Part shown: positions 1 to 63,917 of the stretch, piece after piece | Layout: each line of letters opens with the position of its first letter | How positions within the stretch are numbered: position 1 is the first letter of the stretch | NCBI GenBank assembly: GCA_964570525.1 | Contig: CAZMYO010000007.1 | Span: forward strand, 1-63,917 | Reading direction: 5' to 3' | DNA from: an uncultured Gammaproteobacteria bacterium | Lineage (GTDB): Bacteria; Patescibacteriota; Patescibacteriia; Magasanikbacterales; GWA2-37-8 | Length of the DNA stretch: 63,917 bases | Notes under the pieces: model-generated | Told to the model about the DNA's origin: nothing | The model's database searches: none | What the model saw: the letters and a program-made list of their open reading frames with translations, nothing else | Position numbers and translations under genes: made by a program

Positions 1-121
1 TTAAAAATTTTTCTTTTCCCAAAAGCAGAATCGCCAACTGATTTTTTCGCCCAAAATTCAATACCAATTGGCCGCCGAGCGAAGCGAGACGAACCCTGTG
101 GATTTGACATTTCCCTTGTTG

Positions 122-192
122 TGGACCTGGCGAGAATCGAACTCGCGTTTCAGCAATGCGAATGCTATGTACTGCCACTGTACTACAGGCCC
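122..192 (-). tRNA. tRNA-Ala (anticodon CGC)
   Basis: The reverse complement folds as a cloverleaf. Acceptor GGGCCTG/CAGGTCC carries the G3:U70 Ala identity pair. Anticodon loop is TTCGCAT and T-arm is GCGAG-TTCGATT-CTCGC. No CCA is encoded. Confidence 0.85.
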
Positions 193-199
193 ATTATTA

Positions 200-271
200 G
201 TCGAAAGTTGAAAGTCCATAAAGTCTGTAAAGTCGAACTTTTGACTTTAGGGACTTTATGACTTTATAGAC
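200..271. repeat. AAAGTC short-repeat array forming a long imperfect hairpin (four GTCnnAAA-type units, then four inverted GACTTT units)
   Basis: gtcgaaagttgaaagtccataaagtctgtaaagtcgaa followed by cttttgactttagggactttatgactttatagac. It lies between two tRNA genes. Confidence 0.8.
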
Positions 272-280
272 TCCGTGTCG

Positions 281-352
281 TGCCCCCAGCACGAATCGAA
301 CGCACATCTGTCCCTTAGGATGGGAATGTTCTATCCATTGAACTATGGGGGC
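281..352 (-). tRNA. tRNA-Arg (anticodon CCT)
   Basis: The reverse complement has acceptor GCCCCCA/TGGGGGC, D-arm GTTC..GAAC, anticodon loop ATCCTAA and a TTCGATT T-loop. It is 72 nt with no encoded CCA. The T-stem has two G:U pairs. Confidence 0.8.
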
Positions 353-429
353 AGGATTCTCCGCATTGTATATAAAAAATTAGTTTCTGGCAAGCCCAGA
401 TCCTTGCTCATTTAGTATACTTATATTAC

Positions 430-535
430 ACTTGGGGGGCATTGTCCTCCCCTTACTAAGGGGAGGCTGGGAAGGGGTCTTAACGAAGACCTCCCCTCGC
501 CCCTCCTTGATAAGGAGGGGACAAATATAACCTGA
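430..535. repeat. GC-rich composite palindromic element (two CCTCC..GGAGG hairpins)
   Basis: cctccccttactaaggggagg and cccctccttgataaggagggg hairpins are separated by ~35 nt. Related elements occur at 14636-14705, 19035-19070, 20248-20270 and 29205-29257. Confidence 0.7.
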
Positions 536-543
536 CTACCTCT

Positions 544-1635
544 ATGCAACCTATCATACTTATTATACTAGCTATCTTGCTCGTTGTCGTCCTTGGCTTT
601 CTTGTTGCCCTCTACCAAAAACTTCAGCGCGCCGAACAGCCTAAACAAGGCGAGCAAAATCTATTTTTAATGATGCAAAATCAGATTCAGGAATTACAAA
701 GAGTTATTGACCAAAAAATTACCGATACCAACAAGGCGATGGGAGAAACTCAACAAAATCTGAATAAAACTATCCAAAACCAATTTGGCCAGAGCATGAA
801 AATTATTGCCGATGTAACGCAAGAGCTCACCAGCCTCAAAGAGACCAATAAGCAGGTGGTGGGTTTTACGGAACAGCTGCAAAATTTGCAAGATACCCTC
901 CAAAACTCCAAACAACGCGGAGTTCTGGGAGAATATTTTTTAGAGAATGTTTTAAAAAATGTATTTCCGGCGGGCAACTATCAAATGCAATACAAGTTCG
1001 ATGATGGTGACATTGTGGACGCGGTGGTATTCGTAAAAGACAAAATTATTCCCATCGATTCCAAGTTTAGTTTAGAAAACTATAACCGCGCCATTCAGGA
1101 GAAAGACCCGGCGCGTAAAGAAGAGCTGGAAAAAATGTTTAAATTGGATTTAAAAAAACGCATTGATGAAACCAGCAAATACATCAAACCCAAAGAAAAC
1201 ACCATGGATTTTGCCTTTATGTTCATTCCGGCCGAAGGCATTTACTATGATCTTATCATTAACCAAGAAGGCCCGCTTAAAACCAACACGCACGCTCTTA
1301 TTGAATACGCCTTTAAGGAAAAACGGGTTATTATTGTCTCGCCGACTTCGTTTCTCGCTTATCTCCAAACCGTAATGCAGGGGCTCCGCGCTTTACAAAT
1401 TGAGGATTCAGCCAAAGAAATTAGAAAGCGCGTGGAAGATTTGGGAAAACATATTGTGGCCTATGAAGAATATTACAAAAAACTGGGCGGCCATCTTTCT
1501 ACTACCGTGAACACATATAATCTGGCCTACAAAGAACTTGGCAAGATTGATAAGGATGTGGTGCGAATTACGGATGGCGAGAAGCGGATAGAACCGGTCC
1601 AAATTGAGCGGCCAAATCTTGAAGACGAGGACTAA
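544..1635 (+). CDS. rmuC: DNA recombination protein RmuC
   Basis: 363-aa ORF with an N-terminal TM helix, a Q/E/K-rich coiled coil and a C-terminal RmuC-type region (FMFIPAEGIYYDL, VIIVSPTSFLAYL). Confidence 0.85.
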   Translation: MQPIILIILAILLVVVLGFLVALYQKLQRAEQPKQGEQNLFLMMQNQIQELQRVIDQKITDTNKAMGETQQNLNKTIQNQFGQSMKIIADVTQELTSLKETNKQVVGFTEQLQNLQDTLQNSKQRGVLGEYFLENVLKNVFPAGNYQMQYKFDDGDIVDAVVFVKDKIIPIDSKFSLENYNRAIQEKDPARKEELEKMFKLDLKKRIDETSKYIKPKENTMDFAFMFIPAEGIYYDLIINQEGPLKTNTHALIEYAFKEKRVIIVSPTSFLAYLQTVMQGLRALQIEDSAKEIRKRVEDLGKHIVAYEEYYKKLGGHLSTTVNTYNLAYKELGKIDKDVVRITDGEKRIEPVQIERPNLEDED

Positions 1636-1664
1636 TTGACAAAAATTCAATCCAGTGCTATTTT
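1636..1664 (+). promoter_or_regulatory. sigma70-like promoter (TTGACA-N17-TATTTT)
   Basis: A consensus -35 starts directly after the rmuC stop. A -10-like hexamer lies 17 nt downstream, upstream of the 1709 orphan gene. Confidence 0.5.
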
Positions 1665-1708
1665 ATCACTACCCAATTTTGGGAAGACAACGAACGCAGG
1701 AGGAAACC

Positions 1709-2104
1709 GTGTCGACAAATAAATGGCTCAAAGCAGCCGAAAAGTATCGAATCAAGCAAGAAGACATCTCGGCAGAAAAGATCGCTCGCGCCCTCACAAA
1801 CTTCCTCAATAACGCAGAAGGTATGGCCGCTCTCGCGTTGCTAGCTGCAAGCAAACAGCAATTGTTCCTTGCCAGGAAATTCGATGCCAGGAAATCCGAT
1901 GTAACTGTAGAATATTACCTGACGGGAGATGGTCTTGTCGCAAGAGGGTTGTGCGGGGGCAGTGTGGACTCTACAGAAGCGGCGGCAAAAGCGGCGAATA
2001 TTGCTGAGATAGTTCATCAAAACCACGACACTGCCAACAAATTCCTCGAGGGTATACGCAAGCAGCTCAACAAGATCGCTGCCGCAGCGTTTAACGACGT
2101 ATAA
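1709..2104 (+). CDS. hypothetical protein (orphan; GTG start preferred over the ORF-track start at 1655)
   Basis: An in-frame GTG lies 5 nt after AGGAGG (caggaggaaaccGTG). The product is a 131-aa Ala-rich protein with no recognisable motif. A hairpin terminator follows. Confidence 0.6.
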   Translation: MSTNKWLKAAEKYRIKQEDISAEKIARALTNFLNNAEGMAALALLAASKQQLFLARKFDARKSDVTVEYYLTGDGLVARGLCGGSVDSTEAAAKAANIAEIVHQNHDTANKFLEGIRKQLNKIAAAAFNDV

Positions 2105-2123
2105 TGCGGCAACGCAAAATGAC

Positions 2124-2157
2124 GGCACCCCTCCTACGGGGTGCCATTCTTATTTCT
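2124..2157 (+). terminator. rho-independent terminator
   Basis: ggcacccc-tccta-cggggtgcc hairpin followed by attcttatttct. Confidence 0.7.
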
Positions 2158-2179
2158 GTGCCCTAACCGGCCCGGCCGC

Positions 2180-2208
2180 TTGACTTTTTCTCTAAAGTAA
2201 GTTAGTAT
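2180..2208 (+). promoter_or_regulatory. sigma70-like promoter (TTGACT-N17-TAGTAT) for rpsT
   Basis: Hexamers and spacing were read directly. It would give a ~150-nt leader before rpsT. Confidence 0.6.
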
Positions 2209-2236
2209 ATTCTCACTATAAACCGCTCTCATCCAT

Positions 2237-2326
2237 GTACGAAATACGAAAGCTGCTAAATCTACGAAAAAGTAACGATCGGATTAGTTGGATTTCGTAA
2301 TTTCGTATCGGTTCGTATATTCGTAC
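2237..2326 (+). repeat. TACGAAA heptamer array forming a long hairpin in the rpsT leader
   Basis: gtacgaaatacgaaag..tacgaaaaa on the left. The inverted tttcgtaatttcgtatcggttcgtatattcgtac is on the right. Confidence 0.7.
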
Positions 2327-2365
2327 ATACCAACGGAAATAATCTTACTACTAACTGCATCAGTT

Positions 2366-2626
2366 ATGCCCAATAAACAAGCTGGTAAAAAAGCTCTGCG
2401 CCAAAGTAAAAAACACGCGGCAGCCAACAAAATACGGCGCGACGCTTTTCGTGAAACCATCAAAAAAACCCTGAAAGCTGTTTCGCCCGACGAGGCCCTG
2501 AAATTCGCCCGTGAAGCGCAACAGGCCCTGGATAAAGCCGCCAAAGCCGGCACCATCAAAAAGAATACCGCGGCCCGAAGGCTTTCTCGCCTTATGAAAA
2601 AGGTCCACGCGATGACAAAAGCCTAA
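2366..2626 (+). CDS. rpsT: 30S ribosomal protein S20
   Basis: 86-aa basic protein MPNKQAGKKALRQSKKHAAANK...AARRLSRLMKKV. ATG at 2366 was chosen inside the longer track ORF 2288..2626. Confidence 0.9.
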   Translation: MPNKQAGKKALRQSKKHAAANKIRRDAFRETIKKTLKAVSPDEALKFAREAQQALDKAAKAGTIKKNTAARRLSRLMKKVHAMTKA

Positions 2627-2646
2627 AGAATAACTATCATAAAAAA

Positions 2647-2676
2647 CTCACCTTAAAGGGTGAATTTTTTATTTTG
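2647..2676 (+). terminator. rho-independent terminator
   Basis: ctcacc-ttaaa-gggtga hairpin followed by attttttatttt. Confidence 0.7.
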
Positions 2677-2716
2677 AATCGCGGGTCGTGCTGGTCAAAT
2701 CTTTTTTAAAAACTGG

Positions 2717-2754
2717 GATACACACCCCTACCCCTCTTTTTAGAGGGGAATTCG
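2717..2754. repeat. ACACnCCnACCCCTCTTTTTAGAGGGGA palindromic element, copy 1 of 3
   Basis: gatacacacccctacccctctttttagaggggaattcg. Near-identical copies occur at 29258-29294 and 49737-49774. Confidence 0.85.
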
Positions 2755-2766
2755 AATTGACCGGCG

Positions 2767-3729
2767 CTAAATACTCCCAACAAATAAATCGATCAGGAGT
2801 GACTGATCAGCCTGGCCGGTTTTTGTCTTAATATCAATATCAAGCAGGCGCTCGTACATTTGCTCAATTTTCCGGAGCGGATAGCGCTTGGCAATTGCCA
2901 TATTTTTTCTGGCCACAAACGGGTGGATGCCTAATTTTTTAGCCAGAATTTCACTGGAGACGGAGCCTTCCCGCTCCAGGGCATCGGCCATTTCCAAAAT
3001 AATTCTAAATTGCCATACCAGCAAACCAAACAAGCGCGACTCTTCTTCGCCCTGGCGGCGCTGTTCTTCTAATAATTTAAAGGCCAGCTTGTGGTTGCCG
3101 GCAACAATCGCGTCAACCATGTTAAAAGCATTGTCATCCACCTTCTCTTCCAAAAAAAGCTGGACAGCGGCAAAAGTAATAGCGCCGTTTCTCTGGTACG
3201 CAACTAGCTGATCGATGGTTGAATTTAAAAACCAGAGATCGTGTCCGCCGTTTTGGCAAAGATACGCGAGGGCTTGGTCTTCAATTTTTCCACCGCGCCC
3301 CTCGACTTCATTCTTTACCCAAGCCGATAATTTCGCTCCGGTAAGCGGGGCGAATTCCTGCGCGTACTTTTCTTTCGCCAAAATTCCTTGGAGCTCTTTG
3401 GCTTCTTTAACTTTACTCAAAGCCTCGCCCTGCCAAAAAATAATAATATTGCTCTCCGGCAGGCGATGGTTTTTAACGCGATCGGCAAGTTCTTGAAGCA
3501 GTTCTTTGTCGCTACTCGCTAAAACGTTATTCACAACCACCAAACGCCGCTCGGCCAAAAAAGGCGCGGCGACCATCTCACTCAAAATCCGCCCCGCTTT
3601 TTCTTTTTGCCCGTCTAGCAAAACCACGTTGTAGCCTTGCGGGTCGCGGTCGCGTTTGAACTTTTCAATAGATTGTCTAAGATACTGGCGGCTACGGAAA
3701 GTGTCGGCGCCGTGGAGAAAGATGATCAT
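2767..3729 (-). CDS. holA: DNA polymerase III delta subunit (HolA)
   Basis: 320-aa ORF beginning MIIFLHGADTFRSRQYL. Size and layout match clamp-loader delta. The call is by overall resemblance, not a strict motif. Confidence 0.7.
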   Translation of the reverse strand: MIIFLHGADTFRSRQYLRQSIEKFKRDRDPQGYNVVLLDGQKEKAGRILSEMVAAPFLAERRLVVVNNVLASSDKELLQELADRVKNHRLPESNIIIFWQGEALSKVKEAKELQGILAKEKYAQEFAPLTGAKLSAWVKNEVEGRGGKIEDQALAYLCQNGGHDLWFLNSTIDQLVAYQRNGAITFAAVQLFLEEKVDDNAFNMVDAIVAGNHKLAFKLLEEQRRQGEEESRLFGLLVWQFRIILEMADALEREGSVSSEILAKKLGIHPFVARKNMAIAKRYPLRKIEQMYERLLDIDIKTKTGQADQSLLIDLFVGSI

Positions 3730-3831
3730 AGCGTACTATAATATCTACTGTAGTCATTCTTACATCATAGTACTGTTTCGAGGGAGGAAAATCAACCCCG
3801 CACCAGACGCTTCATGTCGGTGCGTGGCGAG

Positions 3832-3886
3832 CTTAAAAAGAAAAGGCCCTCGAGCGAACGCACCGAAATGTGAACGCCCGAGGGCC
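3832..3886 (-). terminator. rho-independent terminator of the 3918..4151 orphan
   Basis: On the minus strand, GGCCCTCG...CGAGGGCC stem followed by TTTTCTTTTT. Confidence 0.65.
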
Positions 3887-3917
3887 CAAGTGACCAGACG
3901 AGAGAGTGCCGAGCGAC

Positions 3918-4151
3918 CTAGCTTTCCAGCTCCGCCACCCCCAGGAGGAAGAACCCGATGAAAATATGCGCGACCTCGTCGGATAGCAGAACCACGAAAG
4001 CGTTCTTCCCCGTGTTCCTTTGGGGAAGCAGGCTCCTGGCCAGCGCTTTTACTTTTCCCGGGTTATTATAGAGCACCAGACGTTCCTCCTCGGTGAGAAG
4101 GCCGCGGAGCATCTCCACAAAGCCAATTTCTGCTGGATTGCGATGTGCCAT
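3918..4151 (-). CDS. hypothetical small protein (77 aa, GC-rich orphan)
   Basis: ATG at 4151 lies 7 nt after AAGGAGG, giving MAHRNPAEIG.... The track ORF extends to 4211 without an SD site. Confidence 0.55.
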   Translation of the reverse strand: MAHRNPAEIGFVEMLRGLLTEEERLVLYNNPGKVKALARSLLPQRNTGKNAFVVLLSDEVAHIFIGFFLLGVAELES

Positions 4152-4258
4152 GGCAAACCCTCCTTTGTTAGAATAACATTCATTTATATTATATTTCAGG
4201 AGTTTTGTCAAGTGCTCGGCCTATGCTATACTTACGGCATATTTCTGTTTTTCAACCT

Positions 4259-5494
4259 ATGACTTCAGAACCACTCCACACCGATATTGCCATCCTCGGC
4301 GCCGGTATTGGCGGATTTGAAACTTTTCGCACGCTCGCGAAGCTCCTCAAAAGGCATGGCATCAATAAAACTATCACGATCATTGATCACAACGATTATT
4401 TTACCTTTACCCCGCTCCTCCATGAGGTAGCCTCCGGAGTAGTGGAGCCCAGCCACGCCGCCTTGCCGCTCCGAGAAATTATTTCCGGCACTCCGCATCG
4501 TTTTTTCAACGCTTCCGTTAAAAAAGTCTTTCCCGAAAAAAAACTTATTACCACCGATCGTGGCGATATCTCATACGATTATTGCGTAGTTGGAATCGGG
4601 AGCGGAGTAAATTATTATGGCCTTACGGGCGCGGAACAATTTTCCTTTAACGTCCGCACCCTGCCGGAGGCGACTCGTCTTCAAGAAGAGCTGGTGCGTA
4701 AACTGGAAAACAATGAAAAAAATATTGACCTGGTAGTGGTTGGCGGCGGCTTTAGCGGTGTTGAGGTGGCCGGACAGCTAGCCCACTTGGCTCGACACAG
4801 CCTAAAAAAACTCTACCCCCAATCCAGCCTTACCGTAAGCCTGGTCCAAAATGAGGCAACGCTTGTTTCTACGCTTCCCCCTCGAGCCCAACAACTAGTA
4901 ACCCGGCGGCTTAAAAAAATGAATGTGCGTATTTTTTTAAATAGCGCGGTAAAAGAAGTTACCGGCACAAACATCGCTTTGGCCGATGGCAAAACTATTC
5001 CGAGTACCATGACTATCTGGTGCGCCGGAGTTAAAAATGTCGGTGAATACATTTTAGACCCGAGTTATTGCGACCAGGGCCGGTTTCCGGTTACACAATA
5101 TTTGAATCAGGCTAAGGCCCCCGATCTTTACGGCGTCGGTGATATTATTCGCGGACAAAATATTGACAGCGCCATTCTTTACCCGCAATTAGGCGAGGCC
5201 GCTCATGCCGAGGGCAAATACGTGGCGCGCCACATTATCGCCAGCATAAGAAAGAAGAGTGTCGCTCCGTTTTATTTTAAATCCAAGGGGATGCTTATGC
5301 CGATTGGCGAACGCTATGGCGTGGCGGTAATTGGCCCCGTCGTATTCGGCGGCCTGTTTGCCTGGTGGCTTCGCCGCACGGCCTATCTTCTCTTTATGCC
5401 CGGACTGCTCTTGAAACTTAAAATTGTATTTGATTGGACATTGCGCTTGCTCGGCTTTAGGGATATAATGTACGTAGGAAAGAAACAAAGATAA
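4259..5494 (+). CDS. ndh: type II NADH dehydrogenase (NDH-2 family flavoprotein)
   Basis: Two dinucleotide-binding motifs (ILGAGIGGFE, VVVGGGFSGVE) and a C-terminal hydrophobic tail. ATG at 4259 (MTSEPLHTDIAILG) is preferred to the track start at 4205. Confidence 0.8.
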   Translation: MTSEPLHTDIAILGAGIGGFETFRTLAKLLKRHGINKTITIIDHNDYFTFTPLLHEVASGVVEPSHAALPLREIISGTPHRFFNASVKKVFPEKKLITTDRGDISYDYCVVGIGSGVNYYGLTGAEQFSFNVRTLPEATRLQEELVRKLENNEKNIDLVVVGGGFSGVEVAGQLAHLARHSLKKLYPQSSLTVSLVQNEATLVSTLPPRAQQLVTRRLKKMNVRIFLNSAVKEVTGTNIALADGKTIPSTMTIWCAGVKNVGEYILDPSYCDQGRFPVTQYLNQAKAPDLYGVGDIIRGQNIDSAILYPQLGEAAHAEGKYVARHIIASIRKKSVAPFYFKSKGMLMPIGERYGVAVIGPVVFGGLFAWWLRRTAYLLFMPGLLLKLKIVFDWTLRLLGFRDIMYVGKKQR

Positions 5495-5507
5495 TTTATT
5501 CTTAACA

Positions 5508-6089
5508 TTGCATTCTATGTGCAAAAGTTCGTGTGCTCACCCCACGATGAAAGCTGTCGGCCTTCTCGCTCTGCGACTGGCGATCGGTTTTATTTTCATC
5601 ATGATGGGTTACGGCAAACTTGGCCCCAACCACGCGGGTACGGTTGGGATGTTCACCAGCCTTAAATTCCCCGCACCGGCATTCTGGACCAACTTAGTAG
5701 GCGTAGCTGAACTCCTTGGCGGCGTCATGGTTCTCCTCGGCGTCTACGTGCGCTATGCGGCCACCTGGCTAGCGATAGTCATAATAGTGGCTTTGCTCTC
5801 GGTGCATTGGGGCGGCCCGCTATTTGGCTACTTCCTGCCGGTGGCGGTCTTAGGTGGGTGCCTGGCTCTTATGGGCGCGGGCGCCGGCCGTTGGCGGCTG
5901 GTAAAAACACAGTGCCATTGCCCCGGTTGCCAAGCGATGGCAGGTGATATGGGTGGCGGTTGCGGCGGGAGTTGTGGCGGAAGCTGTGGCGGGTCATGTG
6001 GCGCTCCAAAAATGCAGTGCGCTTGCAAATCCTGCTGTGGCGGCAATTGCGCCTGCGGCGGCCTGGGTGGCTGTGCCTGTTGCAAGTAA
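5508..6089 (+). CDS. DoxX-family membrane protein with a Cys/Gly-rich metallothionein-like C-terminal tail
   Basis: Four hydrophobic helices (LRLAIGFIFIMMGYGKL...). The tail is CHCPGCQAMAGDMGGGCGGSCGGSCGGSCGAPKMQCACKSCCGGNCACGGLGGCACCK. The start is uncertain (TTG 5508, ATG 5517 or ATG 5547). Confidence 0.7.
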   Translation: MHSMCKSSCAHPTMKAVGLLALRLAIGFIFIMMGYGKLGPNHAGTVGMFTSLKFPAPAFWTNLVGVAELLGGVMVLLGVYVRYAATWLAIVIIVALLSVHWGGPLFGYFLPVAVLGGCLALMGAGAGRWRLVKTQCHCPGCQAMAGDMGGGCGGSCGGSCGGSCGAPKMQCACKSCCGGNCACGGLGGCACCK

Positions 6090-6107
6090 TGGAAATTATT
6101 ACATACA

Positions 6108-6137
6108 AAAATCCTCCCGACATCGGGAGGATTTTTT
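6108..6137. terminator. bidirectional terminator between the DoxX-like gene and polA
   Basis: aaaaatcctcccgacatcgggaggatttttt: a perfect hairpin flanked by an A-run and a T-run. Confidence 0.8.
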
Positions 6138-6147
6138 AATCTCTGTG

Positions 6148-8862
6148 TTAGTTTTTCTCTCCCCAGTTTTTTACAATACTTACATGCGCTTCAATCGGTA
6201 CCCGAAGCTTGGCAACGTTTTCCATAACCTCCTTAACGATTTTACCGACCTCATCGGCCAATGATTTTTCTACTTCTAAAACCAGCTCATCGTGCACCTG
6301 CAAGATCATCTTAATCTTATCACTTTTGACTTTTGACTTTTGACTTTTGACTCTCCCATACACTTCTATCATACCCATCTTCATTAGATCGGCGGCTGTG
6401 CCCTGCACGGGGTGGTTAATGGCCATGCGCTCGGCAGCGCTCCGCAATTGAAAATTTTTTGAATTCAGTTCGGGAAGGTAACGACGACGACCGAATAGTG
6501 TCTCACAGTAGCCTTCTTTTTTGGTGAATTCGAGCGTTCGATCAATGTATTTTTTTACGCCGCTAAATTCTCTAAAATATTTCTCGATAAAAGCCTTGGC
6601 TTCGGCATGGCTAATCTCGGCCCGCCAACTCAATCCATAAGTACCCATGCCATACAGAATACCGAAGTTAACTTCTTTAGCGGCGCGGCGCATTTCCTTG
6701 GTAACCTTATCAAGCGGGACGTTGTTGATTGCCGCCGCTGTCGCCCGGTGAATGTCTTCGCCTCGCTCAAAAATCTCAATCATTTTTTTATCTTCCGCCA
6801 AGGAAGCCACGATACGAAGTTCAATTTGCGAATAGTCGGCGGAGACCAAAACATTCCCCGGCTCGGCGATAAAAGCCTCTCGAACTTCACGCCCAAGAGC
6901 CGTACGGATGGGAATATTTTGTAAATTGGGGTCGGAGCTGCTAAGTCTTCCGGTGGCGGTAACAACCTGGTTAAAAGTGGTGTGGATCCGACCGGTGGTT
7001 TTGTTGATAAGGGTAGGGATAACGTCAATATAGGTGTTTTGGAGCTTGCTAAGCTCTCGGTGTATTTCAATCTCATCGATAATGGGGTGAAGCCCGCGCA
7101 TTTTCTCGAGCTGCTCGGCCGACGTGGAAAGACCGGTTTTACCGCGCTTGATTCCCTCCACCGGAATATCCAGTTTCTCAAAAAGAATTTCCCGAAGCTG
7201 GAGCGGCGACGAAATGTTGAACTCTTGGCCAGCCAGCCGATAAATTTTCTCACTTACCTTTTTTATTTCCCCAGCTACCCGCCGCGACAGTTCAGCGAGC
7301 TTCTTTTCGTCAACCGCTACGCCATTAAGTTCCATCTCGGCCAAGACGGGGATGAGCGGCATCTCGACATTGGAAAACAGACCAAGGTTGTCTACTTTTA
7401 CAAGCTCGTGCCGCAGTTTTTCGCCGGCCTCGCTAATAAGCTCAAGCTCAACAGCGAGCGTCTTCGCGTCCAGGCCAAAAAGACTTTCTTGGCCGCTTCC
7501 CACTTTTAATTCTTTCCCCAAAATTTTTAAAACCACGCTTCCCATATCGTGCGCTCGGCTGCCGGGATTTAAGAGATACGAAGCGACCATTACATCAAAG
7601 AGTGTGTTTTTTACCACCACCTTTTCCCTGGCCATAATTTTAAAGAGTTGCTTCAGGTTATGGCCAACCAGCTCGATGTCTTTTTCCTCAAAAAGCTTGA
7701 GACAGGTTTTCACAGCCTCATCCTTCGCGTAAAAAGTTTCACGCCCCACCACCAACACCAGGCCGGTGAGATGACTGGTAAATAAATCGCCTCCCTCGGT
7801 AATGGCGCGGCCGGCAAATGATTTTTTCTCCTGAACTAATTTTATAAGTCGAATGGCTTCGGCAGAGGTTTTTATTTCGGAAAACTTGAGCTCCTGTTTG
7901 GGCAAGCGCCTCGGCGCTTTGGACTTTTTTTCTTCCGCTTCTATTTCCCCGCCTTTGCCCGGGACGCGTTTTAAAAGTGAAACAAATTCTAGTTTCTGAA
8001 ATAGTTTAGCCACCTTGGCGCGATCAAAATCTTTAAGGCGGCAGTCCTCCAGTTTAAAACGCAGGTCCGGCACATCGCAGTCAATGGCGGCAAGAGACTT
8101 GCTCATCAAAGCGCTCTCTTTGCCCGCTTCAAGCTTCTTAATTATTCCATCTTTAAATTTTGTTCGGAGTTCGGAGTTCGGAGTTCGGAGTTGTTTATAA
8201 ATTTCTTCAAGGCCGCCGACTTTTTGAATCAGCTCACTCCCGATTTTTTCTCCGATGCCGGGAACGCCGGGAATGTTGTCGGAGGCGTCACCGCGCAAAG
8301 CCTTGTAATCCACCATCAACTCCGGCCCAAAGCCATATCGCTGGGTAACAGCCGCGGCATCATACACCACCACATCACTCAACCCTTTGCGCAAGGTATA
8401 TACTTTCACGCCGTCCTTCACGAGCTGTAGCGTGTCCATGTCTCCGGTTACGATAAAGACTTCCAATTTATCGCTTTCGACTTTCGACTTTCGACTTTCG
8501 ACTTGTTCTACAATCGTCCCAATTACATCGTCCGCCTCATAGCCTTTCTTTTCATAAATAGGAAGATCAAAAACGCGTACCAAATCGTGCACGGTTGGAA
8601 TCTGATCGTAGAGTTCTTGGTCGGCTTTAACGCGAGTGGCTTTGTAGGCCTTAAATTTTTCCAAGCGCGCGGTGGAACCGCCGGCAACGTCAAAAGTTAC
8701 GGCAATGTGGGTGGGCCGCAGATCCTTCCATACTTTAAGAAGCATGCTGGCAAAACCATAAACCGCGTTTACGAGGTGGCCGTCTTTAGTCGTCATGGGC
8801 GGAAGAGCGTGGTAGGCCCGGTGGATGATGGCGTTGCCGTCTATTATGATGAGTCTTTCCAT
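6148..8862 (-). CDS. polA: DNA polymerase I
   Basis: 5'-nuclease N-terminus (IIDGNAIIHRAYHALPP) and family A motifs DYSQIELR, RRAAKEVNFGILYGM and QVHDELVLE. Start ATG 8862 (MERLIII) was chosen because the longer track ORF runs into tRNA-derived sequence. Confidence 0.95.
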   Translation of the reverse strand: MERLIIIDGNAIIHRAYHALPPMTTKDGHLVNAVYGFASMLLKVWKDLRPTHIAVTFDVAGGSTARLEKFKAYKATRVKADQELYDQIPTVHDLVRVFDLPIYEKKGYEADDVIGTIVEQVESRKSKVESDKLEVFIVTGDMDTLQLVKDGVKVYTLRKGLSDVVVYDAAAVTQRYGFGPELMVDYKALRGDASDNIPGVPGIGEKIGSELIQKVGGLEEIYKQLRTPNSELRTKFKDGIIKKLEAGKESALMSKSLAAIDCDVPDLRFKLEDCRLKDFDRAKVAKLFQKLEFVSLLKRVPGKGGEIEAEEKKSKAPRRLPKQELKFSEIKTSAEAIRLIKLVQEKKSFAGRAITEGGDLFTSHLTGLVLVVGRETFYAKDEAVKTCLKLFEEKDIELVGHNLKQLFKIMAREKVVVKNTLFDVMVASYLLNPGSRAHDMGSVVLKILGKELKVGSGQESLFGLDAKTLAVELELISEAGEKLRHELVKVDNLGLFSNVEMPLIPVLAEMELNGVAVDEKKLAELSRRVAGEIKKVSEKIYRLAGQEFNISSPLQLREILFEKLDIPVEGIKRGKTGLSTSAEQLEKMRGLHPIIDEIEIHRELSKLQNTYIDVIPTLINKTTGRIHTTFNQVVTATGRLSSSDPNLQNIPIRTALGREVREAFIAEPGNVLVSADYSQIELRIVASLAEDKKMIEIFERGEDIHRATAAAINNVPLDKVTKEMRRAAKEVNFGILYGMGTYGLSWRAEISHAEAKAFIEKYFREFSGVKKYIDRTLEFTKKEGYCETLFGRRRYLPELNSKNFQLRSAAERMAINHPVQGTAADLMKMGMIEVYGRVKSQKSKVKSDKIKMILQVHDELVLEVEKSLADEVGKIVKEVMENVAKLRVPIEAHVSIVKNWGEKN
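6324..6351. repeat. perfect heptanucleotide tandem repeat (ttttgac x4) inside polA
   Basis: Read directly from the sequence. It encodes KSQKSKVKSDK just upstream of motif C (QVHDE). Confidence 0.9.
8162..8192. repeat. perfect heptanucleotide tandem repeat (gttcgga x4 plus partial) inside polA
   Basis: Read directly from the sequence. It encodes QLRTPNSELRTK in the 5'-nuclease region. Confidence 0.9.
8474..8504. repeat. perfect heptanucleotide tandem repeat (ctttcga x4 plus partial) inside polA
   Basis: Read directly from the sequence. It encodes VESRKSKVESDK in the 5'-nuclease domain. Confidence 0.9.
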
Positions 8863-8865
8863 ATG

Positions 8866-8905
8866 AGGTCGCAGTGGGAATTGCACCCACGCATAGAGGT
8901 TTTGT
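8866..8905 (-). pseudogene. tRNA 3'-half remnant (T-arm plus acceptor 3' strand, tRNA-Cys-like)
   Basis: The reverse complement is ACAAAACCTCTATGC-GTGGG-TGCAATT-CCCAC-TGCGACC-T. There is no matching 5' acceptor strand or D-arm. It lies 22 nt downstream of intact tRNA-Cys. Confidence 0.5.
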
Positions 8906-8927
8906 CCCGATCTTTCCAAAAATTTAG

Positions 8928-9001
8928 AGGCCACGGCGGGATTCGCACCCGCGAATAGCGGTTTTGCAGACCGCAGTGTTAGGCTACTTCACCACGTGGC
9001 C
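8928..9001 (-). tRNA. tRNA-Cys (anticodon GCA)
   Basis: Acceptor GGCCACG/CGTGGCC, anticodon arm GCGGT-CTGCAAA-ACCGC, T-arm GCGGG-TGCGAAT-CCCGC and discriminator U. Confidence 0.85.
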
Positions 9002-9125
9002 ATTCTAAATTTTTGTCAAAAGATCGAGGATTTTTACTGCTTGCCTGCCCGCCTCTGGCGGGGCTATGCGACCGTTTTTTCATTCAAAGAGTACCATTTT
9101 CTAGAAAATTTTTCAAGGATTGTGC

Positions 9126-9154
9126 TTGACAAACCGTATAGTTGTAGTTAATAT
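9126..9154 (+). promoter_or_regulatory. sigma70-like promoter (TTGACA-N17-TAATAT)
   Basis: A perfect -35 with 17-nt spacing, about 35 nt upstream of the 9189 start. Confidence 0.6.
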
Positions 9155-9188
9155 TAACCGGCAGTCCCTTCCCTCAAAGGAGCAAGCC

Positions 9189-9683
9189 ATGACGACGCGG
9201 AAATCAATTCGGGAGCAGGCGGACGCCACAGCAAACTTGATTCGCGAATTTTGCCTGGAGCAACGCGCGCTGTGGTGTCAAGTTCCTGAACGGGCCCTTT
9301 TGAGCGACGGACGACATGGCTGGAATGATCAGCTTCGGCTGGCCTACATCGCTATGCTTTGGAGACCGCTCGACAACTCCAACTCACCGCTCTGGTATAG
9401 AGACGTGAGCTTTCGGCTAGCTGTTGATTTGGCTTCTGGCAGGCTCGTCGAGCTTGTTGGCGCCTATAATCGTGGCTCTTCGGCTAGCGAAGACAATATA
9501 CTGCGGCTGGCCTCCTGTCTAGATTCGATTGATGCGAAAAGGGTGCTTGCTCGCTTGAAATGCACTGTTAAGAGCGCAGTGGCGAGCTACCTGGGTCCAC
9601 ATGCGAAAGAGGCGAGGCAGCGTAACATCGAGAGTCATCACCCGCGTATAGAAGAGTTCCTGCGCCGCACGCAGGCCAAATAA
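9189..9683 (+). CDS. hypothetical protein (164 aa orphan)
   Basis: ATG lies after AAGGAGC (caaaggagcaagccATG). No recognisable motif. A terminator hairpin follows. Confidence 0.6.
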   Translation: MTTRKSIREQADATANLIREFCLEQRALWCQVPERALLSDGRHGWNDQLRLAYIAMLWRPLDNSNSPLWYRDVSFRLAVDLASGRLVELVGAYNRGSSASEDNILRLASCLDSIDAKRVLARLKCTVKSAVASYLGPHAKEARQRNIESHHPRIEEFLRRTQAK

Positions 9684-9701
9684 ATCGCGAGTCATCCTAT
9701 T

Positions 9702-9736
9702 GCAGTGTGTTAGGAACACACTGCTTTTCTTTTTTA
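9702..9736 (+). terminator. rho-independent terminator
   Basis: gcagtgtgt-tagga-acacactgc hairpin followed by ttttcttttttat. Confidence 0.7.
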
Positions 9737-11179
9737 TCTTACATACCCAAGCGGGTTCACGCGCTGGCCGTTTATCTGCACTTCAAAATGAATGTGAATG
9801 CCGGTAACACCACGAACCTTCCCGGTGTTTCCCATTAAAGCAACGGGTTGGCCGGCTTCAACATAGTCTCCGGGGGAAACCAAGAGTTGAGAGTTGTGTC
9901 CGTAAAGAGTCTTGACCCCGCCGCCATGGTTTATAATTACGTAACAGCCATATCCACGATTCCAGCCACATTGAGAAACCTCCACCACACCGGCTTTGGC
10001 GGCGTAATTTGGCGTCTGCCAGGGACCGGCGATATCAAGCGCGCGATGCCTAAAGGTAAAATATTGGGTAATGGCGCGGGCGCCGCTTGGCCACACGAAA
10101 CCGGAAGCTGAAGGGAGGAAACCGGCCGAAGGAGGAGCGGCCACGCGGCTAGCCAAGTTGCGCAAAGTTTGAGGGGCTCGGGTAATTCCTCTCTCTTTGG
10201 GTTTAACGCCGCCGGGAATCATTATTCTGTCCCCCACCAAAAGATCTCTGCCGTCTTCTTTAAGATGATTAAATCTAATGACGTCTTCTGCTTTTGCTTC
10301 ATACAAAGAAGCGATTTTCTTGATGGTTTCTTTCTTCTTTACCGTATGCATGATGCCGGTGGTAGGCGGAATTTTCAATGTATTTCCCGGTTTAATAATT
10401 GACCTAAGGTTGAGATTGTTTTCCCACATGATGGTGGGGATGCTGATACCGAAATTGTAGGCGATCCCGCCCAGGGAGTCGCCCGGCTCCACAATATATT
10501 CAATTATCCGATTTCTGGCAGAGCCCAAAGCAGAGCCGGGAATTAAAAATGGTTTGCTCAACGCGGTGCCGCCAGCTACTATCCCAGCCAATTCGTTGGT
10601 GGGAAACAGTGGAGTGCCGCCAGCTCCCACGAATTGGGTTTCTAGGGCGCCAATTTTCCACGATGGTGTCGCGTAGACCTCTTGTTTATCGCTTGAAATT
10701 ATCTCTTCGGTTTCAATCTCTTCGTCGGCGCCCAAAAATCCATAAATAATAGACTTTTGTCCGGCTGAAGCCAGGCCGGCCTTGGCAAGCAGCGTAGTCT
10801 CCGTAAGCCCGATCAAAAGCAGAACTAAAAAAACGACGCTTACCAAAAAATCCCGCTTAAAAAGTTTTTCCCGGATATTAGTTAAACCCGTTTTTCTAAC
10901 AAGATAGCTTGCCTTATAGTGAAGATAGATAACAAATCGCCCGGGAATACCAAAAATTTTGGCTAAAACAAAATAAATTCTGGCGCCAATCCACCAGAAA
11001 ATTCGTTTAAAATAAATGAGGATACGTAATAATTTTAGCAGTACTCTATACTTCATACCCTCTAGTTTCTTTCTACCTTTGACCCCGTCACCATAGCACC
11101 ATAGATTTCGGCTTTTCGTCTTAATTAAGCCATCAACCTGAACTTGGCTTCTGCTCCAGCTTTTTCGTTTGTTTGGCAA
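9734..11179 (-). CDS. LysM-domain M23 family peptidoglycan metallopeptidase
   Basis: One TM anchor and two LysM-like repeats (YIVEPGDSLGGIAYNFGI.., HTVKKKETIKKIASLYEA..). M23 motifs are YVIINHGGGVKTLYGHNS and GIHIHFEV. The start is uncertain (TTG 11179 or ATG 11056). Confidence 0.85.
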   Translation of the reverse strand: MPNKRKSWSRSQVQVDGLIKTKSRNLWCYGDGVKGRKKLEGMKYRVLLKLLRILIYFKRIFWWIGARIYFVLAKIFGIPGRFVIYLHYKASYLVRKTGLTNIREKLFKRDFLVSVVFLVLLLIGLTETTLLAKAGLASAGQKSIIYGFLGADEEIETEEIISSDKQEVYATPSWKIGALETQFVGAGGTPLFPTNELAGIVAGGTALSKPFLIPGSALGSARNRIIEYIVEPGDSLGGIAYNFGISIPTIMWENNLNLRSIIKPGNTLKIPPTTGIMHTVKKKETIKKIASLYEAKAEDVIRFNHLKEDGRDLLVGDRIMIPGGVKPKERGITRAPQTLRNLASRVAAPPSAGFLPSASGFVWPSGARAITQYFTFRHRALDIAGPWQTPNYAAKAGVVEVSQCGWNRGYGCYVIINHGGGVKTLYGHNSQLLVSPGDYVEAGQPVALMGNTGKVRGVTGIHIHFEVQINGQRVNPLGYVR

Positions 11180-11334
11180 TATGAAATCTAGAAAAGCCTG
11201 GCGCTTTTGGTGCGGGGTTGACTATTTTAACATTTTACCATACTATAGAGGACAAATCAATGTGGAATTCGGACCCGCCCGCCACGCAAGCCAGCTTGCT
11301 GGCGTTGCGGGCAGGTGTTTATTCTTAACTTTTC

Positions 11335-13329
11335 GTGACTATGGTTGTTGCTTTGTTCGCGTTACTGCCGGCTCTCTTGGCAGTGGTGTCTGGTGTTGTG
11401 CTCATTAGCTGGATTATGAAACAGCCGGCTGGGGACGAGCGTATGCAAGCCATTGCTCGCGCCATTCAAGAGGGCGCCAAGGCTTATTTAAAAAGGCAAT
11501 ATACCACCATCGCTTTGGTGGCCGCGGTAGTTTTTTTGTTAATCGGATTATTTATTGACTGGGTAACGGCTTTCGGTTTTGTCGCTGGGGCTTTCTTCTC
11601 TGGCCTCGCCGGAATTATCGGAATGAGTATTTCGGTGCGCGCCAATGTGCGCACAGCCGAAGCGGCCAAGAAAGGTTTTAAGGAAGCGATGACGCTGGCC
11701 GTCCGTGGCGGATCAATTACCGGTCTAATGGTAGCCGGACTTGGGCTCTTAAGCGTGGCCGGTTTTTATTTGATTACCAGCAAAGACCTGTCTGCCCTAA
11801 TCGGGCTTGGTTTTGGCGGAAGTTTAATCTCGGTTTTTGCCAGAATTGGCGGCGGCATCTACACCAAAGCGGCCGATGTGGGCGCGGATCTTGTTGGTAA
11901 AATAGAAAAAGGAATTCCCGAAGACGACCCGAGAAACCCGGCAGTTATCGCCGACAATGTTGGCGACAATGTGGGCGACTGCGCCGGAATGGCGGCCGAT
12001 CTTTTTGAAACTTACGCGATTACAATTATCGCCGCTATGGTTTTGGCCGGACTAATCTTTCCTGGCAACGAACGAGTGGTAATATATCCCTTAGTTTTGG
12101 GGGGCGCTTCTATTGTCGCTTCCATTCTTGGTGGATTCTTCATCCGTTTGGGCAAAACCAACAATGTAATGAATGCTCTCTACAAAGGTTTGGCCGCGGC
12201 TGGCGTTATTGCTCTTATTGCTTTTTACCCCATCACCAATTGGCTCGTCGCCGGTCTTGTTGGCTATACTGTAAGCGCGGTTTACCTTTCCGCGGTAATC
12301 GGGCTTATCCTCACAGCGGTCATGGTGCTTTTAACCGACTACTACACTTCCACGAAGTATAAACCGGTACAAAACATTGCCAAAGCCAGTGTTACCGGAC
12401 ACGGCACCAACATTATTGCCGGTTTGGCCGCTTCCATGCGCGCGACCGCTCTCCCGGTTATATTCATTCTGGCCGCAATGCTCGGGGCTTACTCCCTGGC
12501 GGGGATTTTTGGTATAGCGATCGCGGCGGTGAGCATGCTTTCGTTAACCGGTATTGTCGTGACCATTGATGCCTATGGACCAATCACCGATAATGCCGGT
12601 GGTATTGCCGAAATGGCTGATCTGCCGGAAAGCGTGCGCGCGGTTACCGATCCCTTGGATGCTGTCGGAAACACCACCAAAGCCGTGACTAAAGGCTACG
12701 CGATTGCCAGCGCCGCTTTGGCCTCCTTGGTTCTCTTTGCCGATTTTACGCACAAGCTTCCGCCAACAGTAACTTTCTTGATTAATGATCCAAAGGTGCT
12801 CACCGGGCTCTTTATTGGCGGGCTTTTGCCGTATCTGTTTGGCTCAATGCTGATGGAATCGGTGGGGAAAGTTGCTGGAAAAGTGGTGGAGGAGGTGCGC
12901 CGCCAATTTAGAGAAATCCCCGGCATTATGGAAGGCAGCGCCAAGCCGGATTACAGCAAAGCCTCGGACATTGTTACCAAAGATGCTATTCACCAGATGA
13001 TTTTACCTTCGCTCCTCCCGATAATTCTTCCCATTCTGGTCGGTAAATTTCTTGGAGTTGAGGCCTTGGGCGGGCTTTTGGTCGGCACGATTATTACCGG
13101 TTTATTCGTCGCCATCTCCATGACCACCGGCGGCGCCGCCTGGGACAACGCCAAAAAATTTATTGAAAAAGGAAATTACGGCGGCAAAGGTTCTTTGGCT
13201 CATCAGGCAGCCGTTACCGGCGACACAGTCGGCGACCCCTACAAGGACACGGCCGGCCCTTCCATCAACCCAATGATTAAAGTAGCCAACATTGTGGCGC
13301 TTCTGATTGTGGGACTTCTGATAAAATAG
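11335..13329 (+). CDS. hppA: membrane-integral proton/sodium-translocating pyrophosphatase
   Basis: 664-aa polytopic protein with [18 protein letters not shown] and [19 protein letters not shown] motifs. Confidence 0.93.
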
Positions 13330-13339
13330 GTTCTCTTGT

Positions 13340-13367
13340 GTAGGGACAGGTCGCGACCTGTCCCTAC
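13340..13367. repeat. 28-nt perfect palindrome GTAGGGACAGGTCGCGACCTGTCCCTAC
   Basis: Read directly from the sequence. It shares GTAGrGAC...GTCyCTAC termini with the palindrome at 59283-59310. Confidence 0.85.
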
Positions 13368-13383
13368 ATGAATATCGAAAATT

Positions 13384-13414
13384 AAAACCCTGCACCGTTC
13401 TGGTGCAGGGTTTT
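13384..13414. terminator. bidirectional terminator
   Basis: aaaaccctgcaccgttctggtgcagggtttt. Confidence 0.75.
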
Positions 13415-13446
13415 GAAAACCAGATGCTGCCGGGTGGAATCGGCTT

Positions 13447-14049
13447 CTATCGCTTCGGGGCAACCGGCGGTTTGCCCGGCGCCTCCGGCTCGGGGCATTT
13501 ACCAAAACGGAAAACAATTTCTTTCGTTACTTGATAAAAAAGGAAATTGCCACCGGCAATGGAGATGGTGCCGCGTTCTTTGCTTTCTGTCGCCTTCAAG
13601 AACACAATGCACTCATCTATCTTAACAACCAGCGCGGCTCCCCGACCACCGCTCTCTGGCGGCAGTTGCAGCTTGGTCAGGTACGGACTTACCGGCGGCA
13701 CATCAAAGATATAGCCGCCAGCGGGGGGCTGTTTCTCGCTAAGTTTAAGAAACAATGCCCTAAAATTCGTGTTGGATTTTCCCTTCTTAAGCAACAGGGC
13801 CGCTTTGGGAACTTTAGCGCTCTCCGTATTTTGCTCAATGAGCAAAAAATTTCCCCATTGGATGGCCTGGTCAATATTCCATCCGAAAATCTGCTTAACG
13901 CTTATTTGATCGCCGGCGTGGAAGCCGTGGACGCCGACATCGTAAGTTGTTTTTCGGAGCGTTGTCGTCGCCGTTGCCTTTTCCGTAGTGGCACAGCCGC
14001 TCAAAAACACCGTCAACAGAGAGGCTCCGAACAAACCATGCTTCCTCAT
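13447..14049 (-). CDS. hypothetical lipoprotein (200 aa, GC-rich orphan)
   Basis: The signal peptide carries a lipobox (LLTVFLSGC). ATG lies 5 nt after AAGGAGG. The overlapping plus-strand ORF 13531..14112 is treated as a shadow. Confidence 0.7.
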   Translation of the reverse strand: MRKHGLFGASLLTVFLSGCATTEKATATTTLRKTTYDVGVHGFHAGDQISVKQIFGWNIDQAIQWGNFLLIEQNTESAKVPKAALLLKKGKSNTNFRALFLKLSEKQPPAGGYIFDVPPVSPYLTKLQLPPESGGRGAALVVKIDECIVFLKATESKERGTISIAGGNFLFYQVTKEIVFRFGKCPEPEAPGKPPVAPKR

Positions 14050-14168
14050 TGGTTCCTCCTTTTTTTGTTTGTGGTTCTCACCCTGCTCACCTTAAAACCT
14101 TTATTAAAGTGAACAGATTGAGGGGGTTCTGTTTTTGAACCCCGGACTGGATTTGAGTTTAGCTGGAC

Positions 14169-14513
14169 TCACACTAGCTTTGGGGGCAGATTGAGCTGGG
14201 TAATGCTTGAGAAGAAAACCTCCAGCCGCTCGGCCCTGGCTTCGCGAGAAAGGTTCAAATCCCAGCGGTAATACCCGCGAGTTAGACGCTGTCGGGTTCG
14301 CCCCAGCACATTTGGCCTTTTGGCCCACCCGATGCCTTTCATCTTTCGATCCAAATAACCAATCACAACGATGTGGTCGTCTTTTATTTTGACTACCCGG
14401 CCCTTAACGAAATCGTCGAACTCCAAACGCATTGAGATAAGCGCCTTCTGTTTCTGCGCTTTCGCTAAACAGTAGCGCACGTACTTTCTCCAAAGTTCTT
14501 GGGTTCTAAGCAT
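14169..14513 (-). CDS. hypothetical protein (114 aa orphan)
   Basis: ATG lies 7 nt after AGGAGGG. The protein is basic with no recognisable motif. Confidence 0.6.
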   Translation of the reverse strand: MLRTQELWRKYVRYCLAKAQKQKALISMRLEFDDFVKGRVVKIKDDHIVVIGYLDRKMKGIGWAKRPNVLGRTRQRLTRGYYRWDLNLSREARAERLEVFFSSITQLNLPPKLV

Positions 14514-14580
14514 GATAGTTCCCTCCTCTTGTTAACTAACACTGTTTGAGATTTTTTGTCAACTTTTTAGGCTCGTTTTC

Positions 14581-14609
14581 TTGACATTCCCCGCTTTTTT
14601 CGCTACACT
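14581..14609 (+). promoter_or_regulatory. sigma70-like promoter (TTGACA-N17-TACACT) for tig
   Basis: Hexamers and spacing were read directly. Confidence 0.6.
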
Positions 14610-14721
14610 GGGGGCATCTATGAATTTGGGTGGCCAATGTTGACCAACATCCCCCTCGCCCCCCTCCCCTCGGCTTGAACTCGGGACGAAAGCAAGGGGG
14701 GACTTAATAAAGTTAAATCTT

Positions 14722-16002
14722 ATGACACATCAGCTTAAAAAATTAGAGCAATCGCAGGTGGAGTTGACGTTTACAATTGAACCGGCTGATTACAAAAAGG
14801 ATTTGGAAGCGGCCGCGGTGCGACTGTCGGAGCGCGCTGGCATTAAGGGTTTCCGGCCAGGCCACGCTCCTTACGAGGTGGTAAAGCAACAGGTGGGAGA
14901 AGCAAAAATAATGGAAGAAGCTTTGGAACATATTATACAAAAAACTTTTTTTATCGCGGTAAAGGAAGAAAAGATTGAAACTATCGGTATGCCGCAAATA
15001 GCGGTAGAAAAAATGGCGCCGGGCAACAATCTTGTGTACCGAGCGACGGTAGCCCTCCTCCCCAAAGTTACGCTGGCTGATTTTAATAAAATAAAGGTGG
15101 GGCGCAAGCCGATTGAGGCAGGTGAAAAGGAAGTTGGCGAGGCGCTGGAACATTTGCGAAAAATGCAGCCAAAAGAAATCGTTAAAGAGGGGTTGTCCGG
15201 CAAAGAAAACAAGGTAACGATTGACATGGACATGTTTATTGATAAAGTGCCGGTGGAAGGCGGCCAAACCAAAAACCACCAGGTCTATTTGAGCGAACCG
15301 CACTATATACCGGGCCTGGCCGAAGAGCTGGTTGGCTTGAAAAAGGCCGACACCAAAGAATTTACGCTAAAGTTTCCCAAGGAACATTACCAAAAACACC
15401 TGGCGGGGAGAGCGGTGGATTTCAAAATTAAAGTTAACGATGTTTTTGAATTAAACTACCCAGCTCTCGATGATGAGCTCGCTAAGATCTTGGGACAAGA
15501 GAATCTAGAAAAACTAAAAACGCTTTTACTGGCCAACCTTACCAGGGAAGCGGAAAGAAAAGAGGGTGAGCGCGTGGAAATCGCGCTTTTAGACGCGCTG
15601 ATTGAACAGAGCGAGTTTGAAACTATCCCCCAAGTTCTAATCGATGCTGAAAAAAGAAAAATGTTTTACGAATTAAAACACAGCCTGGACAATCAGGGCA
15701 TTGAGATGGAAAAATACTTGCGGGATATCAAAAAAACCGAAAAAGAAATTTTTGACGACTTCACGATACAAGCCGCCAAGCGCGCGAAGGCGGCTTTGCT
15801 TTCACGGCAAGTCGCGGCCACAAACAACATCGTCGTAGAAAAAGCCGAGCTGGACAAAGAAATTGCTTCAATTAAACAAGCTTACCCTGATGACAAAAAC
15901 GTGGAAGAGAATTTGAAGCGTCCCGAGGTTATTGACACCATCACCGCTACGGTACAAAATAGAAAGGTGCTGGAATTTCTTAAGAAAAAAATTTTGAACT
16001 AA
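14722..16002 (+). CDS. tig: trigger factor
   Basis: 426-aa acidic protein with the ribosome-binding signature GFRPGHAP near the N-terminus. Confidence 0.9.
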   Translation: MTHQLKKLEQSQVELTFTIEPADYKKDLEAAAVRLSERAGIKGFRPGHAPYEVVKQQVGEAKIMEEALEHIIQKTFFIAVKEEKIETIGMPQIAVEKMAPGNNLVYRATVALLPKVTLADFNKIKVGRKPIEAGEKEVGEALEHLRKMQPKEIVKEGLSGKENKVTIDMDMFIDKVPVEGGQTKNHQVYLSEPHYIPGLAEELVGLKKADTKEFTLKFPKEHYQKHLAGRAVDFKIKVNDVFELNYPALDDELAKILGQENLEKLKTLLLANLTREAERKEGERVEIALLDALIEQSEFETIPQVLIDAEKRKMFYELKHSLDNQGIEMEKYLRDIKKTEKEIFDDFTIQAAKRAKAALLSRQVAATNNIVVEKAELDKEIASIKQAYPDDKNVEENLKRPEVIDTITATVQNRKVLEFLKKKILN

Positions 16003-16009
16003 CAAACAT

Positions 16010-16327
16010 ATGGTCTCGGCGTGGCGTGCTCCAGAACGAATACTTCCAGACAAGGGTGATTTTGACCCGGAGGAAATGCGTGGAGAGCGGCTCCCCTCTT
16101 CGGAAGAGGTTGAGGCTCGTTTTAATGCGCTTGGCTTCAAAAAGGGCGATATTGTGGTTTCCACTTATGACCCGGAACGACAGTTGAAGATTGTCTCGTT
16201 TAATGTTTGGCATCGCGATCGTAAACCGTCTGAAATTTATATGATAACCGAACAAGTAATTGGCTTTGGGGGCAAAAGGATTTACTTGGAAGAGGTGGAA
16301 CGCAAATTAATAATAAAAAAGTCGTAG
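16010..16327 (+). CDS. hypothetical protein (105 aa)
   Basis: The ORF starts 8 nt after the tig stop. No clear SD site and no recognisable motif. Confidence 0.45.
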   Translation: MVSAWRAPERILPDKGDFDPEEMRGERLPSSEEVEARFNALGFKKGDIVVSTYDPERQLKIVSFNVWHRDRKPSEIYMITEQVIGFGGKRIYLEEVERKLIIKKS

Positions 16328-16339
16328 ATCGTTTTCTTT

Positions 16340-17179
16340 ATGTACTTCGGCGCGCATGTCTCTATCGCCGGCGGAATCTTTAATGCCCCGCTCAACGCGG
16401 CCGCTATTGGCTGCGAGGTGTTTCAAATGTTTACCCGCTCGCCGCGCGGCGGCCAGGTGAGCCCGCTTACCAAGGATGTTGTGGCTTTGTTTAAAAAAAA
16501 TTGTGAATTGACCGCGCAACGCGAGTGGTATATTCACACCCCCTACTTCATTCACTTTGCTTCCGGTAATAATCGTATTGCCTACGGTTCCATTTCGGTT
16601 GTTCGGGAAGAACTGGAACGCGGCACCATTCTCGGCGCTCGCTATGTGATGACACATCTCGGAAGTTATAAAGATTTGGGAAGAAAAAATGGTTTTATTC
16701 AGCTTGTTGGCGGCCTGGAGAAAACCCTGGCGGATTACCGCGGCAAGACCCGGCTCCTCATTGAAATTTCCACGGGATCGGGCGAAGTAATCGGCCGTTC
16801 GTTTGAAGAAATCGCCGAGATTGTTCATCATCCCAAACTAAAAAAGTATGACATTGGAGTGTGCCTGGATACCCAGCACGCCTTCGCGAGCGGCTACGAT
16901 ATTAGGACGCCGAAAGCGGTTAAGACAACGCTGGAAAAATTTGATGCCACCATTGGCCTCGATAAGCTGCGGCTATCGCACTGCAATGATTCTAAAGTAG
17001 AGTTTGAGTCTTACCGAGATCGCCACGAGCATCTTGGCGCTGGATTTATTGGGGAATCCGGTTTTGCCGCGCTTTTATCTAGCCCCCGGTTGCCGGATAT
17101 CAATTTTGTTTTGGAAACAGAGCCGGACGGAGTGCGCCAGGATTTAAAAATTTTAAAAGAAATCAGAAAAGTAATTTAA
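16340..17179 (+). CDS. nfo: endonuclease IV (AP endonuclease family 2)
   Basis: 279 aa with the pattern GAHVSIAGG, HTPYFIHFAS, THLGS, CLDTQHAF, LETEP, as in Nfo TIM-barrel enzymes. Confidence 0.9.
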   Translation: MYFGAHVSIAGGIFNAPLNAAAIGCEVFQMFTRSPRGGQVSPLTKDVVALFKKNCELTAQREWYIHTPYFIHFASGNNRIAYGSISVVREELERGTILGARYVMTHLGSYKDLGRKNGFIQLVGGLEKTLADYRGKTRLLIEISTGSGEVIGRSFEEIAEIVHHPKLKKYDIGVCLDTQHAFASGYDIRTPKAVKTTLEKFDATIGLDKLRLSHCNDSKVEFESYRDRHEHLGAGFIGESGFAALLSSPRLPDINFVLETEPDGVRQDLKILKEIRKVI

Positions 17180-17187
17180 AATAATTT

Positions 17188-17213
17188 GGCCCCCCGAAGT
17201 ACTTCGGGGGGCC
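17188..17213. terminator. bidirectional GC hairpin terminator
   Basis: ggccccccgaagtacttcggggggcc. Confidence 0.7.
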
Positions 17214-17228
17214 AGATTTGCGGCCGGA

Positions 17229-17459
17229 CTAAATGAAAATCTTCGGCCGCTGGAGGTAAAGGCGTTGATCAACGACTCGGTCGCCGCAGGCCATGCACAC
17301 CTGCTTCTTCCGGGCGCACTCGGCGCACCACTTCATCTTCGAATAAGGAGCGTTGTGCCCGCACAAGGCCGGACTCACTTGAGTGGTATACATATTGCCG
17401 CTACACGGCGGACAAAACCCCAATATCGACTTCTCTCCCTCGCTCCAGGTGCGTGCCAT
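17229..17459 (-). CDS. hypothetical zinc-ribbon protein (76 aa, GC-rich orphan)
   Basis: ATG at 17459 follows GGGAGG. Cys pairs are CPPC, CAEC and CMAC. Confidence 0.6.
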   Translation of the reverse strand: MARTWSEGEKSILGFCPPCSGNMYTTQVSPALCGHNAPYSKMKWCAECARKKQVCMACGDRVVDQRLYLQRPKIFI

Positions 17460-17566
17460 GTTGTGTCCTCCCGTTTTTTTGCTGATCTGTTCTGGCCGCC
17501 AGCTTCGCCCATCCACCAGCTGGCAGATTCGGGCTAACAATAATACAACTTGCTAAAATTGTCAAT

Positions 17567-17821
17567 ATGCCGGAAAAAATAATTAAAGTTCGCGTCCTCC
17601 CTCGCTCTTCAAAAAATGAGGTGGTCGGAATAATGGCCGATGGCTCGCTCAAAATCAAATTAACCGCGCCACCGGTAGACGGCAAAGCTAACGAAGCGTT
17701 AATTGAACTGTTGAGTGAACGCTTTAATGTCCCTAAAAATAAAATAACAGTCCGAAGAGGACTGCGAAGCAAGAATAAGGTGGTGGAGATACGCGCTGTC
17801 ATTGCGAGGAGCGAAGCATGA
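17567..17821 (+). CDS. DUF167 (YggU) family protein
   Basis: LKIKLTAPPVDGKANEALIELLSERF is the family signature. The last ~8 codons (AVIARSEA) are read out of a palindromic repeat element. Confidence 0.8.
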   Translation: MPEKIIKVRVLPRSSKNEVVGIMADGSLKIKLTAPPVDGKANEALIELLSERFNVPKNKITVRRGLRSKNKVVEIRAVIARSEA

Positions 17822-17882
17822 GCGACGAAGCAATCTCTTTGTCTGGGGGATTGCCGCGCTCCCTGCGGTCGCTCGCAATGAC
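17798..17882. repeat. ~85-nt palindromic element with GTCATTGCGAG...CTCGCAATGAC termini
   Basis: The terminal inverted repeats and the inner gcaatc/gattgc pairing were read directly. It belongs to the same family as 50794-50904. Confidence 0.8.
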
Positions 17883-17891
17883 ACTGCTGGT

Positions 17892-18173
17892 CTACGGAGC
17901 ATCTACCCCGCCTTTGCTCCATGGATTACATCGTAAAACTCTCCAAATAGTTTTTGGCAAGCCAACAAATAGGCCGTTTTTTTTTATTACTTGATAGCTG
18001 TACTCACTGCAGGTGGGGTAAAAGCGGCAGTAACCATGTGAAAAGAGCCTGCGCAACAGCCCATGGTCTGGTGAAATTGTTTTTTGATAAATTTTTATAA
18101 GCAATAAAATTGGCGTTCTTGGCAGAAATAAGAGAAATTTTATCACCTTGGTTACATTTTTCATAATTTCCAA
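17892..18173 (-). CDS. yidD: membrane protein insertion efficiency factor YidD
   Basis: CRFYPTCSEY signature and ...RCNPWSKGG. Confidence 0.9.
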   Translation of the reverse strand: MEIMKNVTKVIKFLLFLPRTPILLLIKIYQKTISPDHGLLRRLFSHGYCRFYPTCSEYSYQVIKKNGLFVGLPKTIWRVLRCNPWSKGGVDAP

Positions 18174-18240
18174 TATCTATTATCCAATAACCAATATCTT
18201 TCTGCTTAATTTTCCAAATATTGGACATTGGATATTGTTG

Positions 18241-18636
18241 CTAGACTACAAAAACCCCGCTTCTTTTCAATAATAATTCTACTTCTTGGCTAATTTCAGC
18301 AAAACTTTTTTCTAAAATGCTTGGGCGGGCAACGAACAATAGATAATAGCCTGCTTTTAGTTGGCCGTCTTTAATAAGAAGCCGTACTGCTTCTCGGAGC
18401 TGGCGCTTGGCGCGGTTTCTTTTTACCGCGCTTTTGGAAATTTTTAAACCAACCGTAAAGGCTAGTCTTAGCTGATTTTTGAACTTATCCGGGTCTTCGC
18501 GCGGCGGAAAATACTTTTGATTATTGCCTAAGTTAAGGGTCTTTACATCTAAAAACTGGCCGTTTATCCAGCGGCCATGTTTAATAATAAGATTAAAGTC
18601 GCGTACTTTAGCGAGTCGGTTTTCTTTTTGAAGCAT
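18241..18636 (-). CDS. rnpA: ribonuclease P protein component
   Basis: 131-aa basic protein with the KRNRAKRQLREA (RNR) motif. It lies directly downstream of rpmH, the usual order. Confidence 0.9.
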   Translation of the reverse strand: MLQKENRLAKVRDFNLIIKHGRWINGQFLDVKTLNLGNNQKYFPPREDPDKFKNQLRLAFTVGLKISKSAVKRNRAKRQLREAVRLLIKDGQLKAGYYLLFVARPSILEKSFAEISQEVELLLKRSGVFVV

Positions 18637-18696
18637 ATTCTTGGTGTATTATAACACACTAAACAAAACTACCCCTCGCGGGGCAGCTGTTGAGTC

Positions 18697-18876
18697 TTAC
18701 CTTTTATAGCGACGAAGTTTTCCGGTGATTTCGTCGGCAACCGTAAGCTTCTTCCTGCCCTTGGCGCGACGTCGAGACAGCACCGCTCTTCCTTGTTTGG
18801 TGCTCATGCGCTTTCTAAATCCGTGAGACCTGGCGCGTTTGCGTTTCTTTGGTTGATAAGTTCGTTTGGTAGACAT
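18697..18876 (-). CDS. rpmH: 50S ribosomal protein L34 (59 aa, below the ORF-track threshold)
   Basis: Hand translation gives [59 protein letters not shown]. Confidence 0.9.
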
Positions 18877-18903
18877 ACAGAGATTTATTAGAACAATGCT
18901 TAC

Positions 18904-18932
18904 ATACTACACTACTGACTTGAAAAAGTCAA
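18904..18932 (-). promoter_or_regulatory. sigma70-like promoter (TTGACT-N17-TAGTAT) for rpmH
   Basis: Read on the minus strand. The -10 lies ~27 nt upstream of the rpmH ATG. Confidence 0.6.
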
Positions 18933-18939
18933 CTCCGCC

Positions 18940-18968
18940 TTGACAGCCGTCCTACTTTCTGCTACACT
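18940..18968 (+). promoter_or_regulatory. sigma70-like promoter (TTGACA-N17-TACACT), divergent from rpmH
   Basis: Perfect -35 with 17-nt spacing. It would drive the 19166 orphan with a ~190-nt leader containing a CCTCCCC..GGGGAGG hairpin. Confidence 0.55.
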
Positions 18969-19165
18969 TTGTTGTTATGATAGTGTCAAAGTAGTAGTTC
19001 TTTTCACAATTTTCCCCAGTTTTCCTTATAGTTTACTTTAACGTCCTCCCCTAAAAGGGGAGGGAACTTTGAAAGTAAGTTGCAAGGAAGGCTGGGAATG
19101 GTTCCCTACCAACCGCCTGGAGAAAGTCTCGAGCTTTCCGCTTGAGATATGCCAAGGAGATGACC

Positions 19166-19600
19166 ATGGGAGAGAAGAAGATGGAGTCCGAGCCGGCCCC
19201 GAAGCGGTGCCTCTCGAGCGACATCGCCGCGAAGTACCGCTATACCGTTGTGGAGGATCTCGACGAGCCCACGAAGTTCCAGATGAGCGAGCTCGAGTAC
19301 ATCGGGTTCCTTGATGGCAGCAAGACGTACGTGAACGGCAAGACGATGCGCGAGCGCGCGAAGAAGCTCAAGGCGGAGTTCAGCCTGGTCGACGGCATCT
19401 ACATGCTGGAACACCAGGATAAGATCCCGGCGGAGATGCGTGGCAAGCAGTACATCGTCCTCTCCGGCACTCTTCTGCGGGGCTCGGGTGGCCGCCTGCG
19501 CATGGCCTGCCTCTACGGGGATGGCTCGCAGTGGAGGCTGCGCTTCTGCTGGATCAAGAACGACTGGTGCGGCTGCAGCCGTCTGCCGCGTCGCAAGTAG
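19166..19600 (+). CDS. hypothetical protein (144 aa, strongly GC-rich orphan between rpmH and dnaA)
   Basis: ATG lies 6 nt after AAGGAG. Third codon positions are G/C-rich. No recognisable motif. Several overlapping shadow ORFs are typical of a GC-rich insert. Confidence 0.65.
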   Translation: MGEKKMESEPAPKRCLSSDIAAKYRYTVVEDLDEPTKFQMSELEYIGFLDGSKTYVNGKTMRERAKKLKAEFSLVDGIYMLEHQDKIPAEMRGKQYIVLSGTLLRGSGGRLRMACLYGDGSQWRLRFCWIKNDWCGCSRLPRRK

Positions 19601-19677
19601 GCTCTGGGACACTCGGTACCTGGGCACTGTCACAAAACGGTGTCTCGGTCACTCGGGTCCCTTGGCCTTCGTTTCAA

Positions 19678-19740
19678 CCCGCACTGGTACGATTTCGACG
19701 ATGTTCGTCGGAGTCTGCCGGTGCGGGTGTTCTGTTTTTA
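19678..19740 (+). terminator. terminator-like long hairpin plus T-run
   Basis: cccgcac...gtgcggg stem with an inner tcgacg..cgtcgg pairing, followed by tgttctgttttta. Confidence 0.5.
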
Positions 19741-19843
19741 TACAAATGTTTCAAATTTTTTATAATCAATTTGTATCCAACCCAACCCGCAATACAACCT
19801 CGCCCTAGACAAGCGACGGCGCTTGGGGTACAGTGAGGTTCTG

Positions 19844-19863
19844 TTGTCCACAGTTTTTCCACA
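19844..19863. promoter_or_regulatory. two DnaA-box-like sites upstream of dnaA
   Basis: ttgtccaca and ttttccaca each match TTATCCACA at 8 of 9 positions. Confidence 0.55.
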
Positions 19864-19963
19864 TTTTTAGTTACTCTTTTAAACAAAAAATCTTTGTTTT
19901 TAAATGGGCCTGTGGTAGACTTACTTCACTATTGTTTTGCAATGTTTCTTCTCTTTTTACTTT

Positions 19964-21367
19964 ATGAACAACAACGAGCTTTGGCAGGCAGTCTTGGCTG
20001 AACTAGAACTTGCAATTTCCCGGGCTAATTTTGTTACCTGGTTCAAAAGCACGGGAATAGTCGCGAATCAACAGGGCCAAGTTATCTTGTGTGTTCCCAA
20101 TGCCTTTACCAGGGCCTGGCTCGAAAAAAAATATCACCAAATCATCATTAAATCTTTAGAGAGAATCACCGGTAAGCCCATTAAAAAAATCGAGTATAAA
20201 ATTGATAACATCAAAAATTTTATCGCTGAACAAGCTCTTGCTTCGACCCTCCCCTCCGGGGAGGGGGAGGGCCGCCCGGCCGAAGCCGCCTCCTACAGCC
20301 CGGCCGCCGCGGCCAAAAGCGCGCACAGCAACGGCGGATTTACTTTGAACCAAAAATATAACTTTGACAATTTCGTCGTGGGCAAGGGCAGCGAGCTCGC
20401 CTATGCTGCCGCGCAAGCGGTAGCCTCCCGCCCAGGAGAAGCCTACAATCCGCTATTCATCTACGGCGGAGTGGGACTGGGAAAAACCCATCTGCTTCAA
20501 GCGATTGGCAACGAAATCCTCAAAAAAAATCCCTCCGTTAACGTTATGTACGTGAGCGCCGAAAAATTCGGCAACGATTTTATTAGTTCCATACGCGACA
20601 AAACCGCTAAAGACTTCCAAACCCGCTACCGCCATATTGATGTGCTTCTAATTGACGATATTCAGTTCATTGCCGGCAAAGTAGAAACCCAAGAATCGTT
20701 TTTTCACACCTTTAACGAACTCCACCAACAAAATAAACAGGTTATTCTCACCTCCGATCGCCCGCCCAAAGCTATTCCGGCGCTTGAAGAGAGGCTTAAA
20801 TCACGGTTTGAGTGGGGTATGATTGCCGATGTTTCAGCTCCTGATTTTGAAACCAGGGTGGCTATCTTAGAGAAAAAATGCGCAGAAAAAAACTTTCCTT
20901 TGCCGATAAAAATTCTCCAAACCGTCGCTCTTACTGTTCAAAGCAATATCCGCGAACTTGAAGGCGCTCTCAATAAAATTATTGTCTTTCATCAGCTGAA
21001 GAATATTGAGCCTACGATTGAATCGGTGAAAAACCTTTTGATTAATTTGACCGCCTCTTCTCATCGCCAGTCGCTTACTCCCCTACAGCTTCTTGAGTCG
21101 GTGGGGAATTTCTACAGCCTTTCTCGCGATGAAATTTTAGGTAAAAATCGCGAAAAGAAAATCTCTCTGCCTCGCCAAATTATTATGTTCCTGATGCGCG
21201 AAGAGCTTAAAATGTCCTATCCCGCCATTGGCGAAGTGCTCGGCGGGCGAGATCACACCACTGCCATGCACGCCCATCAAAAAATTCTTAGAGAGACCGA
21301 GAATGACTTAAGGCTAAAACAGGAGCTTGAACTTTTAAAACAGCGTCTATACATAAACAACATTTAA
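19964..21367 (+). CDS. dnaA: chromosomal replication initiator DnaA
   Basis: Walker A GGVGLGKTHL, Walker B LLIDDIQF and the C-terminal DNA-binding helix region (GRDHTTAMHAHQKI). ATG at 19964 (MNNNELWQ) is preferred. Confidence 0.95.
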   Translation: MNNNELWQAVLAELELAISRANFVTWFKSTGIVANQQGQVILCVPNAFTRAWLEKKYHQIIIKSLERITGKPIKKIEYKIDNIKNFIAEQALASTLPSGEGEGRPAEAASYSPAAAAKSAHSNGGFTLNQKYNFDNFVVGKGSELAYAAAQAVASRPGEAYNPLFIYGGVGLGKTHLLQAIGNEILKKNPSVNVMYVSAEKFGNDFISSIRDKTAKDFQTRYRHIDVLLIDDIQFIAGKVETQESFFHTFNELHQQNKQVILTSDRPPKAIPALEERLKSRFEWGMIADVSAPDFETRVAILEKKCAEKNFPLPIKILQTVALTVQSNIRELEGALNKIIVFHQLKNIEPTIESVKNLLINLTASSHRQSLTPLQLLESVGNFYSLSRDEILGKNREKKISLPRQIIMFLMREELKMSYPAIGEVLGGRDHTTAMHAHQKILRETENDLRLKQELELLKQRLYINNI

Positions 21368-21641
21368 CTGTTCATAACTATGTGGGTGAACTGTCAACAA
21401 ATAACTGATAACCAGATAATTTTATTAGCTGAATTAATCCCAGATTTGAACGGTTGTCCACAACGATTACGAAAGACAAATTTTTTATCCACGATGTCTG
21501 CAACATTTGTCCAGAAGCAGACGCCGGCTGTGCACAACGCAAACCATCTTGGTTAGCGCAAAAACGAAGTTTTCCCCTTTGTCCACAGCCCTTATTATTA
21601 CTATTATTTTTATATATAATATAACACTCACGCCACCACAT
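21368..21641. other. candidate oriC (dnaA-dnaN intergenic region with DnaA boxes and an AT-rich unwinding stretch)
   Basis: Boxes ttgtccaca (21454), ttatccacg (21485) and ttgtccaca (21579). AT-rich run cttattattactattatttttatatataatataac at 21591-21626. Confidence 0.55.
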
Positions 21642-22766
21642 ATGAAAATTTCTTGTACTAAAGAAAACTTATCGCGAGCGCTATCCTTGGTAAGCGGCGT
21701 AACCGGAAAAAATGTCAACCTTCCCATTCTAAACAATGTGTTGCTTCGGGCAACGGAACAAAAAGTAGAGGTGGCAGCGACCAATCTTGAACTAGCCTTG
21801 GTTGTTTCTCTTCGATCAAAAATTGAAGAGCCGGGCGCGTTTACCGTGCCCGCCCGAACACTCACAGATTTTGTCAGTCTCTTGCCAAACGAAAAAATTG
21901 ACTTAGAATTGAAAGAAAACGAACTTTTGGTGCGTTGCGGAAAGTCATCTACTAAAATAAAGGGTTCCTCGGCCGAGGATTTTCCGGTTATTCCCACCAT
22001 GGAGGGTGGAGAAGGTTTTGTGGTAGAAGCCGTTGAGTTCAGAGAAGGCTTAAACAAGGTTTTGCCCGCCGCGGCCAAGAACGATATCCGCCCGGAACTG
22101 GCCGGCATATTCTTTGGTTTTAACAACCCCGATCGGCCGGGGCTCGTGATGGCGGCAACCGATAGTTACCGCTTAGCCGAGAAAAAGGTTGTTTTGAAAC
22201 AAGGGACGGGAGCGGTTAAGACGGTGGTGCCGGGCCGCACCGCTCAAGAGATGAGTCACATTTTAACGGTTACCGACGAATCGTTTCCGGAGACGAGCGC
22301 CCGCATTTTAGTGGGAGAAAACCAAATAATGGTAAATTACGGCAGCGCCCAGCTGATTTCACGTTTGGTTGAGGGGCAATATCCAGACTATACACAAATT
22401 ATCCCCAAAAGCTTTAAGACTACCGCCGAGATCAACACGGCCCAAATGGTAAAAGAAATGAAGGCGGCCGGCCTATTTACCACATCCGGCGTGAACGCGG
22501 TTTCTTTGGCTTTAAAGCCGGGAACGGGGACTATTGAGATTAACTCTACCTCAACCCAGACCGGGGAGTACGCTTCGGAAATATCCGCGGAAATTACCGG
22601 GGAAGAGAACACGGCGCTGTTAAACAATCGCTATGTGTTAGACGGCCTCAATAATATGAGTTCGGAAGAGGTTGTTTTAAAAATGATTAACGGCGACAGT
22701 CCCTGCATCTTAATGCCGAAAGACGATGATAATTATTTATATATTGTGATGCCGATACGGCAGTAA
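21642..22766 (+). CDS. dnaN: DNA polymerase III beta sliding clamp
   Basis: 374 aa, from MKISCTKENLSRALS... to ...YLYIVMPIRQ. Position directly after dnaA. ATG at 21642 was chosen because the track ORF start at 21507 would cover the oriC-like spacer. Confidence 0.92.
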   Translation: MKISCTKENLSRALSLVSGVTGKNVNLPILNNVLLRATEQKVEVAATNLELALVVSLRSKIEEPGAFTVPARTLTDFVSLLPNEKIDLELKENELLVRCGKSSTKIKGSSAEDFPVIPTMEGGEGFVVEAVEFREGLNKVLPAAAKNDIRPELAGIFFGFNNPDRPGLVMAATDSYRLAEKKVVLKQGTGAVKTVVPGRTAQEMSHILTVTDESFPETSARILVGENQIMVNYGSAQLISRLVEGQYPDYTQIIPKSFKTTAEINTAQMVKEMKAAGLFTTSGVNAVSLALKPGTGTIEINSTSTQTGEYASEISAEITGEENTALLNNRYVLDGLNNMSSEEVVLKMINGDSPCILMPKDDDNYLYIVMPIRQ

Positions 22767-22795
22767 CGATGGTGAAAGACTCAAAACCGGAAGAA

Positions 22796-22831
22796 TAAAA
22801 AAACATCCCGACTAAGCCGGGATGTTTTTTG
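22796..22831. terminator. bidirectional terminator between dnaN and nrdB
   Basis: aaaaaaacatcccgactaagccgggatgttttttg. Confidence 0.8.
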
Positions 22832-22842
22832 GTGTTATGATT

Positions 22843-23877
22843 TTACCAATCAAGCGTTCCACCGGTTTTGTATTCGGTAACGCGGGTTTCAAAGAAATTC
22901 TTTTCTTTATTTAGGTCGATGGCCTCGCTCATCCAGGGAAAAGGGTTGGGGGTGTTGTATTGAAGCGGAAGAGCCACGCGCGCCAGGCGCCGGTCGGCAA
23001 TGTACTCAATGTATTTGCGGAAACCGTCGGCGTTCATGCCAAAAATCCCTTTCGGGAAGACCTCGCTCGCAAATTTGGCTTCAAGGTCAACGGCTTGCCG
23101 CACCAGATCAATAGCGTGGGTTTGAAACTCGGGTGTCCAGAGTTCCGGCTGCTCTTCTTTGATAGTGTTGATGATGTTGATGCCAAAATTGAGGTGCTGG
23201 GACTCGTCGCGCATGATGTATTGGATTTGTTCGGCGCTGCCAATCATTTTGTTTTGGCGTTGGAAACCGAACATTACCGCAAACGAGCTGTAGAAGAATA
23301 TCCCTTCAAGCACCAACGAGAACACAATCATGTTTTCCAGGAATTTTTGGTCGTTGGCAAAGCTGCCGGTCTTAAAATCGGGGTTAAAGATTCCTTCGTT
23401 AAAACTCAAGATGAAAGCATCCTTGTCATAAATGGCATCCACCTCGCGGTACATGTTGAAAATTTCGCCTTCATTGAGCCCTAAACTTTCTACAATATAC
23501 TGATAAGAATGGGTGTGAATCGCTTCCTCATAGGCTTGGCGCAAAAGATACATGCGGCATTCCGGGGAAGAGATATGGCGGTACATGGCAAGGACGACGT
23601 TGTTCGCGGCAATAGAATCGGCGGTGGTAAAAAATCCCAAAACCGTTTTAAAGGCCTTGCGCTCGTCTTCGTTTAAAAAGGTGGGTGATTTCCACTGCTC
23701 GATATCTTTCTGCATGCTAACCTCGGTAGGGAGCCAATGGTTGGCGTTGCCGGCGTTGTAGGCGTCCCAAGCAAAGGTGTGGCGCATGGGGTAGAGCTGA
23801 ATCACATCGGCATCAACGCCATTAATGACACGGCGTTTGTTGATGTCAACTTTTTCGGTGGTTTTGGTGATGGGCAT
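22843..23877 (-). CDS. nrdB: ribonucleotide reductase class I beta subunit
   Basis: Ferritin-like di-iron ligand motifs (EEAIHTHSY, RDESQHLNF). It lies directly downstream of nrdA. Confidence 0.92.
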   Translation of the reverse strand: MPITKTTEKVDINKRRVINGVDADVIQLYPMRHTFAWDAYNAGNANHWLPTEVSMQKDIEQWKSPTFLNEDERKAFKTVLGFFTTADSIAANNVVLAMYRHISSPECRMYLLRQAYEEAIHTHSYQYIVESLGLNEGEIFNMYREVDAIYDKDAFILSFNEGIFNPDFKTGSFANDQKFLENMIVFSLVLEGIFFYSSFAVMFGFQRQNKMIGSAEQIQYIMRDESQHLNFGINIINTIKEEQPELWTPEFQTHAIDLVRQAVDLEAKFASEVFPKGIFGMNADGFRKYIEYIADRRLARVALPLQYNTPNPFPWMSEAIDLNKEKNFFETRVTEYKTGGTLDW

Positions 23878-23972
23878 ACGGTGAAGTATTATGAATTAAG
23901 AATTAAGGACGTGATCGAAACAGATTGATCGTGGTGTCGTTCGTTCCATAATTCATTATTCTTTATTCAAAA

Positions 23973-26774
23973 TTACCCTTGGCACGATTCACAGCTGGGG
24001 TCGTTGATAGCGCAGGCTTTTATATTACTCGCCGGAGTAGTCGCTGTGGCGGCGGTGACAAAGGCCTGGGCTGGCGCGTCGAATTTTCTGGTGTGGGTAG
24101 AGCCGTATTCAGCGGTGCTCACAGTGGATTTTTCTACTTGAGAAGCGGCGAGCGAGCGCAGGTAATAGGTGGTCTTGAGGCCCGTCTCCCAGGCGTACAT
24201 ATAAACATCGCTCAACTCTTTACCCGAGGTGCTCTTGAAGTAGATATTAAGAGACTGGCTTTGGTCAATCCATTTGGCGCGATGGGCGGCCGACTTAATG
24301 AGCCAGCGCGGGTTGATTTCAAAAACTTCTTTGTATTTGGCGCGAATGTGTTCGGGGATTTCGGAAATGCCGGCGATGCTTCCATCGTGGTATTTTATTT
24401 TACCGAGCATTTCAAAGTCCCACAGACCAAGGCCTTTAAGATCTTCTACCAAATACGGATTGATGACAATGAAGTCGCCGGCTTGGTTTGATTTTACGTA
24501 GATATTTTTGTAGATCGGTTCGATGGTAGGGATGCAGCCGACAATGTTGGCGGTGGTGGCGGTGGGAGCGATGGCCAAGCAGTTGGAGTTTCTCATGCCA
24601 TATTCTTTGATTGCCGCCCGAACCACGTTCCAATCCAACCTGCTTTCGCGCGAGACATCAATTCTCTCCCCCCGTTCTTGTTCCAAGAGGTCGATGGTAT
24701 CAAGCGGTAAGATTCCCCGGTCCCATTTTGAGCCACGGAAGGTCTGGTAAGCCCCCCGTTCTTTGGCGAGCTCGGTCGAGGCCAAAAGAGCGTAGTAGGA
24801 GACCACCTCCATACTATAGTCGGCAAAATGTACGCATTCGTCGGAATCAAAATTGACACCCAAAGCATACAGAGCATCTTGGAAGCCGCGGATACCAAGC
24901 CCGACCGGCCGGTGGCGCAGGTTGGAGCGGCGGGCATCAGCGGTGGGATAATAGTTAATATCAATCACGTTGTCGAGCAGGCGCATGGCAACAGCGACAA
25001 CCTCGGCCACCAAAGCGACATCAAATTGCTGGTTCGTAATAAATTTGGCGAAGTTAAGCGACCCCAAGTTACAGACCGCGGTTTCTTCTTCGGAAGTGTT
25101 CAGGGTAATTTCGGTGCACAGATTGGAATTATGAATAACCCCCACGTGATCTTGCGGAGAGCGGATGTTGGACGGGTCTTTGAAAGTAATCCAGGGGTGG
25201 CCGGTTTCAAAAAGCATGGCCAGCATTTTTTTCCAGAGATCCCGCGCCCTCATTTTTTTGAAAAGCGCGATTTTGCCCTCGGCGGCCAGCCGCTCATAGC
25301 GGTTGTAACGCTCCTCAAACTTTTTACCGTAAATATGGTGCAGGTCCGGAACTTCTTCCGGTGAAAAGAGCGTCCAATCGCCGTCTTCCCGAACCCGTTT
25401 CATAAACAAGTCGGGGATCCAGTTGGCGGTATCCATGTCATGAGTGCGGCGGCGCTCATCGCCAGTATTTTTGCGGAGCTCGAGAAAAGATTCGATATCG
25501 TAATGCCAGGTCTCCAGGTAAACACAAGCGGCTCCACGGCGACGGCCGCTTCGGTTGATGGCCACCGTAACGTCATTGGCAATTTTTAGGAATGGGATAA
25601 CGCCCTGGCTCTCGACGCCCGTACCCTGAATGAACGCTCCGGTACCGCGGATGTTAGTCCAGTCGGTGCCGATTCCTCCCGACCACTTGGATAGCTGGGC
25701 GTTGTCGGAGTAGGTTTTAAAGATGTTGTCTAAGGAATCGGAAACAGTGTTAAGGTAGCAGGAACTTAATTGGGGTTTAGGGGTGCCCGCGTGAAACAAG
25801 GTGGGAGTCGAAGGGGTGTAGAGCATCTTGGACATGATTTCGTAGAACTTTATGGTGTATTCGAGCCGGTTCTGTTTTTCGTCAATGGCCGTGCCCATGG
25901 CGATGCGCATCCAGAAAGCCTGGGGTGTTTCCAAGACTTGTTTAGTAGCGTAATCGGCTACAAAATAGCGATCGTATACCGTTTGGAGGCCCAAATATAT
26001 GAATAAGTCATCGCGTTCAATAACCAACGCTTGGCTAAGCCTTTCCAAATCAAAAGCCAGGAGCTTTGGGTCAAGCCGATTTATTTCTACGCCGCGCTTA
26101 ATGTTTTTGATGAAGGCTTCGCGATATTGTTTATCAAGTTCGGAGAAGCTTATGCGGTCTGGGCCGATTGCTTCGGTATAGTTAATATTAAGAAGAAGCC
26201 GAGCGGCTACCCTGGAGTAGGCCGGGTCCTGTTCAATCATGGCGCGGGTGGTGAGAATGAGGGCGCGGGCGATGTCGGTGGTTTTAATGCCCTCATAGAG
26301 CTCGGAACGGCACTGGGTGAGAATCGCTTCGCTATCAACACTCGCTTCGAGCCCGCGGACGGCAAAGCCGAGAGACTTTCTAAGCTTGTCCATAGAGAAG
26401 TTCTCGGTTTTTCCCGACCGCTTTATTACCGAGAGATCGTTTTTTTCAATTTTTTCTTGAATTTCTTTCTTTTTTTCTTCGCGCACTTTAGTATGTTCGT
26501 AGCGATAAAGGATGTAGGCTTTGGCGACATCAAAAAACCCCCCTTGCATGAGTTCCCGCTCCACAAAATCCTGAACGTTTTCTACCGCCGGTATATTCTC
26601 ATAAAAAAAACTTTCTAAATTTTTTATTACTCGTTCGGTTAACAGCGTAATTTTTTCAACGTCGGCGCTGCCGCGAGTTTCTTGAAAAGCTTTGTGTATG
26701 GCCAGGCTAATTTTATCTGGAGTAAAGTCAACGAGACTGCCGTTGCGCTTTTTAATTTTTTGAATGATTGCCAT
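23973..26774 (-). CDS. nrdA: ribonucleotide reductase class I alpha subunit
   Basis: N-terminal ATP-cone (IKKRNGSLVDF), active-site NSNLCTEI and a C-terminal Cys pair (CESC). Confidence 0.95.
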   Translation of the reverse strand: MAIIQKIKKRNGSLVDFTPDKISLAIHKAFQETRGSADVEKITLLTERVIKNLESFFYENIPAVENVQDFVERELMQGGFFDVAKAYILYRYEHTKVREEKKKEIQEKIEKNDLSVIKRSGKTENFSMDKLRKSLGFAVRGLEASVDSEAILTQCRSELYEGIKTTDIARALILTTRAMIEQDPAYSRVAARLLLNINYTEAIGPDRISFSELDKQYREAFIKNIKRGVEINRLDPKLLAFDLERLSQALVIERDDLFIYLGLQTVYDRYFVADYATKQVLETPQAFWMRIAMGTAIDEKQNRLEYTIKFYEIMSKMLYTPSTPTLFHAGTPKPQLSSCYLNTVSDSLDNIFKTYSDNAQLSKWSGGIGTDWTNIRGTGAFIQGTGVESQGVIPFLKIANDVTVAINRSGRRRGAACVYLETWHYDIESFLELRKNTGDERRRTHDMDTANWIPDLFMKRVREDGDWTLFSPEEVPDLHHIYGKKFEERYNRYERLAAEGKIALFKKMRARDLWKKMLAMLFETGHPWITFKDPSNIRSPQDHVGVIHNSNLCTEITLNTSEEETAVCNLGSLNFAKFITNQQFDVALVAEVVAVAMRLLDNVIDINYYPTADARRSNLRHRPVGLGIRGFQDALYALGVNFDSDECVHFADYSMEVVSYYALLASTELAKERGAYQTFRGSKWDRGILPLDTIDLLEQERGERIDVSRESRLDWNVVRAAIKEYGMRNSNCLAIAPTATTANIVGCIPTIEPIYKNIYVKSNQAGDFIVINPYLVEDLKGLGLWDFEMLGKIKYHDGSIAGISEIPEHIRAKYKEVFEINPRWLIKSAAHRAKWIDQSQSLNIYFKSTSGKELSDVYMYAWETGLKTTYYLRSLAASQVEKSTVSTAEYGSTHTRKFDAPAQAFVTAATATTPASNIKACAINDPSCESCQG

Positions 26775-26836
26775 ACAGTAATAAAAATTATAAATAGTGA
26801 TTTTGTTTCTTATTATTCAACCCTAGTAATTATAGC

Positions 26837-26884
26837 ACACACTATGGGTAGTGGTCTACCTGTGGATAACATACTACCCGTGTG
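26837..26884. promoter_or_regulatory. nrdAB upstream control region: perfect DnaA box flanked by an imperfect inverted repeat / NrdR-box-like site
   Basis: tgtggataa at 26861-26869 is the reverse complement of TTATCCACA. acactatgggtagtgg (26839-26854) matches about 12 of 16 positions of the NrdR-box consensus acaCwAtATaTwGtgt as I recall it. The arm cacac..gggtag is repeated inverted at 26874-26884. Confidence 0.45.
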
Positions 26885-26941
26885 ATTTTATGCCAGCAAG
26901 CTAAAAACGCCCCGATAGCCATCGGAGCGCCTTGTTTTTAA

Positions 26942-27646
26942 TCATTTTCCTAGGCGGCGTTCGGTTTTTTCAAAGTTTTTGAGGGCGGAGGCAAACTCTG
27001 TCTCGGAAAAATCCGGCCAGAGGTTGGGGCTAAAGTAGAGCTGGGCGTTGGCGGTATCCCACATCATGAATCCGGTAGAGAGATGCGACTCGTTGCCGGT
27101 TCTAATTACCAAATCAACTGGCGGCAAGTCCTTGGTGTACAGATTATCCTTAATAAGAGCTTCGGTAACTTCTGTTTTAGGACTTTCTTTTGCCAGACGG
27201 ACCATTTTTTTCACGGCCGAGGCCATTTCTTCGGTGCCATTGTAGGCCAGGAGAATAGTAAGCGTGTGTTTTTTATAGTTTTTGGTCGCGGCTGCAGCAA
27301 GTTTAATAGCTTCCCGGCATTCTTTAGGAAAATAACGCGGCCAGAGCCCCAGAACTTGGATTTTGACTTGATTTTGGTGGACAAGTTTTGCTTTAGCGAT
27401 TTTTTTAAAGTACAAGGTAAACAGTTTAAACAAAAAATTGATTTCCAGGGGCTCGCGTTTGGTTACGTTGTTTATGGAAGCGCCCCAAAAGGTAAGATAG
27501 GGAACCCCGAGTTTTATGGCCGCGGTTAAAATTTTTTCAGTAGTTTTTGCTCCGGCGCGATGGCCAAAAAAAGAGGGCAAGTTTTTTTTCTTTGCCCAGC
27601 GGCGGTTGCCGTCGGGGATAATGGCGATGTGGGTGGGGAGGGACAT
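26942..27646 (-). CDS. uppS: isoprenyl transferase (undecaprenyl diphosphate synthase family)
   Basis: HIAIIPDGNRRWAKK and RTGNESHLSTGFMMWDTANAQLYF motifs. ATG at 27646 was chosen because the track ORF extends into the tRNA-Ala gene. Confidence 0.9.
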   Translation of the reverse strand: MSLPTHIAIIPDGNRRWAKKKNLPSFFGHRAGAKTTEKILTAAIKLGVPYLTFWGASINNVTKREPLEINFLFKLFTLYFKKIAKAKLVHQNQVKIQVLGLWPRYFPKECREAIKLAAAATKNYKKHTLTILLAYNGTEEMASAVKKMVRLAKESPKTEVTEALIKDNLYTKDLPPVDLVIRTGNESHLSTGFMMWDTANAQLYFSPNLWPDFSETEFASALKNFEKTERRLGK

Positions 27647-27653
27647 AGAGTTG

Positions 27654-27726
27654 TGGACCGATGGGGATTCGAACCCCAGACCCCCGCGTTGCAAACGCGG
27701 TGCTCTACCAGCTGAGCTATCGGCCC
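27654..27726 (-). tRNA. tRNA-Ala (anticodon TGC)
   Basis: Acceptor GGGCCGA/TCGGTCC with G3:U70, anticodon arm CCGCG-TTTGCAA-CGCGG and T-arm CTGGGG?TTCGAATCCCC. 73 nt. Confidence 0.88.
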
Positions 27727-27729
27727 GTA

Positions 27730-27767
27730 ATAAGTCAAAAGTCTGTAAAGTCGAAAGTCCGTAAAGC
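27730..27767. repeat. AAAGTC short-repeat array
   Basis: taagtcaaaagtctgtaaagtcgaaagtccgtaaagcgg. Confidence 0.75.
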
Positions 27768-27830
27768 GGTGTGATTTACAGTCATAAGAATATACCACAA
27801 TTCACAGGTAAGTCAATGAATGATATACTA

Positions 27831-27868
27831 TGAAAGTCGAAAGTCTATAAAGTCTTAAAGTTAAAAGG
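27831..27868. repeat. AAAGTC short-repeat array
   Basis: tgaaagtcgaaagtctataaagtcttaaagttaaaagg, directly upstream of mgtC. Confidence 0.75.
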
Positions 27869-27876
27869 TAAAATGT

Positions 27877-28317
27877 ATGACCGAGCTTTATTTTTTGGGA
27901 CAATTGGTTCTGGCTGTTTTTTTGGGAGCCATTTTGGGGTGGCAGCGGGTGAGCCGAGGTAAGCCGGCCGGCCCGCGCACCTATGCCCTGGTTACCGCCG
28001 GAGCCGCGTTATTTACGATTCTTTCCGTCTCGGCGTTTAGTCTAAGCGACCCTTCTCGGGTGGCTTCGCAAATTGTGGTGGGAATCGGTTTTTTGGGAGC
28101 GGGAATTATTTTTAAAAAAGACAACCACACCGAAGGCCTCACAACTGCGGCCGGGCTTTGGATAACTGCCGCCATTGGAATGGCAGTGGGAGTGCACTAC
28201 TATCTTTTGGCTGGAGGAACCACGCTTATTATTTTTATTTTATTGACTCTTAACGACCAACGCTTTAAGAAGAGCAATGTGGTGCCGCCAGAAGATAGCG
28301 ACCAGACAGATCGGTAG
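27877..28317 (+). CDS. mgtC: MgtC/SapB family membrane protein
   Basis: 146 aa with four hydrophobic helices and LTTAAGLWITAAIGMAVG, typical of the family. Confidence 0.8.
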   Translation: MTELYFLGQLVLAVFLGAILGWQRVSRGKPAGPRTYALVTAGAALFTILSVSAFSLSDPSRVASQIVVGIGFLGAGIIFKKDNHTEGLTTAAGLWITAAIGMAVGVHYYLLAGGTTLIIFILLTLNDQRFKKSNVVPPEDSDQTDR

Positions 28318-28326
28318 GTTTCCCCC

Positions 28327-29682
28327 TCAAGGGTGGATTTGATCAGTCCCGAGCGGGCTGGTTTTTTCTTTGCGCGCGATGAGTACAAGCGCCGCGAGAA
28401 TCCACCAGAGCATTGCCAAATCGTTTTTAAAATACGGCACGTCAACTAGTCCGTGGATAATGATTGCGGTAAAAGCGGCGATGAGTCCCGCGCCGAGAAT
28501 TTTATTTTGGTGTCGGTAGATTTTGTAAGCAGTAAGCGCTAGGCAGTAAGCAATAAGCGTGAACGAGAGCATGCCGGCGAGGCCGGTTTCCGTCCAAAAG
28601 TTTAGGAAAATATTGTGCGGGTAGATGAGGCGCTCCAATTCCTTAACATTATAAAAAGGTTTTTGCACTTTGCGGAAAAATTGTCGAATACCCGTTCCCA
28701 AAATAAAATTTTTGGGTGAGGAAACAAGATAGGTCCCAGTATACGACCACAGAGCAAGGCGGTTAGCGCCAGATTGGTTTTTAGCGGTAAGAAGTTGTTG
28801 GGCCAGGGGTGTTAAGGAAAACAGAAGACAAAGAACCGTGAAGCCGCCAACGATTTTTTTATAACCAAGCAACCATCCAAATACCAACATCCCCGCGCCA
28901 ACACCAACCCAGGCCCCGATTGAACGGGAAAGAAGCAGGGTGATAAAGGAGAAGGTGAAGATGAGGCCAAGAATAATTTTTTTGTTTCGGTTATGCTCCC
29001 AGAGCAACAGATAGGCTATTAAGGGAACGATGGGTCCGAGGTAGAGCCCGACTGCGTTTGGCGAAAGAAAAAACGAGGTTACACGTCCGGTTTGAAGAGC
29101 CGTCCAATCAACATTGCCAATGTGCCAGCCGGTAAAGTGCTGGACGATGCCAAATAGCGAGATGCTGAACGTAGAAAGAGCGAGGAACCAGATGAGGTCG
29201 GAGACACTTAAATCCCTCCTAGTAAGGAGGGTGGGGAGGTGTTGGCTAACGCGTGTCGAACACACCCCCACCCTTCTTTCTAGAGGGGAATTTGTTCGGC
29301 CAAGCAACAGCACAAACACCGCCATCGGTTCTAAGAAGTAGGCTCGCCACTGGCCAAGTGACGCGTACCACATGTCGCTCACGAAGATGCTTGCGATTGA
29401 CGCGAGAAAAAACAAAAAACAAAAAACAAAAAAAACTTTGTTGTTGGAGATCAGGTATCGTATGGCGGGCCAGTCGGAGCGGGCGAATTTTATAAGCCAG
29501 ACGAGAAATAAAATTCCGAAAGAGACTTCAAGGAGAGTGGTGGGTAGCGCTCCGACACTGAAGCGGATTAGGTAGGTTGGGAGGGAAATAATAAAAAGTC
29601 CGACGGCAAAACGGAAGCTGTGCCAGGTCAGAGCAATAAGCAATAAGCAATAAGCAATAAGCAACGGGTAGAGAAGCGGCAT
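28327..29682 (-). CDS. O-antigen ligase (Wzy_C) family polytopic membrane protein
   Basis: 451 aa with ~11 hydrophobic helices and a large loop region. It contains an in-frame palindromic-repeat insert. Confidence 0.6.
   Translation of the reverse strand: MPLLYPLLIAYCLLLIALTWHSFRFAVGLFIISLPTYLIRFSVGALPTTLLEVSFGILFLVWLIKFARSDWPAIRYLISNNKVFFVFCFLFFLASIASIFVSDMWYASLGQWRAYFLEPMAVFVLLLGRTNSPLERRVGVCSTRVSQHLPTLLTRRDLSVSDLIWFLALSTFSISLFGIVQHFTGWHIGNVDWTALQTGRVTSFFLSPNAVGLYLGPIVPLIAYLLLWEHNRNKKIILGLIFTFSFITLLLSRSIGAWVGVGAGMLVFGWLLGYKKIVGGFTVLCLLFSLTPLAQQLLTAKNQSGANRLALWSYTGTYLVSSPKNFILGTGIRQFFRKVQKPFYNVKELERLIYPHNIFLNFWTETGLAGMLSFTLIAYCLALTAYKIYRHQNKILGAGLIAAFTAIIIHGLVDVPYFKNDLAMLWWILAALVLIARKEKTSPLGTDQIHP
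29205..29295. repeat. composite palindromic element inserted in frame in the O-antigen-ligase-like gene
   Basis: ccctcctagtaaggaggg hairpin followed by cgaacacacccccacccttctttctagaggggaatttg (copy 2 of the 2717/49737 element). It is translated as NSPLERRVGVCSTRVSQHLPTLLTRRDLS. Confidence 0.8.
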
Positions 29683-29744
29683 GTATTATGTATTATGTAT
29701 GTTGGCGGGATGGTTCACGATATTTAATACTTGATACATAATAC

Positions 29745-30293
29745 TTACCACTTAAATTCCCCGCGTTTCAACATCTCATTGAAGCGGATAATATCGTAGG
29801 AGATGAATTCGTTTTCAATGGTTCCATCAAGCGCCATTTCGACTGCTTTAGGAAGAGAGACAAAAACCGACTCAATGTCTTCGCCGCGGTCTTTGGGGAG
29901 AGGGCTCCAGAAAAGTTTTTTTGCGGCAAATAAATAGATCTCCCAAATGAGGGTGCTGGCCGGGGATTTTTTGCGAACCAACTTGATGGTTTTAGCCGAA
30001 TAGCCGGTTTCTTCACGCAGTTCGCGAAGGGCGGCTTTCTTTGGGGTGTCGCCGGGATGGTCCATCCGACCGCCGGGTAAGAACCAGACATTATATTTGT
30101 AGCCTGGGCGGCGCTCTTTAATCATTAAGAGTTCAGCGCGGTCGTTAAAAGCCAGGGTGCTGACGCTGGCTGGCCGTTCGCAGTATTCAAATACCGTGGC
30201 AGTGCCATTTGGCAATATTACGTCGCGTTGCTGTATGTTAAAAATTTTTCCCCGATAGGCGGTCGTAAGTCTGCCGAGTTTGATTTTTTTCAT
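29745..30293 (-). CDS. NUDIX hydrolase (ADP-ribose pyrophosphatase-like)
   Basis: Nudix box GGRMDHPGDTPKKAALRELREETGY. ATG at 30293 (MKKIKLGRL) is preferred. The alternative start is 30350. Confidence 0.85.
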   Translation of the reverse strand: MKKIKLGRLTTAYRGKIFNIQQRDVILPNGTATVFEYCERPASVSTLAFNDRAELLMIKERRPGYKYNVWFLPGGRMDHPGDTPKKAALRELREETGYSAKTIKLVRKKSPASTLIWEIYLFAAKKLFWSPLPKDRGEDIESVFVSLPKAVEMALDGTIENEFISYDIIRFNEMLKRGEFKW

Positions 30294-30321
30294 AGGTGAG
30301 TCAAAATGGCGGGGGTTATTT

Positions 30322-30522
30322 TCAGCCACCCCCGGGGCTACGTAGTCCATCTTTAATTCTTTGCCAGTCTCGGCGCGAGAGGCGGACGATTTGTTCGCGC
30401 CGGCAAAGAGAGCAGCGGATTGGCACTTCCAGGTGATTTTCCGAAGGCGCCTCTGGCAGTATTCCGTTAAAAGTTCTGGTCGCGCAGCATCCCGGGCAGT
30501 AGGAGCTCATGTTGAAGTTCAT
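30322..30522 (-). CDS. hypothetical zinc-ribbon protein (66 aa, GC-rich orphan)
   Basis: ATG at 30522 follows GGGGGG. Cys pairs are CPGCC and CSLC. Confidence 0.5.
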   Translation of the reverse strand: MNFNMSSYCPGCCATRTFNGILPEAPSENHLEVPIRCSLCRREQIVRLSRRDWQRIKDGLRSPGGG

Positions 30523-30642
30523 GGTCCCCCCTTTTTGACCGCTCAATCATGGTCGTTTAGAAGCTCTTGTTTAAAAGATGTGGGCAGCATTACCCACGCT
30601 TACTACAGTATCACAGACCAGCGCTCGTAGCCAGCTTGATTT

Positions 30643-31248
30643 TTATTTTTTTAAAGCTATTTTTTTGATAACGAAACCCGCGGTCAAAACCAGGGCCATA
30701 ATGACGGCCACAATTTCAATTTTTTTTATCCAAAATTGTATCCCGTCCCACACCTGTCCGAAAAAATAACCCAGCGTCAGATATACCGCCGCGCTCACAA
30801 AAGCGCCCAGGATATTAAAGAAGAAGAATTTTTTTGAGGACATTTTGGAAAGCCCGGCGATGACGGGAACAATCGGACGAATTGGCCCAATGAAACGAGC
30901 CAGAATAACGCTTTTGTCTCCATGTTGGTGAAAAAACTCTTCACCTTTTTTTAAGTATTCAAGTTTAAATATTTTATGATCTTCTCGGAACCAAGCCGCC
31001 CCCCGTTTTCCTAACAAGAAACTAAGGGTGTCGCCAATTATTCCACCCAAGGCCGCGACCCACAGCGCGTCGCCCGGATCAAGTATTTTTTGTGAAACCA
31101 AGAAACCGGTAAAAATAAGCACCGTCGTGCCAGGGACGGCGAGGCCGATGAAGGCGATTGATTCTAAAATACAAATAAATAAAATAAGCCAGTATATCCA
31201 CCGACCCCAGTGTTCAATCGTGGGGAGAAAATGGTTTAAAAATTCCAC
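30643..31248 (-). CDS. DedA family membrane protein
   Basis: GLAVPGTTVLIFTGFLV and ILARFIGPIRPIVPVIAGLSKM motifs. Confidence 0.85.
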   Translation of the reverse strand: MEFLNHFLPTIEHWGRWIYWLILFICILESIAFIGLAVPGTTVLIFTGFLVSQKILDPGDALWVAALGGIIGDTLSFLLGKRGAAWFREDHKIFKLEYLKKGEEFFHQHGDKSVILARFIGPIRPIVPVIAGLSKMSSKKFFFFNILGAFVSAAVYLTLGYFFGQVWDGIQFWIKKIEIVAVIMALVLTAGFVIKKIALKK

Positions 31249-31277
31249 ATTCAGTTGGTTTATTGTGTTATGAATAG

Positions 31278-31730
31278 TTACTTAGAAGATTCAAACGGTT
31301 GGAGCTTGGCGGCAATGCCAAAGGCCAAAGCAATGATGGCTAAATTTTTGATGATGTATTGTCCTTCTAGAGTAGGAACGAAAAGTCCTTGCCAGGTAAT
31401 GGAGGTAAGGAGAACGAGCGGTAAGAAAGTGGTAACCATATGCGGAACAAGCAAAGCGATTGCCACCCGTTCAGCCCGCGGTACCAGAAATAACACACCG
31501 ATAAGCATCTCATAGATACCGAACACAATAATAAAAGCATGAAAGGTAATAAAAGGCAGAGTTTTTGTGAGCAGGCCCTCAACCAGCGGATTGGCCGGGC
31601 TCACCAAAAAAAGTTTTAGCGCGCCGAACCAAAAAAAGACCACAAAAAGGGCGACGCGCGCCAAGGGACGGCTGTATTTTTTGAGAAAACGAATAATGGA
31701 GTAGTCCATTTTACCGAGCGAGGATGTCAT
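31278..31730 (-). CDS. small polytopic membrane protein (DUF417/YkgB- or DoxX-like)
   Basis: 150 aa with four hydrophobic helices. The assignment is by general resemblance only. Confidence 0.5.
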   Translation of the reverse strand: MTSSLGKMDYSIIRFLKKYSRPLARVALFVVFFWFGALKLFLVSPANPLVEGLLTKTLPFITFHAFIIVFGIYEMLIGVLFLVPRAERVAIALLVPHMVTTFLPLVLLTSITWQGLFVPTLEGQYIIKNLAIIALAFGIAAKLQPFESSK

Positions 31731-31761
31731 ATGATTATTATTTATTTTTAACGAGCCACCC

Positions 31762-32163
31762 TCATTCTCTTTTTAGTTTAAGAGAAGCGGAGTTGATGCA
31801 AAAGCGCTGGCCGGTAGGCTTGGGACCGTCTGGAAAAACATGGCCCAGGTGAGCGCCGCAGCGGCGGCAGACTACTTCGGTGCGTTCCATACCGAGAGTA
31901 TTATCGGGAACTGTTTCGATGGTATCGTTGTTCACGGGCTCAAAAAAACTCGGCCAGCCGCACCCGGCATCGTATTTGGCGTCGGATAAAAACAACTCCT
32001 GGCCGCAGTTGGAACAGGTATAGGCGCCCTTATCGGTCGTGTCCCAGTATTTGCCCGTGAAAGCAGGCTCGGTGCCTTTCTCCCTGGTAACGTGGTAGGT
32101 CTCGGGGTCTAGTTCCTTTTTCCATTCCTCGTTGGTTTTGGTAATTTTGTCGGGCTGGTTCAT
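31762..32163 (-). CDS. msrB: peptide-methionine (R)-S-oxide reductase
   Basis: Two CxxC zinc pairs (CSNCG, CRRCG) plus GWPSF and RFCINS catalytic motifs. Confidence 0.93.
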   Translation of the reverse strand: MNQPDKITKTNEEWKKELDPETYHVTREKGTEPAFTGKYWDTTDKGAYTCSNCGQELFLSDAKYDAGCGWPSFFEPVNNDTIETVPDNTLGMERTEVVCRRCGAHLGHVFPDGPKPTGQRFCINSASLKLKRE

Positions 32164-32203
32164 ACGGCAATCTTATCAGATTTTTATCTCTCGTGGCAAA
32201 TTT

Positions 32204-32245
32204 AAAAAGAAAAACCCCACGGCCAAACACAAGGTTTAGGTGGGG
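32204..32245 (-). terminator. rho-independent terminator after the 54-aa Cys-rich ORF
   Basis: On the minus strand, CCCCAC..GTGGGG stem followed by TTTTTCTTTTT. Confidence 0.6.
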
Positions 32246-32277
32246 GTGAGGAGGGGATTGGCTTCGTCTTAAGAAAT

Positions 32278-32442
32278 TTATTTTTTGTCCGGGCAGTTGC
32301 TGCAATGCTTATCGAAAAGAACTTCAATAATTTGCCGACCGCAGTGCGGACAAGGGTAACAACAGGGCACGACATGATTCACCTCTACCTCGTCATGACA
32401 AGAACAACGGCACTCATCAGGACTGGGCGTACAATCTTCCAT
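32278..32442 (-). CDS. hypothetical Cys-rich small protein (54 aa, not in the ORF track)
   Basis: Hand translation gives MEDCTPSPDECRCSCHDEVEVNHVVPCCYPCPHCGRQIIEVLFDKHCSNCPDKK. AAGGAG lies 8 nt upstream of the ATG and a terminator lies downstream. Confidence 0.55.
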   Translation of the reverse strand: MEDCTPSPDECRCSCHDEVEVNHVVPCCYPCPHCGRQIIEVLFDKHCSNCPDKK

Positions 32443-32534
32443 TTTATGTTCTCCTTTTGGTTGTTATCTCCCTGGACTTTACAACAATAAGGCGTTTTAG
32501 TCAATCTAAAAAGAAAACCGCGCTAAATGCAAAA

Positions 32535-33074
32535 TTAAACAAAACACTCGCGACAGACCGGTTTGTATTCAAAGGTGCCGTCGTCGGGGATGACCGAGGG
32601 CACCTCCTCGGTAACAGGCACGCCCAATCGCAGAGCCTGCGTATACACGGCATTCGGGTTTTTGCAGGTTTCGCACACGGCCCGCCGGTAGCGCACTTCT
32701 TTTGGGCCCAGCTCCAAAAGACGGCGCACAATGCCGAAAAGCCGGCCCTGGTGATCCATATCTAATGATGAGACGATTACTCGCGTGCCTTTTTTGAGAA
32801 GTTTTTCAACCACCTCGGCTTCGGCTTCGGCAAACATGTTGGCTTCGTCTATGCCAACGACGCCGTAGTTTTCGTTCAGCGCCTCTTGAAGCGTGCCTAC
32901 TTTTTTGGCTTCAATGGCGGCGCCATTGCGTGATTGAATCTGTTGATCGCGCACATTTTTTTCCGGCTGGTAGAGAACGAAGGGGATAGAAGTATATTTG
33001 AGCGGCGCGAAGTGGCTGATTAGTTCATACGATTTGCCGCTTTTCATCGGTCCAAGAATGAGAGTAAGGTCCAT
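32535..33074 (-). CDS. tdk: thymidine kinase
   Basis: P-loop GPMKSGKS and C-terminal zinc ligands CETC...CREC. Confidence 0.92.
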   Translation of the reverse strand: MDLTLILGPMKSGKSYELISHFAPLKYTSIPFVLYQPEKNVRDQQIQSRNGAAIEAKKVGTLQEALNENYGVVGIDEANMFAEAEAEVVEKLLKKGTRVIVSSLDMDHQGRLFGIVRRLLELGPKEVRYRRAVCETCKNPNAVYTQALRLGVPVTEEVPSVIPDDGTFEYKPVCRECFV

Positions 33075-33283
33075 AGAAACAAATTAAGACAAGTATTTTT
33101 GGTTTGGGACATGGTGCATTTTTTCGAGCCCCTCGCCATCATATAACAGTTTTGCTTTTCTGAAAAGAGCAAAATTGGTACACGAGGGTGATGTTTCGAA
33201 GTTGAGCGCTTAGGCGTGGTTGACTGCCTCCTATCAATTTGTTACCCTGGTTATAATCGGCATACTGCCGAAGGAGGAAATTC

Positions 33284-33937
33284 ATGGGCCACCATACCTT
33301 TTTCGCCTCTTTCTTCACTGCCTTGGTAATTTCTACCTGTGGCTGCGGCGCCAGCTACTCCGTGGACGCAGCCGATATGGAGAAAAAGGATCAAGGTGAC
33401 GGCGGATCGGATCTGGAGACGAGCCTCACGTTCGATGCGCTCCCACCGGCAAAAGACCTGACGCCGTGGACAGCGCCACTATATGTGCGCTGTGACTATC
33501 GAATTTTTGAGCCGGCGCAAAATGGCGGCGGCACCGTCTATGATGAACTGTTCGAGGCCGTTCTTACTGACCGTGTCTGGCTGGAATGTCGTACCAGCCG
33601 CACTCAACAGTTCAACAACTGGCAAGATGACGGGATAGGATACTTCAACAAGCGAGCCGCAGATGAACTGAAGATTGTGAACAATGGTGTGGCCGGGCTC
33701 TATACTGTCTTTGAATCCAAAGACGGGAACGGCAATATTGTTATGTTGATGATAACGCCGCTCAATGGCGTTTGGCAACCGGGCGCCCTAGATATCGATT
33801 GGTCGGAGATACTAATCGAGGCCGACAGCAAAGGACGCCAAGGTCCATTCGTCGGCTGCTCGGTTCGGCGTGCAATGGTCATGATTACAACGACGGCAGA
33901 CCGTGTCAAACAGCATGTTCCGCTAATTTGCCAATAA
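33284..33937 (+). CDS. hypothetical secreted/lipoprotein (217 aa, GC-rich orphan)
   Basis: ATG lies 6 nt after GGAGGA. The signal sequence FFTALVISTCGC is lipobox-like. A terminator follows. Confidence 0.65.
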   Translation: MGHHTFFASFFTALVISTCGCGASYSVDAADMEKKDQGDGGSDLETSLTFDALPPAKDLTPWTAPLYVRCDYRIFEPAQNGGGTVYDELFEAVLTDRVWLECRTSRTQQFNNWQDDGIGYFNKRAADELKIVNNGVAGLYTVFESKDGNGNIVMLMITPLNGVWQPGALDIDWSEILIEADSKGRQGPFVGCSVRRAMVMITTTADRVKQHVPLICQ

Positions 33938-33986
33938 GCGACAATGGCCCTCCCGGTTGACGAGGGAGCGCGTCGCATCAACCCAC

Positions 33987-34019
33987 GCTGCCCCACCCCG
34001 GGGCAGCTTTTTCTTTTTT
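33987..34019 (+). terminator. rho-independent terminator
   Basis: gctgcccc-accc-ggggcagc hairpin followed by tttttctttttt. Confidence 0.8.
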
Positions 34020-34119
34020 AATGAACTCATAGCGAATCTCGCCAATTGTTGAGCCAACCATAGAAATAACTCGTTATCAGTTCAATGAAAGGAATGGTGA
34101 GCCCCCAGCGTTGCTTGGG

Positions 34120-34148
34120 TTGACCAAACGATTTTTTTCTGATATAGT
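34120..34148 (+). promoter_or_regulatory. sigma70-like promoter (TTGACC-N17-TATAGT)
   Basis: Read directly from the sequence, about 30 nt upstream of the ABC-F start. Confidence 0.6.
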
Positions 34149-34177
34149 TATTTTTTCTTAGCTCATCCCCATAAATT

Positions 34178-35692
34178 ATGAATCACGGAGACGTTATCAT
34201 CCGTTTTGATGAAGTTACCTTTAACTACAGTCACAACAAGCCCGTTCTTGATGGGGCTAGTTTTAGCGTGCGTGAAAATGCCAAGATTACCATCATGGGC
34301 CAAAACGGCGCTGGAAAGAGCACGATTTTTAAAATGATCACCGGAGAGCTTAAGCCGGACGGCGGCAAGGTGAGCCTTAGGTTGGGGGCTACTATCGCGA
34401 TCGCCACCCAGGTGATGAAGCCGGAGAATTTGGAAAAAACCATTGAAGAGTTTTTTGCCCAGGCGTTTAATAAAAAAATGTACGATCTGCCGAAAAAAAT
34501 TAAAAATATTACGGCGGTCGTGCGTCTCGTGGCGCCTCTAGATAAAAAAATTAAACAATACTCCGGCGGCCAACAGGCGCGGCTGCTTTTGGCACTGGCC
34601 CTTATTCAGGAACCGGATATTTTGCTCCTTGATGAGCCGACCAACAATTTGGACGCGCCGGGCATTGAGCACCTTACCCAATTTTTGATTGAGTATCCTA
34701 AAACGTGTCTGGTGATTTCGCACGACGCGAATTTTTTAAACGCCTTTACCCACGGAGTCTTGTATCTGGATTCCCACACTCACAAAGTGGAGCAGTACCT
34801 CGGCGATTATTACAACGTGCTATATGAAATTGAAGCCCAGATTGAGCGCGAGCGCGCCAAGAACGCCCAGCTCAAGCGCAGCATCCAGGACCGCAAAGAT
34901 AAAATAAACTTTTTCTCGCACAAGGGCGGCAAGATGCGCAAATTGGCGAGCAAGCTCAAAGACCAGGTGGAAGAAGCCGAGGAGGAAATGGTGGATGAAC
35001 GCCAGGAAGATAAAACAATACGCGAGTTCACGCTACCGGCGCAAACCGATATGGTCGGGCCGGTGGTGGAGATTAATTCGGTTGGCGTGATGGTGGATCA
35101 TGAACCAGTAAGAAAAATTCTAACCGCACCAATTTCTCTTCGTAAAAAACAAAGGCTTTTGGTAAAAGGCCCGAACGGTATCGGTAAGAGTACTTTTTTA
35201 GCGGCTCTGGCCATGGGAACAGAAGAAGGCGCGGCAATCTCGCAAGATGTTAGAGTTGGTTACTATAGGCAGGATTTTTCCGGGTTGGATTTTGAGAAAA
35301 CGGCGTACCAGGCGCTGGCGGAAATGATGGAGAATCCCGATTTTGCTAGGGCGCAAAATCGAGGATCCGCGATTCCGGCGAACCGGAATCGGGACAATCA
35401 AGAAATTTACGCGACCGCGGCGCAATTTTTGTTATCGGCGGAAACATTAAAAAACAACGTGGGGGCGCTGTCAGAAGGACAGAAAGGACTCTTGTGTTAC
35501 GCGCGGTTTGTTTTGCAAAAGCCGGGACTCTTGATTATGGATGAGCCAACTAACCATATTAATTTTCGCCATTTACCCATCATCGCCAAGGCGCTCGCTG
35601 AATTTGAGGGCGCGGTGATTTTAGTGAGCCACGCGCCCGAGTTTGTGGAGCAGATTAACATTGACCAGATACTGGATTTGGGAACATTGTAA
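34178..35692 (+). CDS. ABC-F family ATPase (two ABC cassettes, no membrane domain)
   Basis: Walker A GQNGAGKST and GPNGIGKST. ABC signatures YSGGQQARL and LSEGQKGL. Confidence 0.9.
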   Translation: MNHGDVIIRFDEVTFNYSHNKPVLDGASFSVRENAKITIMGQNGAGKSTIFKMITGELKPDGGKVSLRLGATIAIATQVMKPENLEKTIEEFFAQAFNKKMYDLPKKIKNITAVVRLVAPLDKKIKQYSGGQQARLLLALALIQEPDILLLDEPTNNLDAPGIEHLTQFLIEYPKTCLVISHDANFLNAFTHGVLYLDSHTHKVEQYLGDYYNVLYEIEAQIERERAKNAQLKRSIQDRKDKINFFSHKGGKMRKLASKLKDQVEEAEEEMVDERQEDKTIREFTLPAQTDMVGPVVEINSVGVMVDHEPVRKILTAPISLRKKQRLLVKGPNGIGKSTFLAALAMGTEEGAAISQDVRVGYYRQDFSGLDFEKTAYQALAEMMENPDFARAQNRGSAIPANRNRDNQEIYATAAQFLLSAETLKNNVGALSEGQKGLLCYARFVLQKPGLLIMDEPTNHINFRHLPIIAKALAEFEGAVILVSHAPEFVEQINIDQILDLGTL

Positions 35693-35697
35693 TTTTT

Positions 35698-37860
35698 TTA
35701 CTTTGTAGCACTCAATTTGCAATACTCAAGAACAGCTTTAATTTCGGCGTAACTTATTTCATCGCCCAAAGCAAACTTGAGCGGAGCAAGAAGTTGATTT
35801 CCGTGTTTTTCTATCGCCTCCATAATGCGGGGAATTTTATCGGCGGGAACGAACTCCTTCAATTCAATTTGGCCGGTGCCGACGCACTGGGCGAGGTGGT
35901 TTTCAATCGTTCCCGGCGAGAGATCGCGCCTGGCGGCGATATTCGCAATGGAATTTCCTTCTCGGTAGAGTTCGAGCGTTGTCGTGGTAGTGGTTGTCGC
36001 TCGGGGCGCGGATTTTCGTTCACGCTTTGGTATCTTTTCGGCAATGCGCGTGGCGCAATTATGGGCGGTTGAGTAAGCCTGAACCGTATTTAGAAACTGT
36101 TCGCCGTAGCGAGCGGTTTTATTTTCTCCAAAACCGGAAATTTTACGCAGGTCGATTATAGTCTGCGGCAAGTACGTGGCCAGTTCAAGTAACGTGGCAT
36201 CTGAAAAAATAATATAGGCCGGCACTTGCTCGGCCGCGGCTATTGCCGCGCGAATAGATTTGAGGTTTATGAACAAATCTTTTTCGTATGGCAGCTCCGC
36301 CTTCGCTAAAGCTTCGGCGGGCACGTCGGCCAATTCTTTTTTGGTTGCCACTGCCACCAACATTACTTTTTCACTGCCACCGAGCACCGCTTCACTCTTT
36401 TTGGTAAGTTTAATAATAGGAAACTCGACCCCGCTTTGCTCTAGATATCCCCGGCCGATTAAATTTTTGATATGGTGAAACCAATCATCTTTCGAAATAT
36501 CAGCCCCAATGCCATAGGTTTTGAGTTCTTTATGCCACGATTTTATTTTTTCCGCTTTGGAACCCCGTAAAAAATCTACCAGATACGTGAGGCCGTGACT
36601 TCCGCCCAGGCGCGCGACGGCGGACAGCGCCTTTTGCGCGATAATGGTGCCGTCAAATTGTTCATGGTTACTAAGGCAGACATCACAGCTTTTGCAATTA
36701 TCACTTTCTGTGGTTTCCCCAAAATAGGCAAGAATTTTTTGGCGGCGGCACACCGACATTTCGCACAAGTCGGCCATTTGGGAAAGTTTGCGCAACATGA
36801 TATTGGATTGCTGCTGGTTGCCATCAATCGCAGCAAATTTTTTGAGCTTCATCACATCGCCGCCGCTATAAAAAAGGAGAGCCTCGCTTTTAAGCCCATC
36901 GCGGCCGGCGCGGCCGGTTTCTTGGTAATAGCTTTCGATATTTTTTGGCAAATCAGCGTGCACCACAAACCGAACGTTGGATTTATTGATACCCATGCCA
37001 AAAGCAATGGTGGCCACAATAATTTTTATTTCATCTTTTAGAAATAAGGTCTGGTGGCGACCGCGCTTTTCAAGCGGGAGGCCGGCGTGATAGGGAAGCG
37101 CCGGAAAGCCATCGGCGGTTAACTTGCGGGCCAAATCTTCGGTTGATTGTCGTGATAACGCGTAAATAATTCCCGCGTCATCACGGTGTTTATTTAAATA
37201 ATTCAAGAGCCGTTTATACATATTTCTTTTTGGCTCGATATAATAGTAAATGTTTTCCCGATCGAAGCTCGAAATAAAAGTTTGCGGATTTTGTAAAGCA
37301 AGTTTTTCCACAATATCATCGGCCGTGAGCTTGTCGGCGGTGGCGGTGAGAGCAATGGTTGGCACGCCGGGAAATTCTTTTTTAAGCCGGGCGAGCTCAC
37401 GATATTCCGGCCGGAAGTCATGCCCCCAGGAAGAAATACAATGCGCTTCATCGATCGCGAACAGTGAAATGGGATATTTTTTTATAAACGTCAAAAACTG
37501 CTCCCCGCCAAACAGCCGTTCGGGAGCGATGTAAAGAAGTTTGAGCCGTCCGGCTTCGAGCGCCTGATAAATAGCCGAGCGGTCTTCGGTGGAGCTCATT
37601 GAATTGAGATAAGCCGCTTCAATTCCGTTCAGGCGCAAGGCATCGACCTGATCTTTCATAAGGGCGATGAGCGGCGAAATTACCACGGTGAGGCCAGGAA
37701 AAAGAAGAGCGGGAATCTGGTAGCACAGCGATTTGCCTCCGCCGGTCGGCATGAGCACAAAGGAATCGCCTTGGTTTAATACCCGGGTAATGATTTCTTC
37801 TTGATTGGCGCGAAAAGCGTTATAGCCAAATTTGTTTTGGAGGATATCGAGGGGAGTCAT
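35698..37860 (-). CDS. recQ: ATP-dependent DNA helicase RecQ (with HRDC and an extra C-terminal HTH-like region)
   Basis: MPTGGGKSLCYQ, FAIDEAHC (DEAH) and the zinc-binding Cys cluster CRRQ..C..C..C. ATG at 37860 is preferred to TTG at 37878. Confidence 0.93.
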   Translation of the reverse strand: MTPLDILQNKFGYNAFRANQEEIITRVLNQGDSFVLMPTGGGKSLCYQIPALLFPGLTVVISPLIALMKDQVDALRLNGIEAAYLNSMSSTEDRSAIYQALEAGRLKLLYIAPERLFGGEQFLTFIKKYPISLFAIDEAHCISSWGHDFRPEYRELARLKKEFPGVPTIALTATADKLTADDIVEKLALQNPQTFISSFDRENIYYYIEPKRNMYKRLLNYLNKHRDDAGIIYALSRQSTEDLARKLTADGFPALPYHAGLPLEKRGRHQTLFLKDEIKIIVATIAFGMGINKSNVRFVVHADLPKNIESYYQETGRAGRDGLKSEALLFYSGGDVMKLKKFAAIDGNQQQSNIMLRKLSQMADLCEMSVCRRQKILAYFGETTESDNCKSCDVCLSNHEQFDGTIIAQKALSAVARLGGSHGLTYLVDFLRGSKAEKIKSWHKELKTYGIGADISKDDWFHHIKNLIGRGYLEQSGVEFPIIKLTKKSEAVLGGSEKVMLVAVATKKELADVPAEALAKAELPYEKDLFINLKSIRAAIAAAEQVPAYIIFSDATLLELATYLPQTIIDLRKISGFGENKTARYGEQFLNTVQAYSTAHNCATRIAEKIPKRERKSAPRATTTTTTTLELYREGNSIANIAARRDLSPGTIENHLAQCVGTGQIELKEFVPADKIPRIMEAIEKHGNQLLAPLKFALGDEISYAEIKAVLEYCKLSATK

Positions 37861-37928
37861 AGACCAGGCATTATACAAGGGAGTGAGGGGAAATAAAACA
37901 CAGAGTCAAGGGACCCTGTGTTTTATGA

Positions 37929-37970
37929 ACTGCCCGCCTTCGCTAAAAAGCTACGGCGAGGTGAAAGCGG
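37929..37970. repeat. 42-nt direct repeat, copy 1 (distal end of the Doc/HTH cassette)
   Basis: actgcccgccttcgctaaaaagctacggcgaggtgaaagcgg is identical to 38841-38882. Confidence 0.9.
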
Positions 37971-37994
37971 TGTGTCGTCAACGGTATCCGAACT

Positions 37995-38414
37995 TTATTT
38001 TAACTTTTTGAGGTTTCTTTTAAGAAATTCAGCGGTAGCTTGGACTACCTGCTTTTTTACTTCCGGATCAGAGGCAGCGACCCAGTTAGCAAAATTATAC
38101 AATTTAACATTGTCTACTTCTATCCACTTACCATTTTTGTATAAAAAAACTAACAATGTCGTCATAGCAATTCGCTTGTTTCCATTTTGGAATGGGTGGT
38201 TTTTAATCATCAGATAAAACAGCATCGCTGACTTTTCAGTCAGCCCTTTATATAAAACTTTATTATCAAATTTTAAAAAGGGAGTAATGATGCAGCTCTC
38301 CAATTTATTCGGAAAACGCGTATTAAATTCAGGAATCGGTTCATCCCATTTCATTGTCTTCCTAGCCAAATCATAGGCTATGTATTCTACCTCTTTTAGA
38401 GTAATATCTTTCAT
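37995..38414 (-). CDS. doc: Doc (death-on-curing) / Fic family toxin
   Basis: Doc-type Fic motif HPFQNGNKR in a 139-aa protein. It lies 5 nt downstream of a small HTH gene. Confidence 0.85.
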   Translation of the reverse strand: MKDITLKEVEYIAYDLARKTMKWDEPIPEFNTRFPNKLESCIITPFLKFDNKVLYKGLTEKSAMLFYLMIKNHPFQNGNKRIAMTTLLVFLYKNGKWIEVDNVKLYNFANWVAASDPEVKKQVVQATAEFLKRNLKKLK

Positions 38415-38419
38415 AAAAA

Positions 38420-38680
38420 TTACTCTTTTGCTAACAAACGCAGAGTTTCACCATAGTCATGCACAGTCTTGTCAACCGCGCTGTCAATTATTTTTTTGTC
38501 ATTATCTGATAATTTGTTGCTCAAACCGGATACGTCAGCAATCTTGATTAAATAATTACGGCCTTTTTTAGTGGCTTTAATTTCTCCTTTTTGTATTTTT
38601 TTAAATACAGCAATACGGCTAACTCCTAATAAAGTAGCTAATTTTGTGGTTGATATGTATTTATCGTTTTGTTTTATCAT
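38420..38680 (-). CDS. excisionase/MerR-type helix-turn-helix protein, probable antitoxin
   Basis: ISTTKLATLLGVSRIAVFKKIQKGEIKATKKGRNYLI. 86 aa, immediately upstream of doc. Confidence 0.7.
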   Translation of the reverse strand: MIKQNDKYISTTKLATLLGVSRIAVFKKIQKGEIKATKKGRNYLIKIADVSGLSNKLSDNDKKIIDSAVDKTVHDYGETLRLLAKE

Positions 38681-38840
38681 ACGTAGTTATTGTAAGCTAT
38701 GTTAACCACTTTGTCAACAGTTAACATGGATAAAAAATAATTGGCAAAAATAAGCCAATTATTTTGCTTGGCGGACTTTGTCACGCTGAAACCTCGCCCT
38801 ATCTTAAGAGAGAATAGACAGTAGAATTATTGCTAAAATT

Positions 38841-38882
38841 ACTGCCCGCCTTCGCTAAAAAGCTACGGCGAGGTGAAAGCGG
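38841..38882. repeat. 42-nt direct repeat, copy 2 (abuts and overlaps the 3' end of tRNA-Ser-CGA by 3 nt)
   Basis: Identical to 37929-37970. Confidence 0.9.
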
Positions 38883-38964
38883 AGAGGGTGGGATTCGAAC
38901 CCACGAGGCCTTGCGGCCTACCGCTTTTCGAGAGCGGCACTTTCGACCACTCAGACACCTCTCC
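38880..38964 (-). tRNA. tRNA-Ser (anticodon CGA)
   Basis: 85-nt type II tRNA with acceptor GGAGAGG/CCTCTCC, anticodon arm CCGCT-CTCGAAA-AGCGG, long variable arm GGCCGCAAGGCC and T-arm GTGGG-TTCGAAT-CCCAC. Confidence 0.88.
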
Positions 38965-39044
38965 ATTGAAAATATACTTGGTATGCATGGCACAGCCGTC
39001 AGGCGAAGCCAAGCCACCTCTTAAGAATTGATATCTAAAACAAA

Positions 39045-39095
39045 GCGGAAGGGGTGAGATTCGAACTCACGGTACCTTTTGGGTACGACAGTTTT
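39045..39095 (-). pseudogene. exact duplicate of the 3' ~50 nt of tRNA-Ser-TGA (anticodon-loop 3' side to acceptor end)
   Basis: gcggaaggggtgagattcgaactcacggtaccttttgggtacgacagtttt is identical to 39143-39193. No 5' half is attached. Confidence 0.85.
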
Positions 39096-39096
39096 T

Positions 39097-39125
39097 CCGC
39101 CCAAGGCGGACCCGCCTTGGGCGGG
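39097..39125. repeat. CCGCCCAAGGCGG / CCGCCTTGGGCGG palindromic element
   Basis: Read directly from the sequence. It fills the spacer between intact tRNA-Ser-TGA and its 3'-half copy. A related copy is at 39520-39548. Confidence 0.8.
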
Positions 39126-39143
39126 CAAGACTTCACAGTAGAG

Positions 39144-39229
39144 CGGAAGGGGTGAGATTCGAACTCACGGTACCTTTTGGGTACGACAGTTTTCAAGACT
39201 GTTGCCTTAAACCGCTCGGCCACCCTTCC
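39144..39229 (-). tRNA. tRNA-Ser (anticodon TGA)
   Basis: 86-nt type II tRNA with acceptor GGAAGGG/CCCTTCC, anticodon arm ACAGT-CTTGAAA-ACTGT, variable arm GTACCCAAAAGGTAC and T-arm GTGAG-TTCGAAT-CTCAC. Confidence 0.88.
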
Positions 39230-39246
39230 GTTCTACTGTAAAATTT

Positions 39247-39498
39247 TTATTTTAAAATATTTTTTAATAACCACTTAATCCTCTCCCGCCCTCTTCCACT
39301 TTTTAAAAATAGTTCTTCCCGTCTCGCATCGTTTTTTGATAGAAATGCTTCGTAGTAAATCAGTTTCCACGGACAACCATGTTTAGTTGCACTTACTTTT
39401 CCTGAATTGTGATAAGAGAGCCTGTTTTTGAGATCCTCGGTGCTGCCTTTATAAAGCTCTTTGGTTTTTGTACTTTTGAGTATGTAGACGTAGTGCAT
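39247..39498 (-). CDS. GIY-YIG nuclease family protein (83 aa)
   Basis: YVYILKS...ELYKGSTEDLKNRLSYHN is the GIY..YIG pattern. It lies between a tRNA 5' fragment and intact tRNA-Ser-TGA. Confidence 0.75.
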   Translation of the reverse strand: MHYVYILKSTKTKELYKGSTEDLKNRLSYHNSGKVSATKHGCPWKLIYYEAFLSKNDARREELFLKSGRGRERIKWLLKNILK

Positions 39499-39519
39499 GT
39501 TAAGATAAAGTATGCCTTT

Positions 39520-39548
39520 CCGCCCTAGGCGGATCAGCCTTGGGCTGA
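39520..39548. repeat. CCGCCCTAGGCGG-type palindromic element
   Basis: ccgccctaggcggatcagccttgggctg is related to 39097-39125. It directly abuts the tRNA 5' fragment. Confidence 0.7.
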
Positions 39549-39571
39549 AAACCGCTCTCGCACCCCTCCGC
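39543..39571 (-). pseudogene. tRNA-Ser-like 5' fragment (acceptor 5' strand plus degenerate D-arm)
   Basis: The reverse complement GGAGGGGTGCGAGAGCGGTTTTCAGCC matches about 20 of 26 positions of the 5' end of tRNA-Ser-TGA. The D-stem no longer pairs and there is no anticodon arm. Confidence 0.45.
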
Positions 39572-39688
39572 TCTGTTGCGGGAGATAATCAGTAAAATAT
39601 CATAATTAACTTTAAAAATCAACCCCGCCCCATATAGCTCACATATAAAGATAAACCAGCCCGGTGAAGTGGGCTGGTTGTAGCCGGT

Positions 39689-40039
39689 TTACTTGGTGTT
39701 CGAGATGGGCAGCTCTTTCATCCGGAGCAGGGTCACGGTGCGTACGTGGTAAACACCGTCTATCTCCGCGTTCCAGATGACGAGAAAATCACCGCCAACC
39801 AAACGAGTGTACCAGAACCAGAATTTGTCTCCTACTTTCTCTTTGGATTCCTTCCACATTACAACCTCGCCATCTCCTCTCCAGCTAACTATTTGAGCCG
39901 AATCTACCTCTATCGGAAGCGAGAATGGATGGCCCACTTGGACCCAGGCGCCGCCGGAATGAGTCATCTTCAGATGGAGATCGGGCGCGTGTCCGAGCTC
40001 CCCCCGAGGAGTTTCGTATTTCCCTTTGATCACGGTCAT
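39689..40039 (-). CDS. hypothetical protein (116 aa orphan downstream of the LTD protein)
   Basis: ATG at 40039 lies 4 nt after GGAGG. A hairpin terminator (ccagccc..gggctgg) lies at 39661-39684. Confidence 0.6.
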   Translation of the reverse strand: MTVIKGKYETPRGELGHAPDLHLKMTHSGGAWVQVGHPFSLPIEVDSAQIVSWRGDGEVVMWKESKEKVGDKFWFWYTRLVGGDFLVIWNAEIDGVYHVRTVTLLRMKELPISNTK

Positions 40040-40105
40040 GTTGCCTCCGGTTTGGGTAGTTTCACTTAGAATAGCAAGGTTAGGCAGAGAAGTCAATCCG
40101 CCAGA

Positions 40106-43100
40106 CTATCTAATTTTATTTTTTTTAATGAAGCCTGCAGCTAAAGACACAATCTTTTTTAGACCGTCTTTCACCAAGAGTCCGCGCGCTCGGGCGAGAA
40201 ATCCAAGGAAAAGCGCGGTAATTCCTCCGGCGGTCGCGGCCAGATATTTTTTTCGTTCCGCCCGGGCGTTGTTTGCTTCAAGCAGGGCCCGTTCTTGTGC
40301 CGCGGTTTCCGAGAGGCCAAGCTCTTTGATATCATCGTTCCCGCGCGGCCACAGTTGCCAACCCGCTTGGCTTTGTTCCAGAATCCCCGTAATTTCTACT
40401 CGTTGCCCCAGAGCAAATTGCTGCCGACCAATATGCGCGCCTTGTTTAAAATATATTTTGAGCTCGCCCGATCCATCATCCAGATAGACAAAGTTACTTT
40501 TTATTTCGGTAATTTCTCCGGTCACTTTAATTAGCGTCCCGAGCACTTCTTCGCTAAGATTATCAAGCGTGATCTGGTTTGGTTCTCCCGTGTTTGGCGC
40601 GGCGATGGCCAAAATATCTATGGCGGTCTTGTCTTTTATTCTCAAGCGTTTCGTCCCGTTAGCGGCACTTATGATGCCAACCGCCTGAACGTAGTCGCCG
40701 AGAGCGAGCTCGGGAAAATCTTTTTTATTTTGATAAATTTGGAGGCCGCCGTTGTCGTCGCTTAAATAAAAATATTGGGCGCTAAAGGTATTGGGGAGCG
40801 CGGTAACAAGGCCGCGCACGGTGAGGTAGGCTCCTTTTTCGATCGTCCGAGCATCGGCCAGGGCGAAGCGACCCCGCGAGGCTACGCGCGGAGAAATTAT
40901 TGCGGTGATTTTTTTACCGGCAACTTGTTGCGGCGCTTGAGTGTTGGCGCGGCCGGGTGTGGGAGTGTTCACCCAATTAAACTCACCGTTCATGAGGGCA
41001 AAGCTTTGCCCCGGCGAGCTTTGGGATAATTTGACGAGATCAACCGGGCGGCGATCGGCGGAGGATAATTCTACCTTATCGCCGGCATTATTAAGATGTA
41101 GACGGGTGGCCAAGCTAAAGAAAGTTAAAAATTCATGCGGCGGCATAATTGTTTTTTCGGGAACGGTGAAAGTTTTTCCATTTTTAATGCCAATCTGCCA
41201 GCCGCTCACGTTCACAGTGCTTGAGCTGTCATTGTAGAGCTCAATGAATTCATTACTATCAACGCCGGCCGGGTTCGGGAAAACTTCATTTATGACTACC
41301 GCGTCGTTGGTGGCTCCATTCCAACCGATTGCAACAGCGAGTTGTTTTTCATCAGCCGTGCCGGCGGAGCTGGTGGCGAAAATGGTGATTGCATAGAGTC
41401 CGGAGGTGGCGAAAGCACGGCTAATTTTTTCTCCCGGGAAGGTAGAGCTGGTATCGCTAAAGTTCCAGAGAAAATGTAGCTCCCCGCCGCGCGGATCGGC
41501 AGTTCCAGCAGCGTCAAAAGTCAACAGTTCTCCGGGTTCGCCGCTAGCTGGCGCGGTAATTTTCCAGAATAAATTTATAGTATCGGGAGTGTCAATGATA
41601 TTCGGCTGGTTTTTGGTAACTTCTTCACTCCAGTGCCAGCCGTTGCTGTCGCGGCTATAGCTCAAACCCTCAAGCGCTTTAAGATAGCTTGCGATATCGG
41701 CAATATCCCCCGCGGGATTATGGAGGCGAATTTCTTCGGCGGTGTTATTCAGCGAGAGGCCGGTTTTGGTTCTTTCCCAGGCCGCAACTTCTCCCGGATT
41801 GATGCTGCCGGTAAGCTTAAATTTTTTAGCCGCGTCGGCTAGGCTCCAGCCGGCCAGGTCAACCGTTGCCGAAGAAATATTTTTAATTTCAATAAATTCA
41901 TCTTCCAGATCTGGTCCCGGCGGATTAGGATAGAGCTCGTTTAAAATAAGTGGCGAGGTAGAGGTGGCAAGACGCGTTTCCGAGGCAACGATTTTTTCTC
42001 CGGCTATTTGTGGAGTAATCGCGGATCCCGATGAGGAGGGTGAAGAGCCGGTTGACGACCCGCCTCCGCTACTACGCTCAACGACTGATGGTGAGACGAT
42101 TGTGTTGGCTAGTCCTGGCGTTGGCTTAATCGTAATCGCCCAGTCGGAATCGCTGCCACTGTCGCGCCCGTCAATTTTTCTGGCGAGAACCAGCCCCTTA
42201 GCGGGAATTAAATTTCCACTGTAGTTGATTTGGTTTATCGTGGCTCCACCAGGATTTTTTAAAGAAACAATGTCTCCGCTATTATTTAAATAACTGTCAG
42301 TCAAAAGATCAACCACGAGCCACCCGCCGGCCGCGATAGTGTTGCCAAGAACTTTGCAGGTGGAGGTGGTATTCCTGGCGTCACAGAGGATTCCGCCGGT
42401 AAGATCGAGATTTTCGGATGAATTGTTATAGAGTTCCACCCACTCATTGCCGGAAGCAGGGTTGGGCAGGAGCTCATTGATTTTTATTTTTAACCATGTT
42501 TCGGAGGTGTTAGGCAAGGAAGTGGCCGGGGACGATGGGCTAGTTGTCGTTGGAGTGGCAGTTACGGCAGCGGCAATGGAGAAATTACTATTGATGAACC
42601 CAAGCGTGTTGCCGGACGCGTGTTCCTGCCAGTTGGCGCTTGTGTAATCGATGAGATTCGGATCGCGGCGCTCCAGTGAAAATTTAGTTGTTGGGAGGTA
42701 AGTAAATTTTTCGATAAAATTGCCACTCGAATCTTTGAGACCGATTTCTTCGCCGTTTTCGCTTAAACTCGTCCAGGACGAATCAAAAACCGATCCGCCG
42801 AATGCCGGATGATCGGCGATGAAGGTGGCGGCGTTCTGGCAGATAGCGGCATATTCGCCTGGGAGAACGATGCTATCCGAGCCCGTCGCGTTGAGGCCAT
42901 GGTTGGTATTATTTTCCCAGAATTTCCAGCCGGTGAGATCGACCGGTTCGTTTCCTTTATTCCAAATTTCAACCCACTCATGCGTGCTCGTGGGGTAGGC
43001 GCCGATTTCGTTAATAATTATGTCGGCGGGGGCGGAGAAAACAGCGGTGAAAACAAAAAAGCCGCCGAAGAGAACGACAGTTAACCAGATTATTATCCTG

Positions 43101-43144
43101 CGGGTGATCCCTCGTAAGGGGAAAAACTTATAGTGTGTGGGCAT
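40106..43144 (-). CDS. large surface protein with four lamin-tail-domain (LTD) repeats, a PKD-like domain and two OB-fold-like modules
   Basis: LTD signatures are IINEIG..EWVEIWN..DLTGW, INELLPNP..EWVELYN..DLTGG, LNELYPNP..EFIEIKN..DLAGW and INEVFPNP..EFIELYN..VSGW. The PKD-like segment is FDAAGTADPRGGELHFLWNFSD. N-terminal and C-terminal hydrophobic anchors are present. Confidence 0.8.
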   Translation of the reverse strand: MPTHYKFFPLRGITRRIIIWLTVVLFGGFFVFTAVFSAPADIIINEIGAYPTSTHEWVEIWNKGNEPVDLTGWKFWENNTNHGLNATGSDSIVLPGEYAAICQNAATFIADHPAFGGSVFDSSWTSLSENGEEIGLKDSSGNFIEKFTYLPTTKFSLERRDPNLIDYTSANWQEHASGNTLGFINSNFSIAAAVTATPTTTSPSSPATSLPNTSETWLKIKINELLPNPASGNEWVELYNNSSENLDLTGGILCDARNTTSTCKVLGNTIAAGGWLVVDLLTDSYLNNSGDIVSLKNPGGATINQINYSGNLIPAKGLVLARKIDGRDSGSDSDWAITIKPTPGLANTIVSPSVVERSSGGGSSTGSSPSSSGSAITPQIAGEKIVASETRLATSTSPLILNELYPNPPGPDLEDEFIEIKNISSATVDLAGWSLADAAKKFKLTGSINPGEVAAWERTKTGLSLNNTAEEIRLHNPAGDIADIASYLKALEGLSYSRDSNGWHWSEEVTKNQPNIIDTPDTINLFWKITAPASGEPGELLTFDAAGTADPRGGELHFLWNFSDTSSTFPGEKISRAFATSGLYAITIFATSSAGTADEKQLAVAIGWNGATNDAVVINEVFPNPAGVDSNEFIELYNDSSSTVNVSGWQIGIKNGKTFTVPEKTIMPPHEFLTFFSLATRLHLNNAGDKVELSSADRRPVDLVKLSQSSPGQSFALMNGEFNWVNTPTPGRANTQAPQQVAGKKITAIISPRVASRGRFALADARTIEKGAYLTVRGLVTALPNTFSAQYFYLSDDNGGLQIYQNKKDFPELALGDYVQAVGIISAANGTKRLRIKDKTAIDILAIAAPNTGEPNQITLDNLSEEVLGTLIKVTGEITEIKSNFVYLDDGSGELKIYFKQGAHIGRQQFALGQRVEITGILEQSQAGWQLWPRGNDDIKELGLSETAAQERALLEANNARAERKKYLAATAGGITALFLGFLARARGLLVKDGLKKIVSLAAGFIKKNKIR

Positions 43145-43274
43145 AGAAACCGCTCATTAGCCCCTCCCGGAGAAAACTGATTTCAGTATAGCAAAAGCGT
43201 TTAGGGAGTCAACTCCGATTGTTTAGAAAAAGCCCCCGGCGTTATGCCGGGGGGTACTCGTTGTTCGAGATTTT

Positions 43275-43913
43275 TTACTTCCCGAAAAGGCCGAAGTGGC
43301 CTTGGGACGGGATGAACACCGGGTGCTCGTCGCCGATCGCTTTCAGAACTTCTTCCGTCTCCTGGCGCCAGCGCAGGTCGGAGGGCATGAGATCTTCGGT
43401 AAGAAAGCAGTCGTCAGCGCCAGCCCTGGTAAGGAACAGGGCGACAACCGGAGAAGTGTGCCCGCCATGGAAGAATTCGTTTACTTCTTCGGCGCGCTCT
43501 CGGCGAGTTCGTTCCTGGCCCAAGAAGTCGGCACCGTGGTCGTAGAGCTGGAGGCCGGCTTTGGTAATGCCAACCAGGCTTCCTCCGGCCAGACAGCGAC
43601 CGATGGTGATTCCGCTCTCACCACGCAGAGCGATTTTTGTTACTACCGGCTTGTGGCCCGGCGGGCCACAATTTACCCGATAGACTGATCGCGAGTGGGA
43701 GCTCACTGTTACTGCAAAAAACTCTTGGAGCGGAAGCGGCTTTGGCGTGCCATGCTTGGCATAGTAGATGTTCCGTTCCTGCCAGCACTCGGCGCAGTTT
43801 TTTATGGTGACGCCGGTGGGAGCGAGCGGCCCCCAGTGTCGGATCGTGACACCCTGCTTGCCGCAGTCGATACAGGATCTTCTCGGCCAGTCCCCGCGCA
43901 ACGTGTCAGCCAT
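43275..43913 (-). CDS. hypothetical protein with N-terminal zinc ribbon (212 aa, GC-rich orphan)
   Basis: ATG lies 5 nt after GGAGG. Cys pairs are CIDCG and CAECW. It has its own promoter. Confidence 0.65.
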   Translation of the reverse strand: MADTLRGDWPRRSCIDCGKQGVTIRHWGPLAPTGVTIKNCAECWQERNIYYAKHGTPKPLPLQEFFAVTVSSHSRSVYRVNCGPPGHKPVVTKIALRGESGITIGRCLAGGSLVGITKAGLQLYDHGADFLGQERTRRERAEEVNEFFHGGHTSPVVALFLTRAGADDCFLTEDLMPSDLRWRQETEEVLKAIGDEHPVFIPSQGHFGLFGK

Positions 43914-43942
43914 GGCAGCCTCCGTGGTTGTTGGATAACGCT

Positions 43943-43971
43943 ATTAAAGCAGAGAAGAGCTGTTTTGTCAA
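43943..43971 (-). promoter_or_regulatory. sigma70-like promoter (TTGACA-N17-TTTAAT) for the 43913 orphan
   Basis: Read on the minus strand, immediately after the pncB terminator. Confidence 0.55.
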
Positions 43972-43974
43972 TCC

Positions 43975-44009
43975 CAAAAAAGAAAGCCCCGAACGTGCTA
44001 GCTCGGGGC
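43975..44009 (-). terminator. rho-independent terminator of pncAB
   Basis: On the minus strand, GCCCCGAGCTAGCACGTTCGGGGC followed by TTTCTTTTTT. Confidence 0.8.
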
Positions 44010-44028
44010 ATTGTTTCTAAAAAATAAA

Positions 44029-45294
44029 TCAAGAGAGGCACTCGGCCGTTTCGGTACAGGTGTAACCAGCGGCTCGTTTGTAACGCTCGATCTCTTGAGG
44101 ATCACCCATGGCTTTTGCCGGGTTATCGCTCAATTTTACCGTCGATCGGCCATCCGCTTTAGAGATTTTTACCACAATCGAAATTGGCTTCAGTCCGAGA
44201 TCGTTAGTCAGGTTTGTGCCAACGCCGAAAGTATGACCGATTCGTCCGCCAAGGCGGCGGTGTAAGTCGATCATTAATTCAACATGTAGCTGATCGCTGA
44301 AAACGATGAGTTTATTTTCCGGTTGAACGCCATGCCGACGGTACCACTCTATCGCTTTTTCGCTGTAGTCGCTTGGATCGCCAGAATCTTGGCGCGTACC
44401 CTTCCAATCGCGCGCCACATCAGCTGGCGCAGTTCTGAAAAAGAAGTCGCTTCCGAAGGTATCGACAAGTGCGATGGAAAGACCAGAGCCATACAGACCA
44501 TACCAGCCGCGGAGAACTTCGTTTTGTGCGTCGCTCAAGATCTCCGAATCCGGTCGATCTCCGTTGGCCCCCGCAAACGCACGAGCCGCAATAACCACTG
44601 GAAGTTCGTGGGCAGAAGTCCCCATCGGCAGCAAACCATGCTTCATGGCATAGAGCACGTTGGAAGTACCTCGCAGCTGATGTGGCAACTCCTCTTTAAG
44701 AACACCAATCACGTAGTCATGCCATAGGCCGCTGAAGCGGCGGCGAGTGCCAAAATCACTCAAGGTGATGTCGGGATGCTGGCGCAAAGCTTGGATTTTT
44801 TGCAGCAATCGAGCGGTGCCGTCGGCATACACAGCATCTCGTTCAAAACGACTTCTATTTTCGAGCTGGGCTCGATAATAGAGCTCGTTGATGATGGAAA
44901 GGGCTATTGTTTCCCAATACATCACCTTCGGCCACGGGCCGGAAAACTCCAGCCGGTAATCGTCTCCGACTCGCTCGAGATCGTAGGGCGGCAACTCCAT
45001 ATCACGCAAGAATTGCAGAAAATCCTCGCCGAACATTCTATCGCCATATTCATTGGTTCCGCGAAGATAGTGTAGCTCGCTGTTGTTGAGGTGGAGTTTC
45101 CGCACATGATCCAATTCTCTCCGCAAATCGCTTCCGCGGATACACCGAGCAAGAGGCACCCCGGAGCGATTGATGAGACTAAACACAACTTTTATGTCTC
45201 GATAGCAACGGAAAACCAATTGTCCCATTGTAAACTTATAAAAGTCGATGTCCAGCAGCGACTGAATAATCGGATCATCACGCGTCCACTTCAT
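44029..45294 (-). CDS. pncB: nicotinate phosphoribosyltransferase
   Basis: 421 aa with an N-terminal LLDIDFYKFTMGQ signature. Its start overlaps the pncA stop by 17 nt. Confidence 0.88.
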   Translation of the reverse strand: MKWTRDDPIIQSLLDIDFYKFTMGQLVFRCYRDIKVVFSLINRSGVPLARCIRGSDLRRELDHVRKLHLNNSELHYLRGTNEYGDRMFGEDFLQFLRDMELPPYDLERVGDDYRLEFSGPWPKVMYWETIALSIINELYYRAQLENRSRFERDAVYADGTARLLQKIQALRQHPDITLSDFGTRRRFSGLWHDYVIGVLKEELPHQLRGTSNVLYAMKHGLLPMGTSAHELPVVIAARAFAGANGDRPDSEILSDAQNEVLRGWYGLYGSGLSIALVDTFGSDFFFRTAPADVARDWKGTRQDSGDPSDYSEKAIEWYRRHGVQPENKLIVFSDQLHVELMIDLHRRLGGRIGHTFGVGTNLTNDLGLKPISIVVKISKADGRSTVKLSDNPAKAMGDPQEIERYKRAAGYTCTETAECLS

Positions 45295-45835
45295 TGAGCA
45301 CCTCTTTGGTAGTTACGATTCCCGCGCCAGCATTTCGCATTTCTTCGATGGCTTTTTCGCCATCAGCTGGCTTGAGGTTCACAGCCCGACACGCATCAAG
45401 CATAAGAATGACGCGGTATCCCAACTCAAGCGCCTTTTTCACCGTCCAGAGCACGCAATAATCGGTGGCCAGTCCGCCGATGTAAAGCCGTGTCGCTTCC
45501 GGTCTCATCCCGCCATCAAAGGCGGAATAGTCATCGGCATCTCCCAGCCCCTTGGAAATTACTTGAAATTTGGGATAGTTCACGGGTAAACGGAGATTGG
45601 GGTGAAACTCGGCACCCGGTGTATTCTGTACGCAATGTACCGGCCATTTTTCGAAATGCCTCGTTTTAGCAGGATGCCAATCGCGGGAAGCGTAGATTTC
45701 CCAGCCCTGTTGCGCCGCGAAATCAATCATGCGATTGAGCGGGTCGATGACGTGATCGCCGTTCGGCACAGCAAGTGAACCGCCGGGACAAAAATCTTTC
45801 TGAACATCAACTACTACCAGCGCTTTCTTCGCCAT
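45278..45835 (-). CDS. pncA: nicotinamidase / isochorismatase family hydrolase
   Basis: MAKKALVVVDVQKDFCPGGSLAV and the catalytic Cys context GGLATDYCV. The start is at Met-110 of the track ORF. The upstream 109 codons have no family resemblance. Confidence 0.85.
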   Translation of the reverse strand: MAKKALVVVDVQKDFCPGGSLAVPNGDHVIDPLNRMIDFAAQQGWEIYASRDWHPAKTRHFEKWPVHCVQNTPGAEFHPNLRLPVNYPKFQVISKGLGDADDYSAFDGGMRPEATRLYIGGLATDYCVLWTVKKALELGYRVILMLDACRAVNLKPADGEKAIEEMRNAGAGIVTTKEVLNEVDA

Positions 45836-46003
45836 GACGCCGTCTCCTTTTTGGAAGGTTGTCCCAACAAATCTATGGCGTATTATACACACCTCCAAAA
45901 TAAGCGCAAGTTTTTTCTTGAAAATTACTCTTGAAAATTTTTTTGTTTTGCTGTACAAAGACTGTGGCTCTTTCCAACCAAAGACATTGCCAAGGAGGAC
46001 CAG

Positions 46004-46885
46004 ATGAGCATCCGACTGATCAACTTTGAGAGTCTGCCCTGCTGGTACGAGCTCTCGTGGCAAAAACTCGGAACCATGATCTTGCTCCGGGTACATGAAG
46101 ATTTCATCAAGCACGCGGGGAACATCCCCGCCGACTACTCGCTGGTTGCCGAGCTCCAGCAAAATTTCAGCTTCGTCAGCTTTGCCGGCAGCTTTGATAA
46201 AGACTTTGGCTTCAGCCGCTCTTTTATCCGCCGAGAAAAAAATAATGGCTTCGTGACCTTCGCGATCCCGGTGCCGCTGGTTAGAAAATTAACCGGCAAA
46301 CCCTGCGAAATTTGCGGTGACATCTATGATGTGCGGAAGGGACTCTGCCTGTTTTGTGGTGGAGTCGGAAAAGGGCACACTCTCGACTGGCCAACGGCTT
46401 TCGCGATTTCAGCGAGCTTCACAGTCTTTTTTAGCTGGGCGCAACTTTTCCAGAAAATCACCTCTGCCAAAAGAACCCAGCTCTTCACCGTGGAAACCGC
46501 CGCCAGAAGCGGTATGAACGGCGGTTCCTTAAGCGGAACCTACAGCATCCCGCTAACCAAGTGGCTTGGTTCTCGCGAAATTGGAAAAAATATTCCCGAA
46601 TTGATCGAGGCCATGAGCGCCACCTATCAACGCCTGTTCGGTCCAAACTTCGCGCCGGTCGCGGACGAACTTCAGGCGTATGTAGCCGACAAAAGGGGTT
46701 GGCTCAACGTCATCGGCCCACACCGCTGTTCTCTTTGCCCCTCGGAAACAACAATGATGGCGGAATGTGGCTACGACTTCACTTGCCACAATGTGGATTC
46801 GCCCATGCAACAGCTGGTATTGCTCGCGGGTCTTTCCGCCCTCCATGACCTCGCGCGGCGCGAGGGAGTGGGAACGCTAATCTAA
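46004..46885 (+). CDS. hypothetical protein with CxxC pairs (293 aa, orphan divergent from pncA)
   Basis: ATG lies 5 nt after AGGAGG. Cys pairs are CEICG, CLFCGG and CSLC. No family is recognisable. Confidence 0.65.
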   Translation: MSIRLINFESLPCWYELSWQKLGTMILLRVHEDFIKHAGNIPADYSLVAELQQNFSFVSFAGSFDKDFGFSRSFIRREKNNGFVTFAIPVPLVRKLTGKPCEICGDIYDVRKGLCLFCGGVGKGHTLDWPTAFAISASFTVFFSWAQLFQKITSAKRTQLFTVETAARSGMNGGSLSGTYSIPLTKWLGSREIGKNIPELIEAMSATYQRLFGPNFAPVADELQAYVADKRGWLNVIGPHRCSLCPSETTMMAECGYDFTCHNVDSPMQQLVLLAGLSALHDLARREGVGTLI

Positions 46886-46938
46886 AAAAGGCCCCCCGAC
46901 GTTCCGCCAACCGGCGGAGTCTGGGGGCTTTCTTTTTT
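46885..46938. terminator. bidirectional compound hairpin terminator
   Basis: aaaaaaggcccccc..ccgccaaccggcgg..gggggctttctttttt. Confidence 0.7.
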
Positions 46939-48371
46939 TACTTCACCTCCAACAAATCATGCGGGCCGCTTTCGCGCGCCCCGGCGGTAGTAATCTGAAC
47001 GAACTCAACATTATTTTGAAGCTCCGCGATGGTGTGTGAATTGGTGTAGCTCATACCGGATTTGAGGCCGCCGATGAGTTGCCCGATAAGATCGGTTACC
47101 GGGCCTTTGTAGGGCACCACCGACTCGGTGCCTTCGGGCACGACCTCGCTCAAGTTTTTTGTTTCTTGTTGAAGAGTTTTTCGGCGCTGGGCCACGGCAA
47201 AGCTCGCGCTGCCGCGGCAGACTTTGTATTTTTTATCGCCGCGGGTCATTACCACTCCCGGGCTTTCCTTGGTTCCAGCCAAGAGGCCGCCCAGCATTAC
47301 CGTATCCGCGCCGGCGCCGAGCGCTTTTACAATATCACCGGATTTTTGAATACCGCCGTCGGCAATTACCGGAACACCATATTTTTTCGCTACTTCAGCG
47401 GTTTCTAACACGGCCGTAAGCTGGGGTACGCCGCAGCCCGTAACCAGGCGGGTAATACAGGTAGTTCCCGGGCCAACTCCGACTTTAATAGCATCCACGC
47501 CAGCCTCGCAGAGTTCGCGCGCCGCCGCGGCGGTGGCAATGTTGCCGGCGATGAGCTGGGCGTTAGGGCAGGCTTCGCGCAAACGCACAATCGCGTTAAA
47601 CATAATATCGGAGTGCCCATGAGCGATATCAATAACCAGAACATCGGCGCCGGCGCGGGAGAGTTCTAGCGCCCGTTCTACATAGTCGCCCTGCACGCCA
47701 ACCGATCCGCCGACCATTAATCGTCCGGCGACATCAATATTAGCCAGCGGGTAGTCGATTAAATTTTTAATATCCGCCGCGGTGATGAGACCGACGATAA
47801 CATCGTTTTCATCGACGAGCGGCAGTTTTTCTATTTTATTTTGCCCCATTTTCTCTCTAGCTTCTTTAAAGGTGGTGGCGCGGTGGCCAACGACAACTTT
47901 CTCGCGCGGCGTCATCACGTATTCAATAAGCTGGCCATCATCTCGCGCGAACAAGAGGTCGCGGCTCGAGAGCACGCCCCGCAGTCGGCAGTCGCCGTTC
48001 GCGACGAGTAAACCGCCTACCCCATAGTGCGCGATAAATTTTTTGGCTTCGCCAATGGTTTTGGTGGGGGCGATGGTGTAGGGGTCGGCGATAATAAAAT
48101 TTTGGGCGCGCTTCACGCGTTTAATTTCTTCCACATTTTCTTCAATCGTCATGAAACGGTGAATAATGCTGATGCCGCCGAGGCGCGCCAAGGCGATAGC
48201 CATTTCAGATTCGCTCACCGTGTCCATATTGGCGCTCACGATTGGGATTTTGAGAAAAACCTTTTTAGTTAAACGCGCCGTGGTAACGGCTTCATTGCGT
48301 GAAATAAGGGTAGATCGTTTAGGTACAACCAGTACATCGTCGTAAGTGAGAGCCAGCGGGATAGAACGCAT
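46938..48371 (-). CDS. guaB: IMP dehydrogenase
   Basis: 477 aa with catalytic loop [11 protein letters not shown], a CBS pair in the N-terminal half and [18 protein letters not shown]. Confidence 0.93.
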
Positions 48372-48624
48372 AAAATTTGTTTAAAGCTAAATTCCACACC
48401 TTGGGGATTATATCACTAGTATCAGGGCGCTGCCAACTCTGTCTCGATGCCCATCGGAATGAGGTTAGAATGTTTCTGGGAAATCCGCCAGAGGCGGATT
48501 GTTATTCCCAACAAAATTTACTGCGTCTAACGACTTATAAATTTTGGGCGAGTAACAAAAAGAAAAAGCCCGCCGGTGTTTTACCGAGCGGGCGGATTAT
48601 TTGGGAGTGTAGCTTACTTGCTCA

Positions 48625-49044
48625 CTACTCTTTTTCAGCTTCTTCAGCTTTAGCGGCGGGGGTCGTGTACGAGCTGCTCTTGACGTTGTAGAGACGTTCA
48701 CGGATCACACCGCAGGCCTCTTTGGTCAGACCCAGCTCCTTGAACGCGTTGTTCCAATTCCCGCCCACGACCTGCACACGGTTGTACAGACCAGAGATGT
48801 GAACGAGGTTGCCGGTACCGTTTTCTTTCCAGTAAATGCCGTCGGATTGCGGCTCATTATCGATCGAGGTGTCCTGGAGCGCCCAACAGCGGAATGGCCG
48901 TCCTTCGAGATCCATCTGCACCACGACCCAGTCGGCGCCGAAATTCTCGGCTTGGCAGGATGAGCACGATCGGCTAATCCCCGCGCACCCGACGAGCAGG
49001 AGTGCGTACATGGCGGTCAAACTGCTGAAACGTCGCTTTTTCAT
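48625..49044 (-). CDS. hypothetical lipoprotein (139 aa, GC-rich orphan)
   Basis: Lipobox LLLVGC after a basic N-terminus. ATG lies 4 nt after GGAGGG. Confidence 0.7.
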   Translation of the reverse strand: MKKRRFSSLTAMYALLLVGCAGISRSCSSCQAENFGADWVVVQMDLEGRPFRCWALQDTSIDNEPQSDGIYWKENGTGNLVHISGLYNRVQVVGGNWNNAFKELGLTKEACGVIRERLYNVKSSSYTTPAAKAEEAEKE

Positions 49045-49086
49045 TGGTCCCTCCGTGTTGCCCGTAAGTCTGTACGGGATAAAAAC

Positions 49087-49115
49087 ATACTAGCTTTTTG
49101 ATTATAATTTGTCAA
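49087..49115 (-). promoter_or_regulatory. sigma70-like promoter (TTGACA-N17-TAGTAT) for the 49044 lipoprotein gene
   Basis: Read on the minus strand. Confidence 0.55.
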
Positions 49116-49163
49116 TAGCTAACACTACGATAGTCGATATGCAGTTAAATTAAAATTATTTTT

Positions 49164-49185
49164 TGTATACACTACTCTAGACAAA
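49164..49185. repeat. direct repeat tgtatacactactctagacaaa (copy 1)
   Basis: Similar to 49277-49298 (tgtgtatactagtgtagacaaa). Confidence 0.6.
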
Positions 49186-49186
49186 C

Positions 49187-49195
49187 TGTGGATAA
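49187..49195. promoter_or_regulatory. perfect DnaA box (tgtggataa)
   Basis: It is the reverse complement of TTATCCACA (9 of 9) in an ORF-free AT-rich region. Confidence 0.5.
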
Positions 49196-49276
49196 CTTTG
49201 TGCATAGACATCAAAAACTGGGTATAAGTTTAGTATCACAAGGTATATTTTTCTTTTATTTTAGCCAAAATTAATT

Positions 49277-49298
49277 TGTGTATACTAGTGTAGACAAA
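49277..49298. repeat. direct repeat tgtgtatactagtgtagacaaa (copy 2)
   Basis: See 49164-49185. Confidence 0.6.
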
Positions 49299-49374
49299 TT
49301 TTTTAGCAAAATCGAGTGGTTTTTAGTAATTTTTTGGCTAACCCAAGCTATTTTTTTGCTAAAATTGCTTACTA

Positions 49375-49403
49375 TTGACAAATTCACCAATCTATGTTAT
49401 ACT
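49375..49403 (+). promoter_or_regulatory. sigma70-like promoter (TTGACA-N17-TATACT) with no ORF downstream
   Basis: Perfect -35, 17-nt spacer and a near-consensus -10. Confidence 0.6.
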
Positions 49404-49409
49404 TAATAA

Positions 49410-49722
49410 TGTAGTTCATTTTATTAGGCTATACGTCTCCTAACTACGAAGATTCTTGGAAGAAAAGGGCTTACAGTTGCTCTCATCAATGCAAAAGGGC
49501 AGCGGCTAGTCCATCTCCTTGTCTGGTAACCTCATTATTTTGCTTCCCCAAGCTTCGGCGCGGGGCAGCAACGAGGAAATACCTTCAAGTGGTTGAGACG
49601 TTTTCTGTTACAGTGTCAGTAATCACCTCGTCGACATCGACGAAGTGCATTCTCGCTGTACAGTCTTAAACGGCGAGAACCTTTTATTAATTATAATCGG
49701 GTTAACCCGCCGTTTTTTTATT
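49410..49722 (+). ncRNA. candidate structured non-coding RNA of unknown class (~300 nt)
   Basis: No ORF of 60 aa or more on either strand. A consensus promoter lies upstream. Several local hairpins are present (ccccaagc-ttcg-gcgcgggg, tcgtcg-acat-cgacga, ttctcgc..gcgagaa). The 3' end is cgggttaacccg followed by ccgttttttt. Confidence 0.45.
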
Positions 49723-49736
49723 ACACGGATTATTGG

Positions 49737-49774
49737 CCAACACATCCCTACCCCTCTTTTTAGAGGGGATTACC
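49737..49774. repeat. ACACnCCnACCCCTCTTTTTAGAGGGGA palindromic element, copy 3 of 3
   Basis: ccaacacatccctacccctctttttagaggggattacc. Confidence 0.85.
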
Positions 49775-49801
49775 GAGTGAAGCCAAACCACAGCCTGTTT
49801 C

Positions 49802-49831
49802 TTGACTAGTTTATGTTAAATCTAGTATAAT
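49802..49831 (+). promoter_or_regulatory. sigma70-like promoter (TTGACT-N18-TATAAT)
   Basis: Read directly from the sequence, upstream of the DksA/TraR-type gene. Confidence 0.6.
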
Positions 49832-49857
49832 GATTCAATACTATATAGTTACCTTCT

Positions 49858-50277
49858 ATGAATATGTCTAGAAATACCCCTAAAAAGACCGTGGCCGCAG
49901 CCTCTTCTCCAGAGTTTCTCAAAAAAGTTAAGGTAACGTTGCTTGAACAAAAGGCAACGCTCGAAGGAGGCTTGGCTAAATTTGCAAAAAAAGATAAGCG
50001 CGCCGCCACTACGGACTACGACGCCACGTTCCCCAATTATGGCGACTCCGAAGAGGATAATGCGCGCGAGGTAGCCGACTATGAAGCTAATTTATCGATT
50101 GAGCACGACATGGAAAAAACTCTGCGCGACGTGGATGCCGCCATCCGGAGAATCGCTAAGGGAACTTATGGCGTTTGCAAATATTGCGGGAAACCAATTG
50201 ACGCAAAGCGCATGTTGGCCAGGCCAACCTCCAGCGCTTGCGTGGAATGCAAGAAGACTATTCAACAAGAGGTGTAG
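49858..50277 (+). CDS. DksA/TraR family C4-type zinc-finger protein
   Basis: CKYCGKPIDAKRMLARPTSSACVECK follows a coiled-coil-like acidic region. Confidence 0.8.
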   Translation: MNMSRNTPKKTVAAASSPEFLKKVKVTLLEQKATLEGGLAKFAKKDKRAATTDYDATFPNYGDSEEDNAREVADYEANLSIEHDMEKTLRDVDAAIRRIAKGTYGVCKYCGKPIDAKRMLARPTSSACVECKKTIQQEV

Positions 50278-50322
50278 ATTAGTCCGTAAAGTCATAAAGT
50301 CTATAAAGTCGGAAAGTTTTTA
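50275..50322. repeat. AAAGTC short-repeat array
   Basis: tagattagtccgtaaagtcataaagtctataaagtcggaaagttttt. Confidence 0.75.
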
Positions 50323-50365
50323 AAATGATTGAAACATTTGTAAAGTTTCAAGAGTAAAGTCACCT

Positions 50366-50854
50366 ATGCTTAATAAGAAGCCTACACTGATATTTATGAC
50401 GTGCGGGCTTTTTTTATTGCTGGATCAATTTTTAAAATGGCAAGCTCTCCGCGATTGGCAGAACCCTGTTCTGCCGCATAAATTTTTTGGCTGGTATCCT
50501 TTTTTGAATTCCGGCATGGCTTTTAGTTTGCCCGCGCCAAACTGGCTGGTGGCGGTGCTTTCTTTGCCGATTATTGGTTTGGTGTACTATTTGTCCGGGA
50601 GAATGTATCATATCGGAGAGTTTCGGAAAGCTTGGGGGTTGGCATTCATTTTTACCGGGGCTTTGTCTAATTTGATAGACCGGATAATGTATCAAAAGAC
50701 GGTAGACTATATTCGTTTGTTTACCGGTGTCATTAATGTGGCGGATGTTCTGATCATTGCGGGATTTGTGATTTATATATTTGTTAAATCCGATTGTCAT
50801 TTCGAGCACATTCGCTGCGCTCAGTGTAAACTCCGTGAGAAATCTCTGTCTTAA
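50366..50854 (+). CDS. lspA: lipoprotein signal peptidase (signal peptidase II)
   Basis: NSGMAFSL and VDYIRL..VINVADV motifs with four TM helices. The last ~20 codons (SDCHFEHIRCAQCKLREKSLS) are read out of a palindromic repeat element. Confidence 0.85.
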   Translation: MLNKKPTLIFMTCGLFLLLDQFLKWQALRDWQNPVLPHKFFGWYPFLNSGMAFSLPAPNWLVAVLSLPIIGLVYYLSGRMYHIGEFRKAWGLAFIFTGALSNLIDRIMYQKTVDYIRLFTGVINVADVLIIAGFVIYIFVKSDCHFEHIRCAQCKLREKSLS

Positions 50855-50904
50855 ACGACGCAACGGACAGAGATCCCTCGTCGTCCCTCGCTTGAGATGA
50901 CAAA
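50794..50904. repeat. ~110-nt palindromic element with TGTCATTTCGAGC...GCTTGAGATGACA termini
   Basis: The terminal inverted repeat plus the inner gagaaatctctgtc/gacagagatccctc pairing. Same family as 17798-17882. Confidence 0.8.
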
Positions 50905-50931
50905 AGGTTGGATTAGAATTTTCTTGTTTAT

Positions 50932-52449
50932 ATGTTTATTAAGTTAAACTCGGCTGCCGTCGTGGGGCTGGAATGCGTGCCGGTGGAGGTGGAAGTAGAT
51001 ATTCATAAAGGCCAGACGAATTTTAATATCGTGGGGCTGGCGGACACTTCCATCAAAGAAGCTAAAGACCGAATTTATGCCGCTTTGAAAAATTCGGATT
51101 TTTCATATCCGTTTAATTTTCGCATTTTGGTAAACTTGGCGCCGGCCGACACCAGTAAAGAAGGGTCGGCCTACGACCTCCCGATGGCCGTTGGCATTAT
51201 CGCTATCAGCAATGATTTGAAACTCAATTTAGAGGACGCTCTTTTGGTTGGTGAGCTCGCGCTTGATGGGCTGGTACGTCACGTCGCCGGTATTTTACCG
51301 CTCGCGTTGTACGCGAAGAGACAGGGTTGGCGGCGGTTGTTTGTACCCGAGGCCGATGCGATGGAGGCGGCGCTGGTGGAAGGCGTTGAGGTATATCCGG
51401 TGAAAAATTTGAAGCAAATTATGGCGCATATAACCGGCGGAGAAGCAATTGCTCCGTTTCATCGCCCTGACAACTGGAATAGTTTTGAACCACCAAGTTA
51501 CGAAATGGATTTGGCGCTCGTCAAAGGCCAGGAGTTTGCCAAGCGGGCTTTGGAGATCGCGGCGAGCGGAGCGCACAATATCCTCATGAGCGGGCCGCCC
51601 GGATCCGGCAAAACTCTTCTCGCGCGCACCCTGCCCTCCATTTTACCGCGGCTTACCCAGGAAGAAGCTATTGAGGTTACGAAAATTTATTCGGTGGCTG
51701 GTCTTTTACATAATAGTTTTATCAAAACCAGGCCGTTTCGTTCTCCGCACCACACAGCTTCCGGAGCGGCGTTGGTCGGCGGCGGCCGAGTTCCTCGGCC
51801 GGGCGAAATTTCTTTGGCGCACCGCGGTGTTTTATTTCTGGATGAGTTTCCGGAATTTCCGCGGTTTGTGATTGAGAGTTTGCGCCAGCCGCTTGAGGAC
51901 GGAACCATTACCGTGTCTCGCGCCCAGGGAACCGTTACGTTTCCGGCGCATTTTATTTTGGTCGCGAGCCAAAACCCATGCCCCTGCGGTTATTCTTCCG
52001 ATCCGGATCACCCGTGTACCTGTAGCCCCATTCAGATCATCCGCTATCAAAAGAAAATTAGCGGGCCTCTGCTCGACCGGATTGATCTTCATGTGGAGGT
52101 GCCTCGGGTGAAGTTTGATAAACTGTCCTCGCCCGATCTAGCCGAGCCTTCTGTCCGAGTGCGGGAGCGCGTGGAAGCGGCCTGCGCCATCCAAACCCGG
52201 CGGTTTAAAGATTCGCCGGTTCACGCCAATAGCGAAATGCGCAATGCCGAGATTCGAGAATTTTGTAAGGTTGACGCGCAATCGCTGGAACTTTTGCGGG
52301 CGGCTGTAACGCAACTTCATCTTTCGGCGCGCGGGTATAATCGTATTTTAAAATTAAGCCGGACGATTGCCGACCTCGCGCAAAGTGAGCAGATTGCTCT
52401 TGAGCACATCAGCGAAGCGCTGCAATTTAGAACGAGAGTGGAGAACTAA
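50932..52449 (+). CDS. comM: YifB/ComM family Mg-chelatase-like AAA ATPase
   Basis: Walker A GPPGSGKT and Walker B VLFLDEFPEF. Lon-protease-like N-terminal domain. 505 aa. Confidence 0.9.
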   Translation: MFIKLNSAAVVGLECVPVEVEVDIHKGQTNFNIVGLADTSIKEAKDRIYAALKNSDFSYPFNFRILVNLAPADTSKEGSAYDLPMAVGIIAISNDLKLNLEDALLVGELALDGLVRHVAGILPLALYAKRQGWRRLFVPEADAMEAALVEGVEVYPVKNLKQIMAHITGGEAIAPFHRPDNWNSFEPPSYEMDLALVKGQEFAKRALEIAASGAHNILMSGPPGSGKTLLARTLPSILPRLTQEEAIEVTKIYSVAGLLHNSFIKTRPFRSPHHTASGAALVGGGRVPRPGEISLAHRGVLFLDEFPEFPRFVIESLRQPLEDGTITVSRAQGTVTFPAHFILVASQNPCPCGYSSDPDHPCTCSPIQIIRYQKKISGPLLDRIDLHVEVPRVKFDKLSSPDLAEPSVRVRERVEAACAIQTRRFKDSPVHANSEMRNAEIREFCKVDAQSLELLRAAVTQLHLSARGYNRILKLSRTIADLAQSEQIALEHISEALQFRTRVEN

Positions 52450-52474
52450 ATATTTGTTTGATTTCGCAACTCAA

Positions 52475-52515
52475 CAAAAAATATCCTCCGCCTAGGCGGA
52501 GGATATTTTTCTTTT
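52475..52515. terminator. bidirectional terminator
   Basis: aaaaaatatcctccgcctaggcggaggatatttttctttt. Confidence 0.85.
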
Positions 52516-53068
52516 ACTTCTTAGCTAACTCTTTCGGAGCTTTCTTGGTGTAATATACTTCGACATTCACCCGCTTGACTCCAAATTTGAAAGCTTCGCC
52601 TTTCTCGGAATCAAACCAGATATCCATTCGGCCATAGCCATAGCGGGAGTTCATGCGGTCTTCAACAACGAAAACCTTTTCGCCGTAGAGCGAAGGAATT
52701 TTTATTTTAGTGCCGAAGGGCAGCCAGTTGGCGGCAATCATACCATCATGGACGCGTTTACCCGTAGCGGCGATAAAGGGGCTGTCGTCGGTTTGGTCCG
52801 GGGTGCTGGTATAGGCAGTGATGACTGCTTTTACCACCTTGTCGGCGTCGTTTACGCGGTTTTCTAGCGTAGTGCGGGGGAACATATTACCCTCAACAGA
52901 TTCTCGGATTACCGTATCTTGGGGAAGGAGAGAGGTTGGATCGGTAGCCTTGGCATAGGCAAAGTTTGGTCGGACAACATTGGCTAAAAGTGTAATTAAA
53001 GCCAAAACATTAATTCCATAGCGCACCCAATCCTTGGCAGCCATTTGTTTGAATAAGTTCATAGTCAT
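52514..53068 (-). CDS. 3D-domain (MltA/RlpA-like DPBB) protein with N-terminal membrane anchor
   Basis: ITAYTSTPDQTDDSPFIAATGKRVHDGMIAAN..VVEDRMNSRYG..MDIWF is the 3D-domain pattern. Confidence 0.8.
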   Translation of the reverse strand: MTMNLFKQMAAKDWVRYGINVLALITLLANVVRPNFAYAKATDPTSLLPQDTVIRESVEGNMFPRTTLENRVNDADKVVKAVITAYTSTPDQTDDSPFIAATGKRVHDGMIAANWLPFGTKIKIPSLYGEKVFVVEDRMNSRYGYGRMDIWFDSEKGEAFKFGVKRVNVEVYYTKKAPKELAKK

Positions 53069-53090
53069 TAGGCGTTAACAACCCGCCAAA

Positions 53091-53162
53091 GGCGGATTGT
53101 TACTGCTAGTGAAAACATGTTCGTCCGCTGAGGCGAACTCCACGTTTTCAAGCCAGTAACAA
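53091..53162. repeat. long-hairpin repeat, copy A (GGCGGATTGTTACTGCTAGT ... TTTTCAAGCCAGTAACAA)
   Basis: The shared ~25-nt 5' and ~20-nt 3' ends match 53329-53381. It folds into a ~30-bp stem and lies in the predicted 5' UTR of the 3D-domain gene. Confidence 0.75.
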
Positions 53163-53203
53163 AAAGTACCTTATTGAGGTACTGTCGCTTCTAGGCAACG
53201 AAT

Positions 53204-53233
53204 TAGTATATCACAAAACCGGTTCTTTGTCAA
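53204..53233 (-). promoter_or_regulatory. sigma70-like promoter (TTGACA-N18-TATACT) for the 3D-domain gene
   Basis: Read on the minus strand. Confidence 0.5.
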
Positions 53234-53328
53234 GGCCTTAGAGGAGTTTTTTGGCTAATTTTAGCTATTTATGTAGGTAACCACTCTGGCTTTTGAGGTA
53301 AAAAGAATCCTCCTTCGCTAAAGCTTCG

Positions 53329-53381
53329 GCGGATTGTTACTGCTAGTAAAAATATATCCATATTTTCAAGCCAGTAACAAT
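53329..53381. repeat. long-hairpin repeat, copy B
   Basis: ggcggattgttactgctagtaaaaatatatccatattttcaagccagtaacaa. Confidence 0.75.
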
Positions 53382-53387
53382 AAGAAA

Positions 53388-53409
53388 GGCCCCCGATGTT
53401 CCGGGGGCC
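53388..53409 (-). terminator. rho-independent terminator of the 913-aa gene
   Basis: On the minus strand, GGCCCCCGGAACATCGGGGGCC followed by TTTCTTATT. Confidence 0.7.
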
Positions 53410-53474
53410 AAGACGCTCCGAAGGAGCGTTAGTGGGGAAAATTACAAGTTATTTAGTTAGGACTGCGGTCCTTC

Positions 53475-56216
53475 TTACTTTTTTCGGGCCGCACCCAGCT
53501 TGTTGTCTACCGCATACTTCGCCTCGACTTTCATCGAGGCCAAGCCAATCGCGCGCATGTGCTCCATGGGGATGGTCATCTTGAAATACCGTCCCGGCTG
53601 GGTATAGACACAGAGGTCCACACCGGCCGTCCGCGGCAAACCGCCATAGGCGAGTTCGGTTGCTGACACTCGCTGTGTGCACGGTTTTTGGTCGATGAAC
53701 CGACCCATGTTATCACCGCTCTTATCAACGGCCAAGTACGACTCGTGCGTATGGCCTGCCTTGATAACATCGGCGTCCTGATTACGCGCCTTATTTAAGA
53801 TGGCGTTTGGTTCGTGAGTAAGCCCGAGCCGGTACGTTTTCTGGACCAGGAGCTTGCCATCATGCCCCATACCGTATCGTTCAATAATTCCTTGCCGGCC
53901 AACGCTGTAACCGCCCAAATGCACAACCATTTCTGGCTTGACTGCATCTGACTGGTAGTACTGCGGTTCACCGCCGGCCAGGATCTTCAGAGGGAACGGC
54001 TTGCGCCACTCCGCCGGAAAATCTTCGTGCGCGGTTTTCAGCGCCAAGAGCCAATCCTCAAAGGCATTATGCTCTTGAATACCGACATCACGCACGGCGT
54101 TGGCAAAGTGATTTCCTTCCAACACGGCCAAAATGTCCATCAGCCGGGTCGGACTAAGATTAAGAATGCTCAAGAACTTCTCTTTAAGGAACAGGAGAAC
54201 AGCTCTCATGGTGAGCTTCATGTTCTCGTTTGCTCCGCCCATCATGTCGTTAAGGAAGAAAAGAGAAGTTTTCAGCACGGCGTTATAGTCCGTCGTGTCC
54301 GTGGCCACCAGGCGCGCGGATACTTCTTTAGCTTCCTCCATCCACTGACGACGGAATTTAGTCGCTTCTTTCCAGGCCTTAGAATTGGCTTCGGCCAAAT
54401 CACCCAAGTTAAGGATGCCGCCGAGATAAACCTTTTGCCCGTACAGCTCGAGCGGATTCTTCATGAGCTGTTTAACCATGGCAAAGGTACCAAGCGTACC
54501 CATCGGATCCATCTCGGGAGAATTCAGGTGATTATCCGAGTCGTCCTGGCTCATTACGGCCTTAAACGGCTCCAGCACCTGCTTATTACGGAACAGCCGG
54601 TACATAATGGGTTCAACGGACATCAGTCCATGCCGGTGTTTACGAATCATGGTCACACCAGACACCGACCTTTTGGAATTCCGAATGAACACCGGATGAG
54701 AAGCGCTGGCAATCGGTTTGCCACCGCGCGTCCGGCCCGGCTTCTCTCGGTTAAGATACTTAGCGATGTTATCCTGCGGTTCAAAAGGCATACCGGCCAG
54801 AAACAGCACGTGCTTCACGCCGTCACTGTTGCCGGTATAAAAAGTATTGACGTGCTGCATGCGAATTTCTTCCGCGGTAATATTGAGCCGCTGCCACCGA
54901 GCAAGGAATTCCCCGTGGTGTCCGCTCTCCATTACCACGTCAATATCGCTAGCCGAAGCTTCCAGCTCCGTCAACACCGCCGCGAGGTTTTCACGGTAAT
55001 CGGTCATGAGTCCATGATACGATTCCGCCAGCCGACGCACGCGCCGCATCGGTTGCCAGGTGCGTCCGCGGTCGTGGGCGTAGTCAATGACGAGCGAGCC
55101 GAAGACAATGACTTCCGGCTTGGTGACGATCCGGATGTCGTGCTTGCCTCCAAGCTCGTAAAACCGCTTATACATCTGGCGGACATGCTCGGCCACGCGA
55201 CGCTGGTACGCCGGGCTCGTTTCCGGTTCACGATAGTTCTTGAACTCTTCCGCGAGCTTTTCATTTTTAGCCGTGAGGCGCTCGACCTTACTTTTGATAA
55301 GCTCAATCTCTTCTTTACACTTCTTGATTTCTGCGTCAAGCGCGTCACGTTCGTCCTTTTTGCCCACGACCTTACTCAAGAGCTTTCGTTCCGCGGTCAG
55401 GGTATTCAAGTTATTGACGAGGCCATGTTCCTTCTTACCAAGAAGGCGCTTTACCGCCGCGAGCTCCGCGTCGATTTCTTGGAGACGCTTTTCGTTTCCC
55501 GCCTCCTTGAAAGCCTTCCGCTCAGTTTCGAACTCGCCCTGTTTGGCGATGAGGGCGATATCGGCTTTGACTTCGGCGATCTCTCGATTGGTAGCCGCGA
55601 CGCGTTTTTTGGCGCGTTCCTCCACCTGCTTGGCGAGTTTGGCTTCAAGTTTGCGCAGCCGATCCTGAAGGTCGGTTTCCTTGAGCTTGCCCAAGCCATG
55701 GAGCGCTTTTTGCAGGTTTTTGATTTCCTCTTCCAGACTTTTCTGGGAGGCCGCCACCTTTACCTTGGCCGACTGAACAATGACGCGAAGCATGCGTTCG
55801 CAGTTGCTGTGGAAGTCATCGGAATCAACCGAGTAAACGATTTTGACCTTGGGCAACGCCGCGCGGAACATTCCGAGCAACTCATCTTGGATCTTCATGA
55901 GTTCGTTGAAAATCCAGTGAACGTGCTCGTGCCGCGGGACATCTTCGAGGTGCTTGAGCATCTCTTCTTCCGTGCGGTTATAGAACGCCACGCGGTCGGC
56001 GAGAATGCCGGGGCGATGGACGCTCGTGAGGCCGTCCAGGAGAACACCGGTGAGATCCGGCGTCTTTTGGAGGTGCGCGATGAGCGTCTTGACATCTTCG
56101 GCGTCATAGTACTCGGTCCCGGGCGAAAGCTCGCTCACGTGAGCGACGCAGTCCACGACCGAAAGGTCGCAGAGATCCTTGAGCTCCTCTTCGGGATCCT
56201 TCTTCTTGTCCGACAT
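53475..56216 (-). CDS. 913-aa coiled-coil protein with a C-terminal calcineurin-like metallophosphoesterase motif set (GC-rich orphan)
   Basis: Ordered motifs are DSDNH, LGDLAEA, LEGNHF and AGHTHES in the C-terminal ~350 aa. About 190 aa of K/E/L/A-rich heptad-like sequence lies near residues 150-345. The 756-aa plus-strand ORF 54027..56297 is treated as a shadow. Confidence 0.7.
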   Translation of the reverse strand: MSDKKKDPEEELKDLCDLSVVDCVAHVSELSPGTEYYDAEDVKTLIAHLQKTPDLTGVLLDGLTSVHRPGILADRVAFYNRTEEEMLKHLEDVPRHEHVHWIFNELMKIQDELLGMFRAALPKVKIVYSVDSDDFHSNCERMLRVIVQSAKVKVAASQKSLEEEIKNLQKALHGLGKLKETDLQDRLRKLEAKLAKQVEERAKKRVAATNREIAEVKADIALIAKQGEFETERKAFKEAGNEKRLQEIDAELAAVKRLLGKKEHGLVNNLNTLTAERKLLSKVVGKKDERDALDAEIKKCKEEIELIKSKVERLTAKNEKLAEEFKNYREPETSPAYQRRVAEHVRQMYKRFYELGGKHDIRIVTKPEVIVFGSLVIDYAHDRGRTWQPMRRVRRLAESYHGLMTDYRENLAAVLTELEASASDIDVVMESGHHGEFLARWQRLNITAEEIRMQHVNTFYTGNSDGVKHVLFLAGMPFEPQDNIAKYLNREKPGRTRGGKPIASASHPVFIRNSKRSVSGVTMIRKHRHGLMSVEPIMYRLFRNKQVLEPFKAVMSQDDSDNHLNSPEMDPMGTLGTFAMVKQLMKNPLELYGQKVYLGGILNLGDLAEANSKAWKEATKFRRQWMEEAKEVSARLVATDTTDYNAVLKTSLFFLNDMMGGANENMKLTMRAVLLFLKEKFLSILNLSPTRLMDILAVLEGNHFANAVRDVGIQEHNAFEDWLLALKTAHEDFPAEWRKPFPLKILAGGEPQYYQSDAVKPEMVVHLGGYSVGRQGIIERYGMGHDGKLLVQKTYRLGLTHEPNAILNKARNQDADVIKAGHTHESYLAVDKSGDNMGRFIDQKPCTQRVSATELAYGGLPRTAGVDLCVYTQPGRYFKMTIPMEHMRAIGLASMKVEAKYAVDNKLGAARKK

Positions 56217-56404
56217 GGGACACCTTTGCCTTCTCTGCCTTTTCGGCAGTTTGTTGGTTGTTTAGCACAATTGTTAAAGAGCCTAATTATATTGTAAGAA
56301 TAGAACATCTATATTCATTTGTCTAGAAAAGTCAAGGGGAGCCAACAACTGGAAAAAATTTGGCAGTTGAGCTATAATGGCGATATTATCAGAGATTTTG
56401 TTAT

Positions 56405-59263
56405 ATGCCTATCCCAAAGCTAACTAAGCGCTCTAGCCGTGTTTATGGAGCGGTTTTTATTCCCGAACGGCGCCTGCCTGCCGGCAGACAGGGCCCTCCC
56501 CGCGCTCGTTTTTCTGTGTCTAAAGTAAAGAGCCTGGTCTGGCTCACGCTCGTGGGCGCAGGGATCCTTGTTATAGGCGGTACAATCGCGGTCGCGATTA
56601 TTAGTCGGGATTTACCCGACCCCAATCATTTGGCCGATCGCCAGGTAGCCCAAAGCACAAAAATTTATGATCGTACCGGCGAACATCTTCTCTACGAAGT
56701 GTATCAGAACCAAAAGAGAACAATTGTCGGCCTGGATCAAATTTCTCCCCAGGCAATTCAGGCTACCGTGGCGATTGAAGACAAATATTTTTATGAGCAT
56801 AAAGGCATTCGCTTGCTAAGTATTTTACGAGCCGGTTTTAATAACCTGATCGGTCGACGCGCCGGATCGGGAGGGGCATCCACTCTCACCCAACAGCTTA
56901 TTAAAAATGCCGTGGTGGGCAACGAGCGCAGCTTTTTTCGTAAAGTAAAAGAGGCCATACTTGCTCTACAGCTAGAAAAAAAGTATTCCAAGGATGAAAT
57001 TCTTAAATTATATCTCAATGAAATTCCGTACGGTTCAACTAACTACGGCATTGAAGCGGCGGCGCAAAGTTATTTTCATAAGAGCGCCAAAGATTTAACG
57101 CTTCCGGAAGCGGCAACGCTCGCGGCCTTACCCAAAGCGCCCAGCCGGTATTTAAATAATTTGAACAGTCTGCGCGATCGGCGCGACGCGGTTCTGCGGC
57201 TGATGGCCGAGCAGGGATATATCACCGAAGCAGAAAAAAATGAAGCGCAGAACGCGGCTTTGCGCCTCTATCGCAATAACGGAATTTTGGACGCGCCGCA
57301 TTTCGTTCTGTACGTGAAACAGCTTTTAGCCGACCAGTTTGGGGAGACGCTCATAGACACCGGCGGATTTAAAGTCATCACTTCGTTGGATTACGATAAG
57401 CAAAAACTCGCGGAAAAAGTGGTAAAAGAAAATGGCGACCGTTTTGCCAAAGAGGCCAATGCCAACAACGCCGCTTTGGTTGCTCTTGATCCAAAGACAG
57501 CCCAGATTTTGGCGATGGTGGGTTCGCGCGACTATGAGAACGAAGACATTGACGGTCAATTTAATGTCGCGGTACTTGGAAAAAGACAGCCGGGCTCATC
57601 ATTTAAACCATTTGTCTATACGGCGGCTTTTGAGAAGGGTTACACGCCCGAGACGGTGCTTTATGACGTGACTACCGATTTTGATTTGCGCGCCGGAGAA
57701 GAAAAGTATAGCCCGAAAAATTATGATGACAAAGAGCATGGGCTTGTGACCATGCGCAAGGCTTTGCAGGGGTCGCTTAACATTCCCGCGGTGAAGACGC
57801 TTTATTTGGTTGGCATCAACAAAGCGATTGAATTCGCCAAACGATTTGGCTATACCACCTTTACCGGTGATTATGGATTAAGTTTGGTGTTGGGCGGCGC
57901 CGAAGTCAATCTCTTGGAGCACACCAACGCGTATGCCACCTTAGCCGATAATGGCGTTTATCATACGCCCGTGAGCATTCTTAAGGTAACAAACGATAAG
58001 GGCACATTTTTGGAGTGGAAAGAATCAGAGGGCGCGGAGGCAGTAAAGCCAGAACTCGCGGCCATCATTACTAATGTTTTGAGCGACAATGCTTCGCGAG
58101 CTTTTATTTTTGGCGTCAACAGCACACTCGTTTTGCCCGATCGGCCGGCGGCCGTCAAAACCGGTACGACTAACGACAATAAAGATGCTTGGACACTGGG
58201 CTACACACCTTCCCTTACCGCTGGCGTGTGGGTAGGCAACACCAAACCATCCCCCATGAAAGCGGGGGGGAATAAATTGGCCGGCGTAATTTGGAATCAG
58301 TTTATGCGCGAGGCTTTGAAGAATACTCCGGCGGAAGAGTTTCCCGCGCCGCCCGCGAATGATGCCGAGAAACCGGTGTTGCGGGGCGCGAGCGATGGAA
58401 TTAAACTGCCGATCAACCGGCTTACCGATAAAATCGCCACCTCATCCACGCCGGACAATTTGATAATTGAGAAAGTTTATTTGCCGCCGCACGATATTCT
58501 TCACTATGTGAATAAAGATGACCCGCGCGGCGCGGCACCCGTTAATCCCGGCGACGATCCGCAATATCAGAATTGGGAAAATGCTTTACAAGATTGGGTG
58601 GTGAGGCAGCAGCAGGCGGGAGTGGCCTTGGCTCTTGAGGAACCGCCGACCGGGTATGATACCGCGCAATCGGTTGAGCTAGAACCGGTTTTGGAAGTTA
58701 TTTCACCGACAGAGAACCAAGTGCTCGCGAGCCGAAACATAACGATTCAAGTTAAAGCGTCGGCTCCGCGCGGCGTGGCGCAGGTTTTGTATTATCTTGA
58801 TGGGTTGAGTATTGGCGCGAGCAGCCAATTCCCTTTTACGTTTAATTACTATGCTCAAAAATTAGCCAAGGGCCCGCACACCCTCAAAGTAATGGCCCAG
58901 GATGATACGGGCAACAGCGCGGTTAAGGAAATTTTTTTTGCTCTTCAGGCGGATTTTGACGCCCCCACATTTGACTGGTTTGATGCTTCGCCCTTGTCTA
59001 TCAAAGGCGACGCGTATCCCAGAACTTTTTATCTCGCGCCTTTTCGCTGGGAGGATGTTAAAGAGATAAAAATATTTTTGAAATCGGACGCGAACGAGAA
59101 ATGGATTTATACCTTTAATCATGCCGAGGATAAATTGTTCAACAATCAACTTATGTTTACGTGGCAACGCAGCCCCGGAGCGGGGAGCTACACCCTGCGC
59201 GCGGTGATGACGGATGCGTTGAATAATGTAATAGCAAAAGATTTGAATGTGGTTGTGCAATAA
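56405..59263 (+). CDS. class A penicillin-binding protein (PBP1A type; glycosyltransferase plus transpeptidase)
   Basis: GT51 motifs EDKYFYEHKG and GASTLTQQL. Transpeptidase motifs SSFKP, SLN and KTGTTND. A C-terminal Ig-like extension is present. Confidence 0.92.
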   Translation: MPIPKLTKRSSRVYGAVFIPERRLPAGRQGPPRARFSVSKVKSLVWLTLVGAGILVIGGTIAVAIISRDLPDPNHLADRQVAQSTKIYDRTGEHLLYEVYQNQKRTIVGLDQISPQAIQATVAIEDKYFYEHKGIRLLSILRAGFNNLIGRRAGSGGASTLTQQLIKNAVVGNERSFFRKVKEAILALQLEKKYSKDEILKLYLNEIPYGSTNYGIEAAAQSYFHKSAKDLTLPEAATLAALPKAPSRYLNNLNSLRDRRDAVLRLMAEQGYITEAEKNEAQNAALRLYRNNGILDAPHFVLYVKQLLADQFGETLIDTGGFKVITSLDYDKQKLAEKVVKENGDRFAKEANANNAALVALDPKTAQILAMVGSRDYENEDIDGQFNVAVLGKRQPGSSFKPFVYTAAFEKGYTPETVLYDVTTDFDLRAGEEKYSPKNYDDKEHGLVTMRKALQGSLNIPAVKTLYLVGINKAIEFAKRFGYTTFTGDYGLSLVLGGAEVNLLEHTNAYATLADNGVYHTPVSILKVTNDKGTFLEWKESEGAEAVKPELAAIITNVLSDNASRAFIFGVNSTLVLPDRPAAVKTGTTNDNKDAWTLGYTPSLTAGVWVGNTKPSPMKAGGNKLAGVIWNQFMREALKNTPAEEFPAPPANDAEKPVLRGASDGIKLPINRLTDKIATSSTPDNLIIEKVYLPPHDILHYVNKDDPRGAAPVNPGDDPQYQNWENALQDWVVRQQQAGVALALEEPPTGYDTAQSVELEPVLEVISPTENQVLASRNITIQVKASAPRGVAQVLYYLDGLSIGASSQFPFTFNYYAQKLAKGPHTLKVMAQDDTGNSAVKEIFFALQADFDAPTFDWFDASPLSIKGDAYPRTFYLAPFRWEDVKEIKIFLKSDANEKWIYTFNHAEDKLFNNQLMFTWQRSPGAGSYTLRAVMTDALNNVIAKDLNVVVQ

Positions 59264-59266
59264 AAC

Positions 59267-59310
59267 GTAGAGACGTAGCGCTGTAGAGACGTAGCGCGCT
59301 ACGTCTCTAC
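59267..59310. repeat. 28-nt perfect palindrome GTAGAGACGTAGCGCGCTACGTCTCTAC preceded by an extra half copy
   Basis: Read directly from the sequence. It lies between the convergent PBP1A and ruvB genes. Confidence 0.85.
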
Positions 59311-59319
59311 GGTGATTAT

Positions 59320-60357
59320 TTATAATAACGTCTGCGCCTTTGGCGCATCAAACCCAAGATGGGCATAGGCCGCGGATGTGGCTTTGCGGCCGCGCGGCGT
59401 GCGCTCCAAAAATCCGATCCGCAGTAAAAAAGGTTCGTAGATGGTTTCAATCGTGTCCATTTCTTCCGAGATGGCGGCGGCGAGCGTATTGAGGCCGACG
59501 GGGCCGCCTTTGAATTTTTCGATGAGAGCCGAGAGCAGCCGCCGATCAATTTCATCCAGACCATGTTCATCGATACCGAGCATACCTAGAGCTTTTTGGG
59601 CGATTTTTTTGTCTATTTTTCCTTCGCCCTCCACTTCCGCCACATCGCGGATGCGTTTTAAGAGGCGGTTGGCGATTCGGGGGGTGCGGCGGGCGCGAGC
59701 GGCGATCAGGGCGAGCGGTTCGTCAACGAGCGCAACCTTTAGAATAGTGGCGTTGCGGCGAAGAATTTGTTCAATGTCCTGATTTTCGTAAAAATTTAGA
59801 TGATATGTGTGGCCAAAACGGTCGCGCAACGGGCCGGAAAGGAGACTTAATTTGGTGGTGGCGCCGATTAAAGTAAAATGATTGAGCGGCATCCTGATAG
59901 TGCGGGCGGCCGGGCCATGTCCAAGAATAATGTCCAAGGAATAATCTTCGAGCGCCGGATAAAGCACTTCTTCAATGGTTTTGTTGAGGCGATGAATTTC
60001 ATCAATAAATAAAATTTCTCCTTCGTTCAGATTGGAAAGAATAGCCGCCAGGTCGCCGACTTTTTCCAGAGCCGGGCCGGAAGTAACTCTGATGGAGGCA
60101 GCCATTTCTTTAGCGATGATGTGCGCGAGCGTGGTTTTGCCGAGTCCCGGATTGCCGTATAAAAGGACATGCTCCAGCGCCTCGTTGCGTTTTTTGGCGG
60201 CCTCAATCGAGATAGAGAGATTTTGTTTAATCTGTTCTTGGCCGACAAAATCAGCCAGCTGCGCCGGGCGCAGGGTGACATCAAGTTTTACCTCCTCTTC
60301 TTGAGTGGCTGGCTCAACAAGTCGTTCGGTACTGTTCAGTTGAATTTCTTCTTTCAT
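59320..60357 (-). CDS. ruvB: Holliday junction branch migration helicase RuvB
   Basis: Walker [10 protein letters not shown] and Walker [11 protein letters not shown]. 345 aa. Confidence 0.95.
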
Positions 60358-60428
60358 AGCGCTGATATTGTAGTATAGAAATTGAATGGTGTAAAGATTT
60401 TATTTTTTAGATCTGATCTACGATAAAA

Positions 60429-60457
60429 TTGACTAAATCAAGTTTTTTTGATAAAAA
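60429..60457 (+). promoter_or_regulatory. sigma70-like promoter (TTGACT-N17-TAAAAA)
   Basis: Read directly from the sequence. The -10 is weak. Confidence 0.4.
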
Positions 60458-60490
60458 ATAGAGAGGATTTAACCAAGAAAGGGGGAAACC

Positions 60491-61642
60491 ATGGCTCGAA
60501 CCAAGGATGCGCTGGCGGGCTACCGGCGTCCCCGGTGGAGCATTCGCCAAGTAAACGGTTTCGATATCCGCAATCGCTATCCCGATTGGGACGTGGTCGA
60601 AACTTATTTTTCGGTGGACGATGCTTTGGCGCCGTTTGTCCCGCGCGGCGAAGCGTGGATAGACCGTAGATTTTGGCGCGAGCGGGATCATTTGCTCGAT
60701 GTTCATTGGCGCGAACAAATGTTGCATAAGCGAGGATGGCCGCCAAGCCGGATTCGCTCTTATCTTAAGACGCGGCTGACGAAAGCGGGGCCAGCGCCGG
60801 AGTTCGTGGTGCGAACTCGGCAGCAGGACGGCCTCAAAATTTGTTACGTCCGCGGCGATATCGTGCGCGCCTATATTGATCCCGGATTCATCTTTGGCGG
60901 ACATGATCTGGTTTACCGAGATTACATTCCGGCTGGTGAGGTCTGGATCGATATTAGGCAAGACGCGCGGGAAATTAAGTATACGCTGTTCCATGAACTG
61001 TTTGAGCGGCGGTTGATGGCGCGCGGCCTGCGTTATACTCGGGCGCATGAATTGGCGACGGAGGCGGAGAAAAAATTGCGGAGCAAAGAACTTCGCAAGC
61101 CACAGCCGTTGAAGATTAAGGCGTTCGGTCAAAAGGCAGACTTTTGCGGCCCGGCCGCTCTGCGAATCGTGGCCAATTATTTCGGCAATAAAAAGGCCGA
61201 AAATGACCTAGGCGAGCTGTGCGGCACGAAAGTTCCGGACGGAACCGAGCATGCCGGGCTCATTCAAGGCGCGAAAGCCATCGGCGCCGCTGTTTTTACC
61301 AAGGACAGCGGATCGCTCAATGAATTGCGCCACTTCATTCATAAGCAGCGCTTGCCGGTGATTGTGGGCTGGTGGTCGGGACCGGACTACACTCGGGAAG
61401 AAGTTCTTGGCAATCGCGAGCTGGATCAAGGACATTTTTCCGCGGTTTATCACCTGACCAGCCGCTACATTTATTTGATGGATCCGGAGACGGAAACCGG
61501 CCAGCGTAAAATTACGCTCCAGAAATTCCTGGCGAAATGGTGGGATTTGGACACGCCGGAATACAATCGAGTGGATCGCTGGTATCTGGTCATTAATTTT
61601 GACCGTAAGACCTTTAAGGTCCCTGGTGGTTCGAATCATTAA
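60491..61642 (+). CDS. hypothetical protein with a C-terminal papain-like (peptidase C39-like) domain (GC-rich orphan)
   Basis: The C-terminal half has QKADFCGPAALRIVANYF (candidate catalytic Cys) and QGHFSAVYHL (candidate His). The N-terminal half shows an internal duplication (..IRNRYPDWD..PRGEAWIDRRF / ..VRAYIDPGF..PAGEVWIDIRQ). ATG follows AAGGGGGA. Confidence 0.6.
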   Translation: MARTKDALAGYRRPRWSIRQVNGFDIRNRYPDWDVVETYFSVDDALAPFVPRGEAWIDRRFWRERDHLLDVHWREQMLHKRGWPPSRIRSYLKTRLTKAGPAPEFVVRTRQQDGLKICYVRGDIVRAYIDPGFIFGGHDLVYRDYIPAGEVWIDIRQDAREIKYTLFHELFERRLMARGLRYTRAHELATEAEKKLRSKELRKPQPLKIKAFGQKADFCGPAALRIVANYFGNKKAENDLGELCGTKVPDGTEHAGLIQGAKAIGAAVFTKDSGSLNELRHFIHKQRLPVIVGWWSGPDYTREEVLGNRELDQGHFSAVYHLTSRYIYLMDPETETGQRKITLQKFLAKWWDLDTPEYNRVDRWYLVINFDRKTFKVPGGSNH

Positions 61643-61646
61643 TTTT

Positions 61647-61676
61647 GCCCTCCGCTATTACAACGGAGGGCTTTTC
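61647..61676 (+). terminator. rho-independent terminator
   Basis: gccctccg-ctattacaa-cggagggc hairpin followed by tttt. Confidence 0.7.
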
Positions 61677-61780
61677 AATTGACTAAAAATTAACAACCAA
61701 GGTTTGCTAGTTATTTTAAGAAATGATATTATAAGCGAAGCTTGAAATTGCGGCAGGTCTCACAAATTTTAACCTAGTTT

Positions 61781-62257
61781 ATGTCGTCCGAATTTGAGAA
61801 AAATCAAGAGGCGCGGCGGCGAAGAAATTCCCTCGAGGGGGCGGAGGCAAGTCTTGAGGCGAAAGAGAAACAAGCAGAAGAAGTGGAAAAGAAAATGGCG
61901 GCCAAGGAGAGGATTGAGGCAGTGGGTAAAGAGGTAAAAAGCACAAAAAATCAAATTCAGAACATTGTGGCTAATATGGCGGCTGTGGTAAAAGCGGTGG
62001 CCGCAATTCGGGCGCAGCTTCAGATTCAGCATGATGAGGAGATACCGTCGCTGAAGCACGATACAAAGGCGCTGGAAGCTTTAAAGAAAAAATTAGCCAA
62101 CTTGTATAGCGAAATTAAAGATTTAAAGGCCGCGCTCCTCGCCGAAGAAGCCAAGAGTGTTCGAGAAGAGCATAAAGATTGGCCGGACAAGGCGGTAGCC
62201 GAAGAAGCCAAAGAGCGCGTGGCAGAAATTTTGCGTAGACTCGGCCTAGAAAATTAA
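61781..62257 (+). CDS. hypothetical coiled-coil protein (158 aa)
   Basis: K/E/A-rich heptad-like sequence throughout. No enzymatic motif. Confidence 0.55.
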   Translation: MSSEFEKNQEARRRRNSLEGAEASLEAKEKQAEEVEKKMAAKERIEAVGKEVKSTKNQIQNIVANMAAVVKAVAAIRAQLQIQHDEEIPSLKHDTKALEALKKKLANLYSEIKDLKAALLAEEAKSVREEHKDWPDKAVAEEAKERVAEILRRLGLEN

Positions 62258-62274
62258 AAGATGGATAAAATACT

Positions 62275-62700
62275 ATGACTCCACACGCATTGCTGTTTAC
62301 CTTGGCCGCTATCGGCATCAGCGAGACAGTGTACCTTATTCGCAAACGAACGGTTCAAGAAAAACCGGTCTGCATTATCGGCGAAACGTGTCACATAGTC
62401 CTCGAGAGTAAATATAGTAAAATGTTTGGTATTCCCAACGATGTTTTGGGCCTGCTCTTTTACCTCATGATCTCTGCCATCACCGCTTTTTTGGTTATTG
62501 GCATTGAGCCTGTTATCTGGCTGGACAGACTGGCAAAGGTTTTAGTTCTGGGAGCGGCGACACTGTCATTGTATCTTATTTATCTCCAATGGCGCGTACT
62601 TAAGGCGTGGTGTTTTTGGTGCCTGATGTCCGCCACGACTGTTTTCTTAATGGCGGCCATTGTTTTATTAACCAATCTTCGTATTTTAAGTTATTTATAA
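62275..62700 (+). CDS. vitamin K epoxide reductase (VKOR) family protein
   Basis: Four TM helices with a loop Cys pair (PVCIIGETC) and the active-site CFWC in the last helix region. Confidence 0.75.
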   Translation: MTPHALLFTLAAIGISETVYLIRKRTVQEKPVCIIGETCHIVLESKYSKMFGIPNDVLGLLFYLMISAITAFLVIGIEPVIWLDRLAKVLVLGAATLSLYLIYLQWRVLKAWCFWCLMSATTVFLMAAIVLLTNLRILSYL

Positions 62701-62706
62701 TTATCT

Positions 62707-63102
62707 ATGTTTATGAAAAAATCCGCGCATCATATTTTACGCGTCGGCCTGGCGATAACTTTTTTGTGGATCGGCATTCTTATTTTTCGCGAACCGGAAG
62801 GCTGGGGCAGCATTCTTCAGCCGTGGGCGGCTAATCTTTTGCCGATTCCTTTGAAAGAAGCGATGATTGGCACGGCTATACTCGATATGGTTATCGGGCT
62901 GCTGCTTCTTATTGATGTGGTGACGTGGCTCGCGGCCTTGGTCGGCGCGGCGCACCTGGTTATTGTTCTTACGGTTACCGGCATTACCGGCATTACAGTT
63001 CGCGATATCGGTTTGCTCACCGGGCTTCTGGCGCTTATGGTAACCGCCTGGCCGGAAAAGTTTTATTTTTGGAAGAAAAAGAATAAGGCAATACCGAATT
63101 AG
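62707..63102 (+). CDS. small polytopic membrane protein (DoxX-like)
   Basis: 131 aa with four hydrophobic helices. It starts 7 nt after the VKOR gene stop. Confidence 0.5.
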   Translation: MFMKKSAHHILRVGLAITFLWIGILIFREPEGWGSILQPWAANLLPIPLKEAMIGTAILDMVIGLLLLIDVVTWLAALVGAAHLVIVLTVTGITGITVRDIGLLTGLLALMVTAWPEKFYFWKKKNKAIPN

Positions 63103-63118
63103 TTTCTTAGATCAGAAT

Positions 63119-63152
63119 AAAAAAACGATTCTTAAACAAGAACCGTTTTTTT
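63119..63152. terminator. bidirectional terminator
   Basis: aaaaaaacgattcttaaacaagaaccgttttttt. Confidence 0.7.
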
Positions 63153-63159
63153 ATTAGTA

Positions 63160-63221
63160 ACTGGACTGCTCTCGTCTGAAGCGTAGAAACTAAACTTCAA
63201 ACGAGATGTGAGCAGTCCAGT
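63160..63221. other. 62-nt long hairpin of unknown role
   Basis: actggactgctc..tcgtctgaag...cttcaaacgaga..gagcagtccagt. Confidence 0.5.
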
Positions 63222-63266
63222 AGACCTACTCTCACCTCGCCCCTTGGTTGGGGAGAAGGCTGTAGG

Positions 63267-63917
63267 CTACTTGCCGCCCGCCTTACCCTTCGGCGATAGG
63301 AGCAGCGAAGGGTTTGGCGCCGTGATCACCAGGTTGCCGTTCTTGCCGGCTTCCTCGTAGATCTTCGGCATCTTGGTCTGCATGTCGAATTGGAGGTACT
63401 CCGGGTTGCGCCGGAGCGCCGCCCCGATCTGGTTGATCTTGACCGCCTCGACTTGGCCTTCCTTCTCCGACAGCTGGCGGCGCATGTCCATGGTCTTGGT
63501 CTCCGCCTCGACTTTCTCGCGTTCGGCGATGGCCTTGTCCTTGAGGACGCCCTGGACCGCGCGCTCGGTGTTGGCGTGGTTCATCTCCTCCGGGAACTGC
63601 AGGTTGGAGAGAATGACCTCGTTGACCTGCACCGCCTTCTCCTTCTTCTCCATGCTCTCGACGAAGCGCTTGCGGATGGTGACGAGGATCTCCTCGCGCT
63701 GGTCGTTGACGTCGTTGGCGCGGTAGGGCGAGACTGTCTCGCGGACCGCCTCACCGATGGCCGGCCGGACGTAGGTGTCATAGAGCTGCTGGCTGGAAAC
63801 GGTGTTGTCCTTGCCAGCCGAGAGCGTCGTCAGCAGCCTCTCGACCGAGGCGTCCGTGCAGTCGGCGCCGTAGCGGATGTAGACGTCCAGGCCGAACTGC
63901 ACACCGTCCTTGGTCAG
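63267..63917 (-). CDS. SPFH/band-7 (prohibitin-like) domain protein, 5' end beyond the window (GC-rich)
   Basis: The frame is open to the window edge. SPFH-like core (..GLDVYIRY.., EVILSNLQFPEE) is followed by a coiled coil and a Lys/Gly tail. Confidence 0.65.
   Translation of the reverse strand: MTKDGVQFGLDVYIRYGADCTDASVERLLTTLSAGKDNTVSSQQLYDTYVRPAIGEAVRETVSPYRANDVNDQREEILVTIRKRFVESMEKKEKAVQVNEVILSNLQFPEEMNHANTERAVQGVLKDKAIAEREKVEAETKTMDMRRQLSEKEGQVEAVKINQIGAALRRNPEYLQFDMQTKMPKIYEEAGKNGNLVITAPNPSLLLSPKGKAGGK

Follow-up and report, generated by a model that had tools for sequence, protein, structure and literature searches.

Between a near-consensus promoter and an intrinsic terminator, on one strand of a 63,917-nt stretch of bacterial DNA, lie about 300 nt that appear to code for no protein. 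The question raised by this locus is whether it is the gene of a structured RNA and, if so, what such an RNA would do. The DNA (GCA_964570525.1, CAZMYO010000007.1:1-63917), hereafter the window, carries the name of an uncultured Gammaproteobacteria bacterium, and its family is Candidatus Magasanikbacteria, Patescibacteria (CPR, ultra-small bacteria). An earlier inspection, hereafter the sequence-only reading, had proposed a dedicated non-coding unit with a novel structured RNA at 49375-49722. This proposal is borne out: a promoter, a covarying fold and a terminator are present, and there is no conserved ORF. The RNA gene is single-copy and is found in nearly every genome of the family, and on sequence grounds the RNA belongs to a family that is not catalogued in Rfam. 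The unit is composed of the following elements (ends of the transcript are predicted):

49375-49403, plus strand: sigma-70 promoter TTGACA-N17-(TG)n-TATACT, 11/12 consensus matches, with a TG extension
49410-49719, plus strand: the RNA itself, primary transcript of ~310 nt
49411-49432, plus strand: P1, 5'-terminal hairpin with the motif GUUC(A/U)UUU in its loop
49433-49447, plus strand: 5' strand of P2 (P2a ACGUCUC, CU bulge, P2b AACUAC), partner of 49589-49601
49456-49521, plus strand: P3-P4 arm; P3 is GGA(A)GA with UCUCC, P4 is GGGCUUAC.GUUGCUCU with AGGGCAGCGGCUAGUCC
49525-49583, plus strand: P5, GGUA-A-CCUC, a variable UUCG-capped tip, GAGG-AAA-UACC
49584-49588, plus strand: junction UUCAA, 3' of P5
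49589-49601, plus strand: 3' strand of P2 (GUGGUU GAGACGU), which closes the three-way junction
49605-49663, plus strand: P6, hairpin of the 3' domain, CUGU with ACAG and a variable tip
49668-49719, plus strand: P7, extended intrinsic terminator, with U7 at 49713-49719

The near-perfect promoter of the sequence-only reading stands as described, and its equivalent is present at 55 of 56 homologous loci. Transcription is predicted to start at about 49409-49411. At the other end, the GC hairpin followed by a T-run was correctly seen, and it covaries, but the unit ends at 49719, 3 nt short of the position given before. In P7, AAACGGCG (49668-49675) pairs with CGCCGUUU (49708-49715) and AACC with GGUU, and these helices enclose a conserved AU-rich loop (CCUUAAAU...). 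Compensatory changes were found in 6 of the 7 P7a pairs, one position for example being GC in 20 sequences, CG in 12 and AU in 5. A simple terminator scan missed P7, because the hairpin is long and irregular. The homologous units measure 282-391 nt, with a median of about 333 nt; there is one outlier of 521 nt, whose terminator call is doubtful.

The absence of an ORF of at least 60 aa within the unit was upheld. The largest ORFs of the window copy are of 25-26 aa inside the unit, and one of 54 aa runs off its 3' end. The short internal ORFs are what could be said for a reading in which a small protein is encoded and the structure is incidental. Among 50 homologues, however, no conserved small ORF was detected: the longest sense ORF may be as short as 20 aa or as long as 86 aa, and any one ORF is common to at most 8 of the 50 and never beyond one genus, a sharing that is due to nucleotide identity. 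Moreover, the indels are not multiples of three, and the substitutions track base-pair covariation. We therefore give the small-protein reading next to no credence.

Conservation in relatives and covariation were among the checks that the sequence-only reading had called for. Both came out in its favour, with strong covariation, and its two other refuting conditions, a match to a known RNA family or a conserved small ORF, were not borne out either. A BLASTN search with 318 nt against 60 related genomes gave weak matches in six other genera, and all seven loci have the unit in full, from a TTGACA-N17-TAnnnT promoter through 305-381 nt to a GC stem with its U-run. Two covariance models were used, R1, which represents the core (171 positions), and R2, built from 56 sequences. 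R1 matches 78 of 100 genomes of the family, with one match each except in one contaminated bin; R2 matches 87 of the 100, and also 5 genomes outside the family, in a sister family of its order. The window's own scores are 152 bits (R1) and 130 bits (R2), and all helices are present in it. Even among the ten weakest R2 matches, promoter, terminator and upstream DnaA boxes are never missing (10/10), and nine of the ten have a palindrome upstream and a dksA-like gene downstream. A DNA pattern scan of the GTDB genomes returned 19 loci; 14 carry Magasanikbacteria or Patescibacteria names, or generic or mislabelled MAG titles, and the other five, in other phyla, are probably chance matches.

Five RNA-bearing TPA MAG records (CAYHBZ01, CAZPCV01, CAZXEV01, CAZHFX01 and CAZXIF01) are titled 'uncultured Gammaproteobacteria bacterium'. 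Three of them belong in the family of the window, and their public names are wrong.

The 318-nt stretch 49405-49722 folds with -102 kcal/mol (z = -5.5), and none of 100 dinucleotide shuffles folds as well. The core of the RNA is a Y-shaped three-way junction formed by P2, the P3-P4 arm and P5. Its near-invariant features are an ACU/GGU helix with a U-G wobble, a CAAG junction, and a GGUA/UACC helix with an asymmetric A / 3-nt internal loop. The long-range pairing of acgtctc (49433-49439) with gagacgt (49595-49601), suspected in the sequence-only reading, is helix P2a; it covaries freely and continues into AACUAC/GUGGUU, where P2b hardly varies in its A-U, C-G and U-G pairs. The other long-range pairing suggested there, gttgct with agcaac, is not used: GUUGCU pairs with GGCAGC in P4, and agcaac lies in the tip of P5. 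Every one of the 16 pairs of P4 is compensatory in at least one sequence. In P5, 99% of cells are paired, and a CG/UA pair is split 28 to 27. The existence of P3 is only probable: at least five contiguous pairs can be formed in 40 of 56 sequences, with a mean longest helix of 5.4 versus 4.3 in shuffles. The stems of P1 alternate between GUAG/CUAC and GUUG/CAAC. In the 3' domain, a conserved UCUCGC box (49651-49656) lies in the 3' strand of P6.

In an alignment of 30 sequences 91.7% of cells are paired, and 17 of 32 pairs show double changes. With 56 sequences the paired fraction is 90.4% and 27 of the 32 modelled pairs are compensatory, figures that lean towards the model because this alignment was fitted to it; slid controls reached 38-53%, and none of 500 shuffles matched the real value. 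The same helices were predicted from MAFFT alignments before any covariance model was built. The UUCG-capped hairpin and tcgtcg-acat-cgacga, both stressed by the sequence-only reading, do exist in the window, as the tips of P5 and P6, but they vary across homologues; the conserved core lies elsewhere than the local hairpins to which attention had been drawn. A pseudoknot between GUUCUUU of the P1 loop and GAGAAC of the terminator was considered and discarded, there being no covariation by inspection. A likeness of CUCCUU...GGUAACC...GCGGUUGGAUC to the 3' end of 16S rRNA was judged coincidental, since these segments pair otherwise here, and CUCCUU varies to CUUCUU together with its partner.

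We then asked whether the RNA belongs to a known family. With Rfam 15 at gathering level, the whole window yielded six tRNAs only. At E<=10, the interval 49000-49900 gave only chance matches (one miRNA family and two sRNA families), and no family recurred among 20 trimmed homologues; hence the Rfam scan left the region without a family in the window and in its homologues alike. We found no published description of this RNA in the literature. A P2-(P3/P4)-P5 junction that includes the ACU/GGU and GGUA/UACC helices, between a consensus promoter and a terminator, could define the new family, and the window has all of these.

The impression that the unit is neither RNase P RNA, tmRNA, SRP RNA nor a riboswitch proved correct. 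The genome's own RNase P RNA (RF00010) is at G000:C28:2185-2626 (76 bits); in all six relatives it occupies loci other than the homologues of the new RNA, and at E<=10 no RNase P RNA match was obtained on the region. The tmRNA (RF00023) of the six relatives lies on contigs other than those with the RNA homologues, and neither ARAGORN nor Rfam detects a tmRNA at the locus. The window's assembly is estimated to be 98% complete. Searches in it for tmRNA with ARAGORN and Rfam, and for smpB with tblastn, found neither gene; because the two genes are often adjacent, an assembly gap probably accounts for both.

The models of SRP RNA (RF00169 and RF01854) matched nothing in seven genomes. The Y-shaped junction recalls the S-domain of SRP RNA (helices 5, 6 and 8), and the length is near that of long bacterial SRP RNAs; unlike these, the new RNA has no helix-8 motifs and no SRP model match, and its host genome is without Ffh and FtsY. 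The latter were sought in the genome by a Pfam SRP54 search and by tblastn with E. coli Ffh and FtsY, both negative, with the tblastn controls EF-Tu, SecY, SecA and YidC all found. SRP RNA was therefore removed as a candidate. An SRP54-type GTPase was detected in 0 of 240 genomes of the order and in 1 of 401 sampled Patescibacteria. The loss of SRP in Parcubacteria has already been published (PMC4508563); in the present sample the loss seems to extend to the phylum as a whole.

The RNase P RNAs of the family are long (442-561 nt), and several fall below the Rfam gathering cut-off (50-76 bits versus 100). Examples are the window genome's copy (L012) and those of relatives (L009, L013 and L014), and the lengths and scores suggest large lineage-specific insertions.

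Upstream of the promoter lies an AT-rich control region (window 49090-49374), which is conserved at 54 loci across more than 30 genera. In the window it holds:

49162-49185, unstranded: putative distal operator, the 24-nt palindrome TTTGTATACACTACTCTAGACAAA (family consensus TTTGTATACACTAGTGTATACAAA)
49187-49195, minus strand: perfect DnaA box TTATCCACA, abutting the distal palindrome
49258-49366, unstranded: array of TTAGCCAAA/TTTGGCTAA-type repeats, which encloses the proximal palindrome copy (49275-49298)

The palindrome was found at 51 of 54 loci, usually as a pair whose fixed distances from the -35 element are about -90/-215 or -27/-152. In the 300 nt that precede the -35 element, 46 of the 54 loci have a perfect DnaA box, and all of them have a box with at most one mismatch. 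The density of perfect DnaA boxes is 3.3 per kb upstream versus 0.008 per kb in the flanks (54 loci), a ~400-fold difference; for the TTAGCCAAA-type repeats the values are 16.8 and 1.3 per kb (55 loci), a 13-fold difference. A repeat cluster of the 49258-49366 type occurs once only in the 1.06-Mb genome.

Elsewhere in this genome the 24-nt palindrome is present at only two places, C12:9629-9652 and C65:29847, 30050 and 30132 (L125 and L126), and DnaA boxes are also near both. One of the two has a divergent HTH/excisionase-like gene on one side and, on the other, the gene of an ECF-type sigma factor with a putative anti-sigma gene. This distribution suggests a small regulon of a palindrome-binding factor.

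Downstream, the unit is followed by:

49802-49831, plus strand: separate promoter TTGACT-18-TATAAT, for the dksA/traR-type zinc-finger gene
49858-50277: dksA/traR-type zinc-finger gene
50366-50854: lspA
50932-52449: comM/yifB

The DksA/TraR zinc-finger gene and then lspA are co-oriented and downstream at 51 of 56 loci, and comM/yifB was seen wherever the fetched stretch or the contig extends far enough. Together with the weakest matches mentioned above (9/10), the linkage to the dksA-like gene holds at 60 of 66 genome loci, and also at most of the metagenomic dksA loci.

The range of the class was further explored with 80 metagenomic loci gathered by similarity to the DksA-like protein. At 30 of these an R2 match lies upstream of the dksA-like gene. 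R2 misses 35 loci for which 700 nt or more of upstream sequence is available; a consensus promoter is still seen in ~26 of these (420-620 nt upstream), and one or more perfect DnaA boxes in ~28. Many of the R2-negative promoter-to-gene segments carry the 5' GUUCUUU hairpin motif, most end in a terminator, and a CUCUACU...GGUAGAG closing helix and GGUU...UAAAACC are present in most. The class is therefore broader than R1 and R2 detect. In 12 aligned divergent sequences a short stem and loop replaces the P3-P4 arm, and in 11 of the 12 the loop holds AAAACAAAAACAAAA or a near variant. This subtype, too, has a three-way junction as its consensus fold; the invariant A-U, C-G and U-G pairs are kept, and compensatory changes occur in 11 of its 26 pairs. 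The loop motif of P1 is retained, and GGUA/UACC of the window's subtype becomes GGUU/AACC. The divergent subtype gave no Rfam match.

The near-invariant single-stranded AAAACAAAAACAAAA loop is seen at metagenome loci L172-L211, for example L185 and L175. It is an (ARN)n-like motif, a type to which Hfq or other single-strand RNA-binding proteins bind.

The gene order raises the alternative of a cis-acting leader RNA for a dksA-like-lspA-comM operon, be it a riboswitch or an attenuator that senses a protein or a tRNA. In that case the junction would act as the sensor, the expression platform would comprise P6, the UCUCGCC box and the terminator, and read-through would feed the genes. The constant position of the co-oriented dksA-like gene speaks for this alternative, and the divergent metagenomic subtype is arranged alike. 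The length and layout (a promoter, a structured domain of ~200 nt, a hairpin, an intrinsic terminator and a conserved gene) resemble those of T-box and large riboswitch leaders. In addition, UCUCGCC in P6 can pair, as in an antiterminator, with GGCGAGA in the 5' half of the terminator, the two being complementary in 86% of cells versus 30-48% in slid controls. This complementarity underlies the ttctcgc/gcgagaa hairpin of the sequence-only reading, and it holds among 45 homologues, but it shows no covariation beyond column shuffles, whereas the terminator does covary, and several genera lack it altogether. A terminator/antiterminator switch thus has the complementarity in its favour but not the covariation. 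The models of T-boxes and riboswitches fail to score on the RNA, in the window as in 20 homologues, even with the limit set at E<=10, and the downstream gene has a promoter of its own: a near-consensus promoter separates the RNA terminator from the dksA-like gene at 45 of 50 loci. The unit can, moreover, exist without a co-oriented gene, since in one complete genome (G019) it converges on a gene of the opposite orientation, and three further genomes have a gene other than dksA following the RNA. Taken together, the downstream promoter, the arrangement in G019 and the differing next genes indicate that the RNA is its own transcription unit. Given the non-covarying antiterminator, the second promoter and the G019 arrangement, we regard a leader role as unlikely.

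The RNA might instead be a highly divergent true homologue of 6S RNA in this lineage, sequestering the RNA polymerase holoenzyme. Like 6S (ssrS) and Ms1, it is a single-copy, strongly promoted, terminator-ended and non-coding RNA of housekeeping type and of a few hundred nt, and it adjoins the gene of a factor of the type that binds in the secondary channel of RNA polymerase. With RNase P RNA and tmRNA found, 6S is the sole widespread bacterial housekeeping RNA that is unaccounted for: the Rfam 6S model has no match in 10 genomes of the family, a silence that means little, because the model matched only 5 of 10 bacterial control genomes. RF00013 also failed to match the window or the 20 homologues at E<=10, and there is no similarity in sequence or to a covariance model. 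Above all, the fold differs. 6S RNA is a rod with a central bubble, whereas the new RNA has a 5' hairpin, a 3' terminator and a covarying three-way junction, and its 5' and 3' ends are not paired into a long duplex. We hold true homology with 6S to be very improbable. About as improbable is a replication-linked element, in which DnaA boxes, iteron-like repeats, AT-rich DNA and strong outward transcription would make up an origin-type or DnaA-titrating locus, with the RNA as a by-product, a primer or a regulator of initiation. The enrichment of DnaA boxes upstream, the conserved repeats in AT-rich DNA, and the distance of only ~28 kb from dnaA in the window genome are in keeping with such an element. 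Against it, the canonical origin is probably at dnaA-dnaN (window 19844-21587), where dnaA (19937-21367) is flanked by five DnaA boxes of no more than one mismatch, which precede dnaN (about 21640-22766). The cumulative GC skew has its minimum at about 21-22 kb and does not turn at 49 kb, and the upstream AT-rich region was accordingly dismissed as oriC. Furthermore, there are merely one or two boxes per locus, and a strongly covarying fold of tertiary type would be superfluous for a by-product transcript. This possibility therefore seems to us remote.

Despite a probable origin near 20-22 kb, minus-strand genes predominate from 22.8 to 49.0 kb.

We thus lean, by a little, towards an independent trans-acting RNA of the RNP type. 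Under this trans-acting reading a stable structured RNA would accumulate, its transcript protected by the end hairpins P1 and P7, and the conserved junction would serve as a protein-binding platform. Transcription may respond to DnaA and to the palindrome-binding factor, which would tie the level of the RNA to the state of replication or growth. The partner that we consider most likely is RNA polymerase and/or the adjacent DksA/TraR-type factor, so that the RNA would play a 6S/Ms1-like role with a different fold. This choice of partner was reached from the gene neighbourhood and by elimination only, no 6S RNA being detectable, and it is a tentative one, with the odds clearly on some other partner. 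In its fullest form the proposal would be a Patescibacteria-wide regulatory RNA, gated by DnaA and the palindrome factor and acting with the DksA/TraR-type protein on RNA polymerase, one subtype of which would also carry an (ARN)n-like AAAACAAAAACAAAA loop as a protein sponge. We think this combination improbable as a whole; if it is true, the RNA would be a growth- and replication-coupled global regulator of transcription that fills the role of 6S with an unrelated three-way-junction fold.

Among orphan bacterial ncRNAs of large or medium size, OLE, the raiA motif, ROOL and GOLLD offer a close parallel. Like them, the new RNA is a lineage-restricted, covarying multi-helix RNA with its own promoter and terminator and a conserved neighbourhood. 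OLE RNA, for instance, adjoins oapA. Unlike them, it has no Rfam model match and occurs in Patescibacteria, a different phylum. To our knowledge, a control region of DnaA boxes and palindromes has not been described for any of the four.

The profile of the RNA (single-copy, near-ubiquitous, covarying, with a control region and a fixed partner gene) is typical of core RNPs and not of accessory sRNAs; RNase P, tmRNA, 6S and SRP have comparable profiles. Patescibacteria account for a large part of the diversity of bacteria, yet hardly anything of their non-coding RNA repertoire has been explored. Machines that used to be considered universal, SRP among them, have been lost in this group. The locus described here provides a candidate lineage-specific core RNA, with a seed alignment for the annotation of hundreds of genomes. 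It also offers a handle on a possible coupling of replication status, through DnaA, to gene expression in minimal cells.

The order of a dksA/traR-type gene before lspA (49858-50854) mirrors ylyA-lspA of Bacillus subtilis, where ylyA, of the dksA type, and lspA presumably follow directly upon a T-box-controlled ileS. In the light of this parallel the dksA-lspA pair looks ancient, and in CPR bacteria the RNA appears to have been inserted ahead of it.

Follow-up and report, generated by a model that had tools for sequence, protein, structure and literature searches.

The window is a stretch of 63,917 nt, and one gene on its minus strand encodes a protein of 913 amino acids (Table 1). The open reading frame is confirmed as real by the ORF list. 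An antisense ORF of 756 aa on the plus strand (positions 54027–56297) was rejected as a gene; antisense stop-free length tracks GC3, and the frame is not conserved. The gene shares a divergent upstream spacer with a PBP1A gene. The promoter-like site in this spacer (TAGACA-17-TATTCT) is a consensus match only, with 9 of 12 positions matching. Downstream of the gene there is a strong terminator hairpin with the sequence GGCCCCCGG-AACA-TCGGGGGCC-TTTCTT, and the downstream spacer has two copies of a hairpin element that show no match in Rfam. The gene's own terminator and the adjoining repeat-bearing spacer had both been described in the initial annotation of this DNA.

Table 1. Positions in the window of the gene, its protein domains and motifs, and its flanking signals
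Feature	Residues (aa)	Positions	Strand	Description	Basis
Whole gene	1–913	53475..56216	-	913 aa; founding member in the window of an unnamed family, apparently Patescibacteria-specific	ORF list, homologue searches
N-terminal globular segment N1	1–135	55812..56216	-	Predicted order beta-alpha-beta-alpha-beta	DSSP of model, alignment, family conservation
Helical (coiled-coil) hairpin	132–359	55140..55823	-	Predicted apex near aa 240	Model, conservation, heptad analysis
N2, second half of N-terminal globular domain	360–552	54561..55139	-	Motifs DYAH(D/S)R, ESGHHG and PFE.Q conserved	Alignment, model
Basic glycine-rich loop GRTRGGKP	494–501	54714..54737	-	R495, K500 at least 85%	Alignment
Calcineurin-like metallophosphoesterase domain (C-terminal)	553–883	53568..54560	-		Foldseek matches, Metallophos_2/Metallophos scores
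Motif I, DSDNH	559–563	54528..54542	-	D561, H563 invariant or at least 85%	
Motif II, LGDLAEA	604–610	54387..54407	-	G605, D606 invariant or at least 85%; E609, W615 at least 85%	
Helical insertion of ~80 aa between motifs II and III	610–690	54147..54389	-	Helices 613–616, 625–638, 644–658, 666–687	Model
Motif III, LEGNHF	699–704	54105..54122	-	N702, H703 invariant or at least 85%	
Motif IV, THEPN	800–804	53805..53819	-	H801, P803 invariant or at least 85%	
Motif V, AGHTHES	820–826	53739..53759	-	G821, H822, H824 invariant or at least 85%	
Long C-terminal helix with short basic tail	884–913	53478..53567	-		Model, alignment
Intrinsic terminator		53388..53409	-	9-bp stem with 8 G-C pairs, then T run	
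Weak promoter-like site		56297..56325	-	Upstream of gene, in spacer shared with PBP1A gene	

The protein was at first taken for an orphan. It has 34 full-length homologues with identities of 45–79%, and 41 clusters at 50% identity are present among 1.84 billion proteins. A search with the family profile returns the same 35 close members only. All named sources are Patescibacteria/Magasanikbacteria, and all members are annotated as hypothetical. A viral origin was rejected, as there are no relatives in IMG/VR and no tblastn match among 50,697 phage records from GenBank. Literature searches on YydB/YydD and on coiled-coil phosphoesterases in Patescibacteria gave nothing on the family. By the homologues recovered, these proteins represent an unnamed, conserved metallophosphoesterase family that appears restricted to Patescibacteria.

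The C-terminal domain has the calcineurin-like motifs in the canonical order DxH, GDxx(D/E), GNH, H and GHxH. The set had been recognized from the window sequence, except that one of the five, THEPN (motif IV), was overlooked. A comparison of 44 sequences with identities down to ~18% shows that the metal-binding and catalytic residues listed in Table 1 are invariant or at least 85% conserved, as are E609 and G701. Conservation within the family is highest at these positions. The consensus reads GDxAEANS at motif II and GNHxx(D/N) at motif III; the acidic residue that follows GNH is displaced to +2 or +3. D606 and N702 are 96 residues apart; the insertion of about 90 residues previously proposed between motifs II and III is confirmed, with modelled helices across positions 613–687.

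The AlphaFold model of the 913-aa protein has a pLDDT of 78 and a pTM of 0.75 (a second model, of aa 345–905 from 11 sequences, has a pLDDT of 42), and a beta-sandwich phosphoesterase fold is predicted in the C-terminal ~330 residues. A Foldseek search of BFVD gives eight matches with E <1e-3, all of them phosphoesterase-type phage proteins (best E 3e-6, probability 1.0; range of probabilities 0.99–1.0). Among them are calcineurin-like proteins and "Pol II small subunit" proteins of phages. The top matches in the PDB are YydB, LpxH, PolD DP1 and Pol delta p50, with alignments that span 380–424 columns. The TM-scores from Foldseek are modest, at 0.3–0.55 on the target.

Sequence profiles reach less far. 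The window protein has no phosphoesterase match above threshold in Pfam or NCBIfam, and the sole phosphoesterase hint in NCBIfam is YfcE (E 0.098). Metallophos_2 gives sub-threshold matches in five of 11 family members (best E 6e-4), and the distant member P0060 scores 21.6 bits against the Pfam Metallophos gathering cut-off of 21.5. No phosphoesterase is found among PDB sequences by phmmer or by three profile searches (full length, divergent family and C domain). Matches to SAKe designer proteins in the PDB sequence searches were set aside as artefacts of a repeated GHTH peptide. Since the profile searches reach no solved phosphoesterase and the window protein lacks a Pfam match, membership in the superfamily rests on the motifs and the predicted fold. 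The calcineurin-like fold is combined with all canonical metal-binding and catalytic residues, and the domain is therefore very probably active. The fold is present in the model and the motif residues are conserved throughout the family, and no characterised family of equal architecture was found; the protein is best read as having an architecture new to the metallophosphoesterase superfamily.

The N-terminal region has a conserved globular domain in two parts. Conserved residues of N1 are S28-E29, D61-G62, R68-P69, P122 and D134. In the model, positions 132–359 form long helices that are briefly interrupted four times; they are 43–50% charged and poor in proline and glycine. A K/E/L/A-rich, heptad-like region at about 150–345 had been noted initially. 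The model agrees with long charged helices there; heptad periodicity is significant only for positions 253–336 (z ~3.9) and is weaker for 141–252. In the model a strand at 125–129 leads into helices 132–239 that run outward, helices 242–359 return, and strands follow at 362–380. This arrangement suggests an antiparallel helical hairpin of ~230 residues that projects from the conserved globular domain. The coiled coil had been placed N-terminal to the phosphoesterase. It is in the same chain as proposed, but in the model the hairpin is an insertion that leaves and re-enters the N-terminal domain (aa 1–131 plus 360–552). The protein varies most in this hairpin, which has ~218 aa in the subfamily of the window protein and 107–125 aa in most of the distant relatives, and the sequence of its apex is poorly conserved.

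The conserved loop GRTRGGKP in N2 is disordered in the model (pLDDT <50); phosphate or nucleic acid may be its ligand. In three homologues the loop fits the regular expression for Walker A, and it is the only recurrent Walker-A look-alike, but the Ser/Thr position is occupied by Pro and there is no strand-loop-helix context. The C-terminal tail is lengthened to 24–67 K/R-rich residues in three members (P0025, P0027 and P0033). No transmembrane segment or signal-like stretch is present in 72 family members. An internal duplication relating the N and C domains was rejected at the level of sequence (hhalign E 0.2–0.3; nothing from Pfam for N domains once the coiled coil was removed). The idea is kept as a hypothesis from topology and motif positions: the phosphoesterase fold may be present a second time, in degenerate form, as the N-terminal domain, with the hairpin in place of its third helix.

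Genes flanking the family were compared in the window and nine other distinct loci. The neighbours are housekeeping genes that vary between genomes; at one locus (L012) an unrelated AAA gene (PF00004) is downstream. There are no mobile-element or defence genes near the gene and no conserved neighbour that points to DNA metabolism. The block aaRS-DUF5671-TrpS-gene-TGT, followed by UvrD, is common to three genomes (L001, L002 and L004), where the gene is 57–74% identical between genomes versus 66–88% for the housekeeping flanks. As initially reported, the gene is GC-richer than both neighbours, with a GC of 0.543 and a GC3 of 0.668 versus 0.472/0.524 and 0.495/0.531. Measured against the genes of the window, this excess in GC3 amounts to only ~1.4 sd. 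It also recurs in all nine other loci, syntenic copies included, and is therefore not a mark of local transfer. The foreign origin that had been suggested is not supported in view of the shared block and the recurrent GC3 excess; vertical inheritance appears to be the best explanation, and the gene does not look foreign. The excess of G/C at synonymous sites is a puzzle of molecular evolution in that it persists in every genome examined, including vertically inherited syntenic copies.

The phosphoesterase had been described as Mre11/SbcD-type, and this assignment is not sustained. SbcD, Mre11, SbcD_C and Mre11_DNA_bind models from Pfam and NCBIfam give no match at E up to 10. Alignment of the C-domain profile to SbcD by hhalign covers 33 columns at motif I only, with a probability of 0.5%; this comparison is to the single E. 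coli sequence, the collected SbcD relatives all being at least 78% identical to the query. No Mre11 or SbcD chain is among the best 50 PDB fold matches, though many are deposited. No gene for an SbcC/Rad50-type ABC ATPase is found beside a homologue in the window or the nine other distinct loci. The window protein has no Walker A motif of the form [AG]xxxxGK[ST], as had been observed, and no ABC or SMC model matches outside the coiled coil. The zinc hook CxxC is present in the helical region of none of the 72 family sequences. The family is not true Mre11/SbcD.

The reading that we favour, with confidence about evenly balanced, is a cytoplasmic two-metal phosphoesterase of a vertically inherited, unnamed, Patescibacteria-only family that would act on nucleic acid. 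The leaning toward a nucleic-acid substrate is a soft one. It comes from the K/R-rich tails, the GRTRGGKP loop, the resemblance in fold to DP1 and the phage "Pol II small subunit" proteins, and winged-helix extensions. The last refer to three long members (P0042, P0055 and P0060) with an N-terminal extension of ~365 aa, where nearly all matches are to winged-helix domains (TrmB, LexA_DNA_bind, Replic_Relax, Sta1, Lrs14, the MCM8 WH domain and ADAR Z). These matches are all sub-threshold and are limited to the three distant members; they are absent from the window protein. LpxH, whose substrate is a lipid-linked nucleotide, is also among the best fold matches, and this counts against a nucleic-acid substrate. 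On this soft support the enzyme probably acts on DNA or RNA, and would thus be either a nuclease or a phosphodiesterase that processes ends. Dimerisation is one possible role of the hairpin; another is to keep a partner or substrate away from the enzyme. WipA and Rad50 are the parallels, although no ATPase is present here.

A bolder form of the favoured reading is improbable in our estimation. Here the protein would be an ATP-independent, single-chain functional analogue of Mre11-Rad50/SbcCD, built from two phosphoesterase-fold domains in tandem: a degenerate first one, in which an SMC-like arm takes the place of the third helix, and a catalytic second one. The arm would tether or measure DNA ends or hairpins during cleavage. 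Such a protein would replace a two-gene, ATP-driven machine in the reduced genomes of Patescibacteria.

A phosphodiesterase or pyrophosphatase for small-molecule or lipid-linked substrates, of the LpxH, cyclic-nucleotide-phosphodiesterase or YfcE kind, is an unlikely alternative; the hairpin would then do no more than oligomerise or localise the enzyme. LpxH ranks second among the PDB matches, and its TM-score on the target (0.55) is the highest. Motif II of the family (GDLAEAnskaW) recalls the GDLFEAW of E. coli LpxH, the NCBIfam hint is to YfcE, and the weak Pfam matches are to the generic Metallophos_2. However, LpxH has GNRD at motif III, and the His of GNH is kept in this family. The 913-aa length, the arm of ~15 nm, and the basic tails and winged-helix extensions of relatives fit a macromolecular substrate better. 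Lipid A synthesis is not known in Patescibacteria.

A protein phosphatase built on a helical hairpin, where the hairpin provides dimerisation or captures a coiled-coil partner, is decidedly improbable. The precedent is Legionella WipA, a metallophosphoesterase of solved structure that dimerises through an inserted helical hairpin of 85 Angstrom (PMC5454105), and in most of the distant family members the hairpin is similar in size (~110 aa). However, the PPP signatures GDxxDRG and GNHE are missing from the family, which has GDxAEANS and GNHxx(D/N) instead, and no PPP phosphatase or WipA chain is among the best 50 PDB matches.

The initial annotation had raised the possibility of a defence or anti-plasmid effector, gained by horizontal transfer, that would work like SbcCD/Mre11-Rad50 in one chain, and this is very improbable. 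In its favour, the codon usage is divergent (GC3 0.668 versus 0.48–0.56 nearby; AAG is 65% of Lys codons versus 26%), the gene has its own terminator, and a coiled-coil hairpin is combined with a phosphoesterase. The sole PADLOC match is to LmuB (E 2.8e-6). This match is weak (24.8 bits), lies wholly in the coiled coil, and was taken as compositional. The recurrence of the GC3 excess in vertically inherited copies, the housekeeping neighbourhood, the lack of relatives in IMG/VR and GenBank phages, and the failure to find a Walker A, a zinc hook or an SbcD/Mre11 model match all argue against the effector. A mainly structural or scaffolding coiled-coil protein, whose phosphoesterase domain would only bind and not catalyse, like that of eukaryotic polymerase B-subunits, is hardly credible. 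In its favour, the top PDB matches include Pol delta p50, in which the phosphoesterase fold is inactive, and degeneration of such a fold may also have given the N-terminal domain. However, catalytic and metal-binding residues kept in relatives down to ~18% identity are the opposite of what is seen in inactivated B-subunits.

As a two-metal phosphoesterase with defined catalytic residues, the family offers a testable biochemical handle. Patescibacteria represent a large share of bacterial diversity and have many conserved large proteins without an assigned function. Should DNA prove to be the substrate, this family would reveal how a minimal genome can process ends or hairpins without SbcCD or Mre11-Rad50.

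The protein resembles the calcineurin-like superfamily in its five ordered motifs, predicted beta-sandwich and fold matches to phosphoesterases. It differs in the lack of a Pfam or NCBIfam match for the window protein, the ~80 aa of helices between motifs II and III, and a 550-aa N-terminal region with a hairpin. The best structural neighbours are PolD DP1, the phage "DNA polymerase II small subunit"-like proteins and B. subtilis YydB. DP1 is an Mre11-like 3'-5' exonuclease. DP1 and the polymerase B-subunits have an OB fold ahead of the phosphoesterase domain and a catalytic partner subunit; no polymerase gene adjoins the gene of the window, and sequence similarity to these structural neighbours is not detectable. 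For YydB, which is uncharacterised as well, the matched entry (9a6c) comes from integrative modelling and not from an experimental structure. LpxH (UDP-2,3-diacylglucosamine diphosphatase) likewise has helices inserted into its phosphoesterase core, and its motif II is also of the GDxxEA..W type. It is a 240-aa enzyme of lipid A synthesis, however, a pathway that is not expected in Patescibacteria, and its lid is located elsewhere. WipA combines a metallophosphoesterase and an inserted antiparallel helical hairpin in one chain, as is predicted for the window protein. It is a PPP-type protein tyrosine phosphatase with the hairpin inside the catalytic domain, whereas the hairpin here belongs to an N-terminal domain of its own and reaches up to 2.5 times the length. 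Similarities to Mre11/SbcD-Rad50/SbcC are the phosphoesterase site, including the His of motif III, a long arm that is predicted to be antiparallel and a plausible nucleic-acid substrate. The difference is that enzyme and arm are fused in one chain, as had been proposed, without an ATPase head, zinc hook, capping/SbcD_C domain or partner gene. An arm of up to ~15 nm that would project from a second conserved globular domain, with no ATPase, is an architecture not described for the superfamily.

The target open reading frame is genuine and encodes a protein of 913 aa, referred to here as the window protein (coordinates are collected in the table). A search of 5.8 billion proteins shows that it is not an orphan as first described. 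There are 34 other full-length relatives with identities of 45-79%, all of them unnamed or annotated as hypothetical, and the named sources are Patescibacteria/Parcubacteria. When 1.84 billion cluster representatives were searched exhaustively by HMMER with a profile of aa 345-905, only 41 clusters emerged, with identities down to 18-34% and lengths of 735-1191 aa, and no canonical phosphoesterase was among the matches. In a scan of GTDB species, three Candidatus Magasanikbacteria genomes and the entries 'Patescibacteria group' and 'Parcubacteria group Gr01-1014_13' contained close relatives; one of the distant clusters is likewise labelled Patescibacteria. With the window protein as query, the only matches in Pfam, NCBIfam and PHROGs are coiled-coil noise. 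The small number of clusters, the Patescibacteria-labelled sources and the lack of a described match characterize the family as rare, lineage-restricted and undescribed.

Features of the target gene, its protein, its surroundings and related loci
Feature	Nucleotide positions (strand)	Residues
Target ORF	53475-56216 (-)	1-913
Motif DSDNH		559-563
Motif LGDLAEA		604-610
Motif LEGNHF		699-704
Motif THEPN		800-804
Motif AGHTHES		820-826
Basic glycine-rich loop GRTRGGKP	54714-54737	494-501
N-domain strand-end residues		S28-E29, D61-G62, D131-x-D133-D134, D378-Y-A-H381, S431-G-H433-H434
Strong intrinsic terminator	53409-53388	
Spacer	53069-53474	
Hairpin element, two copies	53091-53162, 53328-53380 (-)	
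Promoter TTGACA-17-TATACT	53233-53205	
Antisense ORF, 756 aa	54027-56297 (+)	
ORF at end of window	63267-63902 (-)	
Small ORF, 139 aa	37995-38414 (-)	
AAA ATPase gene, locus L012	9388-10506	
N-terminal extension, locus L009	2822-3940	
N-terminal extension, locus L013	7001-8104	
N-terminal extension, protein P0060		1-365

The four phosphoesterase motifs reported in the initial annotation were located in the C domain, and a fifth, THEPN, completes the canonical set. The distance from D606 to N702 is 96 residues. When 31 divergent members are aligned, the columns that never vary are the motif residues D561, H563, G605, D606, N702, H703, H801, P803, G821, H822 and H824, with only Q338, G435, G576 and R862 in addition; a 44-sequence alignment and an alignment of the C domain show the same pattern. 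The C domain is expected to be catalytically active, since all catalytic residues are invariant. An AlphaFold2 model was made with 27 homologues as input (mean pLDDT 78, pTM 0.75). Apart from coiled-coil matches, the top Foldseek matches in the PDB are only YydB (an integrative model), LpxH, PolD DP1 and Pol delta p50. Against predicted viral structures there are eight matches at E < 1e-3 (best E 3e-6, probability 1.0), and all are phosphoesterase-type phage proteins, i.e., calcineurin-like, metallo-dependent phosphatase or 'DNA polymerase II small subunit'. Weak matches to Pfam Metallophos_2 occur in 5 of 11 members (best E 6e-4), and the distant member P0060 barely attains the Metallophos gathering score. 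Sequence profiles of the family never reached a solved phosphoesterase among PDB sequences, so the assignment is based on motifs and predicted fold, by which the protein very probably belongs to the metallophosphoesterase superfamily.

The motifs are generic to that superfamily, and the proposed Mre11/SbcD type finds no support in four tests. The SbcD, Mre11, SbcD_C and Mre11_DNA_bind models give no match. Comparison of the C-domain profile with E. coli SbcD by hhalign aligns 33 columns near motif I at 0.5% probability. Mre11 and SbcD chains are absent from the 50 best PDB fold matches, and no SbcC/Rad50-like gene adjoins the target in the window or its homologues at nine other distinct places.

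A coiled coil had been placed N-terminal to the enzyme. A helical region does precede the C domain, but it is modelled as a hairpin within an N domain. In the model, a beta-alpha-beta-alpha-beta unit spans aa 1-131; strand 125-129 leads into helices 132-239, a turn near residue 240, helices 242-359 and strands 362-380, beyond which there is more globular structure to about residue 552. This predicted path makes the helical region an insertion in a conserved N domain. Conservation in the segments on either side (aa 20-160 and 320-550) is on a par with that in the enzyme domain. The protein varies most in the hairpin, whose length is about 218 aa in the target's subfamily and 107-125 aa in the majority of distant members. 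The helical region is 43-50% charged, and heptad periodicity is significant over residues 253-336 (z ~3.9). Neither a CxxC hook nor a transmembrane stretch is present in 72 family sequences.

The secondary structure order of the N domain, b1-a1-b2-a2-b3-[hairpin]-b4-b5-b6-a4-b7-b8..., matches that of the phosphoesterase fold, and conserved acidic and His residues are at strand ends where motifs I-V would be expected. This suggests, tentatively, that the N domain duplicates the enzyme fold in degenerate form, its third helix expanded into the hairpin. Two sequence tests did not bear this out: an hhalign comparison of the two domains gives E 0.2, and N domains from which the coiled coil had been removed yield no Pfam hits. 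As was first noted, a Walker A match is absent from the window protein. The conserved GRTRGGKP loop, between helices and of low confidence or disordered in the model, fits the Walker-A expression in three homologues (P0021, P0033 and P0035). It was rejected as a P-loop by its final Pro and its structural context; it may bind anions or nucleic acid.

The gene is GC-richer than its neighbours (GC 0.543 and GC3 0.668, versus 0.472/0.524 in the 3D-domain gene and 0.495/0.531 in the PBP1A gene), only about 1.4 sd over the mean of all long ORFs in the window. This had been read as a foreign sign, but the excess recurs across the family: homologues exceed their flanks in 9 of 9 other loci, by +0.02 to +0.14. 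The excess is at third codon positions, i.e., synonymous sites, and is missing from ribosomal-protein, EF-G and GroEL genes of the same loci (GC3 of 0.529 versus 0.31-0.37 at L001, and 0.738 versus 0.43-0.57 at L010). In the window it is present in all four regions of the target and for most amino acids, e.g., AAG 65% versus 26% of Lys codons and TTC 68% versus 27% of Phe codons. Syntenic, vertically inherited copies also have it. The GC3 excess is a family trait, and candidate causes are selection on mRNA, biased gene conversion and recurrent transfer. The long antisense ORF was rejected as a gene; its stop-free length follows GC3 across homologues (755, 669, 450 ... 83 codons) and it is not conserved, and codon usage thus accounts for it. 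The target is far less of a compositional outlier than the ORF at the window's end (GC 0.63, GC3 0.925). The 139-aa ORF is well under the window mean of 0.49 (GC 0.34, GC3 0.36) and may represent a small gene of recent acquisition.

Gene context also argues against foreign origin. The homologues have housekeeping genes as neighbours (tRNA synthetases, TGT, UvrD, NusA, YidC, GroEL, CarAB and others), which vary among genomes, and a block aaRS-DUF5671-TrpS-gene-TGT(-UvrD) is common to loci L001, L002 and L004. Identities within this block are 57-74% for the target homologue and 66-88% for the flanks, which fits vertical descent with faster evolution of the homologue. No relatives were found in IMG/VR or GenBank phages. 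At L012, and at no other locus inspected, an AAA (PF00004) ATPase gene begins 6 nt past the homologue's stop codon, and the two may form an operon.

The gene has its own terminator beyond its stop codon, and the repeats noted in the spacer are two copies of a hairpin element, TTGTTACTGGCTTGAAAA...(variable core)...ACTAGCAGTAACAATCCGCC. One copy comes after the terminator. The 3D-domain gene has the other in its 5' leader, which follows a near-consensus promoter and folds very stably (z = -6.5). The element has no Rfam match and no further copies in the window or related loci. It could represent a small repeat or a leader with a cis-regulatory function.

The protein is cytoplasmic, its two-metal phosphoesterase site is intact, and the model gives it a long helical hairpin. 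It may well be a nuclease or end-processing enzyme. Soft hints of a nucleic-acid substrate come from the basic loop, from K/R-rich C-terminal tails of 24-67 residues in several members, from the structural neighbours DP1, an exonuclease, and phage 'Pol II small subunit', and from N-terminal extensions of about 365 aa in three long, distant members. The extensions look like three or four winged-helix domains by sequence; their matches are all sub-threshold and nearly all winged-helix DNA-binding (TrmB, LexA_DNA_bind, Replic_Relax, MCM8 WH, ADAR Z, Sta1, Lrs14, LexA). A small-molecule or lipid-linked phosphodiesterase is unlikely, and a protein phosphatase is improbable. A scaffold protein is very improbable, as is the defence effector first proposed, given the housekeeping neighbours and a PADLOC LmuB match of 24.8 bits that is confined to the coiled coil.

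The superfamily of the catalytic domain is very well known, and there is precedent for a phosphoesterase with a helical hairpin. What appears new is the combination of an unnamed Patescibacteria-restricted family, a second conserved globular domain with an SMC-like arm, and no ATPase or partner; it is absent from every library searched. The arm of Rad50 topologically resembles the hairpin, but the ATPase head is missing in the target, and an ATP-independent single-chain analogue of Mre11-Rad50 is quite doubtful. The hairpin would most likely serve in dimerisation, or in capture of a partner or substrate. In the Legionella phosphoesterase WipA, an inserted 85-Angstrom helical hairpin is the dimer interface (PMC5454105), which provides a precedent for the hairpin described here.
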